Shown here: positions 1 to 39,994 of the stretch, one piece after another
Position numbering within the stretch: position 1 is the stretch's first letter
How the letters are laid out: every line of letters starts with the position of its first letter
DNA from: a virus
Lineage: Duplodnaviria; Heunggongvirae; Uroviricota; Caudoviricetes
Reading direction: 5' to 3' (one strand)
DNA: 39,994 nucleotides
Virus record (IMG/VR): IMGVR_UViG_3300023371_000094
Notes under the pieces: model-generated
What the model was told of the DNA's origin: nothing
Databases searched by the model: none
Seen by the model: only the letters and a program-made list of their open reading frames with translations
Translations under genes and position numbers: made by a program

Positions 1-645
1 GCAGAAGGAGTTACTGAGACCACGGTAAGGGGAACGCAACCACGTATAATCCTCGAAAGGGAGATGGCGGGTATTTGCAAAATACTCATACTGTTCACCT
101 TCTCCTGCGAAGGAATGTTGTGCTTCGCCCTTAATCTCAACCTCGCTGAAAAGGAAGAGTTGGTGTACGCTGGTCAAAATGTCGGGATTGTTTTCTCCCA
201 TAGAACACTTCTTATTAACAAGCTTGATGTTCTGCTTGAGAATATCGGGGAGTAGTCTGTAAATGCGTTCAAGAGTGACTGTATTCATAGTGCTCGACGC
301 AAATCCGCCGCGGTTTGTGTTTGTAGGGTTCATTCTGTATCGGTCATCCATCTTGAGAATACCGAATGTCGTCTTAGCGGTTCCACCGCTTGCGAGAGTG
401 TCCTTTTCGACGTCAAGAAGAATCATCTTGACTTCCTCGCCGGTATATAACTCGATAGTTTTGTAGTCGCCTACCATAAAGCGCTCGGTAACATCTTCTG
501 TTCCGTTTATGTATGCTACAAGTTCTTCAAGAGTGCAGTCCATCTCCTGCGGAAGGCGAGTAGTTCTCGTTCTGTTAAAGAGTTTGCAGTTGTTGCAATG
601 GTACTTCTCGCCGAAAAAGTCACAATAATCACATTTAGGTTGCAT
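1..645 (-). CDS. DUF6273-like protein (3' end runs off the window)
   Basis: Not in the ORF track; translated by hand from ATG at 645 (RBS AAAGGAA upstream). Open to position 1: MQPKCDYCDFFGEKYHCNNC...LFLFSEVE...YEYF...YTWLRSPY. The LFLxSxxE and WLRSP motifs are typical of DUF6273. Confidence 0.6.
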   Translation of the reverse strand, partial: MQPKCDYCDFFGEKYHCNNCKLFNRTRTTRLPQEMDCTLEELVAYINGTEDVTERFMVGDYKTIELYTGEEVKMILLDVEKDTLASGGTAKTTFGILKMDDRYRMNPTNTNRGGFASSTMNTVTLERIYRLLPDILKQNIKLVNKKCSMGENNPDILTSVHQLFLFSEVEIKGEAQHSFAGEGEQYEYFANTRHLPFEDYTWLRSPYRGLSNSFC

Positions 646-659
646 AATATGTATTCCTT

Positions 660-1097
660 TCACTTCAATTTTTCGATTGCCATTCTTGCAAGCTCATCAC
701 ATCTGTTGTTGTATTGGTTATCAGAATGACCTTTAACTTTTATGAATTTAACTTGGTGAGGCTTCATAGCGGCAAGCAACTGAAGCCACAATTCTTTGTT
801 TTGTACGGGTTTTCTCCCCTTGGTTTTCCAGCCGGATGCTTGCCAGTTATCAATCCAGCCTTGAGCAAATGCATTTACTACATACGCAGAATCGCTGTAC
901 AGCGAAACTTTGCTCGGTGCTTTTAAGCACTTCAGTGCACTTATAACTGCCTGAAGCTCCATACGGTTGTTTGTCGTGTCTGCTACGCCACCACTGATTT
1001 CCTTTGAGTGTTGACCGTAGAAGAGAATTGCGCCCCAACCGCCAGCGCCGGGGTTTCCTGAACACGCCCCGTCCGTGTAAATAGTTACTTCATACAT
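660..1097 (-). CDS. rnhA: Ribonuclease HI
   Basis: IYTDGACSGNPGAGGWG, TTNNRMELQA, LYSDSAYV, NKELW, VKGHSDNQYNNRCDELA: all catalytic D/E/D/H/D motifs of RNase HI. Confidence 0.95.
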   Translation of the reverse strand: MYEVTIYTDGACSGNPGAGGWGAILFYGQHSKEISGGVADTTNNRMELQAVISALKCLKAPSKVSLYSDSAYVVNAFAQGWIDNWQASGWKTKGRKPVQNKELWLQLLAAMKPHQVKFIKVKGHSDNQYNNRCDELARMAIEKLK

Positions 1098-1111
1098 TTG
1101 TTTTCCTTTCC

Positions 1112-1415
1112 ATTACAATCCACGTATAAATTCAGCGGGCGGAATGATCATGACTGGGCAGAGACAGCTTCGGCGAACCGTAAGAAATCATTTGGATTTG
1201 TGCAAATGATTGTTGAAAAGTGTCTAAAACCCAACATAAATATTAGGTATTTCTGTGGTTTTGCTACCTAAAGCCCGAATCGGAGTCTGATGAGGTGCTC
1301 TCAGTGTCCAAGCTTCCTGCAGGAGGCGCCTGCTGCGTGCCTTCTTCAGTCTCACAATGTGGTACTTTGAGTGTAACCCAAAGCCCTATCTTTCGATAGA
1401 AATAACGATTGTAAT
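1112..1415 (-). ncRNA. Retron-type msr-msd ncRNA cassette R1 (304 nt)
   Basis: Perfect 9-bp terminal inverted repeat ATTACAATC (1407-1415) / GATTGTAAT (1112-1120). Unpaired G at 1406, 5-nt spacer, hairpin (T)CTATC-GAAA-GATAG(G), then 8-bp hairpin GCTTTGGG-TTACA-CTCAAAGT (1364-1384). TG precedes a1. Confidence 0.8.
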
Positions 1416-1419
1416 TGTT

Positions 1420-1613
1420 AAACTTAAATACAATAAAGGAGAATTTTCATCTGCTCGATCAAAATTCTCGTTGTAGTACGGTTCTGAATCACTGGCTTAA
1501 GAAACGCAGTTTCTTAAGGCTTTGACTTCAGAACGGTACTACGTAAGAACCCTCGCGGAACGTCTAATATAATCAGACGTTTGATATGTATATCAAAATT
1601 TCTATTTAAGTTT
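1420..1613 (-). ncRNA. Retron-type msr-msd ncRNA cassette R2 (194 nt) with long msd-like hairpin
   Basis: Starts 1 nt after the RT stop. Perfect 11-bp inverted repeat AAACTTAAATA (1603-1613) / TATTTAAGTTT (1420-1430). G at 1602, spacer AAATT, hairpin TTGATA-TACA-TATCAA, hairpin ACGTCTGA-TTATA-TTAGACGT (1560-1580). Hairpin of about 33 bp at 1473-1542 (29 Watson-Crick pairs, 3-nt loop). Confidence 0.85.
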
Positions 1614-1614
1614 T

Positions 1615-3009
1615 TTATCTATTGCTTATGATGTCCTTGATGATCTGCATCATATCAACACCGAAGCGCTGGTTATACGCCAGAATAATTGCATCGATGT
1701 TTTCCTTTTCTACATTTCTGTAGTATGCAATTTGTCCACCAAGAACCTGCACTTCCTCAACGTCCCACACACGATGATGCGTGTAATCGTTTAAGAAGGA
1801 ATACACCGCCGCCTTGAAAGCCTTTCGCTTTTCGTGACCGATGGTGATTTCGTTATCCTTGTTAAGCATCAGTCCAAGGTTCCAGTTGCGACCGGCGGAA
1901 GAACCATATCTGGTTTTCTCGGTGTTAAGAGAGAAGGGAACATTGAAACGACGGAGAATGTCAAGGATTTCATTCTGTACGGAACCTTCCTTATCGACTT
2001 CCCACGTGAACGACAGGTCGCTCGAAATGAGGATGTCGTCTGCATACCTTGTATAGCAGAGATGAGGGCTATGCTCACGGCACATCTTAGCGATGGCGTG
2101 ATCGATAGGGATCATCATAATATTCGTGATCGTAGGGCTAAACGGAGTACCCTGCGGAAGAACGCCGTTCAGGAAACAGAGAGATAATGCCTTCGACAGA
2201 GCCTCGCGACCTCTTTCGCTCTTAACAATCTCGCTGTAAGGGAAAATGCTGCTAAGCTGACGAAGAACAAATTCGTGAGTAGTGGAACCAAAGAAGTTTG
2301 AAAAATCAAGCTTGAGGAACCAGCGCGAATTGTTTCTCTGGTGACGTTTAAGAGCATCTATCGTAGATCTGCCCTTGACATAAGCAAATGCAGAGGTGTG
2401 ATAGCTTCCGAACAGTTTGTTTTCGAAGGTGATTTTGAGGTCGGTGAGAACGCTCTTAAACTCAGCACGGGGTGCGTCTATGCGGCGGAACCCTGCTTTG
2501 ATGAAGGATTTGATTTTCTCTTCATTTACCTCAAATCCGAGAGGAGTTAGGTACTGAACACACTTAGCAAGAGATTCCTGCTCGATTCTGTTGTGTTCTG
2601 CGCAAGGGTGATTGGTAAGCAATCCCTTCAAGATAGCAAACACATCTGCATAAACGTCTTTGCCGCTGTATGAAATGCCAGAGTTAGCGTTGTGAGTCTT
2701 GAAAATCTCACGCACTACAACCGAGAAACCCTTGTTCTTTTTCATAAGATAAAAGGTTTCGTAAAGGTTTTCTTTGGGTACATCGAAATACTCACGGTGG
2801 CGGTTGTTGAACTTTTCAAGCATACCAACCATAGCCCCGATGTTGATTTTTTCAAGCAGACGGGGCGGGGTGTGGTCACGATATACCGTTCTTGTATCAC
2901 AGGTATCATCCATCATCCTTGCAAAGAACGACTCATTGATACCGTTTAAGATGTCGTCGAAAGAAATCTGGTACTCTTTCTGACGCACCGGTATAGTTAT
3001 GTATGGCAT
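1615..3009 (-). CDS. Retron-type reverse transcriptase with about 170-aa N-terminal extension
   Basis: AFAYVKGRSTIDALKRH (region X, NAxxH-like), FLKLDFSNFFGS, GVLPQGTPFSPTITN, YTRYADDILIS, NLGLMLN (at the VTG position). No group II intron maturase or endonuclease domain recognised. Confidence 0.9.
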   Translation of the reverse strand: MPYITIPVRQKEYQISFDDILNGINESFFARMMDDTCDTRTVYRDHTPPRLLEKINIGAMVGMLEKFNNRHREYFDVPKENLYETFYLMKKNKGFSVVVREIFKTHNANSGISYSGKDVYADVFAILKGLLTNHPCAEHNRIEQESLAKCVQYLTPLGFEVNEEKIKSFIKAGFRRIDAPRAEFKSVLTDLKITFENKLFGSYHTSAFAYVKGRSTIDALKRHQRNNSRWFLKLDFSNFFGSTTHEFVLRQLSSIFPYSEIVKSERGREALSKALSLCFLNGVLPQGTPFSPTITNIMMIPIDHAIAKMCREHSPHLCYTRYADDILISSDLSFTWEVDKEGSVQNEILDILRRFNVPFSLNTEKTRYGSSAGRNWNLGLMLNKDNEITIGHEKRKAFKAAVYSFLNDYTHHRVWDVEEVQVLGGQIAYYRNVEKENIDAIILAYNQRFGVDMMQIIKDIISNR

Positions 3010-3018
3010 AATGTGGAT

Positions 3019-3326
3019 CTCCTATAAACATTTATTTATTGTCATCTCATGAAGACCGCGGAACCTGCGATGGTAATCCTGAAGATGGAGTTTGTCAAGA
3101 TGTTTTGAACAATTATTTATTAACAATGTGTTAATAAACTGGCTCATAAGGGGGTGTTCGGTGGTGGTTTCTCGTGTGCACGGGAGTTACCAGCAGTACC
3201 ACGCTCGCTTGAGCTGGTTGTATCCCGGATTGCATCCCTTCTGAGCGTCGTCGCTCGCTCTGACATCTTGGCACTTTGAATGTAATCCAAAGCCTTATCG
3301 TGAAGATAAGAATTTCTTTATCGGAG
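3019..3326 (-). ncRNA. Retron-type msr-msd ncRNA cassette R3 (308 nt), canonical position upstream of RT
   Basis: a2 CTCCGATAAA (3317-3326) pairs 9/10 with a1 TTTATAGGAG (3019-3028). G at 3316, spacer AAATT, hairpin CTTATC-TTCAC-GATAAG, hairpin GCTTTGGA-TTACA-TTCAAAGT (3273-3293). Long-range stem TGCCAAGATGT/ACATCTTGACA; 10-bp hairpin TTTATTAACA/TGTTAATAAA. Confidence 0.85.
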
Positions 3327-3332
3327 CGTTAC

Positions 3333-4007
3333 TTAAAACGCATCAATATCAAAATTGAATGCGTCTATCGTAACAATTTTCTTGAGTTCCTTCTTTCTGA
3401 TGAAGTTCATAAAGTTAGAAACTCCGTAAGAACAGATGATTCTTACTGTGGGTGCTACTCCCATTTCAACGTTGCACGCCGTTACAGGAGTCGAAGCTTT
3501 AGCTTCTTCGTGAGTGAAGTCCATACTGCGGATGAGATTGTCCACCATACGGGAATCTTTCCAGTCGGCGGCATAATGCTGAGCATCCTCAAGGCGAGTT
3601 CTGAAATCAAACATTGCTTTGATGGACTGATTGGGTTTGTTCTTGATAGCGATTTCACGTCTGAGGTCGATGTTGTCAACGCACAGGAAAACATAGCCAC
3701 TCAAGCGTGTGTTCTGTGTCCACCCTTCGGGGTAAACAGTGATGTCGTTCGCGGCTTCGGGGTTAATTGCACACAGCATATCCTTTACCGCATCAACCTT
3801 GAGTCGCTTGATGTCTGCATTGGTAAACATCTGGTTCGCCAGATTGTGAGCAGAAACGACGTCAAAGTCGTAGAGGGAAATCTTTGTGATACCGAGGCGA
3901 ACAAGAAGCTCTGCCACGGTAGAGCCGACGGAGCCACAGCCGATGATGTGACATCGGCTGGTTACGTCAATAGGATTGAAGTAGTCCTGTGATTTTACGA
4001 GATTCAT
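3333..4007 (-). CDS. ThiF/E1-like ubiquitin-activating enzyme
   Basis: IIGCGSVGS nucleotide-binding loop, DFDVVSAHNLANQ, KVDA, LCVDN, candidate catalytic Cys in TACNV. The ATG at 4007 overlaps the upstream stop (ATGA), so it is preferred to the track start at 4016. Confidence 0.9.
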   Translation of the reverse strand: MNLVKSQDYFNPIDVTSRCHIIGCGSVGSTVAELLVRLGITKISLYDFDVVSAHNLANQMFTNADIKRLKVDAVKDMLCAINPEAANDITVYPEGWTQNTRLSGYVFLCVDNIDLRREIAIKNKPNQSIKAMFDFRTRLEDAQHYAADWKDSRMVDNLIRSMDFTHEEAKASTPVTACNVEMGVAPTVRIICSYGVSNFMNFIRKKELKKIVTIDAFNFDIDAF

Positions 4008-5008
4008 ACTGAGCACCTCTCTCTGTAGAGTTTGTAGTAGTCGTCCTCATCATCGTCGTCATAGAGGGAAATTTGGCGTCCATAATCATCGTCGTCTTCG
4101 ACGTCGGGACGTTTGCTCTGCAAGGATGAGGTAGTCTTCGGGGTTGTTGCCGCTGCCGGAGCGCTTCCGTTGTATGTGCCGTGATAAGGATAGGTTGATA
4201 CGGGGGCAGTAACTCTACGCTCTACAACTACGCCTTCAGCTTCAGAGATAAGTTCCGAAAGGAAGAAGTCATCTTCTACCTCGACATCAGAGGAAATCGT
4301 GAAGCTAAGCTCACCCTTACTATTGATCGAAGTAAGGTTCTTTTGAGTGAGCCTGTCTACATATTCCTCAATGGCATCGTGGAATGCGTCCTTGATGCGT
4401 CTCTTGATGTCTTCAATCTCGATTACCGAGAATTCGATTTCATTGGTAGCATATAAAGCGTTATTCGACAAGTCGTAGATTTCGCCACTGATATCGCCTT
4501 TTTTGTTTGTGATGATGAAGATGTAGAAGTAATCATCTCCTGCACCCGGTGTAGCGAAGTTGCCCAAGATGTTCTTCCTGTATGTCATATCAACTCCTGA
4601 CGGGCTTACAGCCATATTTACGTGGCTATGACCGTGGAAACGACAGGCGTTGAAGGTTTCGTCATCGAGGGAGTCAAGCCATTCTTCGTAGCATCTCTGA
4701 TCGGATACTACCGTTGCGCTGGAAACCTCGTGAGGGAAAATGAGGATGTCCTTAATGAGGAATTCTGCCTCACCTTTGCGCTCAACAAGCCCGTGCCACT
4801 CGACTTCAGTGCCGTATTTGTGAACTAAAGCGTACATTTTCACCCACGCACTGGCTGCAAAAACAAGTTTTGCTTTGCGATTGTCTTTAGGAGCAGGGAG
4901 TGTAACCTTGACATCCTCGGAATGAAACTTCGTATTGCGGAGTTCCTGCGTTGCTTTCTCAAGAGCTGCGCGAATGTCCTCATCGGACAAATAAATTCTC
5001 TTAGCCAT
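4004..5008 (-). CDS. JAB/JAMM (MPN) metallo-isopeptidase
   Basis: EVEWHG (catalytic Glu) and FHGHSHVNMAVSPSGVD match the HxH-x7-S-x2-D JAMM motif. Acidic low-complexity C-terminus. Start set at ATG 5008 behind GAAGGAG. Confidence 0.85.
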   Translation of the reverse strand: MAKRIYLSDEDIRAALEKATQELRNTKFHSEDVKVTLPAPKDNRKAKLVFAASAWVKMYALVHKYGTEVEWHGLVERKGEAEFLIKDILIFPHEVSSATVVSDQRCYEEWLDSLDDETFNACRFHGHSHVNMAVSPSGVDMTYRKNILGNFATPGAGDDYFYIFIITNKKGDISGEIYDLSNNALYATNEIEFSVIEIEDIKRRIKDAFHDAIEEYVDRLTQKNLTSINSKGELSFTISSDVEVEDDFFLSELISEAEGVVVERRVTAPVSTYPYHGTYNGSAPAAATTPKTTSSLQSKRPDVEDDDDYGRQISLYDDDDEDDYYKLYRERCSV

Positions 5009-6398
5009 TGTTATCTCCTTCATTGTTCTCCGCCGTTCTGATGTAGTTAAGGAACTCTCTGGGAGTCATTTCGGTGCCGTTATCTGCGATAATGCAACGG
5101 CAAGACTCAAAGCGACCTGCGACATCTCTCAACATCTTGGATACTACGGTCGAGTCTCCAAAGTTGACGTTCTTGGCAGCCGCGATTGTCTGCTCGATTG
5201 CCAAATCCCAGTCGCCATCATTCATATATCTGGCGATTGCATCTCGGTTTCCACCGAGACAAGCGTGATGATAGATGTGAGGATGAGGAAGGTGTGTTTC
5301 ATCATAGCCACCACTTCTCATACCGGATTGGGCATTGATGCTTGAAAGATTGTTCAACGTAAACATTGCCTCAACTCTGAACTTTCCCTTATTGAGAGCG
5401 AATACAGCGTTAAACACCTCTCTGACTTCTGCACCACAAGTGCTCGTATTGAAGTAAGAATTGGGGTTATCTCTTACTCTTACGAAAGCATCCTCGTCAT
5501 AATACTCAATCGTTTCGGTGATTGTGTAATACAACGTCTTTCCGTTCGAGCTGTTCTGAACTCTGTAAACTCCCAACTGCTTGTGGGTTTTGAAGAAATT
5601 AAACAGAGCTTCGTTGGTATCTGCGGGTTGGTTAAGCATCGCGTTGAGATTAAAGAGCAGGGCATCAAGCTCCATATACAAAGTTGAGATAGCCTGTTCT
5701 TGTGCGGCAATATTGTTTCTCGCCTTGTCGCACTTGCTTTCGAGGGTACGAATCTGTGCTTCTCTGAAGTGATTGTTCCATCCGATGAGAGTTCTTGCCA
5801 TCATCATAGATTTGAAATCATACTTCTGAGCCAGCTCGTTCACCACCTTGGTGAACTTTGGGGAATCTTTATCGTGAGCCGCCTTGAAAAGTGCGAGCTC
5901 ACCTTCCGTGAGTCTGTAGTTTTCCGTATAGATCCACGGAAGAATTCTGAAAAGGGAAGAGCAGAACTCATCAATCCATCTTTCAGTAACACGCTTAACA
6001 AAAAGAATAACCTTTTGTGCATCCCTGTTAAGGAATACTGCTGTGGCAGATGCCTTGCTCAAGAAAGGCGCAACAGGATACGGAGGCGTATCTAATGCAA
6101 TCCAGCCCTCTTTGTCAATGTAAGGCAACTCTGCTCCGTTTCTCGATTCTACAATGAGAATATTGTGAGACGACTCCATCATCGAAGCCGCGAAATCATT
6201 GCCGCGAGCACCGGGGCTAAAGGTAGAGGACTGAACCTTAATCAGCTTTACCTTTTCGATGTTCTCGGGGCAATGAACCACGGCAACATAACGAAGCGTT
6301 GCTTCGAGGACGGTGCTACCGAAAGGGAATGAATGACTCTCCACTCCGAAGAATGCATTTGCGTCTGAATTGGTTAATAGAGTATCGATGTAATCCAT
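5001..6398 (-). CDS. Prokaryotic E2-like (UBC-fold) protein with central coiled coil
   Basis: C-terminal LPHPHIYHHACLGG resembles the E2 HPN-x-CL active site. Heptad-rich segment around aa 205-255. Located between Ubl and JAB. Confidence 0.6.
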   Translation of the reverse strand: MDYIDTLLTNSDANAFFGVESHSFPFGSTVLEATLRYVAVVHCPENIEKVKLIKVQSSTFSPGARGNDFAASMMESSHNILIVESRNGAELPYIDKEGWIALDTPPYPVAPFLSKASATAVFLNRDAQKVILFVKRVTERWIDEFCSSLFRILPWIYTENYRLTEGELALFKAAHDKDSPKFTKVVNELAQKYDFKSMMMARTLIGWNNHFREAQIRTLESKCDKARNNIAAQEQAISTLYMELDALLFNLNAMLNQPADTNEALFNFFKTHKQLGVYRVQNSSNGKTLYYTITETIEYYDEDAFVRVRDNPNSYFNTSTCGAEVREVFNAVFALNKGKFRVEAMFTLNNLSSINAQSGMRSGGYDETHLPHPHIYHHACLGGNRDAIARYMNDGDWDLAIEQTIAAAKNVNFGDSTVVSKMLRDVAGRFESCRCIIADNGTEMTPREFLNYIRTAENNEGDNNG

Positions 6399-6427
6399 AT
6401 CCCGTTGCTCCTTATGTATGCTTTATT

Positions 6428-6670
6428 TTACTTGCGAGCGCCGTCAGCCTTGATGACGCTGTTGAGGTTTACGGTTGCGCCGTCGGCAACACCGAGTGCC
6501 TCGAAGGTGGAATTGAGATCGGTCGCGGTCAGAATCATACCGTTAAGGTTAACGGATGCGCCAGCTACGCTAACGCCGAGGTCGCCGAATACTCTTGCGG
6601 GAGTGGAATCCACGTCTGCGGTAACTTCCTTGCCACGGATGGTGTTGGTCTTGATAACAACTTTAATCAT
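6428..6670 (-). CDS. Ubiquitin-like beta-grasp protein
   Basis: 80 aa with a beta-grasp-like pattern (MIKVVIK...SVNLNG...STFEALGVADGATVNL) ending KADG-ARK. First gene of the E2/JAB/E1 cluster. Confidence 0.75.
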   Translation of the reverse strand: MIKVVIKTNTIRGKEVTADVDSTPARVFGDLGVSVAGASVNLNGMILTATDLNSTFEALGVADGATVNLNSVIKADGARK

Positions 6671-6761
6671 AATAATTCTCCTTGTAATTCAATTTTTTCT
6701 GATTTGTTTGTTGTGGTGGAAGGGGCGCATTTCACGCCCCTTGGTGAACGGAAACCGTAAC

Positions 6762-7148
6762 TTAGGCTACGGTGATGCTGTCAACGAGCTCCTTGCGAGC
6801 AGTCTTAGCTGCAACAGCCGCGTCGTGAGCAACTCCCTCGACCTGCTCAAGGTATGCCTTGACAGGAGCAACGAGGTCAGCAACGAACTCCTTGGGGTTC
6901 GCGGTGCCGGTGGGGATCATACCTGTGATGGTTGCATAGCCTGCCTCATCGTGAGACTTACCGCCGAAGGTAACGCCGAAAGCGGTGATGCTGGGCTTAC
7001 CCTCTGCATACGAAACCGCAAACTTCTCGTTGCCGTCTGCGTCCTTAACCTTGAGGGCGTCGGGATTGCTCTTCTTGAGCGTCTTGATCTCGTCAACGGT
7101 GATCTTCGAGGTGATGGCGTAGGCATCTGCTGTGATTGTGATTTTCAT
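6762..7148 (-). CDS. Hypothetical protein upstream of the Ubl operon
   Basis: 128-aa ORF with RBS AAAGGAAGGAA; co-oriented with its neighbours. Confidence 0.7.
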   Translation of the reverse strand: MKITITADAYAITSKITVDEIKTLKKSNPDALKVKDADGNEKFAVSYAEGKPSITAFGVTFGGKSHDEAGYATITGMIPTGTANPKEFVADLVAPVKAYLEQVEGVAHDAAVAAKTARKELVDSITVA

Positions 7149-7217
7149 AGTGTGTTTCCTTCCTTTATGAAATGTATTTTTTTATCACTCTAATGAGTTG
7201 ATAACGAAGATTAGTGT

Positions 7218-7241
7218 CTAAATATGGGTTGTCATATTTAG
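7218..7241. promoter_or_regulatory. Inverted pair of CTAAATATG boxes (operator-like)
   Basis: CTAAATATG-ggttgt-CATATTTAG, intergenic. The same 9-mer occurs in several promoter spacers. Confidence 0.6.
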
Positions 7242-7249
7242 AAAAAATC

Positions 7250-7312
7250 GAGAGGCGTTTTAATCGTAAAAATTTGTTGGCTACGAAGAAAAAGGTTTGC
7301 TGTTCGCCTCTC
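7250..7312 (-). ncRNA. Stem-closed ACAGCAA RNA module (a), just 3' of DUF2828
   Basis: GAGAGGCG-a-ACAGCAA...CGCCTCTC, 8-bp closing stem. Confidence 0.55.
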
Positions 7313-7328
7313 TGTTGAAGTATGTATA

Positions 7329-8846
7329 TTATTTCAACGCATCTTCAACAGGCTGATATCTGGGTGTGTTGAGTGTCTCAAGCAGGCACTCGAACGGATC
7401 TGTCTTGCCACTCATAACCATCTTACAGATGTTTACGGAGAAACCGCTTACAAGGGCAACTCCCATATTGTTCTCACGAACGGGGATGGTATTCGTTCTG
7501 GAGTTTACGTTCCAGAATACGAGGCGAGGGAGCTTATATCCATATCCTCTGTACTTGGCTTCGATGGTTTTGAAGAGATTTGCACCAATGCGACCGGTAG
7601 TTGCACAGTCAAACTCCATATCGGAGATGATAAGGATGTTCGCAGGAATATCCTCTTGGCGCATATTGTTACGAATCGCAGTGTTCAAAATGAGGTCGAA
7701 TACCGCCTCGATATTGGTGTTAGAAATCTCGCTGTGCCCAAGAGCAATAGAAATCTTGTCGCGCAAACTCTGCCCACGACTGAAATCAACGAGCTGAGGA
7801 CGGGAGGAGAAGGTGATGTACTTGTTCTTGAACTCGCCAGAAGAACGCTCTGCAAAGTAGATTGCCAAAGAATTTGCAACTTCAAGAGCAGTCACTCCCG
7901 AGCTACCTACTCTCGACATCATCGAGCCAGAGCCGTCGGCAACAACGATCGTATTACCGCATCCCTGAACAAGGTCGGGGAGGTTCTTCCAAAGAGCTTC
8001 GATTGTTGCGTCATAACTCTTTGGGGTTCTACCATAACCGCCACTGCAGTACTGGTGTACGATGTCGTAAGGGAAGAGTGTAGAAGCATTGATGCGTGCT
8101 TCACCCTTTTCAAGGCTTGCAAGGAATGCTCTTCTTCGTTCCTCGTCGTTTCTGAGGAATGCGCCGTTGTAAATAAGATTTGCACGAGAGGGAACTGCTT
8201 CGTAATCGATTTCGCCCCACATCTTAGCAGACATCTTAACCTCGACGACGTCCGTATATCTACGGAGTGCGCTGAGTGTTCTACGGTATTCGCTTTCCTT
8301 CATCTCAAGAGCATTGCGTAAGATCTTTGCATATCTCTTAGTAGTAGCGGAGGAAGCATTTGCGGATGGCATCCATTTACCGAGAAGGGAAATAGGCTTT
8401 CTGTTGCGACTGTTCGCAACATCTTCGGTGAGTTGCTGACTTACAAACTCAACAATATAGGGACGAAGCTCGTTGTCGTCGAGGAGCGACCAAAGGTCAT
8501 CATATCTTCCGTATTCCGGAATAAGTCCGACAACCTTACGAGCCGTCTCGGGCTCATACTTGGCTATGTATTTCATTGCGGTTCTGAAGAGCCTACGCTC
8601 GCCAAGACCGCCGCGCACATCTCTGGCGAAGAAGAGCCACTTCATAGCCAGAACTTTGTTTTCGAGAAATGCTGCCTGAAAACGACGGACGATTTCACCT
8701 TCGTTTGCGGAACGGAGAGATGCGACCGCAAAGTTGATGTCAAGCAGAGCTTTGCCTGTCGTGCGGTATCCTACCGCGCCGTTCTCGGTGACGGACTCGT
8801 TGAAATTTTCGAGCATTTCATTCTTCATTGCATCCATAAAACTCAT
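7329..8846 (-). CDS. DUF2828 family protein (helical N-terminus plus VWA; possibly a distant TROVE/Ro60 relative)
   Basis: TENGA, LFFARDVRGGLGER, KWMPS, VVADGSGSM (MIDAS), IISDMEFD, VFWNV. Confidence 0.85.
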   Translation of the reverse strand: MSFMDAMKNEMLENFNESVTENGAVGYRTTGKALLDINFAVASLRSANEGEIVRRFQAAFLENKVLAMKWLFFARDVRGGLGERRLFRTAMKYIAKYEPETARKVVGLIPEYGRYDDLWSLLDDNELRPYIVEFVSQQLTEDVANSRNRKPISLLGKWMPSANASSATTKRYAKILRNALEMKESEYRRTLSALRRYTDVVEVKMSAKMWGEIDYEAVPSRANLIYNGAFLRNDEERRRAFLASLEKGEARINASTLFPYDIVHQYCSGGYGRTPKSYDATIEALWKNLPDLVQGCGNTIVVADGSGSMMSRVGSSGVTALEVANSLAIYFAERSSGEFKNKYITFSSRPQLVDFSRGQSLRDKISIALGHSEISNTNIEAVFDLILNTAIRNNMRQEDIPANILIISDMEFDCATTGRIGANLFKTIEAKYRGYGYKLPRLVFWNVNSRTNTIPVRENNMGVALVSGFSVNICKMVMSGKTDPFECLLETLNTPRYQPVEDALK

Positions 8847-8893
8847 TGTTTTAACCCTCTTTCTTTTTTATTTTTGTTTGAATGGATGTCCCC

Positions 8894-8952
8894 AAGACGC
8901 AGAAGTATTCAGATTAACCGTCTGAGCTTTTGAAATTTGCTGTAAGCGTCTT
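8894..8952 (-). ncRNA. ACAGCAA module (b) in the DUF2828 5' leader
   Basis: AAGACGC-tt-ACAGCAA...TCAGA-CGGTTAA-TCTGA...GCGTCTT. Confidence 0.55.
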
Positions 8953-8968
8953 AGAGGGTTGTAAGAGC

Positions 8969-9031
8969 AAGGCACATTGCAAGATAAAAATTCCCTAAAT
9001 TTTCCTTTGTTAATATTGCTGTGAGTGCCTT
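8969..9031 (-). ncRNA. ACAGCAA module (c)
   Basis: AAGGCAC-tc-ACAGCAA...AAAAT-TTAGGGA-ATTTT...GTGCCTT. Confidence 0.55.
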
Positions 9032-9033
9032 AA

Positions 9034-9163
9034 TGGTTGGGAAGGTTGGATTCGAACCAACGTAACATAATGTGGCGGATTTTCAGTCCGTACATTGCAG
9101 TTGTGGTCTTAACCAAGACCAACATAATGGTTCCGCTGTCTTTAGCCACTTGACTACTTCCCA
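9034..9163 (-). tRNA. tRNA-like gene, GAA (Phe) anticodon, long variable arm, 45-nt insertion in the anticodon stem
   Basis: Acceptor TGGGAAG/CTTCCCA-A-CCA, T arm GTTGG-TTCGAAT-CCAAC. Anticodon arm GCGGA-CTGAAAA-TCCGC is restored by removing 9090-9134. Confidence 0.65.
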
Positions 9164-9169
9164 ATAAAG

Positions 9170-9254
9170 TGGTGGGCGAGGCAGGACTCGAACCTGCGAA
9201 GCCGAACGGCAACGGGTTTACAGCCCGCCGGAATTGCCGCTATCCGACTCGCCC
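9170..9254 (-). tRNA. tRNA-Tyr(GTA)
   Basis: GGGCGAG/CTCGCCC-A-CCA, GCGGG-CTGTAAA-CCCGT, long variable arm, GCAGG-TTCGAGT-CCTGC. Confidence 0.92.
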
Positions 9255-9263
9255 AAAGCGATG

Positions 9264-9381
9264 CGAGAGTGGCAGGACTCGAACCTGCGACCACGGAGTT
9301 AACAGCTCAAAATAACCTTGCAGTATAAGGCTTTTACAAACCTCGTTAATTACGTGCTCTATCCAACTGAGCTACACTCTC
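9264..9381 (-). tRNA. tRNA-Asn(GTT) with 44-nt insertion between nt 28 and 29
   Basis: GAGAGTG/CACTCTC-G73, GCTC-AGTTGGATA-GAGC, CG[9309-9352]GAG-CTGTTAA-CTCCG, canonical T arm. No encoded CCA. Confidence 0.7.
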
Positions 9382-9388
9382 GATACGG

Positions 9389-9504
9389 TAGGGGTGATAG
9401 GATTTGAACCTATGACCACGAGCGAATGCAGTGCTAAAGAAAATTGCAGTAGCAGTCGATAACTCGACTAACAATACGTGCTCTAACCGCTGAGCTACAC
9501 CCCT
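9389..9504 (-). tRNA. tRNA-like gene with 41-nt insertion at 28/29 and a 9-nt anticodon loop (GCA central)
   Basis: AGGGGTG/CACCCCT-A, GCTC-AGCGGTTA-GAGC, CG[9436-9476]AGC-ACTGCATTC-GCTCG, ATAGG-TTCAAAT-CCTAT. Confidence 0.6.
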
Positions 9505-9512
9505 ATAAAGGT

Positions 9513-9606
9513 GACGGGGAATAAGAGATTACTTTCGTGGGAGGGTTGAAAAATTATAAGCTTTTCAAATTTCTTTATATGTAGATTGCTGTAAGCGATC
9601 CCCGTC
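9513..9606 (-). ncRNA. ACAGCAA module (d)
   Basis: GACGGGGA...ACAGCAA...TTGAAAAG-CTTATAA-TTTTTCAA...TCCCCGTC. Confidence 0.55.
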
Positions 9607-9647
9607 CGTGTCGCTTGGAAAGAACGGAAGTAATCTCGGGAAAATAC

Positions 9648-9783
9648 AAGGCACAAGTTGAAGATAAGGGCGCCAATGGAAACGGCGCTGGTTGCGCGGC
9701 GGCAATTGCGGAGATTGCCGTAAAGGGGCGCAAGATTGTAAGAATATGTTGTTTATTTCATAAGAAATTGCTGTATGTGCCTT
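9648..9783 (-). ncRNA. ACAGCAA module (e)
   Basis: AAGGCACA-t-ACAGCAA...GCGCCG-TTTCCAT-TGGCGC...TGTGCCTT. Confidence 0.55.
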
Positions 9784-10141
9784 AAACATTAGGGAAGCGC
9801 GTCATTCTGGTTGTTTTCCAAGGTAAGATGCAACCTAACTTTGCCTTGGTCATCCTCTCGTCTTTCCGAGTCGTCATTGACGGGCTTCAAGGAGCGTTCC
9901 CAGAAGGGAGATGGGAAAGGGGGAACGCATTTCGGGGAAGCGTAACCCGTAAACATTCAACGAGCGAATTACGCCCGGGGCGAGTATCGCCCAGTATCGC
10001 TTCAAATCACTCTTAACGGCTGTTCATCTAACTCCATTTACCACTGCTGCTTCGGCTCCCCAAAGTATTACGGGGGTGCTTTCTTCAACTACATACTCCG
10101 CATTTAATTGAGGCTTCGTGGCACCGTATTAAGAAATTGGT

Positions 10142-10417
10142 TTAGAGCTTTTTACCACGGATACTTTTGTTCCAAACCATCCCATTGTCAACCTCAGCGA
10201 AGTCGAACTTTTCATTCAGTTGCTCTATGAGCGACCAAATGGTATAATCCACGGGCTGGGGCTTCTCTTTGTTTTTAGAAAAGTGTTTGGAGGCAAATAT
10301 CTCGAAGGCAATATACCTCAAAATTTCACCTTCGCTATGTTGCAAGAGGCAATTCGTGGCTTCTTTTCTTGTTGCGTAAGGAACAGAGCAAAGAGGGCAA
10401 TGATAATGCTCATTCAT
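10142..10417 (-). CDS. Small hypothetical protein, N-terminal Zn-finger-like motif
   Basis: CPLC...C...H near the N-terminus; RBS AAGGAGA. Confidence 0.65.
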   Translation of the reverse strand: MNEHYHCPLCSVPYATRKEATNCLLQHSEGEILRYIAFEIFASKHFSKNKEKPQPVDYTIWSLIEQLNEKFDFAEVDNGMVWNKSIRGKKL

Positions 10418-10443
10418 AGCTTTCTCCTTATCAAATAATTGTT

Positions 10444-10472
10444 TTATGAGGTTTCTAAATATGGTTTATAAT
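10444..10472 (+). promoter_or_regulatory. Weak sigmaA-type promoter pointing antisense into R4
   Basis: TTATGA-17 bp (contains CTAAATATGG)-TATAAT. Confidence 0.4.
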
Positions 10473-10477
10473 GTCCG

Positions 10478-10783
10478 TACCACAATCCATGTATAAAACC
10501 TGAAGTGAGCTCATCCGACGAAGAGTCCCGAGGATGTCGAAATAAGGTTAATTATTTCGAGTTCAACAGGAAAATTAAGTTGAAAAGATGTGGATAATTA
10601 CCAATTTATAGGTATTTAGTGGAGGATAAGTCGCCGACTTTGGCTGGGAGATGGCGCATTGCGACGTTTAACGGGCGATGCAGCCATCCGGATCGTAGAT
10701 CCGATGAGTAATCCTTCTCACATCTTGTCACTTTGAGTGTAACCCAAAGCCCTTCCCAAAGGGAAGACATTTCGATTGTAGTA
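10478..10783 (-). ncRNA. Remote retron-type msr-msd ncRNA cassette R4 (306 nt)
   Basis: a2 TACTACAATC (10774-10783) / a1 GATTGTGGTA (10478-10487), 10 bp with one G-U. G at 10773, spacer AAATG, hairpin TCTTCCC-TTT-GGGAAGG, hairpin GCTTTGGG-TTACA-CTCAAAGT (10730-10750) identical to R1. Confidence 0.82.
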
Positions 10784-10924
10784 TAAGCTCATCAGCCGAC
10801 CAAAGGTCACGGGATTGGTGAGGTATAAGCCATACTGATGAGCAGGAGAGCAAGTGTCTAAATATGTTTTAGATTGGGCAGAAAAAATAATCCCGATGGC
10901 TTGTCATTTGGATTTGACAAGTAT

Positions 10925-10953
10925 ATTATAAACCATATTTAGAACTTTGTCAA
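10925..10953 (-). promoter_or_regulatory. Consensus sigmaA promoter driving the leftward RNA/accessory region
   Basis: TTGACA-aagttctaaatatggtt (17)-TATAAT, with an upstream A/T tract. Confidence 0.85.
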
Positions 10954-10984
10954 GGGGTTTTCGAAAAAAAGTTGAAAAATTTTT

Positions 10985-11353
10985 TTAGGTAGTTGCAGGG
11001 GCTTCGCGACGCTTCCTCATATACTCCCTCATATATGCCGCTTTCTTAGCTTTACGCTCCGCCGCTTTCTGCTCGGGGGAGAGGGGAGGGGGAGATGATG
11101 CGGGGCTTGACGAAGTGTCGCCCATACCAGATGCTCTTACGATCTCATAGGAAGCGATTTCCTCTTCGAGCTGAGCTTTGGTGGTAGCGATTTTGAGGTG
11201 AAGGGCATCATTCTTATGTGCCACGAGCTTTACGCCGGTGCAGTTCAGGACGATTTCAGCCGAACCCTTCTTTTCGATTGTACCGAGAACCTTAATGCAG
11301 TGCTTTAACGCCCTCGCCTTTTTGCCGATATCTTCTGCGGAAACTCTGTCCAT
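10985..11353 (-). CDS. Hypothetical protein with basic C-terminus
   Basis: 122-aa ORF with RBS AAAGGAG. Confidence 0.65.
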   Translation of the reverse strand: MDRVSAEDIGKKARALKHCIKVLGTIEKKGSAEIVLNCTGVKLVAHKNDALHLKIATTKAQLEEEIASYEIVRASGMGDTSSSPASSPPPLSPEQKAAERKAKKAAYMREYMRKRREAPATT

Positions 11354-11368
11354 ATGTATGCTCCTTTC

Positions 11369-11641
11369 TTAAGCGGCAGGTGCCCAGCGGATGAGAATTT
11401 GCCCATCGTTGCATCTGCTGCACTCGTAACCCAGCTCATCTTCGAGATAAGCGATTACTCCCGTGGGATTGCTCAGACACTTAGGATTGATTTTCATAGA
11501 AGTATGACGCTTTCCCGCAGACTCTCTGATTTCATTGCAGATTCCGTCTGCTTCCTCTTCGATGGCTTGGCGAACTGCAAGCCTATGCGTCTTAACGGCT
11601 TCGTCATAGATTTCCTTTGCTTTAACTGCACTCAACATCAT
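11369..11641 (-). CDS. Hypothetical protein
   Basis: 90-aa ORF, co-oriented, purine-rich RBS. Confidence 0.6.
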   Translation of the reverse strand: MMLSAVKAKEIYDEAVKTHRLAVRQAIEEEADGICNEIRESAGKRHTSMKINPKCLSNPTGVIAYLEDELGYECSRCNDGQILIRWAPAA

Positions 11642-11700
11642 TCGATACCTGCACTTTCTTTCTTTATAATTTCTTTCTTGGATATTAGCTACCGTATACA

Positions 11701-11739
11701 GTAAGCTTAATATAAGCTACCCTAATCAGTAAGCTAATA
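11701..11739 (-). repeat. Inverted copy of the AGCT-rich iteron block at 16610-16646
   Basis: Reverse complement TATTAGCTTACTGATTAGGGTAGCTTATATTAAGCTTAC matches 16610-16646 at 35 of 39 positions. Confidence 0.8.
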
Positions 11740-11770
11740 TATATAGGGACGAAAAAAGCGCCTGTTTTCA

Positions 11771-12178
11771 TTACAAGCGCTTCTTGATGATTTTGCATTT
11801 GGTTTTCTTTACGTGGACATCAGACACATAAAAGGTCACGATGAACGAACCGTCCTCAAGTCCTGTGCCTTCGATATTAAATCCGTCGCATAGATCCAAT
11901 GCTTTTGTGAAGTTTTTCATACTGGTAGAGTCTTCCCCGAAGGTAAGCTCACCGACGAAACGAATTGCAATCGCTCCAATGGTATCACGGGGGATCGTGT
12001 TACGATACTCAATCGTTCCGTTGTTGTCTTTCGCAAGAGCCTCAGCGTATTCCGATACCTCGTTAAACTTACGCATCTGCTCGGGGTTCACCGCATAGTC
12101 GTCGTTGCTGATTTGCTCACGAGCTCTAAGCATCTCTCTGCCAATGTCCTTGCATAGGTCAGTTTCTTTTTCTGTCAT
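11771..12178 (-). CDS. Hypothetical protein
   Basis: ORF track 11771-12220; ATG 12178 with RBS AAGAGGT preferred. Confidence 0.65.
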   Translation of the reverse strand: MTEKETDLCKDIGREMLRAREQISNDDYAVNPEQMRKFNEVSEYAEALAKDNNGTIEYRNTIPRDTIGAIAIRFVGELTFGEDSTSMKNFTKALDLCDGFNIEGTGLEDGSFIVTFYVSDVHVKKTKCKIIKKRL

Positions 12179-12381
12179 TTTACCTCTTTTCCGCGGGACT
12201 TGGTAAACAGTCGCCGCCAATGATATTCGATTGTCGGCAACGACCGTAGGTCATTTGAGAAAACGCTATGCGTCTTGTAAAGAGAAAGGCGAGTTTATAG
12301 GCACTCGCCCGAGCCCTGTGAAAGGCTACGCTTCCACACACGCACATACACCAAGCAACCACGAATGGTGTATGTACCTAT

Positions 12382-12410
12382 ATTATATCACACCAAAGCG
12401 TGATTGTCAA
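12382..12410 (-). promoter_or_regulatory. Consensus sigmaA promoter with palindromic spacer
   Basis: TTGACA-atcacgctttggtgtga (17)-TATAAT; the spacer contains TCAC...GTGA. Confidence 0.8.
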
Positions 12411-12425
12411 TAGCTTGTTGCAGGA

Positions 12426-13220
12426 TTACTCCTTGACGGTCTTGTAACCCTCAACCGTATAGCGTCCGTTCTCGATGATGCGGAGGCAGATTTCGGTGAT
12501 TACAAGGCGGAAGAAGCCGTCCTTAGCGACTGCAAGCGAGAGAGCCTTTTTGCCCTTCTTGGTGTAGCATCCAAGCAGGTAAGCCACGTCGTGGTTGTTG
12601 CACTTGTATGCATTACCGCCCTTGCCGTCGTCCTTAAAGATGATGCCGTTGATTACGATTTGCAACGCCTTGCAAATCTGAGTGTCGCTGGTAGGCGTTT
12701 CGCCCATTTCGAGCTTGCGTGCCTGCTCCTTGAGGTAGTATGACTTGGCGATTTCAGCGATTTCGGCATCGGTACACTTAAGCGTTTTTGCCGCACGGAG
12801 GCAGAGAAGCTGATTGAGCTTTGCCGCCGCATACTGCCAATCGGTAGGCAGTTCAACGCCACCCGCACTCTTGCTATACTCGCAGAATTTGAGCAGGTCA
12901 AGCTGACGCTCCTTTTCCACGAGTTCGAGTCCGATAACCTTTTTGCTTTCACCCTCACTCTTCTTATCCCTGTGGCGAAGCGTCTTGTAAGAGTAACGCT
13001 TGATAGCCGCAACGATGGGCTCAGCGGTTGCGAGAAGTTCGTCATAGATGATGGTCACGAGAACCTTCTCATACTCCTTTTCTGCCTTACCGAGAGCTTC
13101 CTCTGCCTTATAAAGGTCAGACAAGTTGCCCTTAGTGATGGCTTTCGTGCCATCAGCGATAAGCTTCTCCATCTGGGTTTTGAGGTTCGCAAGTACATTT
13201 GCCTTTTTGTTAGTTGCCAT
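12426..13220 (-). CDS. Hypothetical Lys/Ala-rich phage protein
   Basis: True start is probably MATNKK at ATG 13220 (RBS AAGGAG). The upstream extension in the track is probably non-coding. Confidence 0.75.
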   Translation of the reverse strand: MATNKKANVLANLKTQMEKLIADGTKAITKGNLSDLYKAEEALGKAEKEYEKVLVTIIYDELLATAEPIVAAIKRYSYKTLRHRDKKSEGESKKVIGLELVEKERQLDLLKFCEYSKSAGGVELPTDWQYAAAKLNQLLCLRAAKTLKCTDAEIAEIAKSYYLKEQARKLEMGETPTSDTQICKALQIVINGIIFKDDGKGGNAYKCNNHDVAYLLGCYTKKGKKALSLAVAKDGFFRLVITEICLRIIENGRYTVEGYKTVKE

Positions 13221-13252
13221 AACAATTCTCCTTATGTATTTTTTTAGCAATC

Positions 13253-13497
13253 GGTTGGTTATCCACTCTCGCCACGGGGAGGCTTGCTTTTTGAGAGCAC
13301 ACATAGTGTGAGGCGGTCGGCTTGAAAGCCGTAAACCCGCCCCGTTTATTAAGTATTGAAGTTTTTGTCCTGACTTTTGGCAGGTCATAGTTGCATCGCT
13401 ATGCCGTTTTTGCCGTTCGGTAGGCTCGCCCCATAAGCACAACCCTTATGGTAGTCCTCAAATTGGTTGGTTATCCACACCTGCCACGTGGAGGCTT
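13253..13497. repeat. Two 33-bp direct repeats (13253-13285, 13465-13497)
   Basis: GGTTGGTTATCCAC-N4-GCCACG-K-GGAGGCTT, 29/33 identical. Confidence 0.8.
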
Positions 13498-14097
13498 TGA
13501 GGTTAGGTGTAAAAGAGCCGTTAAACCTATACAGATCTGTCTAACGGCTCCCTATATGGTAAAGGGTTTGCATCTCATAACTACAAACCCTATGTATTTT
13601 GGTTAATATTCACGCTATTTATAGCCCGTAATACTCGCACATTCCAACGGCTTCCATCGGCGTTGCCGACATTCACATCATTAAGACCTCGCCACTCATA
13701 CAATGCCTTGGCACTGTAAGCGTATAGCTTAACCTTAAAGCAGGTCAATGCTTGTATTCGTGATTATAACATCACGCATAGACATCGTTGCACAAGCCGA
13801 GTTTAGGTTTAATGCCATACCTGTTGCCATTTTCACTATCTGACTCGCCGCAGGTCTACTCCCATACGGCTTAACCGACGCCTTGTCATATCGTCAAGGT
13901 CGTTACTCTTGTGGGCAAGAGTACCCCTATACCGCTATTGCTCGGTAAGGTTGAGCATTACAACACTTTGCATACGTTCCGTTAACCGCAAGGTTATCCG
14001 CCCACACCACGAGGAGGCATATGCTTCGTGGGCATCTGCGACCTTTGGTAGTCGCTCACCCCATAACTATTACGTGGTTATGGTCACGCTTGGCAAA

Positions 14098-14232
14098 TTA
14101 CTTGCCGTACTTGTTGCGACCTTGACCGCTAAAGTCGCATATACCTGCATCAACGGCATCACGCCTTGATTTGCAGTCGCAACCTAAAACAAGTGCAAGG
14201 AACTCAACAACACCTCTTAAGAACTTCTTCAT
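14098..14232 (-). CDS. Small hypothetical protein (44 aa)
   Basis: MKKFLRGVVEFLALVLG... behind AGGAAGGA. Confidence 0.35.
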   Translation of the reverse strand: MKKFLRGVVEFLALVLGCDCKSRRDAVDAGICDFSGQGRNKYGK

Positions 14233-14277
14233 ACCCATATCCTTCCTGAGTGTGTGTTTTTCGTGTGCGTTCCGTCC

Positions 14278-14451
14278 GTGCCGTTGTCGGTCGGCTCGGT
14301 CGGTCGGCACTCAAAGGGAACTGCCGTCAACCCCTTTAGGGGTTCGGTCGCTCCGCTTTCGTGTGTGCCGTGTGCCGTGTGCCGTTGTCGGTCGGCTCGG
14401 TCGGTCGGCACTCAAAGGGAACTGCCGTCAACCCCTTTAGGGGTTCGGTCG
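14278..14451. repeat. Perfect 73-bp direct repeat x2 (period 101); degenerate third copy near 15581-15670
   Basis: GTGCCGTTGTCGGTCGGCTCGGTCGGTCGGCACTCAAAGGGAACTGCCGTCAACCCCTTTAGGGGTTCGGTCG at 14278 and 14379. Confidence 0.9.
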
Positions 14452-14614
14452 GCACACGAACACTGCTCCCCCTTCCCCCAAACCCCTATCCCCAAAGGAC
14501 GGGCACACGTGCACGCGCGTAAAAAAACGCACGTATGATATACGCACGTAAAGAGAAAACCCCGTAGGGGTTTTGTGCCCTACGGGGTTGAGTGTTATTA
14601 AGTCCCTACGGGAC

Positions 14615-15535
14615 TTAGGCGGCAAGTGCAGCCGCTTGTATGTGGCGGAGCGTTTCAAGTGTCTTAGGACACTTGGCGATTTCCTCAAGGTGCTTGAGGT
14701 CGAGGTTCTTGACTACGTCAAGAAACCACTTGCAAGTTTCGCAGTTCAGAGCCGAGGCTCTCTGCTTGCTTATAGCAAGCCGAGAGGCGATTTCGTTGTT
14801 GCTGACGTTGAGTACGAAGTACTCAAACGCTCTCCACCTCGTGCACATACTGTCCGTGAAAGCGAACTTGTGTGCCGCTTTGACTCCGTCAAAGATGGCG
14901 AGCAGGGCGGGAGATACTTCGTATCTCACCACGAGGTCGGGGCGACCGTCTTGCTTGAAGGACACCTCGTAAGAGGTGTTGCCCTCGATAAGTGCCCTCA
15001 CCAAGCCGATGTCCTCGTCGCACAAAACCTCTTCCTTCGGAAGAGTTTTGTACTCACGGGCTTCGTACTTGTCGTGGACGATTTCGGCATCCAATGCCTT
15101 AAAGGCATTGCGGATTGCGTTCTCACGGTCGTTTGCCTCTAAAGAGGCAAGGAGCGACAAGCAAACGGTGGAACGGAGGTCGTCAATGGACGCATCACCA
15201 GAGGTGATGTAGGGCGTCATAACCGGCTTCGTATCCGTGCCGAGTTTCACTCGGCGGATACGGCGAACTGCGTCCTGCATATGTGTGGGCAGGTAATCAC
15301 GATTGACCACGAACACCTTTGCTACTTCGTAGCAAAGCCAGTCAAGTGCGTTCAGTCCCAAGCCGACCTCACCATCTTCGATGGTGTAGGCGGAGCCGTC
15401 AAGTCCGTTGCCGACACCGACATACTTGACTTTGTCAAGTACCTCGTCAAAGTGGCTACGCTTACCACCTTCGGTGGTAACGGGACGGGTGGTGGTTGCG
15501 GTGGTTGCGGTTGCGTTTTTGCGTGTGTTTTTCAT
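14615..15535 (-). CDS. Phage protein with C-terminal sigma-70 region 4-like HTH
   Basis: RWRAFEYFVLNVSNNEIASRLAISKQRASAL. Start at ATG 15535 (RBS GAGAAAGG), directly below promoter 15629-15657. Confidence 0.55.
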   Translation of the reverse strand: MKNTRKNATATTATTTRPVTTEGGKRSHFDEVLDKVKYVGVGNGLDGSAYTIEDGEVGLGLNALDWLCYEVAKVFVVNRDYLPTHMQDAVRRIRRVKLGTDTKPVMTPYITSGDASIDDLRSTVCLSLLASLEANDRENAIRNAFKALDAEIVHDKYEAREYKTLPKEEVLCDEDIGLVRALIEGNTSYEVSFKQDGRPDLVVRYEVSPALLAIFDGVKAAHKFAFTDSMCTRWRAFEYFVLNVSNNEIASRLAISKQRASALNCETCKWFLDVVKNLDLKHLEEIAKCPKTLETLRHIQAAALAA

Positions 15536-15628
15536 GGCGTGTGTGCCTTTCTCCCCTGTGTGATTTTGATTTTTCGCCTTGCCGTTGTCGGCTCGGTCGG
15601 TCGGCGGTCGGGGTTGCCGCCTGTATCT

Positions 15629-15657
15629 ATGATACCACGGTCGGCACGATTCGTCAA
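15629..15657 (-). promoter_or_regulatory. sigmaA promoter with extended -10
   Basis: TTGACG-17 bp ending TGG-TATCAT, embedded in the third copy of the GC-rich repeat. Confidence 0.65.
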
Positions 15658-16561
15658 CCCCTTTAGGGGTTGCGGATTTGGGCGCTTCGACTCCCCTTAC
15701 GGGGAGAGCCGATTTGTGAATTTTTTGTGAATTTCGACTTTCGGCTCGACTTCCCCTTCGGGGAAAAAATTTCGGTTTCGGCTCGGCTTGCCTCGTGTGA
15801 TGCGGAGGCGTGAGGCGGGCGCTGCCTGCGCTACCCACGGGAGGGCAACCTCGTTCCCTACGGGAACGGCACTTTGAAGGAGGGGACTATAGGGGAGAAT
15901 ATCCCCTATTACCCCCTTCTTGACGACGGCAACCCCCTTTATGGGGTTGGGGCTTTCGGTCGGTCGGCAGAGGTCGGCAAGGCGGTGAGGGAGGGGAGGA
16001 CAAAGGAGGGAAGAGAGTCCCTTACGGGACGAGAGAAGGTCGGCTCTCGGCTCTCGGACGGACGGCACGAGAGGACGGCTATTCACTGAGGTGAATAGAG
16101 GGGAGAGGACGAGGAGAGAGGGGAAATCGCCCTTTTCCCTCGTAGAGGGAACTCGCCAACTCGAACCCACTCGCTCCACCCCCTCAAGAAAGGCGGTTTT
16201 TCTCCCATAGGGAGAACCTGCCCTTTTCTTGCCGACCGAATGTTATCTTTTTGGCGTTGATAACATCGCCGACCATAGGGGGTGATTTTACACGCCAAAC
16301 CCTTCCTTTTTTCGCGTGCGCGAGGGTGTCCACCTCTCCTCACCCACACGCCATTTTCCCTTCGAACACCTCGGCACCCTCATTCGGGAAGTTTGCCCAT
16401 AATCGGAGAAGATCGCTTGATCCGTAAAACACAGAAGAGAAGGGTTGATTGTTCCCAAGCCTCGCGATCTCTCCTATGGTAGGATGTCTTTTCGACTATA
16501 CTATAAAAGATAGAAATCAACCCTTCTATATATAGCTATATATAATAATATATATAATATA

Positions 16562-16646
16562 TAAGCTTACTATATAAGAGAGCTTATTAGCTTACTATAT
16601 AAGAGAGCTTATTAGCTTACTGATTAAGGAAGCTTATATAGCTTAC
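16562..16646. repeat. AT-rich tandem AGCTTA iterons (candidate origin)
   Basis: AGCTTACTATATAAGAGAGCTTATT twice plus degenerate copies, next to A-tracts. Confidence 0.7.
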
Positions 16647-16750
16647 TTATAACAGAAAGCTGATATTTAAGAAAGAAAAATAATAAAAAGAAAGAACCCC
16701 TGATCTTGCACCGGCAACAAAAATTTTTTTAATTATTTTTCAAAAACCCC

Positions 16751-16779
16751 TTGACAAGTGTCTAAATATGGTGTATAAT
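16751..16779 (+). promoter_or_regulatory. Consensus sigmaA promoter for the rightward arm
   Basis: TTGACA-agtgtctaaatatggtg (17)-TATAAT. Upstream AAAACCCC also found at the 10953 promoter. Confidence 0.85.
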
Positions 16780-17053
16780 ATATACAGTAGGATTCCAGAG
16801 GATAAAGATTGTAAGAGATATTCGCTGACCAATACGCCCACACATACGGGCTGCTAACTGATTCAATTACGTCTTTATCACTCTTGGCAAGAGTCTCGAA
16901 CGAAGTGAGAGCTGATTACAGACAAGTGCATAATTGCATTTTAAGGTATACCTTCCTTTTTAGGGAGTGAAAAATCTTCCCCTATATAGGGACTAATTTG
17001 AACCAGTTTGCAACCCCCCGGGTTGCATTTTTGTTTTTTACGGAGGATTTTTA

Positions 17054-18379
17054 ATGGTTGTAAAAGTCTGTGATGCGCTCTGTGGAGCCGGTAAAACACA
17101 GTCTTGCATCAATATGATGAACAATGACTCAGAGAGAAAATACATCTTCATAACGCCTTATCTTGATGAGGTAGAGAGGATTAAGACCTCTTGCGCCGCG
17201 CGGAAGTTCGTTTCCCCGGAACGGAGGTTCACCAACGGATACTCTAAGCTCAAAGATGTTCCTTCTCTTTTACGCGCTGGTGAGAACATCGCCAGTACAC
17301 ACGCTTTATTCTCTTGTTATAATGAAGAGATTAAAACGCTCATCCGAGAGCAACACTACACGCTTGTGCTCGATGAGGTAATCGATTTATTCCAGCCCGT
17401 CAATCTCGACGGCGGAGATGTGAATTTTCTTGTACGGAACAACATCGCTAAGAAGCAGGATGACAATGTCATCTGGGATGACGATGAGTACACGGGAGTT
17501 CTGTTCAGCGAGATTATGCAGATATCCAAGTCGCGCAACCTCGTTGACTACGACGGCTCCTTCTACTTCTGGTCGTTGCCGATAGATGTATTCAACTGTT
17601 TCGATGATGTTTACGTGCTTACCTATTTATTTGAATATCAGATGCTGAAATACTTCTTTGATGTAAACAATGTAGAGTATCAGCTCATAGGCACTAAGCG
17701 CCAGAACGGTATCTTTCAGTTCTGCCCGCTTGAAGAGATGGATCGCCGCGTAGACCTACGGGATAAGATCCATATAAATTATAATGATAGACATAACGAA
17801 ATCGGCAACAAGAGCTTTTCGTTATCAGCAGGGTGGTTCGACAGGGTGTACCGCGAGGTAGGTCAACCGAATATCACCATTTTAAAAAATAACTTATACA
17901 ACATATTTAGACACACGAAGAGTGGAAACGACGATAAGATGTGGACGACTTTGAACAGATATCGCAGTGCTCTTAAAGGAAAGGGATACTCCAACGGATT
18001 TATTACCTTTAATAAAAGAGCCAGCAACAACTTCGCGGATCGCCATTACTTGGCGTATTGCTTAAACGTATTTATGCAACCGTGGATGAAGAACTATCTG
18101 ACGAAGCTCGGCGTCGAGGATGTGAATCAAGATATGTACGCGCTTTCGGTTCTCGTGCAGTGGATATTCCGTTCCGCAGTACGTAAGGGCGAGGAAGTCT
18201 GGATTTACATTCCCAGCAAACGAATGAGATATTTATTGCAGGAATGGATAGATAATCTCGCCGAAGGCAGAGATCTGGAGCCTTTGCGTTTCAACGCAAG
18301 AAAAGTACCGACGCACCGCGAGTGCGCTTATGCTCTCCATCGGTCAAAGAGAAAGAACGAAGGAGGTAAAAAGTCTTGA
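17054..18379 (+). CDS. SF2 helicase-like (DEAD/DEAH-like) protein
   Basis: DALCGAGKT (Walker A), FITPY, STHALF, LVLDEVID (Walker B), LVQWIFRSAVR. Confidence 0.75.
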   Translation: MVVKVCDALCGAGKTQSCINMMNNDSERKYIFITPYLDEVERIKTSCAARKFVSPERRFTNGYSKLKDVPSLLRAGENIASTHALFSCYNEEIKTLIREQHYTLVLDEVIDLFQPVNLDGGDVNFLVRNNIAKKQDDNVIWDDDEYTGVLFSEIMQISKSRNLVDYDGSFYFWSLPIDVFNCFDDVYVLTYLFEYQMLKYFFDVNNVEYQLIGTKRQNGIFQFCPLEEMDRRVDLRDKIHINYNDRHNEIGNKSFSLSAGWFDRVYREVGQPNITILKNNLYNIFRHTKSGNDDKMWTTLNRYRSALKGKGYSNGFITFNKRASNNFADRHYLAYCLNVFMQPWMKNYLTKLGVEDVNQDMYALSVLVQWIFRSAVRKGEEVWIYIPSKRMRYLLQEWIDNLAEGRDLEPLRFNARKVPTHRECAYALHRSKRKNEGGKKS

Positions 18380-18561
18380 AGAATTGCAAGAACTGCTTTT
18401 GGTACGACAAGTGCGAAGATAGATGCGATAACGACATCGAGGTGGACTGCGATTATTACGAGCCACTCGATGACGAAGAGATCGCTATTGAAGAATATGA
18501 AAAAGATTTAAAAGAACGTGCTCAAGTGTATCAGGAATTGATCGACGAGCAAAACGGTTAA
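18376..18561 (+). CDS. Small Cys-rich acidic hypothetical protein
   Basis: CKNC...C...C...C; start overlaps the helicase stop. Confidence 0.55.
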   Translation: MKNCKNCFWYDKCEDRCDNDIEVDCDYYEPLDDEEIAIEEYEKDLKERAQVYQELIDEQNG

Positions 18562-18631
18562 TCAGGAGGATAAGGCTATAAACAAGTCATTTAAGATATT
18601 ATCACTGGAGGCGAAGGATCTATACGCCGCC

Positions 18632-21370
18632 ATGAACCTAATCAACAACAACGGTGTTGGTTACGATATAAGAGACAGAGAAGGTAAAATCTCACTTAAG
18701 AAATTTGAGAATGCGTTGGACTGGAGCTTGGACACTATCAAGCTCCAAGAAGCGTATGAGCGCGAGACTCGTAAGAGAAACTTCTATTTCGTGTCCGGCG
18801 GGAAGAAGTACACTCAGATGGTTATCAACGTGAAATTCTCGTATTCATATAAAGAATTTAATAAGGTAGGAAAAAATACATACATTCGCTCTGGATATGC
18901 TTTCAGAGACTGCGTAATGCAGGACGGCGTGTGCATCCAAGACGGTAAGCTCGTAGCAATTCAAACCAACGTGGAAATCAGGGAGCCAATCTCACAAGAG
19001 ATGCTCGGCGGATGTTTTACATTCGCGGATGGTTACTATAAGCAGGTCGGTTCAATCCCCGTCGAGATGAACAAGAGTGACCTAAGACAGTATCTGTACG
19101 AGCACGGATTTGTCTGCGACGGTATTCACTACGTTAGATATAAGAGAAGTAGCGGAAGCAGCCGCGTAGGAAAATGCTTGTTTGTAAATGCGGTTGTTGC
19201 GGAAAGAATGGCAAAGTGGGACAGATGTGGTTTAACCATTAAAGAGAACGATCCCATTGACTTGGCGGCGTGGGAAGCTTATATCTCGCTTCCTATGAGT
19301 AGCATCATTGATACAATACAAATTCAGCCCGAGAATATTCTCATTGTTGATGACTATGATAGCAAGTTCACAGACGAGGTTGTGGCGGTCGAGGCGCAGG
19401 ACGGTAAGCTCGTATCCAAGAGAAAGGAAATGAAGATTTCCAATAGTATCTGGGACGGTGAGTCCTTGATGGACACGAGTATGTTTACGGATTACCCCGA
19501 CAAGGGAATGTTGCTTTTGCGTAACCGTTTCTTTAAGACTTGCGCATTCAATACCAATATTCAGAAATGGTTCACTGATAACGGCATTGAGAGAATTGAC
19601 CAGCTCAATGGTTTCACACTGGCTACCGACATCTCGCAAATCAAGCTGATTACCACGCCAAGCAGTGTTAAGTATCTGAAGTTCGGAAAGATCGAGCAGT
19701 GGCTAAAGAACATCGATAGTACATTCGGTATCGTCAAGTACGAGAAGGAAACACACTTCTTCGACGGCAGAATGGTTCAGTGCCACTATCAATTGCTGAA
19801 CACACTTCAATTGTCCTATGGTGAGGTTGAGGCACTATTGAAACCTTCCTTAGATTATATAGGGGCGGTTCGTAGAGATCCCGACGTGCTCAGATACCAT
19901 ATCGGATATCCCTTCAGAGCAGAGGAAATGGAAGGGGAACTAAACCCCCTCAAGTCCAAAAACGACATCGTATTCAAGATGCTTGGCATCAATAATCAGT
20001 TTGCGTTGACTCAGCTCTACAAAGAGTTCCGCAACGATATTGTTAAGGGCTTCATCAGAAACCTAAAACAAGGTCACGTTTTGTTGCACGGCAACTACTC
20101 AACGCTTCTTGGAAACGGTATGGAGCTTCTGCAGCAGGCAATCGGAACGTTTAAAGGCGAAGGAGTCATTGCTCCCGGGTGCATTCACAGTACAAAGTTT
20201 GAGTACGGCAAAACAATCCTTGCATCCAGAAGTCCTCATATCACGATGGGCAATGTTCTTCTTTCACAGAATGTAGCCAACGAGGATATTGACAAGTACT
20301 TCAATCTTTCTAACGAGATTGTTTACGTGAATGCAATCAACGAGAACATTCAGCAAAGACTAAACGGTTGTGACTACGACTCCGACAGTATTCTCCTCAC
20401 AGACAATGAGGTTCTTATTGCAGCGGCGCGTAAGAATTATTCCGCGTTCAAAGTCCCAACGTGCTTCGTTGACTCTCAAAAAACTGCCCGCCGTTACAAT
20501 CACGAGCACAAAGCTGACCTTGACGTGAAAACGAGCGTCAATAAGATCGGCGAAATCGTAAACCTCTCTCAGCAGTTGAACAGCCTTTACTGGGAGCGAC
20601 TAAACCGCGGTGAGAGTATGGAAGATTGTGAAGAACTCTACAACGATATTTGCAAGCTTGCAGTCTTGTCGGGCATTGAAATCGACAAAGCGAAGAAAGA
20701 ATACATAATCAACAGCTTCAATGAGATTTCTTGGTTGAAGTCCAAGTATAAAATAGAAGATGATAACCGTCAAGTGAAGCCTATGTTCTTCAAGATGATA
20801 ACGCTTGAGAATGGATATGAGCTTAGCGACGGTACGAGATATAGATATTTTGATACCCCTATGGATTATCTGCAGAAGATAATTTCCTCAACAAATTTCC
20901 GTCAAGCGCGGCAGTACAAAGCGACGATTGTTCCTTTTATGGATATCGTTCGCAAGCCCGAGATGGCAGTTCGCAGTGGTTATAACTGCATCCAACGTGA
21001 TAAGATCATCACAATCATCCGCAAAGCGAAGGATGATATAAGAAAAATGTACATCGATTATGACACTAAAAAGAAAGACGAGAAGGAATTGATCTGGAAT
21101 CAGGTTGCCGAGCGTAGGCAAGAGTGCATTGATGCAATCGACAAGATGTCTGAATGTGAATACACGATGTATTTAACCCTCAAGGAACTCGATAACAAGG
21201 ACACAAAAGACGTGTACCGTTTCATTTTTGAAGTGTTGTTCGGCAAGCCTAATGAGTCATTCTTCCGAATGATTGAGGCGAGCAAGGAGCCGTTATATAC
21301 TTTGGAAGAGGCAGAAGACGGCGATATTACCTTGTATGAGTTCAAATATAAGAAGGTTTTGCTACATTAA
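18632..21370 (+). CDS. YonO-like single-subunit DNA-dependent RNA polymerase (two-barrel, RdRP-related)
   Basis: 912 aa; IWDGESL, LLLRN, ASRSPH, catalytic loop RLNGCDYDSD (DxDxD), IEIDKAKK. Position matches SPbeta-like phages. Confidence 0.85.
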   Translation: MNLINNNGVGYDIRDREGKISLKKFENALDWSLDTIKLQEAYERETRKRNFYFVSGGKKYTQMVINVKFSYSYKEFNKVGKNTYIRSGYAFRDCVMQDGVCIQDGKLVAIQTNVEIREPISQEMLGGCFTFADGYYKQVGSIPVEMNKSDLRQYLYEHGFVCDGIHYVRYKRSSGSSRVGKCLFVNAVVAERMAKWDRCGLTIKENDPIDLAAWEAYISLPMSSIIDTIQIQPENILIVDDYDSKFTDEVVAVEAQDGKLVSKRKEMKISNSIWDGESLMDTSMFTDYPDKGMLLLRNRFFKTCAFNTNIQKWFTDNGIERIDQLNGFTLATDISQIKLITTPSSVKYLKFGKIEQWLKNIDSTFGIVKYEKETHFFDGRMVQCHYQLLNTLQLSYGEVEALLKPSLDYIGAVRRDPDVLRYHIGYPFRAEEMEGELNPLKSKNDIVFKMLGINNQFALTQLYKEFRNDIVKGFIRNLKQGHVLLHGNYSTLLGNGMELLQQAIGTFKGEGVIAPGCIHSTKFEYGKTILASRSPHITMGNVLLSQNVANEDIDKYFNLSNEIVYVNAINENIQQRLNGCDYDSDSILLTDNEVLIAAARKNYSAFKVPTCFVDSQKTARRYNHEHKADLDVKTSVNKIGEIVNLSQQLNSLYWERLNRGESMEDCEELYNDICKLAVLSGIEIDKAKKEYIINSFNEISWLKSKYKIEDDNRQVKPMFFKMITLENGYELSDGTRYRYFDTPMDYLQKIISSTNFRQARQYKATIVPFMDIVRKPEMAVRSGYNCIQRDKIITIIRKAKDDIRKMYIDYDTKKKDEKELIWNQVAERRQECIDAIDKMSECEYTMYLTLKELDNKDTKDVYRFIFEVLFGKPNESFFRMIEASKEPLYTLEEAEDGDITLYEFKYKKVLLH

Positions 21371-21463
21371 ATATATATTTATATCAAATTTTTTACAACT
21401 TTTTGCCCTAAAATTAACACGGATTTATATCAAAGAGTTTGTGGAAATTTAAAATTTTGCCCT

Positions 21464-21493
21464 ATTATACGCCATATTTAGACACTTTTGCAA
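21464..21493 (-). promoter_or_regulatory. Promoter-like site with CTAAATATGG box, antisense to the RNAP gene
   Basis: TTGCAA-aagtgtctaaatatggcg (18)-TATAAT on the - strand. Confidence 0.5.
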
Positions 21494-21565
21494 CCAAAAA
21501 TTGCAAGAATCTAATAGGCGTATAGGGAGAAATAGAAAACGGCGATCTCTGTGTCGCCGCTATAT

Positions 21566-21641
21566 TGCGGGGTAGAGCAGATGGTAGCTCGCTGTCCTCA
21601 TAAGTCAGAGGTCGCTGGTTCGAGTCCAGTCTCCGCAACCA
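21566..21641 (+). tRNA. tRNA-Met(CAT)
   Basis: TGCGGGG/CTCCGCA-A-CCA, GAGC-AGATGGTA-GCTC, loop CTCATAA, T arm GCTGG-TTCGAGT-CCAGT. Confidence 0.88.
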
Positions 21642-21647
21642 ATACAT

Positions 21648-21724
21648 TCCCCTTTAGCTCAGTTAGGCAGAGCACGCGGCTGTTAACCGCGATGTCGTAG
21701 GTTCGATCCCTACAGGGGGAGCCA
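21648..21724 (+). tRNA. tRNA-Asn(GTT), intact
   Basis: TCCCCTT/AGGGGGA-G-CCA, CGCGG-CTGTTAA-CCGCG, GTAGG-TTCGATC-CCTAC. Confidence 0.93.
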
Positions 21725-21821
21725 TTCAGGTAGATAGGTGAGAGTAATTAACTCATTGACAAGAAGAGCCTCCTTCTTCTACCTTAATTTAATATAAGAG
21801 GCACCCATAATCGGAGGCAAA

Positions 21822-22562
21822 ATGATAGGAATTTATAAAATTACAAACAGGCTTAACGGTAAATCTTACGTTGGGCAGTCTATTCATATCGAGAGACGGT
21901 GGAGCGAGCATATGCGTCCAAGTACAGACAGCTTAATAAGCAGAGCAATTAAAAAGTGCGGGAAAGAAAATTTTGATTTTCAAGTGCTGTGCGAATGCTT
22001 AGAAGAAGATCTCAATTCTCTCGAAGAGTATTACATTAAAAAATATAACACCGTAGTTCCCGATGGTTATAATGTTCTAAAAAGCGACGGCAGCACTCGA
22101 ACACATTTCACGCTATATATGCCAGAAGAGCTTGAAACAATTATTTCGGAGATAATCAATACGGATACGCCGTTTTCGATAATTGCTCGAAAACACAATT
22201 TAAGTCGCAGGACTATAATCAGGATAAATAAAGGGGACGTACATAACCACCCAGAACTTCAGTATCCTTTAAGGGATACAAAGTTTAATACAAAAGGTGA
22301 AACTCCCATCTGTGCAATTTGCGGAGCAGTTAAGACACGTGGTGCGGAGTTGTGTTCCGCGTGTGCTCGGGTAAATAGCAGAAAAGTAATTGAAAGACCT
22401 TCGGCTACAAAACTGATGGAACTTTTAATGCAAAAATCTTTCGAAGATGTTGGATTACAGTATGGAGTAAACCCAGAAACAATTCGTAAATGGTGTAGAG
22501 AATGCGGTATACCAACAAGTAGACAAAAAATAAAAGCTCTTTATATTAGCAGGGGCGCATAG
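21822..22562 (+). CDS. GIY-YIG homing endonuclease with C-terminal Zn-ribbon/HTH
   Basis: MIGIYKITN...YVGQS...RW..H, E..YI...YN. Inserted between tRNA genes. Confidence 0.9.
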   Translation: MIGIYKITNRLNGKSYVGQSIHIERRWSEHMRPSTDSLISRAIKKCGKENFDFQVLCECLEEDLNSLEEYYIKKYNTVVPDGYNVLKSDGSTRTHFTLYMPEELETIISEIINTDTPFSIIARKHNLSRRTIIRINKGDVHNHPELQYPLRDTKFNTKGETPICAICGAVKTRGAELCSACARVNSRKVIERPSATKLMELLMQKSFEDVGLQYGVNPETIRKWCRECGIPTSRQKIKALYISRGA

Positions 22563-22575
22563 TCCTTGCTTATTT

Positions 22576-22650
22576 GCTACCGTGGTCAAGTGGCTAAGAC
22601 ATTGCCCTTTCACGGCAATATCGCGGGTTCGATCCCCGCCGGTAGTACCA
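22576..22650 (+). tRNA. tRNA-Glu(TTC)
   Basis: GCTACCG/CGGTAGT-A-CCA, TTGCC-CTTTCAC-GGCAA, GCGGG-TTCGATC-CCCGC. Confidence 0.92.
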
Positions 22651-22697
22651 CACAGCCATTAGGCAGGAGAGCAGACACATAAGAAACAAGGAGGCAT

Positions 22698-23918
22698 TTG
22701 GATTTGGTAGAAATAGACCAAGAACTTGAAAAATACGGTTTGAGTAGAGAACAATACGAACTTTGCTTAGACGACATCCAAGGCAAGATGAACGGTCAGA
22801 ACGATATGGACTGGGCAGAGATCGTTGATAAATATAATCTTGGCGTACATAGCGACACCTTAAGAAAGGCGTCACAAACTATTTTCGGCGGAGCATTCAT
22901 TGCCGAATATTTCAGAGAGAAACAGTCGAAGGGCGAAGTTACAAACGGTTACTTGGCTCTATTAAGAAAAGAAAAGGAAGAAATTCGCAAAGAGAGGCAG
23001 AAGCTTAGCGATGAAAGAGTTGATTACCAGAAGTCTATCAGAGAAGAAGCTCGTAAAGAATCCTTTATCGAAGTTATAGAGCGTGCATTTGCCCGCGATA
23101 TTCAACCCTTTGATTATGTTCCTTCTCCTATCACAGTTGGTAGTGACGATATGATTGTGTGCCTATCCGACTTACACGTCGGCATCGAGGTAGATAATCA
23201 TTGGAATAAATACAATACCGACATACTTAAGGCTCGTTTGAGCAAATATCTGGATGAAATCCGCAATATCCAGTCAACCCACCACTGCAACAGATGTGAA
23301 GTGGTGCTTGGCGGTGACAACATCAGCGGCAACATTCATCCCAATTTAAGACTTCAAAACAACGAGAACGTTGTAGAGCAGATCAAGATTGCTGCAACGT
23401 ACATCGGCGACTTCATTATGGAGTTGCACAAACATTTCAGCGAAGTGAGAGTACACAGCGTTTCTGGAAACCATTCGCGTATGAGTCCCAACAAGGAAGA
23501 ACATCTCAACGGAGAGGAACTGGATGCGTTAATTCCTTTCTTCCTTTCTATTAAATTTGAGAACTATTCCGATGTGAAGATTTGCAATGATGGATATATC
23601 GACAATTCCATCAATTCGTTCGTTACGAGAAATGACAAGCTGTTCTATATCGTACACGGCGACAAAGACAAGCCCTCTAATGTCACGCACAAGCTGACGA
23701 TGATGACGGGCAAGAAGCCTGATGCTATTATAATGCACCACCGCCACCACAACGCTTATGACACTCAATACGGAGTGAAGATTGTTCAGGTTGGCTGTGT
23801 AGTTGGTTCCGATGACCACTGTGTAGACCTCAGAATATCCGGAGATCCCGAGCAGTGCGTTATTATTACGAGCGAAACGCAGGCTGTAAAGTGCATTTAT
23901 GATGTAAGCTTGAGATAA
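22698..23918 (+). CDS. Calcineurin-like metallophosphoesterase with N-terminal coiled coil
   Basis: SDLHVG, LGGDNISG, SGNHSR, VHGD, HHRHH. Confidence 0.85.
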   Translation: MDLVEIDQELEKYGLSREQYELCLDDIQGKMNGQNDMDWAEIVDKYNLGVHSDTLRKASQTIFGGAFIAEYFREKQSKGEVTNGYLALLRKEKEEIRKERQKLSDERVDYQKSIREEARKESFIEVIERAFARDIQPFDYVPSPITVGSDDMIVCLSDLHVGIEVDNHWNKYNTDILKARLSKYLDEIRNIQSTHHCNRCEVVLGGDNISGNIHPNLRLQNNENVVEQIKIAATYIGDFIMELHKHFSEVRVHSVSGNHSRMSPNKEEHLNGEELDALIPFFLSIKFENYSDVKICNDGYIDNSINSFVTRNDKLFYIVHGDKDKPSNVTHKLTMMTGKKPDAIIMHHRHHNAYDTQYGVKIVQVGCVVGSDDHCVDLRISGDPEQCVIITSETQAVKCIYDVSLR

Positions 23919-23965
23919 ATAATGAGATAAGTTTTATATAGGAAGAAAAGGAGAACAGATTTTTA

Positions 23966-24247
23966 ATGTTAAACGCAAAAGAATTCAGTCGTAAATATGC
24001 CGAGGCATACGGCGTAAGCTACAAGCAAGCCGCTACAATTTGTCAAAGTGTTTTTGACTTCCTCGGTGAGACCATATATCAGGACAAAGAAGATGTTGTA
24101 ATCTACGGATTCGGTTCTTTCAAACACAAGAAGACCGCGCCTAAGAGAGTTAAACATCCTTCTACGGGCGAAATGATGACGATGCCCCCGAGAGATATGA
24201 TCAAATTTACGCCAAGCGGCGTGGCATACGACGAAACAAATACATAA
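23966..24247 (+). CDS. HU/IHF-like DNA-binding protein
   Basis: VVIYGFGSF...RVKHPSTGEMMTMPPR..IKFTP. Confidence 0.9.
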   Translation: MLNAKEFSRKYAEAYGVSYKQAATICQSVFDFLGETIYQDKEDVVIYGFGSFKHKKTAPKRVKHPSTGEMMTMPPRDMIKFTPSGVAYDETNT

Positions 24248-24264
24248 ATACCAAAGGGTGGAAT

Positions 24265-25278
24265 ATGAAGAAGTTAGAGCAGATTACGCCTGAGCAATGG
24301 GATAATGTGCACGAGTTCAACAGAACCATCCTTGAAGACTTTTTAACGAACTCTACTGAGCTATCGCCTCGCACGAGGAAAGCTTATGAGTCGAATTTGA
24401 AGATATGGTTTGTTTGGGTTAAAGATAATCTTGGAAACAAGACTCAACTCGAAATCAAGCCATTGGAGTACAAAAAGTTTCAGAACTGGATGGTCAATCG
24501 CGGATGTTCATCTGCGGACGTTAATAACAAACGCGCCGCGATTAGCTCGCTGAACGGGTATATAGAGATATATTATCACGACGAATATCCTATGTTCAGG
24601 AATTTTATCAACAAGAGTATTAAAAGACCTCCCAAAGCATTTGTCAACCCTAAAGAACCCTTGACTAAAGAGGAGTTCAATCATCTCATCGAGGTGTTGA
24701 CAGAGCGTGAGGAGTGGCAGAAGGTGGCATACCTTATGTTCACCTTAGATACTGGGTGCCGTAGAGCAGAAAGCAGACAACTGCTGAAGAGTGTTGTAGA
24801 CGCTCGCCCGATCAAGAAGATGAGAAAAGTCACGGACGAAGACGGAAACGAGATAGAAAAGGAAGTCCTTTATTACCAAACCCATTCCATTCGTTGCAAA
24901 GGCGCAGGTAGCGTCGGCAAAGTCAGAAAGTTTATCTTCGGCGAAGATACGATGAAAGCGCTCAAGAAATGGGTGGAGCACAGGGGCGAAGATGAGTGTG
25001 AGTATATGTTTGTTACTCGCTATGGTGGAGAAGTTCGCCAAGTGAGCGAAACCTTATTTAATACTTGGGCAACGAGCACATTCTCAAAAATCATCGGAAG
25101 ACGCGCATATCCTCACCAGTTGAGAAGTTCGCGTGCAAGCCAGCTTGCAGTAGAGGATGGAGTTGACATAAAAGTAGTGCAAAAGCTTTTAGGTCACGAA
25201 TCCGTGACAACCACAGAGATTTATGTTGTCAGAGATGACAGCGACGATCTCGATGAACTATATGTTGAAGACGACTAA
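24265..25278 (+). CDS. Tyrosine recombinase/integrase family protein
   Basis: LDTGCRRAE (R), KG, PHQLRSS (HxxR), LLGHES (H), TTEIY (Y). Confidence 0.9.
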   Translation: MKKLEQITPEQWDNVHEFNRTILEDFLTNSTELSPRTRKAYESNLKIWFVWVKDNLGNKTQLEIKPLEYKKFQNWMVNRGCSSADVNNKRAAISSLNGYIEIYYHDEYPMFRNFINKSIKRPPKAFVNPKEPLTKEEFNHLIEVLTEREEWQKVAYLMFTLDTGCRRAESRQLLKSVVDARPIKKMRKVTDEDGNEIEKEVLYYQTHSIRCKGAGSVGKVRKFIFGEDTMKALKKWVEHRGEDECEYMFVTRYGGEVRQVSETLFNTWATSTFSKIIGRRAYPHQLRSSRASQLAVEDGVDIKVVQKLLGHESVTTTEIYVVRDDSDDLDELYVEDD

Positions 25279-25304
25279 TCCCGCCTAATATAGGGCGGGA
25301 TTTC
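25278..25304 (+). terminator. Hairpin after the recombinase (probable terminator)
   Basis: AATCCCGCC-taatatag-GGCGGGATT followed by a short T-run. Confidence 0.55.
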
Positions 25305-25318
25305 TCAATGGAGGATTT

Positions 25319-26440
25319 ATGGAGAACAAAGGAAAGGGCGGACGACCTATGGGTGGCAGTAAATCTGAACAATCAAGGCTCAAAAGTTCGAGCCCCATAC
25401 AGATTGACACCAGCGTCAAGCCGGAGAGAATCAAGAACGACCAACCGAATACAAAATATAGATGTACTTGCTGTGGCAAGGAATATAACACACAAAAGGG
25501 CAATTTCCCCGTGTCAAAATCCTTCCTTTATGAAGGCAATAACGGGTACATACATATATGCAAACATTGCGTAGAGAAGCTTTATCAGCAATTGGTAGGC
25601 TTCTATTCTGGAAACGAAGAGCACGCACTTGAGCATTGTTGCAGACTTTTCGATTGGTACTACAATAGCGACATTGTCGCAATGACCAAAAACATTTCCC
25701 AAGGCAGGTCTAAGGTCTTGGTTTATCCTTCAAAGATGAACGTTAACCAAGCGAAGGGAACCACATATTTGGATACCCTTAAAGACCGCCATAGTAATAA
25801 GATTATGACTATGTCAGACATCACACCCGACGAGATGGCTGACGGTGAAGAAACGTCGGGAGCATCCCGCGTGTCCAAAGAAACTATTATGTTCTTCGGG
25901 TTTGGATACACGGATGAAGAATACGACTTCTTGCTCAACCAGTACACGGACTGGACGACAAGATACGATTGTAAGACCAAAGCACAGGAAGAGTTGTTTA
26001 AGAGCTTGTGCATAGCCCAGCTTACAATCCAAAAAGCACAGTTGCGCGGTAGCACCAAAGAAGTCACCGATGCAATGAAGGCTTTCCAAGACTTACTTGG
26101 AACCAGTAATTTGAAGCCGAGCCAGACTAATGATAACGCATTAGCCGATCAAAACACATTCGGAACTCTCATTAAAAAGTGGGAAACCGAACGTCCTATA
26201 GGTGAACCTGATGAGGAATGGAAGGATGTAGATGAAATCGAAAGATACATCAGCACGTTCTTCTTGGGACATCTTTGTAATCTCGTTCACGTTAAGAACG
26301 ATTACGAAGAATTGTACCGCGAGGAAATGGCGAAATACACCGTTACTCCTCCCGAGTACGAGGAAGATGATCTTGGCGAAACTTCACTTTTGGACAAGTT
26401 CAGCGATAAGGTAACCAAGGATGGCGACGATAACTCGTAA
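25319..26440 (+). CDS. Zn-finger protein upstream of TerL; candidate terminase small subunit
   Basis: CTCCGK...HICKHC; overlaps the TerL start; gene order as in SPbeta-like phages. Confidence 0.55.
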   Translation: MENKGKGGRPMGGSKSEQSRLKSSSPIQIDTSVKPERIKNDQPNTKYRCTCCGKEYNTQKGNFPVSKSFLYEGNNGYIHICKHCVEKLYQQLVGFYSGNEEHALEHCCRLFDWYYNSDIVAMTKNISQGRSKVLVYPSKMNVNQAKGTTYLDTLKDRHSNKIMTMSDITPDEMADGEETSGASRVSKETIMFFGFGYTDEEYDFLLNQYTDWTTRYDCKTKAQEELFKSLCIAQLTIQKAQLRGSTKEVTDAMKAFQDLLGTSNLKPSQTNDNALADQNTFGTLIKKWETERPIGEPDEEWKDVDEIERYISTFFLGHLCNLVHVKNDYEELYREEMAKYTVTPPEYEEDDLGETSLLDKFSDKVTKDGDDNS

Positions 26441-28190
26441 TTCCCAGACGGAGTCGCAAGTCAAACAAGACAAAGCCGACAGAATAATGAACGGCGTGAA
26501 TGTGTGGGCAGCATTCTATCGGGCAAATCCACACCGCTTTGCCCGGGATTACCTTAACTTAAAACTGGATAGATTTCAGCAGATCATTTTGTGTATGATG
26601 TTCCGCTTTTCAAACGTGGTTTACTTAGCGAGCCGTGGTGGCGGTAAATCATTCTTGATTGCTATATTCTGCGTCATACACTGTATCCTATATCCAGAAA
26701 CAAGAATATGTCTTGCTTCAAAGACGCGAAAACAGGCAACGGAAATCATCGATAAAATCCGAGAAATCCTAATGCCGCGTTCCGCAAACTTGAGGCTTGA
26801 GATAGAGGAAGTTCAAGTTAACCAAGCTAACGCTTTCGTGAGCTTCCGCAACGATTCGAGAATTGTCGTTGTAACGGCGGCAGACTCAGCACGACATAAC
26901 AGAGCAACTGTTCTGGTCGTGGACGAGTTCCGTATGGTAGATAAGAATATTATCGACACCGTTCTTCGTAAGTTCTTGACATCGCAGAGACACCCCGCTT
27001 TCTTGGATAAGCCCGAATACAAGGATTATCCAAAGGAGCAAACCAAAGAGCTTTATGCAAGCTCTTGTTGGTACGAGTCACATTGGTCGTATGAGTTGGT
27101 ACGCTCGTATGTAGTCAATATGATTCGAGGCAGAAGCTATTTCTGTTGTGCAATGCCATATCAGTTGGCTATCAAAGAGGGAAGATTGGATAAGACAAAG
27201 GTCGAGGACGAAATGTCCGAAACTACGTTTAATGCAATAACCTTCCAGATGGAAATGGAAGCATTGTTCTTCGGACAGAGTAGCGGAGGTCTTTATAACT
27301 TTGATGAAATTGACCGCAATCGTGTAATCAAATATCCGTTTTATCCAAAGTTTGCAGGACACAAGATTGCAGACAAACGACTGTATATCCCGCCGAAGAT
27401 CCCCGGTGAGGTCAGAGTGCTTTCAGCCGATATTGCACTTATGTCTTCAACGAAAAATAAGAATGACGCCACGTCAATCTTTGTAAACCAAATGTTGCCC
27501 ACCTCTAATAACAGGTTTGTAAACAACATTGTTTACGCGGACAACAACGAGGGACTTCGTACAGATGCGCAGGCGTTGGTAATACGCAAATTATTTGAGG
27601 ATTACGATTGTGATTACCTTGTATTGGATACCAAAGGCTTAGGTCTTGGAGTTAGTGACGCCTTAATGGCGGACATATACGACCAAGAGAGTGGCACAAC
27701 ATACGGAGCGCTATCTTGTTGTAATAACGACGAGTTGGCGAAACGATGCTTGGTGCCCGACGCTCCAAAAGTAATTTGGTCTGTCCAAGGCACGCAAGAG
27801 TTTAACTCTCAATGCGCACTCGGACTACGTGAGGCACTTAAGCAGGGAAGCGTTAGGTTACTAACTTCCGAGTTTGCCGCAGAAGATTCTCTCGGAGAAC
27901 TGCGCGGATATGACAATCTTAGCACCGCAGATGCGTTGAACCTCAAGTTGCCTTATATACATACATCGCTCCTGATAAACGAGCTTATTAAGCTTGAGTA
28001 TGAGGTGCGCAACAATGTTATCAGAGTAAAAGAAAAAGCAGGAATGCGAAAGGATAGATATAGTAGTTTGAGCTATAACATCCACGTCGCAAAAATCATA
28101 GAAAGAGATCTACAAGTTCAAAAATCGAAGAAAACGATGGAACAACTGGTGTTCAAGTTTAGAGCACCGCAAATCAAAAAGAAATATTAA
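26421..28190 (+). CDS. Terminase large subunit
   Basis: ASRGGGKS (Walker A), LVVDEFR (Walker B), nuclease motifs SADIA, VLDTKG and KDRYSS. Confidence 0.9.
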   Translation: MATITRNSQTESQVKQDKADRIMNGVNVWAAFYRANPHRFARDYLNLKLDRFQQIILCMMFRFSNVVYLASRGGGKSFLIAIFCVIHCILYPETRICLASKTRKQATEIIDKIREILMPRSANLRLEIEEVQVNQANAFVSFRNDSRIVVVTAADSARHNRATVLVVDEFRMVDKNIIDTVLRKFLTSQRHPAFLDKPEYKDYPKEQTKELYASSCWYESHWSYELVRSYVVNMIRGRSYFCCAMPYQLAIKEGRLDKTKVEDEMSETTFNAITFQMEMEALFFGQSSGGLYNFDEIDRNRVIKYPFYPKFAGHKIADKRLYIPPKIPGEVRVLSADIALMSSTKNKNDATSIFVNQMLPTSNNRFVNNIVYADNNEGLRTDAQALVIRKLFEDYDCDYLVLDTKGLGLGVSDALMADIYDQESGTTYGALSCCNNDELAKRCLVPDAPKVIWSVQGTQEFNSQCALGLREALKQGSVRLLTSEFAAEDSLGELRGYDNLSTADALNLKLPYIHTSLLINELIKLEYEVRNNVIRVKEKAGMRKDRYSSLSYNIHVAKIIERDLQVQKSKKTMEQLVFKFRAPQIKKKY

Positions 28191-28205
28191 GCAAAGGAGG
28201 AAGAA

Positions 28206-29717
28206 ATGGATAAAAGAAATAACTCCCGTCCGGCTAAGAAAAAGCCCGCGACAACCTCTCAAAAGTCAAAACAGCAAGACGCTCTTGTCGAAATGCCGAT
28301 GTCTTTTGCCAGAGAACTGATCAAACAAATCGTTTACAATCCTAAAAATTCCTCTTCTCAAAAGTCATACACATATTCCCTATACACAAAAGAGAATATT
28401 CTGAAATGGCTACAATCACCCTCGTCTAACGAGACGAGCCTGCGTAATGCATCGAATTATATGTACCTATCTTCTATGCATTATCAAAGGCTTATCCAAT
28501 ACTACGCAGGGTTGTATTACGGATACTACGTAATATCTCCCCTCGGATTTGAAAAGACAAACGGAGCAAAGAGAGAAAGCATAGCAAAGCAATATTACAA
28601 GGTTACCAAATTCTTGGAGCTTATCGATGTTCCGTCGTTGGTGAGAAGTGTAGTAGGTGTGTGCCTGCGTGACGGTATTTACTACGGAGTAAAGTGGTCT
28701 GATAAATCGTCCACCTTTATTCAGAAGTTGGATCCCGACATTTGCAAGCTCACGTCCATATGCAACGGAACATTCTTGTATGCCGTAGATATGACAAAGC
28801 TTCAGGGTAAACTTGAGTTTTATCCCGCAGCTTTTACGGATATGTATGCAAAATATTTGCAGACTGGAGAGAAATACCAAGAGGTTCCGCCCGATATTTC
28901 CGTCTGTGTCAAAGCAGACGACACTATCATCGACTTCTCGGTTCCTCCTTTTGCGGCAGTTATGCCATCTCTTTACACTATTGCAAACACCGAAAATTTG
29001 CAGGAAACCGCAAATGAGTTGAAAAACTACAAAATGCTTACAGGCAAGGTTCCAGTCGATACCAACGGTAACCCGTTGATTGGCTGGGATTTGTATTTGA
29101 AATATTATAATCAGTTGAGCAACGCGCTTGGTGAGAACGTTGGACTGGCTATCACTCCTTTTGATATGGATCAGTTCAGCTTTGACCAAAAGAGTGGCGT
29201 TTCCGACGTGGACGATATTGCAAAATCTGTGGCTAATTTCTGGTCTACAGCGGGTACTTCCGGTCTTTTGCACGGTGTTGCAAACGATACGTCTGGTGTT
29301 ACCAAGCTTTCAATCAAGAATGATGAAACCTACATATTCGGAATTGTAAAACAGCTCGAAAAGGTTCTTAACAGATACCTGAAGACTACCTTCTCGGGTA
29401 CTATCAAGTTCAAAATTACATTCCTTCCTATAACCGTATTCAATAGAGACGAACTTGTCAAGGAGTACAAAGAAGCCGCATCATTCGGTTTGGGCAAATC
29501 CCACTATGCGGCAGCTCTTGGTATTCCTCAGTACGATATTGCAGGTTTGACATTCCTTGAGGAAGATTTGCTCGGGTTCGGCGAGCTTGTTCCTATGCGT
29601 AATACTTATAACTCCGGCGAAGAAGACGGAGAAAAGGGACGCCCTCAGAAGAAAGACGAAGATCTTTCGGATGATGGAGCAAGCACTCGTGACAATGACA
29701 CCAATGCAAACCGATAA
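28206..29717 (+). CDS. Portal protein
   Basis: 503 aa directly after TerL; LRDGIYYG and helical content typical of SPbeta-type portals. Call rests mainly on synteny. Confidence 0.75.
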   Translation: MDKRNNSRPAKKKPATTSQKSKQQDALVEMPMSFARELIKQIVYNPKNSSSQKSYTYSLYTKENILKWLQSPSSNETSLRNASNYMYLSSMHYQRLIQYYAGLYYGYYVISPLGFEKTNGAKRESIAKQYYKVTKFLELIDVPSLVRSVVGVCLRDGIYYGVKWSDKSSTFIQKLDPDICKLTSICNGTFLYAVDMTKLQGKLEFYPAAFTDMYAKYLQTGEKYQEVPPDISVCVKADDTIIDFSVPPFAAVMPSLYTIANTENLQETANELKNYKMLTGKVPVDTNGNPLIGWDLYLKYYNQLSNALGENVGLAITPFDMDQFSFDQKSGVSDVDDIAKSVANFWSTAGTSGLLHGVANDTSGVTKLSIKNDETYIFGIVKQLEKVLNRYLKTTFSGTIKFKITFLPITVFNRDELVKEYKEAASFGLGKSHYAAALGIPQYDIAGLTFLEEDLLGFGELVPMRNTYNSGEEDGEKGRPQKKDEDLSDDGASTRDNDTNANR

Positions 29718-29732
29718 CGAGAGGTAGACAGT

Positions 29733-29969
29733 ATGGATAATTGTAGAGAAGAAAAGAAGTTTATAAAAATATTTGATGAGAAGATCGCTATGAGCCTTGC
29801 TGATAGCGGTTTTTCATATATGAAAGAAACTATCAATGGCAATCAAGAGGTATTCATTTTCGAAGAGTCGGAAGCCTTTATGAACGAGGTCAACAAGTAT
29901 ATGACATTCGGCGAAGGCGAAGACGGCGGAGATGTATTACTCGTCGAAGATACCACTGTGTGTTTCTAA
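29733..29969 (+). CDS. Hypothetical protein
   Basis: 78-aa ORF between portal and protease, with RBS. Confidence 0.6.
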   Translation: MDNCREEKKFIKIFDEKIAMSLADSGFSYMKETINGNQEVFIFEESEAFMNEVNKYMTFGEGEDGGDVLLVEDTTVCF

Positions 29970-29989
29970 AGAAGGAGTGAGAAATACCT

Positions 29990-31630
29990 ATGAATTTATC
30001 AGTTGGATTTACTGCGAAAATCACTCCTGTCAAGCCCGTCAACGATGAGATGACATTGTGTAAATGTTATATTATGTGCCCCGGTCGTAATGTCAACAAG
30101 TCTGACATTGTGAAAGAGGCAGTTGACGATGCGTTGCCTACGCTGTTCAACATTCCCGTAGTTGGACACATTTTCGTAGACGAGGAAGATGAAGAGCTTC
30201 GTATGGGTGGACACGATAAAGAGATTAAGAAAGACGCAAACGGCAAGTACTATCTCAGATCGTTGACCGTTCCTTATGGTACCGTTCCTTATCAGGACAA
30301 TGTACATTACGAAGAGGTTGAAGAAAAGGACGGATCTATTAAAACATATCAAGTTGCAGACATCATCCTCTGGACGGGTAGGTATCCTCAGCTTTTGGAT
30401 ACCAAATATGATGACGATATCTACTTTAACCAAAGTATGGAAATCAAACCATTGGAAACAGTTGTGGATAAAGATGGATACACAGTGGTTAAAAAGTTTA
30501 GATATTCAGCCCTGTGCTTGATGGGTAAGAGTGATGATCCTGACAAGAACGTTCGTCCTTGCTTCCCGTCCGCGAGAGTTGAACCATACCATTTCTCGAC
30601 TGCAGAAAATTGGGAAGAACTTTTCGAGGAATTTAAGAGCAAGTTGGCTGACAGTTATGGGTTGAAACCTAACTTTGAGAAAGGAGGACAAAAATTAGTG
30701 AATCTTGAGAACATTGAAAGCATTTTAAGAGAGTTCGGCATCGAAAGCGTTGAGCAGTTGTCTTTTGAAGTTACGGAAGATATGACTGAGGAAATGCTGA
30801 GAGAACGCCTTACAGAGATGAGTGCTAACGGAGAACCCTCTGGAGAGGGAGAGCCCGCAGGAGAGCCTGCTGGAGAACCCGCCGCAGAACCCCAGAATGA
30901 TACTGACGGCGAAGGCGAAGCTGGTACAGGAGAACCCGAAGGTGAACCTACTGGCGAAGGCGAGTTTACCGACAATTCTGGCTCAGGCTCCGGCGAAGGA
31001 GAACCTGCACCTCAATTCCAGTTCGAGCTCACAAACGAGGAAACTCGTAGAGCTTTGTGCAATGCAATTTCAGCTTTGTGTGAATGGAACGACGTTCTCT
31101 ATAAGAGCTACTGGCTTTGTGATTTCGATAGCCAGCACGTATACGTTGGATACTACTTTGCATCCGACGAGGGTACGGTAGATGGTTACGCGAGATTTGC
31201 ATACTCCAAAACCGAAAATGATATCGCGCTTAATGCGGATAGCTTTGAGAAGGTTCGTCTTGTTTGGATGACTCTTGAAGAGGCAGAAAAACTTGACAAG
31301 GAGAGAGCAGAGTATGCCGAGCTTGTTGAGTATAAACGTGCAAAACAAGAAGCTGAAAGAAAACAGGAATATGCCGCAGTTATTGCGGAGTTTTCCGACT
31401 TGTCTGATGTTGAGGAATATCAGACCGTGGTCAGCAATGCAATGGATTTTGCAAGTGCTGAGGACTTGAAAGAGAAGCTTTACGCAGTTCGCGGTAAGTC
31501 CGGAATTGTTAAGAAGCGCGATGTATCTGAAGTCAGAATTCCCATTCTGAGCTTCGCAAAAGACGAAAAAACTATCACGGCAGAAGAAGAATTCTTCAGC
31601 AAATATCTGCCCGATGCAATTAAAAAATAA
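29990..31630 (+). CDS. Prohead protease / scaffold fusion
   Basis: N-terminal GRNVNKS, IPVVG, NQSMEI, FRYSALCLMG (protease-like). Acidic GEPA linker and C-terminal coiled coil. Confidence 0.7.
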   Translation: MNLSVGFTAKITPVKPVNDEMTLCKCYIMCPGRNVNKSDIVKEAVDDALPTLFNIPVVGHIFVDEEDEELRMGGHDKEIKKDANGKYYLRSLTVPYGTVPYQDNVHYEEVEEKDGSIKTYQVADIILWTGRYPQLLDTKYDDDIYFNQSMEIKPLETVVDKDGYTVVKKFRYSALCLMGKSDDPDKNVRPCFPSARVEPYHFSTAENWEELFEEFKSKLADSYGLKPNFEKGGQKLVNLENIESILREFGIESVEQLSFEVTEDMTEEMLRERLTEMSANGEPSGEGEPAGEPAGEPAAEPQNDTDGEGEAGTGEPEGEPTGEGEFTDNSGSGSGEGEPAPQFQFELTNEETRRALCNAISALCEWNDVLYKSYWLCDFDSQHVYVGYYFASDEGTVDGYARFAYSKTENDIALNADSFEKVRLVWMTLEEAEKLDKERAEYAELVEYKRAKQEAERKQEYAAVIAEFSDLSDVEEYQTVVSNAMDFASAEDLKEKLYAVRGKSGIVKKRDVSEVRIPILSFAKDEKTITAEEEFFSKYLPDAIKK

Positions 31631-31655
31631 AAATTTATAAGGAGAAAAAATAATT

Positions 31656-32144
31656 ATGGCTTATGCTTGTGTAAGAACTGACAATATGTCAGGTACTGTA
31701 AACGGCAAGGATCTCGTGTCCTTGAAATTTATGGTCGGCGAGACCGAGGCACCCGTTGAAAACGGTAACGTTGTCCTCGTTGGCGACCATCTTGAAGGCG
31801 AGCGCGAAGTTCGCAAGGCTACTGCACCTACTAAGAACGCAGATGTTTATAAGTGCGCCCTCGTGGCGAGCGAGGAAGTTGTTAAGAGCAAGGCTCGCAA
31901 CACTCTCGCAGAGTTCAGAAACGAAGCTGGCGACATCGCTCGCGGATACAGATTCGTTGCAAATGACTGCTTCTCCGTTACCGCTGAGGCTTTTGCTGAC
32001 GGTGCGGCTCTTGAAGTGGGCGCTACTGTAGAGCTTACTGACACCACTAAGCTTTCTGCAGTTGCTGAAGCAACCGGTGCTGCTTCCGTTGTTGGTAAGA
32101 TCGTTCTTATCGAGAACGAGTGGTACGTAATCGAAGTTGCGTAA
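31656..32144 (+). CDS. Capsid decoration/cement-like protein
   Basis: Small Ala/Val-rich beta protein between scaffold and capsid; highly biased codons. Confidence 0.55.
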   Translation: MAYACVRTDNMSGTVNGKDLVSLKFMVGETEAPVENGNVVLVGDHLEGEREVRKATAPTKNADVYKCALVASEEVVKSKARNTLAEFRNEAGDIARGYRFVANDCFSVTAEAFADGAALEVGATVELTDTTKLSAVAEATGAASVVGKIVLIENEWYVIEVA

Positions 32145-32170
32145 TTAAAAGAAAGGAGAAACAATACATA

Positions 32171-33163
32171 ATGGAAAATGTACTTACTATTGCTATCGGT
32201 GCAATTAAGGGCACTATGAGTGGCGAATTTTCAAAAGGTCAGACTTCCGAGGCTCTTCGCAAGGCGTTCATTGAGATGAACGGCGGATCTGACAAGCTCA
32301 ATCCTAAGACTTTCGTTCGCGGAAATGAGCTCTATTCTGCGGTTGAGGAATTGATTCCTACTATCGTTGAGGAAGGTTTGAAGGATGAGAATCCTATCTT
32401 CCGTCTCGTTGAGTACAAGAACACCGCAAGCGGCGACGTTAACGAGTTCTATACTTCTGGCGAAGCTGTGTTCATCGTTGCAGATGCCGCTGCTGGTATC
32501 CGTGGCGTAAGACGTCAGAGAATCTCTGGCGGTGAGAAGGTTACCGTTAAGACCTCTATGAAGATCGTTCGCGTTTACGAGAACCTTGGTCGTCTTCTTG
32601 CAGGTAGAATCACCTTCGACCAGTTCGTAACTGCTGTTGCAAACTCTTTCAAGAAGACCATCCTTGCTGATGCGTATGCTGCTATCGCTGGTATGACCGA
32701 GAACACTGCTGGTCTCAGCTCTGAGTACGTATATGCTGGTACTTTCGATGAGGACAAGCTTCTTGCTATCATCGAGCACGTTGAGGCTGCTACTGGCAAG
32801 ACCGCTACTATCTACGGTACCAAGACTGCTCTTCGTAAGGTAACTTCCGCCGACGTTTCCGACGAGGCTAAGAGCGACCTTTACAATATGGGCTTCTATG
32901 GCAAGTTCAACGGAACTGCTATGGTTCAGCTCAAGCAGGCTCACAAGCCCGGCACATCCAACTTCATCCTCGATGATTCCAAGATCTACATCATCGCTGG
33001 TGATGACGCTCCCGTTAAGATGGTTAACGAGGGCGAGGGTATTATGCTTACCCGCGAAGCAACCGAAAACAACGACCTTACTCAGGAGTATGTTTACGGT
33101 CAGGCATTCGGTACTGGCGTTATCTGCGCTGAGAAGATGGGTATCTACACCATCGCAGGCTAA
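32171..33163 (+). CDS. Major capsid protein
   Basis: 330 aa from ATG 32171 (RBS GAAAGGAG); strongly biased codons; followed by a terminator; synteny. Confidence 0.8.
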   Translation: MENVLTIAIGAIKGTMSGEFSKGQTSEALRKAFIEMNGGSDKLNPKTFVRGNELYSAVEELIPTIVEEGLKDENPIFRLVEYKNTASGDVNEFYTSGEAVFIVADAAAGIRGVRRQRISGGEKVTVKTSMKIVRVYENLGRLLAGRITFDQFVTAVANSFKKTILADAYAAIAGMTENTAGLSSEYVYAGTFDEDKLLAIIEHVEAATGKTATIYGTKTALRKVTSADVSDEAKSDLYNMGFYGKFNGTAMVQLKQAHKPGTSNFILDDSKIYIIAGDDAPVKMVNEGEGIMLTREATENNDLTQEYVYGQAFGTGVICAEKMGIYTIAG

Positions 33164-33180
33164 TATAGCTTAAATACTTT

Positions 33181-33215
33181 AAGGCAGGCGTGTGTGGAAC
33201 ACGCTTGCCTTTTTA
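33181..33215 (+). terminator. Intrinsic terminator after the capsid gene
   Basis: AAGGCAGGCGTGT-gtgga-ACACGCTTGCCTT-TTT. Confidence 0.85.
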
Positions 33216-33244
33216 ATAAATTTGAATAAAAGGAAGATATATAA

Positions 33245-33838
33245 ATGGCACAAAAGAAAAAGGACAACATCACGCTTCCCGAAGATGTTTTGGAAGCAAC
33301 CGAGGCGGCTACCCTCGATTTTACAAAAAGTAGCGGTTCATACAAAATTGACGATAGCGTACTTGTAAAAGTTAAGAGTACATATTTCGGACGCCTCTTC
33401 TATCGTAACAAGAAAACAGGCGAGAGCACAGAGTGGCTACGCGCTGGAGATATCCAGATCGTTTCTATGGGCGACTTGAGAGCGATGAAGGCAACTCAGG
33501 TTGCGTTCTTCAAAAACCAGTGGCTCGTTATTCTTGGAGTCGCAGACGGCTCCGAGTGTGAGGCTACCTGTGCGGACATTTACAAAGCTCTCGTTATCAC
33601 ACAGTACTATCAGAATTACATCGAGCCTACCAATGTAAGTGTAATCTGCTCTTGGAACGAGAAGGAGATTGCAGAGAGAGTTGCAATGATGAGCGCTGGC
33701 GCTCAGGAAAACCTCGTGGTAACGCTCAACGAATGTATCAAGAATGGCGCTCTGGATTCAATCAGATCCATCAGAGCGTTTGAAAACGCACTCGGATGCA
33801 GACTTCACGATTTGCACGACGAGGAAGACGATAAGTAA
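33245..33838 (+). CDS. Hypothetical head-region protein
   Basis: 197-aa ORF with RBS. Confidence 0.6.
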   Translation: MAQKKKDNITLPEDVLEATEAATLDFTKSSGSYKIDDSVLVKVKSTYFGRLFYRNKKTGESTEWLRAGDIQIVSMGDLRAMKATQVAFFKNQWLVILGVADGSECEATCADIYKALVITQYYQNYIEPTNVSVICSWNEKEIAERVAMMSAGAQENLVVTLNECIKNGALDSIRSIRAFENALGCRLHDLHDEEDDK

Positions 33839-33848
33839 GGAGAGCTAA

Positions 33849-34286
33849 ATGGCAACGAAATTTTCTGAAATATACGAAAGGGCGATCTTCAAAATTACGG
33901 ATTATGGTTTTCTGCATACCGCCAACGAGTATTTGAAAAAGGCGGCTCTTCAGAAGTACTTGCTATCTGCTGTCGTTGATTTTCAGCATTCTTGCCGTGT
34001 TGACTTGAAAGATTACGATAAGGTAGAGGAACAATTTAACAACGACTTGGACGATGAAATCATAGAGATTTTGTCACTCGGAATCGCGTTTCACTGGTTC
34101 TCCGCAAAGACGCTCAACAGCGAGCTTTTGCGTAACGTCATACACCAGAAAGATTACACATCTTATTCTCCCGGCAATCTTCTCAAGGTTGTCAAAGAAG
34201 TAAGGGAAACGGTTCGCGCAGAATATACGGGTAAAATTAACACGTATTCCTTTCGGTACGGAAATATCGATAAGCTAAAGGCATGA
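33849..34286 (+). CDS. Putative head-tail adaptor
   Basis: 145 aa, helical; position after capsid. Confidence 0.5.
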   Translation: MATKFSEIYERAIFKITDYGFLHTANEYLKKAALQKYLLSAVVDFQHSCRVDLKDYDKVEEQFNNDLDDEIIEILSLGIAFHWFSAKTLNSELLRNVIHQKDYTSYSPGNLLKVVKEVRETVRAEYTGKINTYSFRYGNIDKLKA

Positions 34287-34612
34287 GGTGTTATATGGAA
34301 CAACTTTTGAATTTTTTATCAAATTTGCGCGGAGATGTGTTTAAACTCCTCCCTATGAAAGAAGACGAAATGGCAGGCGTTGATAATCACCTTAGTGATT
34401 ACATTGAGGCTCTGCTTATCAACCTTGAGGGAGCAACAACTACATATCCGATTTTGGCAAATCAGAAACAGTACTTGTACGTAATCAACAATTTGCAGTA
34501 TGCGTCAAAACATCCTGTTGACTTCAAGAAATGGAGAAAGATCGTCTTGAATTCAACCCGCAATATCGACAACCTTTATGTGGCATACGGGGGAGTAAAG
34601 AATGACAAATGA
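34283..34612 (+). CDS. Hypothetical protein
   Basis: Overlapping-operon ORF. Confidence 0.55.
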   Translation: MRCYMEQLLNFLSNLRGDVFKLLPMKEDEMAGVDNHLSDYIEALLINLEGATTTYPILANQKQYLYVINNLQYASKHPVDFKKWRKIVLNSTRNIDNLYVAYGGVKNDK

Positions 34613-35579
34613 CTGGTTTGACAAATATCGCTCTTGGTTGGAAATGAATCGTGATGCAGAACGCGAGCAGGAGAGGGACTCCGCAAGAAAAACCTTGATT
34701 GAGACCTTTAAAAATAGCGTTTCATATCAAACAGGCGCTCTGCGTAACGGCGTATCACAACCGATCATTGCGACCAGAAGCAATACTCGCAAATGCCGTC
34801 TGACGGTTATGCCCGAAGACACTATGAGCATTGGCGACTTGATTTACGTATTCAATGAATATTGGATTTGTATGGAGCTCTATACGGACGAGTATGAACT
34901 TACTCACGGTGAGCTTTGGCTGTGCAATCAGCTATTCAAGTATCAAGATTTGAGTGGCAAAATCATTAAGAAGCACGCCATTATTGACGATGGCTCGTAT
35001 TCAAAAGGAAGCGATAAAGCAATCCCGGTCACAAATAATACGTTCAATTGCTATGTTTCTATGGACGAAGACAGTAAGGCGCTATGCGTTGACAAGCGTT
35101 TGGCTATAGATACAATTTACGATGCAAACGGTAAGCCTATTATCGATGTCGGCAAGATTTGTTGGCTCGATACCAAGAGTAGAAACTATGGTAAGGGAAG
35201 CCATTTGCTTGCATTTGGGCTAACGGATGATTTGTATAACGAAGAAAAAGACAATATCGATTTGATGATTTGTGATTACTTCGCTACATCATCAGAAGAA
35301 GAGCCTGTCACAGATCTCTTCCTTGAAGGAAGGGATACTATTCGTGTCGGAACGGGGCGTACTTATAAGGTGAATGCCCTTGATGGTTTGCTCCCCGAGT
35401 GGAAGGTTCAGCCTGCGCTTGACGGAGTTAACATCGTTGGTAACGGAGATTATGGCGTCACTTTGAGTGTCGCTATGGATGACTCTCTGATTGGCAAGGT
35501 TTTGCTATTGGAGTGCTTCGATAAATCCGAAACCTATGGTGCCGTCACGAAAGAAGTTGAGGTGATCTCTATTGGCTAA
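34602..35579 (+). CDS. Putative head-closure/neck protein with C-terminal Ig-like domain
   Basis: Beta-rich; C-terminal LEGRDTIRVGTGRTYKV is Ig-like; synteny. Confidence 0.5.
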   Translation: MTNDWFDKYRSWLEMNRDAEREQERDSARKTLIETFKNSVSYQTGALRNGVSQPIIATRSNTRKCRLTVMPEDTMSIGDLIYVFNEYWICMELYTDEYELTHGELWLCNQLFKYQDLSGKIIKKHAIIDDGSYSKGSDKAIPVTNNTFNCYVSMDEDSKALCVDKRLAIDTIYDANGKPIIDVGKICWLDTKSRNYGKGSHLLAFGLTDDLYNEEKDNIDLMICDYFATSSEEEPVTDLFLEGRDTIRVGTGRTYKVNALDGLLPEWKVQPALDGVNIVGNGDYGVTLSVAMDDSLIGKVLLLECFDKSETYGAVTKEVEVISIG

Positions 35580-36087
35580 GACATATTTAGATCAGCTCGT
35601 AGAATATCCAGCAAAAGTTTTGAAAAGGATATCTGAAGATAAGTATTGTTTAGGGCTATTGCTTAACAAGAGTTTCAATAGCATAGCCGAAGAAGATAGT
35701 GATAAAGCTCTTGACGAGTTGCTTTATGACTACCAATACGTAGATGATACGACACAGGAAAGTTCAGCTTACATTTGGGCTGAGATAGATGTCGATCACG
35801 TTGAAAACAAACAGATAAAGGGTGTACGCCTATATGTTACCATAGCTTGTCACAAGAGCTATATGAAACTGAAAGGCAGTACTTTCCGCGGAGTAATGGG
35901 AAATCGCAGAGATAATTTGGTGAGATACGTAGATAGATTATTGAACGACACGATGGGCATAGGCGGAATAGGCACTCTATCACTTCAATCCGTTAGAACC
36001 CTGTCGCCGATCAGCGGATTCACCCTGCGGGAAATCACTTATAGAATTCCTGACTTTAATATCGTAGAGCTGGAAGACCACGAGTGA
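35572..36087 (+). CDS. Putative tail terminator/neck protein
   Basis: 171 aa; synteny only. Confidence 0.4.
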   Translation: MAKTYLDQLVEYPAKVLKRISEDKYCLGLLLNKSFNSIAEEDSDKALDELLYDYQYVDDTTQESSAYIWAEIDVDHVENKQIKGVRLYVTIACHKSYMKLKGSTFRGVMGNRRDNLVRYVDRLLNDTMGIGGIGTLSLQSVRTLSPISGFTLREITYRIPDFNIVELEDHE

Positions 36088-36845
36088 AATTCACTTACGA
36101 AGACCTAATAAGCGGAGATTCCATTTTTGTTAGTGGAATAGGTCACTTCAGATCTCCGCAATTAAAAGAACTCAAGCCAACCCAAGGTATCGGCACTTGG
36201 AAGTACAATTTATATATTGGACTTATGGCTTGGGATAGAAGCGAAATTGTCAAGTTTATGAAGATTACAACTGGCAGGAATCTGCGCAAGTTGGAACAGA
36301 ATGAAGACCTATCGCTTTTCGATGTAATGACTCTCATAGACGAACCAAGAATGCTATTGCAAAATGCAATGGCTTTTTTTGTTGTCGAGGATTTGGTTTG
36401 GGATAAACACTCACGGTCATTCTCGCTCGTAGATAGCGATGGCAACAAGGTGGGAACGATTACCCGAGAAAATTTCGACGACGTTCGAGATATGATGTTG
36501 CAAATGAATTACATCAACATAGGCGAGTCCGCTAAACCCGTTAAGCACTCGTCAAAACAAGCCCAAGAACTTTGGGAACGGGCACAGCAATACCTAAAAG
36601 AGGAAAGCACCAAAGCGCCACCCGACAAGAATATGAACCTCGGCAACATTATTTCAAAGCTTTGCGCCGCTTCAACCTCTTACAATCTATTCAATATTTA
36701 CGATTTAACTGTATTCCAACTGTATGACCAGTTCTTCCAATACGGATATTTGAGAGCAATGAATCTAAACGAGATGGCTTTCAGTAATCACGGTGGAGAG
36801 AACTTCGATATGCAGGGGTGGTTAAAACCAATAATTAAAATATAA
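36084..36845 (+). CDS. Hypothetical tail-region protein
   Basis: 253-aa ORF in the structural operon. Confidence 0.55.
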   Translation: MKFTYEDLISGDSIFVSGIGHFRSPQLKELKPTQGIGTWKYNLYIGLMAWDRSEIVKFMKITTGRNLRKLEQNEDLSLFDVMTLIDEPRMLLQNAMAFFVVEDLVWDKHSRSFSLVDSDGNKVGTITRENFDDVRDMMLQMNYINIGESAKPVKHSSKQAQELWERAQQYLKEESTKAPPDKNMNLGNIISKLCAASTSYNLFNIYDLTVFQLYDQFFQYGYLRAMNLNEMAFSNHGGENFDMQGWLKPIIKI

Positions 36846-36856
36846 GGAGAACAAAA

Positions 36857-37414
36857 ATGGCTACTGCATTAGACAAAACTACAAAGATGGCTAACCGTCT
36901 TGGTTTGGACATCGAATTCTATGCGTATGAGAAAGATGGCGTGGTCTCTGGTGACGCAATTGCGGACATCAAGTTTGCAAACGAAGTATCTCTTGAGTTG
37001 ACTTCTTCAATTACTTGGGCTACTGGCGGACAGACTCACGCTAAAATGATCGGCTTCAAGGATCCTACCGAGGGTACTCTTAAGATTTCTACTCAGATCG
37101 TCAATATGGCGATGCTCACTCTTGCATCCGGCGGAGATGTTTCTGCTGCGGGCAAGGAGGTTTCGTTCAAGAACGACAAGGACGCTGTTGCGCCCAAGTA
37201 CTACATCGTTAAGGGTAAAACCGTATGGCAGGGCGAAGACGGTACTACATACAGCGAGACTATCACTGCCTACAAGGCTTGCGTGAAGCCCGGTTACAAC
37301 GTAACCTACAATGGCTCTGGCGATCCTCAGAGTCTCGACATCGAATTCGAGCTTGGAACCAACGATAAGGGTATGGTCGTTGACATTGAGCGCGATGACG
37401 TCGCTGCTGAATAA
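36857..37414 (+). CDS. Major tail (tube) protein
   Basis: 185 aa, beta-rich, highly biased codons, followed by a terminator. Confidence 0.65.
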   Translation: MATALDKTTKMANRLGLDIEFYAYEKDGVVSGDAIADIKFANEVSLELTSSITWATGGQTHAKMIGFKDPTEGTLKISTQIVNMAMLTLASGGDVSAAGKEVSFKNDKDAVAPKYYIVKGKTVWQGEDGTTYSETITAYKACVKPGYNVTYNGSGDPQSLDIEFELGTNDKGMVVDIERDDVAAE

Positions 37415-37429
37415 TTAAATTTATTTTAT

Positions 37430-37462
37430 ATAGCCGTGGCGTAACAACCACGGCTATCTTTT
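37430..37462 (+). terminator. Intrinsic terminator after the tail tube gene
   Basis: ATAGCCGTGG-cgtaacaa-CCACGGCTAT-CTTTT. Confidence 0.8.
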
Positions 37463-37466
37463 ACTT

Positions 37467-37922
37467 ATGGGAAGAACCAGCAAATTCAACGTCGGCAAAG
37501 ACAAAGCCGATAGGACGTTTGACGGAATTGTCTTCGATAGCTCGGTGGAGATGAGATATTACACAGAAGTAATTCTCCCCGGTATTGAGGATGGAAGTAT
37601 TCTGAAATTTGAACGTCAAAAAAAATACATCTTGCAACCTTCTTACACACACTGTGGCAAGAAGGTGCAACCCATCGAATACAAAGCGGATTTCTATGTT
37701 GTTTATGCAGATGGCAGGGAGCAAGTTATTGACATTAAAGGTTGCCCTGACGCGGTTGCAATATTAAAGAGAAAGATGTTTTGGTTCACATACCCAAGCA
37801 TTGAATATATTTGGCTTGTCTATGTAAAAAAATACGGAGGTTGGATAGAGTATGACGAGTGTAAGCGTCTCAGGAGAGAAGCAAAGAAAAGGGCTCGTGT
37901 ATCTGGCGACAAACCTTGTTAA
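37467..37922 (+). CDS. DUF1064-family PD-(D/E)XK nuclease
   Basis: FDSSVEMRYY, QKKYILQP, YKADF, VIDIKG, KRKMF. Confidence 0.8.
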   Translation: MGRTSKFNVGKDKADRTFDGIVFDSSVEMRYYTEVILPGIEDGSILKFERQKKYILQPSYTHCGKKVQPIEYKADFYVVYADGREQVIDIKGCPDAVAILKRKMFWFTYPSIEYIWLVYVKKYGGWIEYDECKRLRREAKKRARVSGDKPC

Positions 37923-38631
37923 TGGCAAAGTGTACGTTGGAATAACTACTCGCCAACTAAGCGCAAGAATAGGTGAGCATATATACGATAGCTTTACAGA
38001 AAACGGTCATAGCCCCACATATTTTCACAAAGCTATGGCGAAATACGGCATAGAGAATTTTAAGTTTACTGTATTAGAAGAAGTTGAAAGAGCTTCGTTT
38101 GACGATATGAGAGAACAGCTCTATGCTCTTGAACAAAAATATATATCCGAATATCAATCAAACAACAAAAATGTCGGATACAACTTAACCGATGGCGGTG
38201 ATGGTATTACAGGATACCGAATGACTTTAGAACAACGCCAGAAGATTGGTGACATTCATCGAGGTAAGAAACTATCTGACGAACATAAGGCTCGGATAAA
38301 AGCTTTTATGAATAGCGACAAGAACCCCAACATTGGTAGAAAATGTTCGGAGGAAACAAAAATAAAGATATCTGAGGCTAAGAAGGGGAAGTACAATGGT
38401 ACCCAAAATCCGATGTACGGTAAAAGTCGCCTCGATGTTGCTGAAAGAAATAAAGCCTCAGCAATCAAGATTTGTCAATATGATTTGACAACCGGAGAAC
38501 TCATCAAGGTATGGAGTTCTTCAAGAGAAATACAAAGAGAAACTGGGTACAACCGTTCGTGCATAATCGATTGCTGTACTCATAAAACAAAACAAAGCCA
38601 CGGCTATAGGTGGGAATACTATAGCGATTAA
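37852..38631 (+). CDS. GIY-YIG homing endonuclease with NUMOD3/NUMOD1 repeats
   Basis: GLVYLATN...VYVGIT, LEQKYI...GYNLTDGG, HRGKKLSDEHK, NPMYGK, ICQYDL. Confidence 0.88.
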   Translation: MTSVSVSGEKQRKGLVYLATNLVNGKVYVGITTRQLSARIGEHIYDSFTENGHSPTYFHKAMAKYGIENFKFTVLEEVERASFDDMREQLYALEQKYISEYQSNNKNVGYNLTDGGDGITGYRMTLEQRQKIGDIHRGKKLSDEHKARIKAFMNSDKNPNIGRKCSEETKIKISEAKKGKYNGTQNPMYGKSRLDVAERNKASAIKICQYDLTTGELIKVWSSSREIQRETGYNRSCIIDCCTHKTKQSHGYRWEYYSD

Positions 38632-38656
38632 AATGCGAAAGCAAAGGAGAAAAAGG

Positions 38657-39277
38657 ATGAGCAACAAAAAAGTGAACACAAACGCAAAGGCAAAAGTAAA
38701 AAATGCACTGAAAGCATTGATTGAGTCGCAGGCGGCTAAGCCCCAGACTCTTACATACGGCGAGGGCGAAACCGAATTGAAAGTCGTTGTAACCCCCGTG
38801 ATTTCGTTCGCAGAAAGAACGGAGATGATTAGCTTTATCGTAGATAGCGCATTTACGGTAGGCATAGACACCATTCAGAGTTATACCCCTCAGTACGTAA
38901 AACTCGCAAAGAGATGTGCGGTTCTTCAGCACTTCACTGACTTGAAGCTTCCCGCGAAGCTCAATGATTTGTGGATGATTCTTAATCATACGACCATTTA
39001 CCGCGACGTTATCGAGATTGTAGGAGAGGATATCGATGACATCTTTGACGAGGCTGACCGTGCTATTGCCGCACAGAGAGATTACTTGGCAAACAAGACC
39101 GATATCAACGGATTGTTCAGTAAACTCGGTGGTGCTATGGGCAAGATAGACTTCTCAAAGGAAGAGCTGACGGAATTGCTCAACGTGTTCAAAAATATGC
39201 CCAACTTGTCTGAAGACCAGCTTATCGATGGTATTCTCAAGTTCAAGGCAACAGCAGAAAATACAGAAAACAATTAA
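38657..39277 (+). CDS. Putative tail assembly chaperone / hypothetical protein
   Basis: Start at ATG 38657 (RBS AAGGAG); position in the tail module. Confidence 0.5.
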   Translation: MSNKKVNTNAKAKVKNALKALIESQAAKPQTLTYGEGETELKVVVTPVISFAERTEMISFIVDSAFTVGIDTIQSYTPQYVKLAKRCAVLQHFTDLKLPAKLNDLWMILNHTTIYRDVIEIVGEDIDDIFDEADRAIAAQRDYLANKTDINGLFSKLGGAMGKIDFSKEELTELLNVFKNMPNLSEDQLIDGILKFKATAENTENN

Positions 39278-39304
39278 GACCGCTTAGCTCCCTTTGGGAG
39301 TTGA

Positions 39305-39667
39305 GTGGGAAGGGAGCAAGTGCAAGTGGCAGAAACACTACAATTGGTTAGCTTTATTGTATCAATTATTATCGGTTCATTTAACATCTTGATGATCGTG
39401 TGTGAACCGTTCCGCAAGAAGATACTCAAAAGCAAAGAAGATAAAAAGAGAGAGCAGGAAAGAGAAGAGGAGCAACGTGAAACTGACAGGTGCGTTTTGC
39501 GTGAACTCATTGAAATGATTTACTACAAAAGACGTGGTACCTGCGAAATATATCAGTACGAATACGAAAGCATTGCTTTTATGTATAAGCAATATAAGAA
39601 GCTCGGCGGAAACTCATTCGTCGATAGGATTTGGGAAGAAATCCAAGAGTGGACTATCCTCCCATAA
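39305..39667 (+). CDS. Small membrane-anchored phage protein (holin-like, LGGNS motif)
   Basis: One N-terminal hydrophobic helix, charged linker, YKKLGGNSFV. Confidence 0.5.
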   Translation: MGREQVQVAETLQLVSFIVSIIIGSFNILMIVCEPFRKKILKSKEDKKREQEREEEQRETDRCVLRELIEMIYYKRRGTCEIYQYEYESIAFMYKQYKKLGGNSFVDRIWEEIQEWTILP

Positions 39668-39702
39668 AACATACATTTGATGAAAAATAAAGGGGGCTTT
39701 AT

Positions 39703-39994
39703 ATGGCAATTTCTGAATCGTACATAATGAAACTTGTGAGAGAATACGCGAAGTCCCCTGAAGGAAAACAAGCAATCAGAGAGAAATATGGTATCGAGTA
39801 TGATGAAAAATTCACTCGGGCACAGGTGAAAGCCTACGGCAACAGGATGAAAAAGATATTATACAACCATATTCACTCGGAGATCAAGTCCATCTCTTTG
39901 GATGACATCATTGTCGAAGAGCCTTTACTGCGGGAGGATGGACGCTTTGAGATAAAGCTTTCTTTCCGAGAGGGAAGTTTGCATAGAGAATCAT
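39703..39994 (+). CDS. Hypothetical protein (partial, runs off the window)
   Basis: ATG 39703 behind AAGGGGG; MAISESYIMKLVREY... open to the end of the window. Confidence 0.6.
   Translation, partial: MAISESYIMKLVREYAKSPEGKQAIREKYGIEYDEKFTRAQVKAYGNRMKKILYNHIHSEIKSISLDDIIVEEPLLREDGRFEIKLSFREGSLHRES

Follow-up and report, generated by a model that had tools for sequence, protein, structure and literature searches.

A divergent phage retron in which a single reverse transcriptase probably serves an array of paralogous msr-msd RNAs

Results

Genes and RNA cassettes of the locus

The window analysed here, i.e. the whole stretch of 39,994 nt from a viral genome (IMGVR_UViG_3300023371_000094), carries on its minus strand a retron-type reverse transcriptase (RT), retron-like RNA cassettes and a row of genes resembling a ubiquitin-like (Ubl) conjugation operon. 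The features considered below are the following:

660..1097, minus strand: RNase HI gene rnhA, directly after R1 (NF001236, 209 bits)
1112..1415, minus strand: R1, long-type retron-like ncRNA, 304 nt, beside the ribosome-binding site (RBS) of rnhA; consists of a2 ATTACAATC, candidate branch G at 1406, hairpins A and B, a variable core, and G plus a1 GATTGTAAT
1420..1613, minus strand: R2, short-type ncRNA, 194 nt, 2 nt after the RT stop codon; candidate branch G at 1602
1615..3009, minus strand: retron-type reverse transcriptase, 464 aa, RT and thumb at residues 172-448
3019..3326, minus strand: R3, long-type ncRNA, 308 nt, at the canonical site directly 5' of the RT and starting 7 nt past the E1 stop codon; candidate branch G at 3316
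3333..4016, minus strand: E1-like ThiF adenylyltransferase, 227 aa, last protein gene before R3 and the RT
4004..5023, minus strand: JAMM/JAB-type metallopeptidase, 339 aa, with an acidic C-terminal tail
5001..6398, minus strand: putative E2-like protein, 465 aa, with conserved His374/Cys380 near the C-terminus
6428..6670, minus strand: putative ubiquitin-like protein, 80 aa, C-terminus ...KADG-ARK
10478..10783, minus strand: R4, long-type ncRNA, 306 nt, remote from the others, in the 5' leader of a 91-aa ORF; candidate branch G at 10773
10925..10953, minus strand: sigma-70-type promoter (TTGACA-17 nt-TATAAT), by a 12/12 consensus match only, ~140 nt upstream of R4
G000:C1:58581-58752, outside the window: R5, fifth cassette, 172 nt

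A sequence-only reading of this DNA had described four minus-strand RNAs with a common retron-like layout, and every element that it named is present where it had been placed. Each of R1-R4 is closed by an a2/a1 stem, with an invariant G following a2, two hairpins in the 5' part and a further G preceding a1. The a2 and a1 arms pair at 9/9 positions in R1, 11/11 in R2, 9/10 in R3 and 10/10, including one G-U, in R4. The 5-nt linkers of R1-R4 read TTATT, AAATT, AAATT and AAATG. Hairpin A is made up of 6-7 bp and hairpin B of 8 bp; in the latter, pairs 2, 4 and 7 are C-G, U-A and G-U, respectively, and pair 8 is either G-C or A-U. The cassette lengths (304, 194, 308 and 306 nt) agree as well. Two details had to be amended. 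With a fifth copy, R5, found just outside the window, the single RT has five candidate template RNAs in this genome; by length they fall into two classes, of ~305 nt and 172-194 nt. Moreover, of the 'UG' said to precede a1 only the G is invariant, the base before it being U, A or G.

In minimum free energy (MFE) folds the a1/a2 stem is closed and both hairpins are formed in 4/4 cassettes. R2 contains a long msd-like hairpin and has a fold z-score of -10; the long forms score from -3.4 to -5.4, and their cores are moderately structured, without the single long msd hairpin of classical retrons. Predicted cDNAs of the short types fold as strong DNA hairpins (z = -9.7 for R2, and -6.3). In R1, R3 and R5 the a1 arm borders on or contains the RBS of the gene that follows; in R3 this arm, TTTATAGGAG, contains the Shine-Dalgarno sequence of the RT. 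Among RNA-library contigs, which give no strand, ends or level of the cassette RNA, one covers R1 (1163-1336), one covers R3 (3038-3287) and one extends into the R4 core.

Alignment of R1, R3 and R4 showed that conservation is confined to the 5' 72 nt and the last ~10 nt before a1; conserved core blocks were considered and rejected, only the cassette ends being alignable. In a near relative (L050, 97% identical) the R3 core is 5% diverged compared with 9-11% in the flanking genes, and the R2 core is the most diverged part (17%). R1 itself has diverged little, perhaps as part of a recombined block, since the adjoining rnhA is only 0.5% diverged. Beyond a 93%-identical relative, BLAST detected nothing of the cassettes except the 5' scaffold. 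We also rejected the msd cores as recombination or targeting templates for the phage genome, to which their matches span only 11-16 nt (E 0.3-4). A 15/16 match between the plus strand of R1 (1213-1228) and a promoter at 16751 is real but was treated as unproven, being roughly what chance would give in this search; moreover, R3 and R4 have only poor -10 elements in the corresponding region.

Covariation and copy number across related loci

A covariance model was built from R1-R4 and then iterated once on its own matches. The model from the four copies scores R1-R4 at E ~1e-13, whereas the iterated one retrieved 33 same-strand copies in 17 related phage loci and, in 49 further loci, 72 matches, all 72 of them on the RT strand. 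Many phage and MAG contigs have copies next to an RT homologue, as many as five per locus, and the units are 172-328 nt long. One cassette always lies ~300 nt 5' of the RT, and the extra ones stand in tandem after or before it. Because this layout of many RNAs per RT is conserved across the family, R1, R2 and R4 are not obvious relics; every copy retains pairing through different sequences.

The sequence-only reading had staked itself on covariation in homologous loci, and this was seen in hairpins A and B as well as in a1/a2. In the hairpins of the aligned copies 98.3% of cells pair and 13/14 pairs are changed on both sides, compared with pairing of 52% or less in slid controls, the alignment being fitted to the model, which favours pairing. 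As for the closing stem, in nearly all copies the 8-14 nt before the invariant G are complementary to a segment 170-330 nt further downstream (shuffle p of 0.05 or less in most), and a G directly precedes this segment in 31/33 copies. RNAalifold likewise recovers the a1/a2 stem, with compensatory changes in 10/10 pairs (23 units). The G at the inner end of a2, which corresponds to the branch position, is invariant in all aligned same-strand units and is the candidate branch or primer site. The two 5' hairpins match msr stem-loops and are putative recognition elements for the cognate RT. A long-range stem between the stretch after hairpin B and a downstream segment, hinted at by the MFE folds of R3 and R4, was rejected as a family feature: in 30 units the best complement of this stretch has no constant position and an unremarkable shuffle p.

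The reverse transcriptase

The RT has an invariant YADD motif and a family-specific N-terminal domain with a ~75-aa insert; across the family the length of this domain is 100-170 aa. Its assignment to retrons, made earlier from the sequence, is supported by model, profile and fold comparisons. Retron RT models of PADLOC score best for 38/38 family members. In NCBIfam the retron St85 RT model gives 167 bits, under its curated cut-off of 235, compared with 60 for group II and 43 for Drt2, and retron models stand far above those of Drt2, Drt3a and AbiA. A profile search against PDB returned the retron RTs Ec83, Ec78 and Ec67 on top, across RT and thumb. For the AF2 model (pLDDT 91.7) the best folds found by Foldseek are those of retrons Eco7, Ec83 and Ec86, with rmsd of 3.2-4 Å over ~290 residues. 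The RT thus belongs to the retron group as a divergent member, as judged by best-matching models and predicted fold.

Regions X and Y of retron RTs have been linked to initiation and msr recognition, and H and G are the most conserved residues of their NAxxH and VTG motifs (PMC7736814). Here, the NAxxH position reads (D)AVKRH and the VTG position reads NLG; H223 and G379 are invariant in the family, whereas N, A, V and T are not kept. Among the protein matches examined in phage GenBank, two (L105, L106) are classical retron RTs with both NAxxH and VTG, and a further one (L107) belongs to the present family, its RT being preceded by E1, JAMM and E2-like genes; this collection contains no nucleotide match to the stretch itself. 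The carrier is a lineage of large phages, temperate or virulent, infecting gut Clostridia. The module had been called phage-borne, which fits the phage loci, but several relatives reside on bacterial contigs, so prophages are included.

Linkage to a putative Ubl operon

In 16/17, 19/20 and 42/46 loci of three locus sets, a putative Ubl/E2-like/JAMM/E1 operon ends with the RT gene. The E1 was identified by Pfam, PADLOC (E1-E2 models) and NCBIfam (cap2-type models). The Pfam search gave no match for the JAMM protein, whose residues E73, H132, H134, S142 and D145 are conserved in 75 homologues. The 465-aa E2-like protein, which has no Pfam or PADLOC match, is assigned from its sequence by the conserved His/Cys pair, and the putative Ubl by size, position and C-terminus only. 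RNase HI is a candidate msDNA-maturation factor; rnhA is found in only 12/56 loci and is therefore accessory. The sequence-only reading had seen no recognisable effector. Indeed, among the RT neighbours no PADLOC effector model other than the E1-E2 models matched, but the terminal position of the RT in the operon had been overlooked. The retron classification paper mentions neither ThiF nor ubiquitin. A gene for a DUF2828 Ro/TROVE-like 'RNA-binding protein' is located between R3 and R4.

Discussion

Comparison with known systems

Among classical retrons, the nearest RT groups are II-A (St85/Sen2), I-A (Ec78/Eco7, Ec83) and III-A (PMC7736814). The present family shares with them the RT sequence and fold, an msr-msd directly 5' of the RT, covarying msr stem-loops, closure by an a1/a2 stem whose inner end carries a G, and frequent residence in prophages. 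It differs in having two to five ncRNAs per RT instead of one, many units of 250-330 nt with multi-hairpin cores, an extra N-terminal RT domain, and NAxxH and VTG reduced to H and G. Furthermore, none of the 13 described effector sets (types I-XIII) is present, and the RT ends a Ubl operon instead.

The organisation had been thought undescribed. A literature search found no phage retron with multiple natural msr-msd units and no retron joined to Ubl, JAB or ThiF, and the layout of one RT, multiple RNAs and a Ubl operon is absent from the searched papers and RNA libraries; however, an analogous array was published in 2022 and 2026 for an unrelated phage RT, UG27. This nearest published analogue is a gut phage and prophage RT of ~380-450 aa, a class 2 UG/Abi RT with YSDD, accompanied by a variable RNA array; its RNAs are conserved in structure and diverse in sequence, each is copied to a short ssDNA, its hosts are gut Bacillota and Bacteroidota, and its role is unknown (PMC9226505; bioRxiv 10.64898/2026.09.22.753630). 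UG27 units of 135-167 nt contain a pseudoknot and the motifs AUC-N7-UANAG and UUYA, and the partners are two domain-less proteins (PMC9226505; bioRxiv 10.64898/2026.09.22.753630). By this description the present family is set apart: YADD is invariant, retron models fit best, the units are closed by a1/a2 with a G at the branch position, and the partner operon encodes a JAMM peptidase and a ThiF E1 that Pfam detects, neither of them reported in the UG27 papers. The AUC-N7-UANAG pattern occurs 6 times in the window, which is chance level, and 0 times within the cassettes.

With its putative Ubl and E2-like assignments, the operon would have the same genes in the same order as bacterial defence operons of the BilABCD type, namely Ubl, E2, JAB deubiquitinase and E1 (bioRxiv 10.1101/2023.09.04.556158; PMC10557695); the papers searched mention neither an RT nor an ncRNA for Bil systems. 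In contrast to Bil, the E2-like protein here has 465 aa, with a large uncharacterised N-terminal part, and library HMMs detect the E1 only. In engineered 'multitrons', too, one RT is combined with several msr-msd units and a separate RT-DNA arises from each, but these constructs are synthetic and made for multiplexed editing, whereas the arrangement here is natural and conserved (bioRxiv 10.1101/2023.07.17.549397).

Proposed mechanism

Taken together, what was computed here (a retron-type RT, RNA geometry and covariation, together with a multi-copy layout and a Ubl-operon linkage that are both conserved) points to a divergent phage retron in which one RT probably serves an array of paralogous msr-msd RNAs. 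The reverse transcription, branching, cDNA ends and role that we infer are as follows. Each RNA would be transcribed within the operon or in a 5' leader, and folding of a2 onto a1 would bring the invariant G beside the 3' part of the RNA. The RT would recognise the common 5' scaffold, composed of hairpin A, hairpin B and the conserved single-stranded GUAAC-like stretch after hairpin B, prime from the 2'-OH of the invariant G and copy the variable core, yielding a distinct ssDNA per cassette. The product would be msDNA with a 2'-5' branch, its cDNA measuring ~90-130 nt in short-type cassettes and at most ~230 nt in long-type ones, and the template would be trimmed by RNase HI, that of the phage where present and otherwise that of the host. 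As the preferred role, the RT and its msDNA panel would act with the adjacent Ubl/E2-like/JAMM/E1 cassette in phage-phage or phage-host conflict. A parallel to such a partnership would be the co-option of Septu PtuAB by type I-A retrons. That the retron lineage has co-opted a complete Ubl conjugation cascade as its partner, with the panel of RT-bound msDNAs gating, guiding or being the target of conjugation, is a tentative proposal, on the doubtful side.

Alternative explanations

R3 occupies the canonical msr-msd-RT position, and a cassette there is the most constant feature across loci; it might thus be the only working template, the other copies being decoys, RBS-linked regulators of downstream genes or decaying duplicates. 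The contact of the R1, R3 and R5 a1 arms with RBSs and the strong divergence of the R2 core in the near relative would fit such roles. Against this, no copy has lost the invariant G or the G before a1, a1 and a2 pair in all of them through different sequences, the number and strand of the extra copies are conserved in distant relatives, and R1 and R4 are covered by RNA-library contigs like R3, which makes this explanation quite improbable. Somewhat less improbable, though still unlikely, is that the RNAs are ligands or templates used by the RT in a non-retron way, by unbranched priming as in UG27 and DRT or as a scaffold, a1/a2 being a mere closing helix. The region X and Y motifs are altered, the long cassette cores are unlike classical msd, and UG27 makes unbranched-looking short hairpin cDNAs from arrays, for which it needs accessory proteins (bioRxiv 10.64898/2026.09.22.753630). 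Yet the invariant G ends a2 exactly at the retron branching position, H and G, the most conserved residues of both motifs, are invariant in the family, the RT fold is closest to retron RTs, and the cassettes lack the UG27 start motif. It is very hard to believe that the cassettes are not RT substrates at all. Short inverted repeats bound each of them, as in miniature mobile elements, and the position of the DUF2828 gene could suggest Y-RNA-like partners of its product; the repeats, however, differ in every copy, unlike those of MITEs, all copies are oriented as the RT, DUF2828 occurs in only 6/56 loci whereas cassettes track the RT, and the cassettes have no Rfam match, either at gathering scores or at E of 1 or less.

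A different question is whether the RT-RNA module and the Ubl operon belong together, since a retron devoid of dedicated partner genes and an independent system lying side by side is a real possibility, if short of an even chance. Synteny reaches past the operon to orf128, conserved upstream of it, and the Ubl linkage could therefore be the inherited synteny of one phage lineage; in addition, one locus (L062) has RT and rnhA without the operon, and in two others (L076, L086) the E1 gene is 6-7 kb away. On the other hand, the adjacency of RT and operon survives RT divergence to ~37% identity while downstream genes vary, the RT of another locus (L088) is placed inside the operon, between the JAMM and E1 genes, and in the window the operon genes overlap or abut, with R3 following closely on the E1 stop codon.

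Implications

In the usual picture, a retron comprises one RT, one ncRNA and one toxin-like effector, and guards bacteria. Here, a lineage of abundant gut and rumen phages retains a retron with a fast-diverging template array and without a classical effector, tied to a Ubl operon. If the Ubl link is functional, it joins two immune-type machineries until now studied separately, and RT-DNA and protein tagging would form one phage conflict system, a coupling undescribed for retrons or Bil-type operons. Together with UG27, the family would represent a second independent evolution of RT-plus-template arrays in phages, and two such cases would point to a general, as yet unknown use of small ssDNA repertoires in these viruses. 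If all cassettes are reverse-transcribed, the locus would be a natural 'multitron', in which a single enzyme produces a set of defined ssDNAs in vivo, and as such of direct interest for multiplexed retron editing. It would also provide a compact RT, along with dozens of natural variants from which to deduce what this enzyme requires of its scaffold.

Cassettes and their anatomy

The window comes from the minus strand of a 76-kb IMG/VR virus record with an estimated completeness of about 52%; identical sequence also occurs in a sheep-colon Clostridia MAG, on a contig of 106 kb. The sequence-only reading had described four paralogous retron-like msr-msd RNAs on the minus strand, and all of its cassette details were confirmed when that strand was read. 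In each of R1–R4 the order is a2, G, a 5-nt linker, hairpin A (6–7 bp), hairpin B (8 bp, loop UUAYA), a variable core, G and a1, the last being complementary to a2; the arms a2 and a1 form the closing stem, and the G following a2 is the candidate branch residue. The count itself had to be raised, because a covariance-model search of the whole virus record found, in addition to the four units in the window, a fifth one (R5) beyond its start.

Cassettes of the array (R1–R4 from the minus-strand reading, R5 from the covariance-model search)
1112-1415, minus strand: R1
1420-1613, minus strand: R2
3019-3326, minus strand: R3
10478-10783, minus strand: R4
G000:C1:58581-58752 (contig of the virus record), plus strand: R5, 172 nt, about 1.4 kb beyond window position 1

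R5, whose arms are GTTTAAATA (a2) and TATTTAAAC (a1), occupies the space from the stop codon of a metallophosphatase-like gene to the RBS of the following ORF, with an AAA_33/KTI12-like kinase gene after it. The closing stem and both hairpins are present in the MFE folds of R1–R4, among which R2 is the outlier in stability (z = −10). A direct-repeat scan independently recovered the 38-nt hairpin-B segment shared by R1, R3 and R4, R2 being too diverged for that scan. As DNA, the predicted cDNAs of R2 and R5 form strong hairpins (z = −9.7 and −6.3), whereas those of the long units have only moderate structure.

Conservation in related loci

The sequence-only reading had proposed that a covariance model of R1–R4 be run against the neighbourhoods of RT homologues. 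This search found same-strand copies with compensatory changes in both the scaffold and the a2/a1 stem. The model, derived from the four copies and covering a 5′ scaffold of 57 nt, scores these copies with E-values of about 1e−13 to 1e−15 and also finds copies adjoining RT homologues in IMG/VR contigs with only 38–55% RT identity. After one iteration the window and 17 loci gave 33 credible matches, every one on the RT strand; opposite-strand matches numbered just two, both weak and overlapping strong same-strand ones. In 49 further loci all 72 matches lay on the RT strand, with at most five per locus. In the scaffold alignment 98.3% of cells pair, against at most 52% in slid controls, although fitting the alignment to the model in itself favours pairing, and 13 of the 14 scaffold pairs display double-sided changes.

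A script found that in nearly every unit the bases before the invariant G have a 7–14-nt downstream complement, 170–330 nt away, directly preceded by G in 31 of 33 units (shuffle p ≤ 0.05 in most). From 23 full-length units RNAalifold recovered the a2/a1 stem, and just that stem. Each of its ten pairs has compensatory changes, and the cores show no alignment whatsoever. In one related locus (L006), cassettes on either side of the RT gene (8464-8737 and 11188-11486) have identical 52-nt 5′ scaffolds and differ in their a2/a1 arms and cores, which resembles the outcome of a recent duplication after which the variable parts were replaced.

Reverse transcriptase

The 464-aa RT, in which an RVT_1 domain was found, belongs to a family that is divergent among retron RTs. 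Its best NCBIfam model is that of the retron St85 RT, which matches over its whole length with 167 bits, below the curated cut-off of 235; scores for other models are lower (group II, 60; Drt2, 43; Drt3a, 34; AbiA, 27). PADLOC retron RT models, in the order II-A, I-A, III-A, are the best for all 38 aligned family members, and a PDB profile search with the family retrieved as top hits the retron RTs Ec83, Ec78, Ec67, Kva2 and Ec86, aligned through the thumb. The AlphaFold2 model (pLDDT 91.7) superposes best on the retron Eco7, Ec83 and Ec86 RTs (rmsd 3.2–4 Å over about 290 residues), with group II, DRT9, DRT2 and DGR RTs ranking below them. YADD is invariant in the family, whereas NAxxH and VTG are replaced by AVKRH and NLG; only H and G are kept, the most conserved residues of the two motifs according to Mestre et al. 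(PMC7736814). In addition, the family has a conserved N-terminal domain of 100–170 residues, which classical retron RTs lack. In two loci, L099 and L102 (G001:C43 and G003:C1), the RT match is split (residues 172–334 and 346–461) within one open frame of 481–521 aa; the palm therefore has an insertion.

The evidence best supports a divergent retron in which an array of templates shares one RT; the enzyme would copy each of them, yielding a panel of different msDNAs with a distinct one for each cassette. What the sequences show is the anatomy of the array and its conservation, from which we go on to infer reverse transcription, branching and product sizes.

The finding itself is real and has no description in the literature searched, where neither the topic of phage-encoded retrons, nor that of several msr-msd per retron, nor that of Ubl, JAB or ThiF partners of retrons brought up such a system. 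The earlier suggestion that no described retron type has such an organisation thus holds for this literature, except for engineered retron arrays, in which several msr-msd are served per RT. Among published systems the nearest parallel is UG27, a gut-phage RT that belongs to class 2 UG/Abi and was first noted in 2022 (PMC9226505). According to a September 2026 preprint (10.64898/2026.09.22.753630), UG27 has variable arrays of 135–167-nt ncRNAs, each copied into a 50–100-nt hairpin cDNA, and needs two accessory proteins. The system described here departs from UG27 in every feature compared: its RT has YADD in place of YSDD and best matches retron models (the UG27 RT being compared by description only), the units are closed by a1/a2 with a G at the branch position, and the partner operon bears ThiF. 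The UG27 motif AUC-N7-UANAG was not found in the cassettes.

Maintenance of the additional cassettes

In every copy a1 still pairs with the a2 of that copy, and neither invariant G has been lost. In L050, a related locus with an RT 97% identical to that of the window, the R3 core is 5% diverged, compared to 11% for the flanking E1 gene and 9% for the RT gene, where differences are mostly at silent sites. Scaffold parts differ by 0–3%; the R2 core is looser (17%, with changes in internal loops). Across window positions 660-4000, rnhA (0.5%) and R1 (2–3%) are much closer to L050 than the RT and E1 genes are, a mosaic that suggests a recombination breakpoint near R2/R1. Because the adjoining rnhA is so little diverged, the low divergence of R1 may partly reflect a recombined block. 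Beyond L050 only the 5′ scaffold is recognisable; over longer times, therefore, the cores are replaced.

Two gut metatranscriptome libraries, available as contigs only, contain short contigs inside R1 (1163-1336), R3 (3038-3287) and R4, with the protein genes of the window nearly devoid of coverage. These contigs, whose strand and ends are not readable, hint weakly at cassette expression and may represent DNA carry-over.

Linkage to a Ubl operon

Between 660 and 6670 the genes are tightly packed, all on the minus strand, in the following order.

Genes at 660-6670, in order of the minus strand
First, minus strand: 80-aa putative Ubl
Second, minus strand: 465-aa protein, putative E2-like
Third, 4004-5023, minus strand: 339-aa JAMM/JAB-type protein
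Fourth, 3333-4016, minus strand: 227-aa ThiF/E1, followed by a 308-nt gap
Fifth, 1615-3009, minus strand: 464-aa reverse transcriptase, followed by a gap of about 500 nt
Sixth, minus strand: RNase HI (rnhA)

The gene context given previously required extension: tblastn searches with the window proteins identified the RT gene as the last of a conserved operon that the sequence-only reading had missed. The E1, 339-aa and 465-aa genes lie directly upstream of the RT gene in 16 of 17 RT-seeded viral loci, and the RT gene comes next in 19 of 20 E1-seeded loci (tblastn in both cases); each single exception is an operon cut by the contig end. Among MAG loci with enough flank, E1 is within 3 kb upstream of the RT gene in 42 of 46 (tblastn). 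The arrangement varies: in L088 the RT gene follows the 339-aa gene and precedes E1, in four loci rnhA separates E1 from the RT gene, and in L076 and L086 E1 is 6–7 kb away. RNase HI occurs in no more than 12 of 56 loci and is therefore accessory.

The gene order Ubl, E2-like, JAB, E1 matches that of BilABCD operons, although only E1 of the window operon is recognised by library HMMs. Seventy-five homologues share the JAMM motif of the 339-aa protein (E73, H132, H134, S142, D145); in the 465-aa protein a His374/Cys380 pair is conserved, and the 80-aa protein ends in KADG-ARK. The C-terminal tail of the JAMM protein is strongly acidic, with many D, E and Y residues, and might mimic nucleic acid or serve for docking.

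We favour a role in which the RT/msDNA module would act jointly with the Ubl cascade in phage–phage or phage–host conflict, the analogy being retrons that have recruited other defence modules (PMC12819146). A serious rival is that the adjacency of the RT gene and the operon is mere conserved synteny. In L062 a second RT of the family is followed by rnhA, but neither a Ubl operon within 8 kb nor a covariance-model match for a cassette is present; the other RT copy of that MAG (L072) has the operon.

Hosts and neighbouring features

The guts from which the MAG contigs derive are those of ruminants, rabbit, chicken, termite and human, and most of the contigs are assigned to Clostridia. Several relatives reside on bacterial contigs with ABC-transporter genes 35–290 kb from the RT gene, so the lineage includes integrated prophages.

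Between the operon and R4, a gene at 7329-8846 (minus strand) encodes a DUF2828/DUF7788/vWA protein of Ro/TROVE-like build (phrog_850, 'RNA-binding protein'); found in only 6 of 56 related loci, it is accessory and not tied to the cassettes. Two perfect TTGACA-17-TATAAT promoters, at 16751-16785 (plus strand) and 10925-10953 (minus strand), have the common spacer form A(A)GT(G/T)TCTAAATATGG; inside R1 a plus-strand segment (1213-1228) resembles their −35 and spacer at 15/16 positions, which is statistically at about chance level. Rfam gives three tRNA matches at 9173-9504 (minus strand), two of which span 116–118 nt and thus contain inserts of about 40 nt.

Follow-up and report, generated by a model that had tools for sequence, protein, structure and literature searches.

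A candidate ubiquitin-like conjugation cassette adjoining a multi-copy retron in phages of gut Clostridia

The window, that is, the whole stretch of 39,994 nucleotides that was analysed, carries terminase, portal and integrase genes and comes from an IMG/VR record, in agreement with the initial annotation, which had placed the machinery described here on a phage. Five co-oriented and close-packed genes were located on its minus strand between positions 3333 and 7148. The first gene of this cassette is p128 (6762..7148), whose conserved 128-aa product belongs to no known family, and this gene is followed by those for a candidate ubiquitin-like protein of 80 aa (Ubl, 6428..6670), an E2-like protein of 465 aa (5001..6398), a JAB/JAMM-type metalloprotease with an acidic C-terminal tail (4004..5023, probable start ATG at 5008) and a minimal ThiF/MoeB-type E1 composed of the adenylation domain only (3333..4016, probable start ATG at 4007). 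The last four had been described as a complete Ubl-E2-JAB-E1 operon with overlapping E2, JAB and E1 genes; their coordinates and strand agreed with the ORF list, and the overlaps were seen as an ATGA at 4007-4004, in which the JAB gene stops and E1 probably starts, and as 8 nt at the end of the 465-aa gene that are shared with the probable JAB start at 5008. The operon appears complete, the active-site residues of E1, JAB and the E2-like protein being conserved, except that p128 has to be added as a fifth conserved gene. Strong ribosome-binding sites were present in the cassette, among them an AAGGAG ahead of the Ubl ATG.

Downstream on the same strand, the space from the E1 stop to the start of the reverse transcriptase (RT) gene is occupied by a retron ncRNA copy, named R3 (3010..3332), and the retron-type RT itself (464 aa, 1615..3009) is the downstream partner of the cassette. 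The claim that the retron directly follows the E1 stop with no terminator was upheld, given that the ncRNA model match begins about 5 nt past the stop and that no terminator-like site was found on that strand between the operon and the RT. Judged from the sequence, the cassette appears to be co-transcribed with a multi-copy retron made up of the RT, four ncRNA copies and an RNase H.

The E1 matched the Pfam ThiF profile (PF00899; 2.6e-24, 86.2 bits versus a cut-off of 28.1) over residues 19-223, and it carried the GxGxxG loop and the Mg/ATP-binding Asp and Lys of ThiF/E1 adenylating enzymes. Invariant positions in 78 homologues were G26xG28xxG31, D50, D52, K73, D114, R139 and C181, and the conserved Cys presumably occupies the crossover-loop position. 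With 224-227 aa the protein corresponds to one ThiF domain, its homologues being mostly of 222-231 aa, with a few of up to 285 aa. The closest PDB matches were MoeB, UBA5 and Cap2, PADLOC matched the protein to CBASS E1-E2 models only (2.2e-16), and in NCBIfam it fell under every cut-off. The PRTRC cassette (TIGR03734-03742) was considered and discarded, as E1 reached 31.7 bits with PRTRC_ThiF versus a cut-off of 144.75 and the other cassette proteins had no PRTRC match.

An intact JAMM motif had been reported for the JAB protein, and E73, H132, S133, H134, S142 and D145 (HxHx7SxxD) proved invariant in 84 homologues. This is the zinc-binding motif of the Pfam families PF14464 (Prok-JAB) and PF01398, and it was in register with the HSHx7SxxD of Prok-JAB, at an overall hhalign probability of just 7%. 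No match to the protein was obtained in Pfam, even at E 10, nor in the PDB by sequence. In language-model features it resembled, with a score of 0.95, a viral cluster labelled "JAB domain-containing", of whose members 23% carry PF14464. To judge by its motif, the cassette enzyme is a divergent JAB/JAMM protease.

For the 465-aa protein, both the HPH...C motif and the fusion of an E2 to a large N-terminal and coiled-coil region, as originally proposed, were recovered. The AF2 model (pLDDT of 89.6 at full length) comprised an N-terminal alpha/beta domain, a coiled coil (~205-260) and a C-terminal UBC/RWD-type domain (263-465), while the motif was found as LPHPH...C, with the HPH at 372-374 and the Cys at 380. 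H374 and C380 were the only residues invariant across 83 E2-like homologues, some of which, detected by tblastn, were down to ~19% identical to the window protein. Since the VIA-align results for the full-length model were swamped by coiled-coil matches, the C-terminal domain was folded separately (pLDDT of 86.9). About 44 of the 50 best chains for this model, counted by hand, were UBC, RWD or UEV folds, including Ubc9 (Z 6.4), the E2 domain of Cap2 (Z 6.2) and a bacterial Bil-type E2 (8tyz_C, Z 5.2). As the Z-scores for the domain (4.2-6.9) were not above the background stated for the tool, the E2-type assignment leans on the fold class that fills the list. The order of secondary structure elements in the model (a helix, a four-strand meander, the His/Cys loop and C-terminal helices) fits the UBC pattern. 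The RWD and UEV members of the UBC fold are non-catalytic; the C-terminal 200 aa of the protein model as a UBC/RWD (E2-type) fold, with Cys380 as the candidate catalytic Cys.

Foldseek returned no match in the PDB for the full-length E2-like model or for the C-terminal domain alone, and neither the E2-like protein nor the JAB nor the Ubl had a significant PDB match in sequence or profile searches. The E2-like family comprised 2359 clusters at 50% identity and is without a Pfam model. When 1.84 billion representatives were searched with a profile, the best 150 listed were all relatives of the same architecture, with no tie to a named E2 family.

The 80-aa protein is a candidate ubiquitin-like (beta-grasp) modifier that ends in ...VIKADGA followed by RK. 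The C-terminal motif K-A-D-[N/G/S]-[A/G] was conserved among its homologues, with Ala rather than Gly in most; 34 of the 61 distinct homologues ended exactly at ...KADNA, the others having 1-4 variable extra residues, and in four loci (L043, L089, L090 and L096) Ubl was joined in frame to the N-terminus of p128. Such a conserved motif with a tail of 0-4 variable residues, or with p128 in frame behind it, is what one would expect of a modifier processed by a protease, and the candidate has the conserved small C-terminal residue that processing would expose. It had been proposed that JAB could trim the ADG-ARK end to a Gly; the ...KADGARK ending is indeed present, but in view of the homologues that stop at ...KADNA the mature end is probably Ala78, not Gly77. 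Alignment with ThiS/MoaD profiles by hhalign gave a probability of 2.9%, and the PDB matches, to ubiquilin UBL domains and TtuB, were non-significant.

A p128 gene was found beside the cassette at 77 of the 107 related loci, with identities of 26-62%, and its product had no match in Pfam, PADLOC, PHROG, NCBIfam or Atlas; it is a candidate partner or target of Ubl. Complex prediction with E1, Ubl and the C-terminal domain of the E2-like protein scored 0.02 for the latter as partner versus a mark of 0.32, a value that is uninformative on binding either way.

Regarding the retron, the RT matched Pfam RVT_1 (5.3e-20) and PADLOC RT_II-A (1.7e-44), and the PADLOC retron RT models scored up to 150 bits. 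R3 displayed an a1/a2 inverted repeat, two msr hairpins and a variable msd, and in an alignment of 11 loci a1 was CTAATAAA(G) and a2 was TTTATTAG, which overlaps the RT ribosome-binding site. Compensatory changes were observed at 12 of the 13 hairpin base pairs, and 93.6% of the cells were paired, versus 30-60% when the partners were slid. The covariance model matched positions 3238-3328 with 80 bits, a score to be read with the R3 copy itself in the training set. Four ncRNA copies flank the operon in the window, and several paralogous copies per RT were found. A retron-clade RT and an upstream ncRNA with a1/a2 repeats and msr hairpins, which together characterize retrons, are present. Retrons consist of an RT, an msr-msd ncRNA and an effector, and were divided into 13 types by Mestre et al. 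2020 (PMC7736814), a classification paper in which the words ThiF, ubiquitin and JAB are absent. With these retrons, among which the St85/type II-A RT group is nearest, our locus shares the retron-type RT, the ncRNA with a1/a2 and msr hairpins directly upstream, and tightly linked accessory genes. It differs in that the accessory genes are here a five-gene Ubl cassette, that several ncRNA paralogues occur, that the RNase H is supplied by the phage, and that the RT scored 167 bits with NCBIfam retron_St85_RT, below the cut-off of 235. Carriage of retrons by temperate phages has precedent.

The initial annotation had raised the linkage of operon and RT across genomes as a question, and it proved to be tight: E1 was upstream in 98 of 100 related RT loci, and an RT was downstream in all E1 loci (n = 78/78), the distance from E1 to the best RT match being 0.3-2.4 kb. 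The pairing was kept where the RNase H sits between E1 and RT (L011 and L012), where E1 is placed after the RT (L125), and in two phages with terminases just 26% identical. The carriers were mostly uncultured phages of gut Clostridia, of ~105-139 kb. Since their terminases were about as conserved as the cassette, inheritance has been mostly vertical, and common descent within one phage lineage may account for much of the cassette-retron linkage. Conservation of this degree also fits a function fixed in the lineage better than a defence gene that can be swapped. A pairing of a Ubl cassette with a retron was not found in the literature (general reviews at most) or in family libraries, and by our account the protein families of the cassette are absent from the descriptions in curated libraries.

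The types I and II of Bil (BilABCD, bacterial ISG15-like) are anti-phage operons (10.1101/2023.09.26.559546; PMC11601603) with the gene order Ubl, E2, JAB, E1 (PMC11601603). The cassette has the same order of Ubl, E2, JAB/JAMM and E1 genes and, like Bil, no E3; in both, the Ubl may have extra residues past the conserved C-terminal position, and a His lies near the conserved Cys of the E2. Whereas BilD contains an inactive and an active adenylation domain plus a helical CYS domain (10.1101/2023.09.26.559546), the E1 of the cassette is a single adenylation domain of ~225 aa. Moreover, the E2-type domain forms the C-terminal third of a larger protein (~435-565 aa) that also has an additional domain and a coiled coil, the His stands before the Cys whereas in BilB it comes after, the Ubl ends in Ala instead of Gly, and the cassette has the extra conserved gene p128 and is locked to a retron. 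Bil acts in the conflict between phage and bacterium and is encoded by the host; the present cassette is encoded by the phage. Searches of PADLOC, Pfam and NCBIfam gave no match to Bil families or defence models for Ubl, the E2-like protein or JAB, PADLOC v2 being a release that may not include Bil models. Likeness to type II CBASS Cap2/Cap3 (an E1-E2 fusion plus a JAB) was observed in the match of E1 to Cap2 models, in the JAB partner enzyme and in the structural neighbours found for the E2-like domain, which include the Cap2 E2 domain. In contrast to CBASS, the cassette has no CD-NTase, its E1 and E2 are separate proteins, and it has a dedicated small Ubl, where CBASS uses the C-terminus of an enzyme itself.

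It seems reasonably likely that the locus represents a phage-encoded Ubl conjugation cassette, with the Bil gene order plus p128, that is inherited with the retron as one block in a phage lineage of gut Clostridia. The analysis shows the genes and the conservation of their catalytic residues, an E2-type fold for the modelled domain, the ncRNA and the linkage, whereas the Ubl fold, each chemical step, the target and any coupling of function to the retron are inferences. In the proposed course of events, JAB would trim Ubl to ...KADGA, or, in the relatives with a Ubl-p128 fusion, free Ubl from that precursor; the minimal E1, which presumably forms a homodimer as MoeB and UBA5 do, would adenylate the C-terminal Ala, and its Cys181 may hold Ubl; Ubl would be handed to Cys380 of the E2-like domain, with His374 assisting, and then be attached to a target. 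The cassette and the retron would most likely cooperate in phage-host or phage-phage conflict, and any of the three roles first put forward, namely counter-defence, superinfection exclusion or effector of the retron, may apply. Among the points that run counter to conjugation are the nearest matches of the E1, which are the sulfur-transfer enzymes MoeB and ThiF, and the end of Ubl, which is Asn-Ala or Gly-Ala, not Gly-Gly.

A working Ubl system might instead be functionally independent of the retron, the two being neighbours only through the conserved early-gene arm of one vertically inherited lineage, a reading that we hold to be rather unlikely. Divergence across carriers was similar for the terminase (48-55% identity, in 27 of 30 carriers), E1 (52-62%) and RT (41-63%). 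Upstream genes, p338 for example, were likewise syntenic in distant members, other genes or ncRNA copies can separate E1 and RT over the distances given above, and two loci (L033 and L124) had related RTs without the cassette. However, the E1-RT pairing outlasted local rearrangements and two terminase-type changes, while the Ro60-like gene and other neighbours shifted; the ncRNA follows the E1 stop after a few bases, without a terminator-like site between; and among the 78 E1 loci none was without an RT.

The conjugation reading was also weighed against a sulfur-carrier pathway, as in ThiS/ThiF, MoaD/MoeB, TtuB/TtuC or CysO/Mec+, which we regard as quite unlikely. E1 would adenylate the small protein, which would be converted to a thiocarboxylate with sulfur from a phage cysteine desulfurase, and the sulfur would pass into RNA, DNA or a cofactor, with JAB merely maturing the carrier and the Cys380 protein acting as sulfur relay or acceptor. 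The cassette shares with these pathways a small carrier and a minimal ThiF/MoeB-type E1 with a conserved Cys, whose best matches, MoeB and ThiF, are of the same minimal size, and a JAMM protease could mature the carrier, JAB-type maturation being a feature of the CysO/Mec+ and QbsE/QbsD systems. This reading is kept alive by the cysteine desulfurase that most of these phages encode: a class-V aminotransferase of this type was encoded in 22 of the 31 records of carrier phages, or in 13 of 16 when those at least 90% complete are taken, and in L033 such a gene lies directly after the RT, beside a Ubl-like ORF. The lineage also has many tRNA and RNA-repair genes (Thg1-like, CCA-adding enzyme, RlaP, Ro60-like and tRNAs). 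On the other hand, the desulfurase is ~20 kb from the cassette, is missing in 3 of the 16 near-complete genomes and may be there for Fe-S clusters or tRNA, irrespective of the cassette; the carrier lacks the Gly-Gly end of known sulfur carriers, and its profile does not match ThiS/MoaD. The cassette has also retained a UBC-type domain whose His/Cys pair is invariant, and to our knowledge such domains are not used by sulfur-carrier pathways. A thiolation partner of the TtuA/TilS PP-loop type or a ThiI was sought in 21 carrier genomes and neither family was found, nor was a recognised thiolase.

That the Ubl cascade and the retron are a single machine, used by the virus rather than the cell, with RT-msDNA as scaffold, sensor or substrate of the E2-like protein (Ubl being placed on RT, p128 or msDNA) or with msDNA gating conjugation, is an idea to which we assign a low probability.

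Ubiquitin-like conjugation in prokaryotes has so far been known as bacterial anti-phage defence (Bil and CBASS Cap2), and retrons as bacterial defence systems with toxin accessory proteins. Here both are virus-borne and joined as one conserved block. If the cassette tags proteins, bacterial viruses would be seen to exploit ubiquitin-like modification to their own advantage, and a tractable five-protein system would be at hand; if it works with the retron, this would be a new kind of retron output, and, should msDNA gate conjugation, a new retron class with protein tagging instead of a toxin as output. The probable maturation at Ala78, the Ubl-p128 fusions and the cysteine desulfurase of most carriers are apparently new. 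Megablast of the region against GenBank phages gave no match. The block is spread across a large gut-phage lineage, and its sole match among deposited phage genomes, obtained by protein search with the E1, was the unannotated faecal-metagenome phage MT835544.1 (52% identity).

The window was found to be part of a 76-kb virus record with an estimated completeness of ~52%, it carried terminase, portal, integrase and tRNA genes, and the same phage was recovered in a sheep-colon Clostridia MAG, on a 106-kb contig whose proteins were 99-100% identical. Five minus-strand ORFs preceded the reverse transcriptase (RT): the conserved 128-aa protein p128 (6762-7148), the 80-aa ubiquitin-like candidate Ubl (6428-6670), a 465-aa E2-like protein (5001-6398), the 339-aa JAB (4004-5023) and the 227-aa E1 (3333-4016). 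A 323-nt gap separated E1 from the 464-aa RT (1615-3009, minus strand), and RNase H was encoded downstream of the RT on the same strand (660-1097). With its ORFs, motifs, phage genes and ncRNA recovered, the observation made in the initial annotation, a Ubl-E2-JAB-E1 operon beside a retron in a phage, was confirmed. We consider it fairly probable that the region represents a Bil-like predicted Ubl conjugation cassette whose protein families are new, and that this phage-borne cassette is locked to a retron with several ncRNA copies.

The tight packing of co-oriented genes was evident from an ATGA at 4007-4004, in which the JAB stop codon overlaps the probable start of E1, and from the probable JAB start at 5008, which was preceded by an AAGGAG site and made JAB overlap the last 8 nt of the 465-aa gene; one AAGGAG site each also stood before the Ubl and the 465-aa genes. 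A consensus scan, which as a whole did not rise above chance, yielded a perfect TTGACA-17-TATAAT promoter at 10953-10925 and no terminator-like site on the minus strand from p128 to the RT, in agreement with the earlier remark that none was visible before the retron. The 91-nt gap between p128 and Ubl contained a GC-rich minus-strand hairpin without a T tract (GGGGCG...CGCCCC, 6719-6738), which could serve in RNA processing or attenuation.

The E1 belonged to the ThiF family (Pfam, 2.6e-24), comprised a single adenylation domain only, scored below every cut-off of the NCBIfam models, and had MoeB, UBA5 and Cap2 as its nearest solved relatives. The GxGxxG loop and Cys attributed to it were supported by the invariance of G26xG28xxG31, D50, D52, K73, D114, R139 and C181 in 78 distinct homologues. 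Likewise, the JAMM motif of JAB was found intact: all of 84 homologues shared E73 and H132-S-H134-x7-S142-x2-D145. This protein had no match in Pfam, PADLOC or PDB; when its profile was compared with that of bona fide Prok-JAB domains, the motif was the sole aligned piece, in register, at an overall probability of only 7%, and language-model features pointed to a viral JAB cluster. At its C-terminal end (4004-4150), the homologues shared a low-complexity, strongly acidic tail with aromatics (DDDD..DD.YY..LY), kept in character across the family.

The 465-aa protein family (94 word-indexed homologues; 2359 clusters at 50% identity) was without annotation. Its full-length model (pLDDT 89.6) showed an N-terminal alpha/beta domain followed by a coiled coil (residues ~205-260) and then a C-terminal domain, bearing out the proposed fusion to a large N-terminal and coiled-coil region. 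Modelled alone (pLDDT 86.9, pTM 0.82), the C-terminal domain was arranged as a helix, two strands, a helical insert, two strands, the HPH loop, Cys380 and helices. A Foldseek search with this model found nothing, whereas ~44 of the 50 neighbours listed in an all-against-representatives structural search were, by our count, UBC, RWD or UEV folds. Comparisons with Ubc9 (Z 6.4, 92 residues aligned, rmsd 3.3), the Cap2 E2 domain (Z 6.2) and a bacterial Bil-type E2 (Z 5.2) gave Z-scores at the background level stated by the tool, so that the case for a UBC-type fold is the enrichment of one fold class and no single match. Only H374 and C380 were invariant across 83 homologues, some of them as low as ~19% identical to the window protein. 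The E2 with HPH...C of the initial annotation is retained as a candidate, favored by the invariant pair and the neighbour enrichment, and weakened by the empty Foldseek search and the background Z-scores.

No family match was obtained for Ubl, and its beta-grasp fold is one that we only infer, because the comparison with ThiS/MoaD failed. An alignment of 30 homologues revealed the conserved end K-A-D-[N/G/S]-[A/G]; among 61 distinct C-terminal contexts, 34 ended exactly at ...KADNA and the others carried 1-4 additional variable residues, the window Ubl reading ...KADGA followed by RK. Since Ala78 is the position kept among homologues, the predicted trimming would most likely expose Ala, and not the Gly previously expected to be released by JAB. 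In loci L043, L089, L090 and L096, Ubl was fused in frame to the p128 N-terminus with the junction exactly after ...KADNA, resembling ubiquitin precursor fusions; these sequences appear to tie p128 to the pathway, as partner or target. The p128 gene was kept beside the cassette in 77/107 related loci.

The gene order was the same as in BilABCD (PMC11601603), but the E1 architecture differed from that of BilD (10.1101/2023.09.26.559546) and in the E2-like protein, a long fusion, the His preceded the Cys; defence-system models matched neither Ubl, nor the E2-like protein, nor JAB. Given a Bil gene order with differing features, the cassette would work like Bil while standing outside the Bil family.

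A sulfur-carrier role, absent from the initial annotation, is allowed by the MoeB/ThiF-like E1 together with a class-V aminotransferase of the cysteine desulfurase type, present in 22/31 carrier records and in 13/16 near-complete ones; we regard it as unlikely, as the carrier protein lacks a Gly-Gly end, the cassette includes an E2-type domain, and TtuA/TilS-type and ThiI-type thiolases were absent from the 21 genomes examined. PRTRC membership was ruled out on NCBIfam scores. The desulfurase-type gene lay ~20 kb from the cassette, clustered with genes for a Thg1-like enzyme, a phosphoesterase, RlaP, a CCA-adding enzyme and a CI-like repressor. One such cluster, in locus L281 (G011:C1:29000-41500; 3692-9498), encoded a Thg1-like tRNA-His guanylyltransferase, a metallophosphoesterase, the desulfurase-type aminotransferase, an RlaP nucleotidyltransferase and a CCA-adding enzyme, adjoined by a CI/LexA-like repressor; similar genes occurred in 22/31 carrier phage records, an RNA-repair and modification toolkit unusually rich for a phage. 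In the window, two minus-strand Rfam tRNA matches of 116-118 nt (9264-9381 and 9389-9504), uncalled by ARAGORN, adjoined a tRNA-Tyr gene and a Ro60-like DUF2828/VWA protein (7329-8846).

The predicted conjugation cassette was bordered by retron elements. The E1-RT gap was alignable across 11 loci and contained the a1/a2 inverted repeat, with a2 overlapping the RT ribosome-binding site, and two hairpins, in which 12/13 base pairs showed compensatory changes (paired cells 93.6%, vs 30-60% with partners slid). A covariance model built from the gap sequences detected four minus-strand ncRNA copies in the window: 3238-3328, 1329-1418, and, outside the training set, 10695-10785 (44.8 bits) and 1531-1614 (25.3 bits). 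The single RT was accompanied by these four paralogous msr-like copies, of which one precedes it, two follow it ahead of RNase H, and the last is located ~3.5 kb upstream of the Ubl operon; the operon is thus flanked by retron ncRNAs; the multi-copy pattern was common to many relatives. Judged by sequence, the RT and ncRNA appear to fall within the retron definition. The copy at 1329-1418 belonged to a unit with the a1/a2 pair ATTACAATC / GATTGTAAT (~1418-1105), ending at the RNase H ribosome-binding site. Inside R3, the copy preceding the RT, a promoter-like TTGACA-17-TACCAT (10/12 matches; 3070-3098, minus strand) lay within the predicted msd region, ~60 nt before the RT start. The words ThiF, ubiquitin and JAB were absent from the retron classification paper (PMC7736814), and, beyond general reviews, none of the papers in the collection searched paired retrons with these terms.

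An RT-alignment search retrieved 107 loci (38-63% identity), and among the 100 assessable ones E1 was upstream of the RT in 98, with E1, JAB and the E2-like gene all present in 92; an E1 search retrieved 79 loci, many on contigs identical to those of the RT search, with a same-strand RT in 78/78 with enough downstream sequence (0.3-2.4 kb from E1 to the best RT match), counts that, under the vertical inheritance suggested by divergence, are not independent events. The linkage proposed as a check was therefore seen from both sides. The initial interpretation was supported in part, as regards a Bil-like, retron-linked cassette on a phage, whereas Gly is probably not the trimmed end. The pairing survived rearrangement: in L011 and L012 E1 was separated from the RT by RNase H, and in L125 E1 followed the RT. 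Two loci were exceptions: L124, where the RT neighboured a CCA-adding enzyme, a kinase-like gene, MazG and an integrase, and L033, which kept a Ubl-like ORF and had a cysteine-desulfurase-type gene directly after the RT.

The carrier records spanned 59-139 kb (104-139 kb for those at least 90% complete), with terminal repeats in five and a provirus flag in three. A terminase 48-55% identical to that of the window was present in 27/30 records, and one record, itself only 50% complete, had no match. Divergence was alike for E1 (52-62% identity), RT (41-63%) and terminase (48-55%), suggesting that within one lineage the block is core-like and inherited vertically, a pattern that speaks against a freely exchanged defence gene. 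Both cassette and RT were nevertheless kept in two carriers whose terminase was just 26% identical, modest evidence of joint transfer. Irregular terminase large-subunit genes were observed in carrier records G004, G017, G018, G014 and G002, and also in G010, G011, G023, G013, G016 and G006; several matched in two or three separate pieces and others had a single in-frame TAG or TAA, patterns that introns, inteins, homing-endonuclease insertions or recoded stop codons may explain.

What the first reader, a model, noticed from the sequence alone, without database searches (positions are those of the whole stretch)
9034..9504. Three tRNA genes interrupted at the same position (28/29) by short ACUGCAA-bearing inserts
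Removing 9090-9134 (45 nt), 9309-9352 (44 nt) and 9436-9476 (41 nt) restores normal anticodon stems. The first insert has ambiguous borders because of a CGGA repeat, but is compatible with 28/29. The inserts differ in sequence but share one plan: a linker, a 6-bp hairpin with 4-nt loop (GGTCTT/AAGACC, AGGTTT/AAGCCT, AGTCGA/TCGACT), 3 nt, ACTGCAA, then 5-9 nt. Established: bacterial and phage tRNA introns are self-splicing group I/II elements of hundreds of nt; short protein-spliced introns are archaeal/eukaryal and use BHB motifs or position 37/38. Bacterial Y RNAs (YrlA) join a tRNA-like body to a Ro60-binding stem at the anticodon-arm position. Inference: either a new class of protein-spliced mini-intron, or Y-RNA-like tRNA mimics that dock on the neighbouring DUF2828 protein.
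Basis: partly seen in the sequence, partly recalled or inferred. Interest (0 to 1): 0.88.

Follow-up and report, generated by a model that had tools for sequence, protein, structure and literature searches.

The report
tRNA-shaped partner RNAs of phage Ro60-like protein
The three "interrupted tRNA genes" are real, but they are most likely not intron-bearing tRNAs: they look like tRNA-shaped non-coding RNAs whose insert is a conserved docking module for the Ro60-like RNA-binding protein encoded next door, a pairing repeated in hundreds of phages.

Summary
Observation confirmed. On the minus strand, three tRNA-shaped genes (9504-9389, 9381-9264, 9163-9037) carry 41-45 nt in the 5' strand of the anticodon stem. 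Each insert is a 6-7 bp hairpin, 2-3 nt, ACUGCAA and a U-rich tail.

The module is not confined to tRNAs. Five stand-alone ACAGCAA copies flank the neighbouring DUF2828/DUF7788 gene, whose model matches Ro60 over its full length (Z 12-15).

In 72 related phage loci the motif occurs 5.7 times per 2.3 kb upstream of that gene, against 0.12 on the antisense strand. Of 116 unique module-bearing tRNA-like genes, about 78 have no anticodon hairpin. Near-identical orthologues differ in "anticodon".

The same helix-NN-ACAGCAA module sits beside DUF2828 genes in cultured Listeria, Staphylococcus, Bacillus, Enterococcus, E. coli, Campylobacter, Fusobacterium and Mycobacterium phages. In mycobacteriophage Tyson it closes a YrlA-type tRNA-like Y RNA.

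Best reading (0.7): Y-RNA-like tRNA mimics in which the Ro-binding stem is capped and grafted into the anticodon arm, a permuted YrlA design with a new recognition motif. Splicing is not excluded (about 0.1). Protein binding is inferred, not shown.

This scan met the same module before on other DNA (e1-5382010).

The parts
9389..9504 (-). tRNA-like RNA A (116 nt). Positions 27-28 (CG) are followed by a 41-nt module (9476-9436). The anticodon region is degenerate: a 9-nt loop ACUGCAUUC at 9435-9421.
   Evidence: Rfam tRNA 49.8 bits with 56 nt skipped; ARAGORN calls Cys-GCA only after deletion, with an A.C mismatch and U37
9453..9470 (-). Module hairpin of A: 7 bp including U.G, loop GUUA. It ends 2 nt before ACUGCAA (9450-9444).
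   Evidence: RNAfold of the 30 nt upstream gives -8.3 kcal/mol, z -2.7
9264..9381 (-). tRNA-like RNA B (118 nt) with a 44-nt module (9352-9309). A 3-bp mini anticodon hairpin GAG-CUGUUAA-CUC lies at 9308-9296 (GUU).
   Evidence: Rfam tRNA 46 bits; ARAGORN calls Asn-GTT after deletion; structure with compensatory changes in 24 relatives
9327..9344 (-). Module hairpin of B: 7 bp, loop GUAA. It ends 2 nt before ACUGCAA (9324-9318).
   Evidence: alignment columns 45-50/67-72 covary
9170..9254 (-). Ordinary tRNA-Tyr(GUA) with encoded CCA, sitting between B and C.
   Evidence: ARAGORN, Rfam 54.4 bits
9037..9163 (-). tRNA-like RNA C (127 nt) with a class II, Tyr-like body: 3-bp D stem and a long variable arm. 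It carries the module plus a second copy of CGGA. The loop CUGAAAA lies at 9086-9080.
   Evidence: Rfam tRNA 41.5 bits with 52 nt in place of the loop; orthologues L028 (CAGAAAA, no U33) and L068 (GUA)
9104..9121 (-). Module hairpin of C: 6-7 bp, loop GGUU, followed by ACUGCAA (9101-9095).
9648..9783 (-). Stand-alone module S1. A closing helix AAGGCAC/GUGCCUU encloses about 120 nt, with ACAGCAA (9774-9768) 2 nt after the 5' strand.
   Evidence: perfect 7-mer complement 120 nt downstream
9586..9616 (-). Stand-alone module S2: a local hairpin AAGCGA/UCGCUU directly followed by ACAGCAA (9592-9586).
   Evidence: sequence; motif
8969..9031 (-). Stand-alone module S3: closing helix AAGGCAC/GUGCCUU, with ACAGCAA at 9022-9016.
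8894..8952 (-). Stand-alone module S4: closing helix AAGACGC/GCGUCUU, with ACAGCAA at 8943-8937. It lies about 50 nt before the start codon of the protein gene.
7329..8846 (-). Gene for a 505-aa DUF2828 + DUF7788 (vWA) protein: a Ro60-like fold with an intact MIDAS motif DxSxS (D304, S306, S308).
   Evidence: Pfam; PHROG 850 'RNA-binding protein'; Foldseek top 13 hits all Ro60, E 8e-8 to 1e-5; VIA-align Z 12-15.1 over 316-408 residues; invariant columns
7249..7313 (-). Stand-alone module S5, just after the stop codon. Closing helix GAGAGGC/GCCUCUC, ACAGCAA at 7303-7297, then a U run.

Best explanation
The three genes encode tRNA-shaped non-coding RNAs of the Y-RNA kind, not split tRNA genes.

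Each keeps a tRNA acceptor stem, D arm and T arm. It is therefore presumably cut out of the A-B-Tyr-C precursor by the ordinary tRNA end-processing enzymes. Its anticodon arm carries a grafted module: a short helix with a conserved G:C at the third pair, 2 nt, AC(A/U)GCAA, then a U-rich stretch.

This module is the recognition element of the Ro60-like (DUF2828/DUF7788) protein encoded 190 nt downstream. The same module also occurs five more times around that gene as stand-alone stem-loops.

In topology the tRNA-borne form is a circular permutation of YrlA. In YrlA the Ro-binding stem holds the RNA ends and the acceptor stem is capped. Here the acceptor stem holds the ends and the Ro-binding helix is capped.

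The tRNA body, and in B also a real-looking anticodon hairpin, would then be the part the particle shows to tRNA-recognising host or phage enzymes.

Shown here: the anatomy, covariation, linkage to the gene and the protein fold.
Inferred: transcription and processing, protein binding, and the biological role.
For: 1. The neighbouring protein has a Ro60 fold over its full length. Its family is annotated 'Ro-like RNA binding protein' in mycobacteriophage records.

2. Protein to motif. In 72 IMG/VR loci with a homologue, sense-strand ACWGCAA reaches 86-107 copies per 250-nt bin just upstream, against 0-8 elsewhere and on the antisense strand. 71 of 72 loci carry the motif, and 67 of 72 have at least one tRNA-borne copy.

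3. Motif to protein. A pure RNA pattern search fetched 79 new loci. 34 hold the gene in the DNA held, always on the same strand, and 3 of 4 near-complete genomes among the rest hold it elsewhere.

4. 183 of 253 over-long tRNA-like genes carry the motif, against 1 of 225 normal-length tRNAs.

5. Only about 38 of 116 unique module-bearing genes keep an anticodon hairpin. In the others the module replaces the loop.

6. Orthologues with near-identical bodies differ in 'anticodon': GUU/UCU, UGU/UGA, and GAA/GUA/loop without U33.

7. The helix is under selection. A perfect partner is found in 86 of 118 cases against 14 expected, pairs 1 and 3 are G:C, and the others covary. The hairpin ends 0-2 nt before the motif in 112 of 118. 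On 24 class I RNAs, 96% of cells are paired and 19 of 27 pairs show compensatory changes. RNAalifold finds the same fold.

8. Stand-alone copies are closed by a 7-bp helix in 116 of 184 cases, against 16 for shuffled arms.

9. The same module lies beside DUF2828 genes in cultured phages of the Listeria, Staphylococcus, Bacillus, Enterococcus, E. coli, Campylobacter, Fusobacterium and Mycobacterium groups. In phage Tyson it closes a YrlA-type tRNA-like RNA.

10. A normal tRNA-Asn(GTT) already exists in the window.
Against: - No binding experiment exists, and RNA-protein docking could not be computed here.
- Deleting the insert restores 5-bp anticodon stems in all three genes, and canonical 7-nt loops with U33 and A37 in B and C. 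The 3-bp mini anticodon stem covaries in relatives, so an anticodon-loop shape is selected in this subclass.
- The genome fragment holds an Rnl2-type RNA ligase, and no normal tRNA-Phe or tRNA-Cys.
- The protein shows no sequence-level match to TROVE or to Ro60 chains.
- The motif differs from the published Y RNA motif GNCGAAN0-1G (PMC4201824).
Confidence: 0.7

Rival explanations
1. The inserts are a new class of short, protein-dependent introns at position 28/29. An unknown nuclease recognises hairpin + ACUGCAA, cuts at both borders, and a phage ligase (Rnl2 type) joins the exons. The products would be working tRNA-Asn, tRNA-Phe and tRNA-Cys.
For: - In silico removal gives ARAGORN-recognised tRNAs.
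- The position is constant in A, B and in class I relatives.
- The mini anticodon stem covaries, and the loops are mostly YU-NNN-AA.
- An RNA ligase gene is present.
- No normal Phe or Cys tRNA is present in the fragment.
Against: - The same module occurs in about 78 of 116 tRNA-like genes where removal yields no tRNA, and in 184 unique stand-alone stem-loops.
- Product A would have U37 and a mismatch. Orthologues of C lose U33, or carry a Tyr body with GAA.
- Anticodons change between near-identical orthologues.
- tRNA-Asn(GTT) is already present.
- There is no BHB geometry (by inspection), no EndA, RtcB or ribozyme match.
- No contig joins across an insert (weak evidence).
Confidence: 0.1
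2. The module is an RNA signal for something other than the Ro60-like protein. Examples would be a host or phage RNase, a stability or processing signal, or a cis-regulatory leader. In this reading its linkage to DUF2828 reflects a shared pathway rather than direct binding.
For: - Copies lie in the 5' leader (S3, S4) and right after the stop codon (S5) of the protein gene.
- Binding has not been shown.
- The motif differs from the known Ro60 site.
Against: - The linkage holds whether the modules lie upstream (CKA15, Thrax1, F374, Fnu1) or downstream (Tyson, S-CoN_Ph1, Felixounavirus) of the gene. That argues against a purely cis-regulatory role.
- In Tyson the module occupies the place of the Ro-binding stem of a YrlA-type RNA.
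Confidence: 0.12
3. The inserts are copies of a miniature mobile DNA element that targets the anticodon-stem region of tRNA genes and leaves disabled pseudo-tRNAs.
For: - The same kind of insert sits in different tRNA bodies at the same place.
- C is flanked by a 4-nt direct repeat (CGGA) that could pass for a target-site duplication.
Against: - The three copies share only the motif and the fold, not the sequence.
- The helices covary, and pairs 1 and 3 are conserved.
- There is no duplication in A or B.
- The inserts are strictly on one strand and clustered beside one gene family.
- The tRNA bodies stay intact, with 96% of cells paired.
Confidence: 0.04

Closest known systems
YrlA-type bacterial and phage Y RNAs bound by Ro60/Rsr (Rfam RF02553; Chen et al. 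2014, PMC4201824)
   Same: - A non-coding RNA encoded next to a Ro60-type gene on the same strand.
- It contains a tRNA-like domain with genuine T and D arms.
- The protein-binding helix emerges at the anticodon-stem position.
- Several RNAs occur per locus.
   Different: - The RNA ends lie in a normal acceptor stem, and the presumed binding helix is capped. This is a circular permutation of YrlA.
- The conserved motif is helix-NN-AC(A/U)GCAA instead of GNCGAAN0-1G.
- Some members keep a complete anticodon hairpin.
- The protein belongs to DUF2828/DUF7788, not Pfam TROVE.
- The Rfam YrlA model does not reach its threshold. Its 31-bit hit at 9327-9441 merely spans the T arm of A and the D arm of B.
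Thermus phage phiLo Ro60 with Yrl1/Yrl2 (PMC12135203; PDB 9KOP, 9L5Y)
   Same: - A phage-encoded Ro60-fold protein, and the best structural match of the model (Z 15.1).
- Y-like RNAs are encoded directly upstream.
- Each is a stem flanking an internal loop with a short conserved motif.
   Different: - The phiLo RNAs are plain stem-bulge-stem RNAs with a CGAA motif.
- There is no tRNA-borne form.
- Binding was shown by experiment there, not here.
Non-canonical archaeal tRNA introns (BHB-dependent; review PMC4090602)
   Same: A short insert in a tRNA gene outside position 37/38, whose removal restores a cloverleaf.
   Different: - No bulge-helix-bulge can be drawn at the borders.
- No splicing endonuclease gene is present.
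- The host is a phage of bacteria.
- The same module exists outside tRNA genes.
Putative Y RNAs of Listeria phage CKA15 (PMC12282133)
   Same: - CKA15_055 is a 36%-identical homologue of the window's protein. The authors suspected Rsr-like function and Y RNA partners.
- Three ACAGCAA stem-loops lie in the 330 nt upstream of it.
   Different: - The authors pointed to the hyper-abundant CKA15_059-061 transcripts, which Rfam scores as ROOL RNA, not to these modules.
- No tRNA-borne copies occur there.

Membership tests
YrlA / Y RNA-like (RF02553) | Reaches the Rfam gathering score (69 bits) | tested here: not met
   The only hit is 31.3 bits at 9327-9441. It spans two neighbouring genes.
YrlA / Y RNA-like (RF02553) | Encoded within a few kb of a Ro60-type gene, on the same strand | tested here: met
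   The RNAs lie 190-660 nt upstream of the DUF2828 gene on the minus strand. The Ro60 fold is shown, and family-wide linkage.
YrlA / Y RNA-like (RF02553) | tRNA-like domain with T arm and D arm | tested here: met
   Rfam tRNA model 41.5-49.8 bits; D, T and acceptor helices 97-100% paired in relatives.
YrlA / Y RNA-like (RF02553) | Order 5' stem, T arm, capped acceptor-like hairpin, D arm, 3' stem (RNA ends in the Ro-binding stem) | tested here: not met
   The window RNAs have the normal tRNA order with an open acceptor stem. The YrlA order with the same motif is seen in phage Tyson.
YrlA / Y RNA-like (RF02553) | Conserved GNCGAAN0-1G motif in the Ro-binding stem (PMC4201824) | tested here: not met
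   The motif here is AC(A/U)GCAA, preceded by a helix with G:C at pairs 1 and 3.
YrlA / Y RNA-like (RF02553) | Bound by the Ro60 orthologue | not testable with these tools
   No RNA-protein prediction or experiment was available.
Ro60 / TROVE protein (for the neighbouring gene) | Pfam TROVE (PF05731) sequence match | tested here: not met
   Pfam gives DUF2828, DUF7788 and a weak VWA_2 only. There is no TROVE match in the record at E <= 1, and no PDB sequence match.
Ro60 / TROVE protein (for the neighbouring gene) | Helical-repeat ring followed by a vWA domain, as in solved Ro60 structures | tested here: met
   The top 13 Foldseek hits and the top 10 VIA-align hits are all Ro60 chains, Z 12.0-15.1 with 316-408 residues aligned. 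vWA-only hits score Z <= 11.3. Model pLDDT is 76.
Ro60 / TROVE protein (for the neighbouring gene) | MIDAS motif DxSxS in the vWA domain | tested here: met
   D304, S306 and S308 are invariant in 25 homologues.
BHB-type (archaeal/eukaryal) tRNA intron | Bulge-helix-bulge at the two borders | tested here: not met
   By inspection, the exon bases flanking the borders (for example GCACG and GAGCU in B) cannot pair. RNAalifold finds no pairing between linker and tail.
BHB-type (archaeal/eukaryal) tRNA intron | Splicing endonuclease (PF01974) available | tested here: not met
   No match in the 76-kb record. The record is only about 52% complete, and the host is unknown.
BHB-type (archaeal/eukaryal) tRNA intron | Spliced RNA observed | tested here: inconclusive
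   Only assembled contigs at low depth were available. No contig joins across an insert.
Self-splicing group I / II intron or small ribozyme | Match to a catalytic RNA family | tested here: not met
   No such Rfam match at E <= 1 in 8900-9800. At 41-45 nt the inserts are far too short.

The most novel reading that the evidence does not exclude
The particle is a phage counter-defence device. The Ro60-like protein (found in virions of Listeria phage CKA15, PMC12282133) holds tRNA-shaped RNAs by the ACWGCAA handle. It would display exchangeable anticodon loops as baits or decoys for host anticodon nucleases, or as a platform that brings cleaved tRNAs to the phage RNA ligase.

This would explain three observations:
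- The loop shape (U33, U36-A37-A38) and the 3-bp stem are conserved, while positions 34-35 switch between near-identical orthologues (GUU, UUU, UGU, UCU, GCU, GUA).
- The loci sit in tRNA clusters.
- RtcB or Rnl2 genes are often nearby.
Probability: 0.2. Interest if true: 0.85.

Novelty: new variant of a known kind. Interest (0 to 1): 0.68.

Why it matters
DUF2828 'Ro-like' proteins occur in at least 710 deposited phage genomes, including Felixounavirus, P100/A511-like Listeria phages, KVP40 and many mycobacteriophages. In the literature I could search, no partner RNA has been defined for them.

A simple, searchable signature now predicts those partners: a 7-bp helix, 2 nt, then ACAGCAA. That makes the biology of phage Ro60 particles testable in cultured systems.

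The tRNA-borne form shows that a Y RNA can be built on an unpermuted tRNA, in some members with a complete anticodon hairpin. It links Ro60 particles more directly to tRNA biology.

It also warns annotators that over-long phage 'tRNAs with introns' may be something else.

Tried and rejected
- **RNA-seq.** The run search and read laying gave only Logan contigs at low depth. No contig joins across an insert. The 'joints' 9292/9294 to 9355 in X1 replace the skipped part with 16-18 other letters. They are therefore ordinary tRNAs of other organisms matching the exons at 90%, not spliced forms. X1 is probably DNA. Nothing can be said about expression or splicing.
- **Enzyme and domain searches in the 76-kb record.** No RtcB, T4 Rnl1 (its control also failed), EndA or TROVE. 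A tblastn search with CKA15 RtcB against all loci found nothing.
- **Sequence-level links of the protein to Ro60.** None by phmmer or hmmsearch against PDB or by NCBIfam.
- **Rfam.** No family covers the modules in the window or in four cultured phages. The 31-bit YrlA hit in the window is an artefact of an adjacent T arm and D arm.
- **Conserved protein neighbours of DUF2828.** None beyond the closest relatives, so the gene plus its RNAs is the conserved unit.
- **Pairing between the 5' linker and the 3' tail of the insert.** Not supported.
- **My first perfect-stem hairpin count.** It did not discriminate from a coding control. I replaced it with shuffled-arm and fold z-score tests.
- **Similarity search of 8000-10500 against deposited phages.** Only tRNA-Tyr matches.
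- **Literature.** Searches for DUF2828, Ro-like and phage Y RNA, ACAGCAA, and tRNA-like decoys found no description of this module.
Full report
**Setting.** The window is the reverse strand of part of a 76-kb IMG/VR phage record, estimated about 52% complete. On the minus strand lie four tRNA-shaped genes, 6-9 nt apart:
- A, 9504-9389
- B, 9381-9264
- an ordinary tRNA-Tyr(GUA), 9254-9170
- C, 9163-9037

A 505-aa gene follows 190 nt further on (8846-7329).

Rfam's tRNA model scores A, B and C at 49.8, 46.0 and 41.5 bits, while skipping 52-57 nt in the anticodon arm. ARAGORN sees none of them as they stand.

Each insert has a 6-7 bp hairpin with a 4-nt loop, a short spacer, ACUGCAA and a U-rich tail. 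Two caveats apply.
- 'A' does not regain a normal loop. It has either a 9-nt loop, or U37 plus an A.C mismatch.
- In 'C' the CGGA repeat lets the 3' strand pair either with the first copy, enclosing the whole module as Rfam prefers, or with the second copy, giving a local anticodon-like hairpin.

**The motif is not confined to the tRNA-like genes.** ACWGCAA occurs eight times on the minus strand between 7297 and 9774. The five extra copies are stand-alone. In four of them the 7 nt that end 2 nt before the motif (consensus AAGRCRC) pair perfectly with a segment 43-120 nt downstream (GYGYCUU). So the motif lies just inside a closing helix. One copy sits right after the stop codon of the protein gene. 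A further copy closes a stretch of about 240 nt in the genome's second tRNA array, outside the window.

**The neighbouring protein is Ro60-like.**
- Pfam gives DUF2828 plus DUF7788 (vWA).
- PHROG 850 is named 'RNA-binding protein'.
- An AlphaFold model built on 25 homologues (pLDDT 76) has solved Ro60 structures as its 13 best Foldseek matches. These include phage phiLo, Xenopus, human and Deinococcus Rsr, with E 8e-8 to 1e-5.
- VIA-align gives Z 12.0-15.1 over 316-408 residues spanning both domains, above the vWA-only matches at Z <= 11.3.
- The MIDAS residues are invariant.
- There is no sequence-level match to TROVE or to Ro60 chains. This is therefore a divergent clade, known in mycobacteriophage annotation as 'Ro-like RNA binding protein' and present in 710 deposited phage records.

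**Linkage, from protein to motif.** I examined 80 IMG/VR loci holding homologues at 58-75% identity.
- The sense-strand motif count per 250-nt bin rises to 86 and 107 in the 500 nt upstream of the gene, against 0-8 elsewhere and on the antisense strand.
- 71 of 72 full loci have the motif upstream: mean 5.7 per 2.3 kb, against 0.12 antisense.
- 67 of 72 loci have at least one tRNA-borne copy.

A simple scanner found 253 tRNA-like genes of 98 nt or more. 183 of them carry the motif, against 1 of 225 normal-length tRNAs.

**Linkage, from motif to protein.** The pattern AAGRCRCNNACAGCAAWTT has about 16 chance matches expected in the whole collection by my estimate. 34 hold a DUF2828 homologue in the DNA held, all on the motif's strand and many 90-1300 nt downstream. 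Of four near-complete genomes among the remainder, three hold the gene elsewhere.

**The module is a selected RNA structure.** Results from 118 unique tRNA-borne copies:
- The 30 nt upstream fold with mean z -2.4, and the hairpin ends 0-2 nt before the motif in 112.
- A perfect 5-bp partner exists in 86, against 14 expected for shuffled arms.
- Pairs 1 and 3 next to the motif are G:C. Pairs 2 and 4-6 take many compensating forms.

On a MAFFT alignment of 24 class I RNAs that was not fitted to any structure:
- 96% of cells pair, and 19 of 27 pairs show double changes.
- The module hairpin shows double changes in 5 of 6 pairs, and the 3-bp mini anticodon stem in 3 of 3.
- Slid controls drop to 31-52% paired.
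- RNAalifold finds the same fold on its own.

**Why this is not an intron.**
1. About 38 of 116 unique module-bearing tRNA-like genes pass my test for an anticodon hairpin, and roughly 33 of these look like real anticodon arms. In the rest a 5-bp stem encloses the module in place of the loop. The closest relative, L001, has such a gene.
2. Where a loop exists, its triplet changes between near-identical orthologues: GUU versus UCU (L036/L043), and UGU versus UGA. The orthologues of C read GAA, GUA and a loop without U33, all on a Tyr-type body. Positions 33 and 36-38 mostly stay U and UAA.
3. The window already has a normal tRNA-Asn(GTT).
4. There is no BHB geometry, no EndA or RtcB, and no ribozyme match.
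5. The module exists by the hundred outside any tRNA body.

None of this proves that splicing never occurs. An Rnl2-type ligase is present, and the laid sequencing contigs cannot show either splicing or its absence. I put splicing at about 0.1.

**The bridge to known Y RNAs.** The same module lies beside the DUF2828 gene in every cultured phage I opened:

| Phage | Copies | Position relative to the gene |
|---|---|---|
| Listeria CKA15 | 3 | upstream, behind a sigma-A-like promoter |
| Bacillus Thrax1 | 4 | upstream |
| Staphylococcus S-CoN_Ph1 | 3 | downstream |
| Enterococcus EF1 | 1 | upstream |
| Fusobacterium Fnu1 | 1 | upstream |
| Campylobacter F374 | 2 | upstream |
| E. coli Felixounavirus JLBYU28 | 4 | downstream, between tRNAs |
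| Mycobacteriophage Tyson | 3 | downstream |

In Tyson the middle copy is decisive for topology. GGACUC, 3 nt and CAGCAA open an RNA, and GAGUCC closes it. That RNA contains a T arm, a capped acceptor-like hairpin and a D arm in YrlA order. Rfam YrlA scores it at 36 bits, E 1.6e-6 in the 401-nt search. So the module occupies the place of the Ro-binding stem of a YrlA-type Y RNA.

In the window's RNAs the same helix is capped by a loop and the RNA ends sit in the acceptor stem, which is a circular permutation. The published Y RNA motif is GNCGAAN0-1G (PMC4201824), or 'CGAA' for phage phiLo (PMC12135203). AC(A/U)GCAA is a different signature that goes with the divergent protein clade.

**Mechanism, with shown and inferred steps marked.**
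- Shown: anatomy, covariation, strand-specific linkage and protein fold.
- Inferred: the cluster is transcribed together. The tRNA shape lets RNase P, RNase Z and the CCA enzyme release the RNAs, as shown for YrlA in PMC4201824. The Ro60-like protein binds helix + NN + ACWGCAA. The tRNA body, with an anticodon-shaped loop in B and C, is what the particle presents to tRNA-recognising factors.
- Published context: the Listeria phage homologue is found in purified virions (PMC12282133), and an RtcB gene lies 1.3 kb downstream of it. Bacterial rsr-yrlA loci are joined to rtcBA and respond to damaged tRNA (PMC7790460). A role against tRNA-cleaving host defences is therefore plausible but untested.

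**Earlier notes of this scan.**
- One note (e1-5382010) read hairpin + CAGCAA in two tRNA-like genes of another phage as a handle for a Ro60-like protein. I tested that claim independently here and it holds.
- Another note (e1-4039926) read a similar insert as a mini-intron. My evidence disfavours that reading for this family.

**Verdict.** This is a real and widespread feature. It is best filed as a new variant of Y RNA: a new motif, a new protein clade, and a new unpermuted tRNA-borne topology. It is not a new intron class.

Noticed in passing
L111:1470-2021 (Listeria phage CKA15, OR088597.1): The region annotated as CKA15_059-061 was reported as by far the most abundant phage transcript and left unexplained in PMC12282133. 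It scores as ROOL RNA (RF03087, 90 bits, E 3.6e-17, just under the gathering score of 99).
   Followed up: partly
G002:C1:15965-16423 + 17228-18340 (contig of L020); G011:C1:49594-50025 + 50889-52043 (contig of L159): In two unrelated phage contigs the DUF2828 gene is split into an N-terminal and a C-terminal piece, about 800-860 nt apart on the same strand. This could be an intron or a mobile insert in the Ro60-like gene.
   Followed up: no
window 9037-9163 (-); L028:~5500-5760; L068; L051: In the Tyr-type subclass the 5' strand of the anticodon stem is present twice, before and after the module, and both copies change together with the 3' strand: CGGA/CGGA/UCCG, UGGA/UGGA/UCCA, AUAGA/AUAGA/UCUAU. 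This suggests two mutually exclusive helices, that is a possible conformational switch. Phage Tyson's YrlA-type RNA has a similar repeat (GACUC ... ACUC).
   Followed up: partly
window 9421-9435 (-): The degenerate 'anticodon loop' of RNA A (ACUGCAUUC) repeats the first six bases of the ACUGCAA motif. RNA A therefore carries it twice, 15 nt apart.
   Followed up: no
G000:C1:64160 (outside the window; second tRNA array at 62190-64711): A further ACAGCAA module lies between tRNA-Gln and tRNA-Lys. Its helix AAGACACAC/GUGUGUCUU closes a stretch of about 240 nt.
   Followed up: partly
window 1350-1387, 3259-3296, 10716-10753: A 38-nt repeat occurs three times (79-87% identical) in intergenic gaps. 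It contains a CUUUG/CAAAG hairpin and may be a phage promoter, terminator or operator.
   Followed up: no
window 660-4016 (-): Downstream of the locus lie a ThiF/E1-like gene (3333-4016), a reverse transcriptase gene (1615-3009) and an RNase H gene (660-1097). The first two are shared with the closest relative only (L001/L028).
   Followed up: no
L235:2787-3236 (Campylobacter phage F374): tRNA-Met, tRNA-Asn(GTT) and tRNA-Tyr(GTA) lie directly upstream of its DUF2828 gene. This is the same Asn/Tyr company as in the window, followed by two ACAGCAA stem-loops.
   Followed up: no
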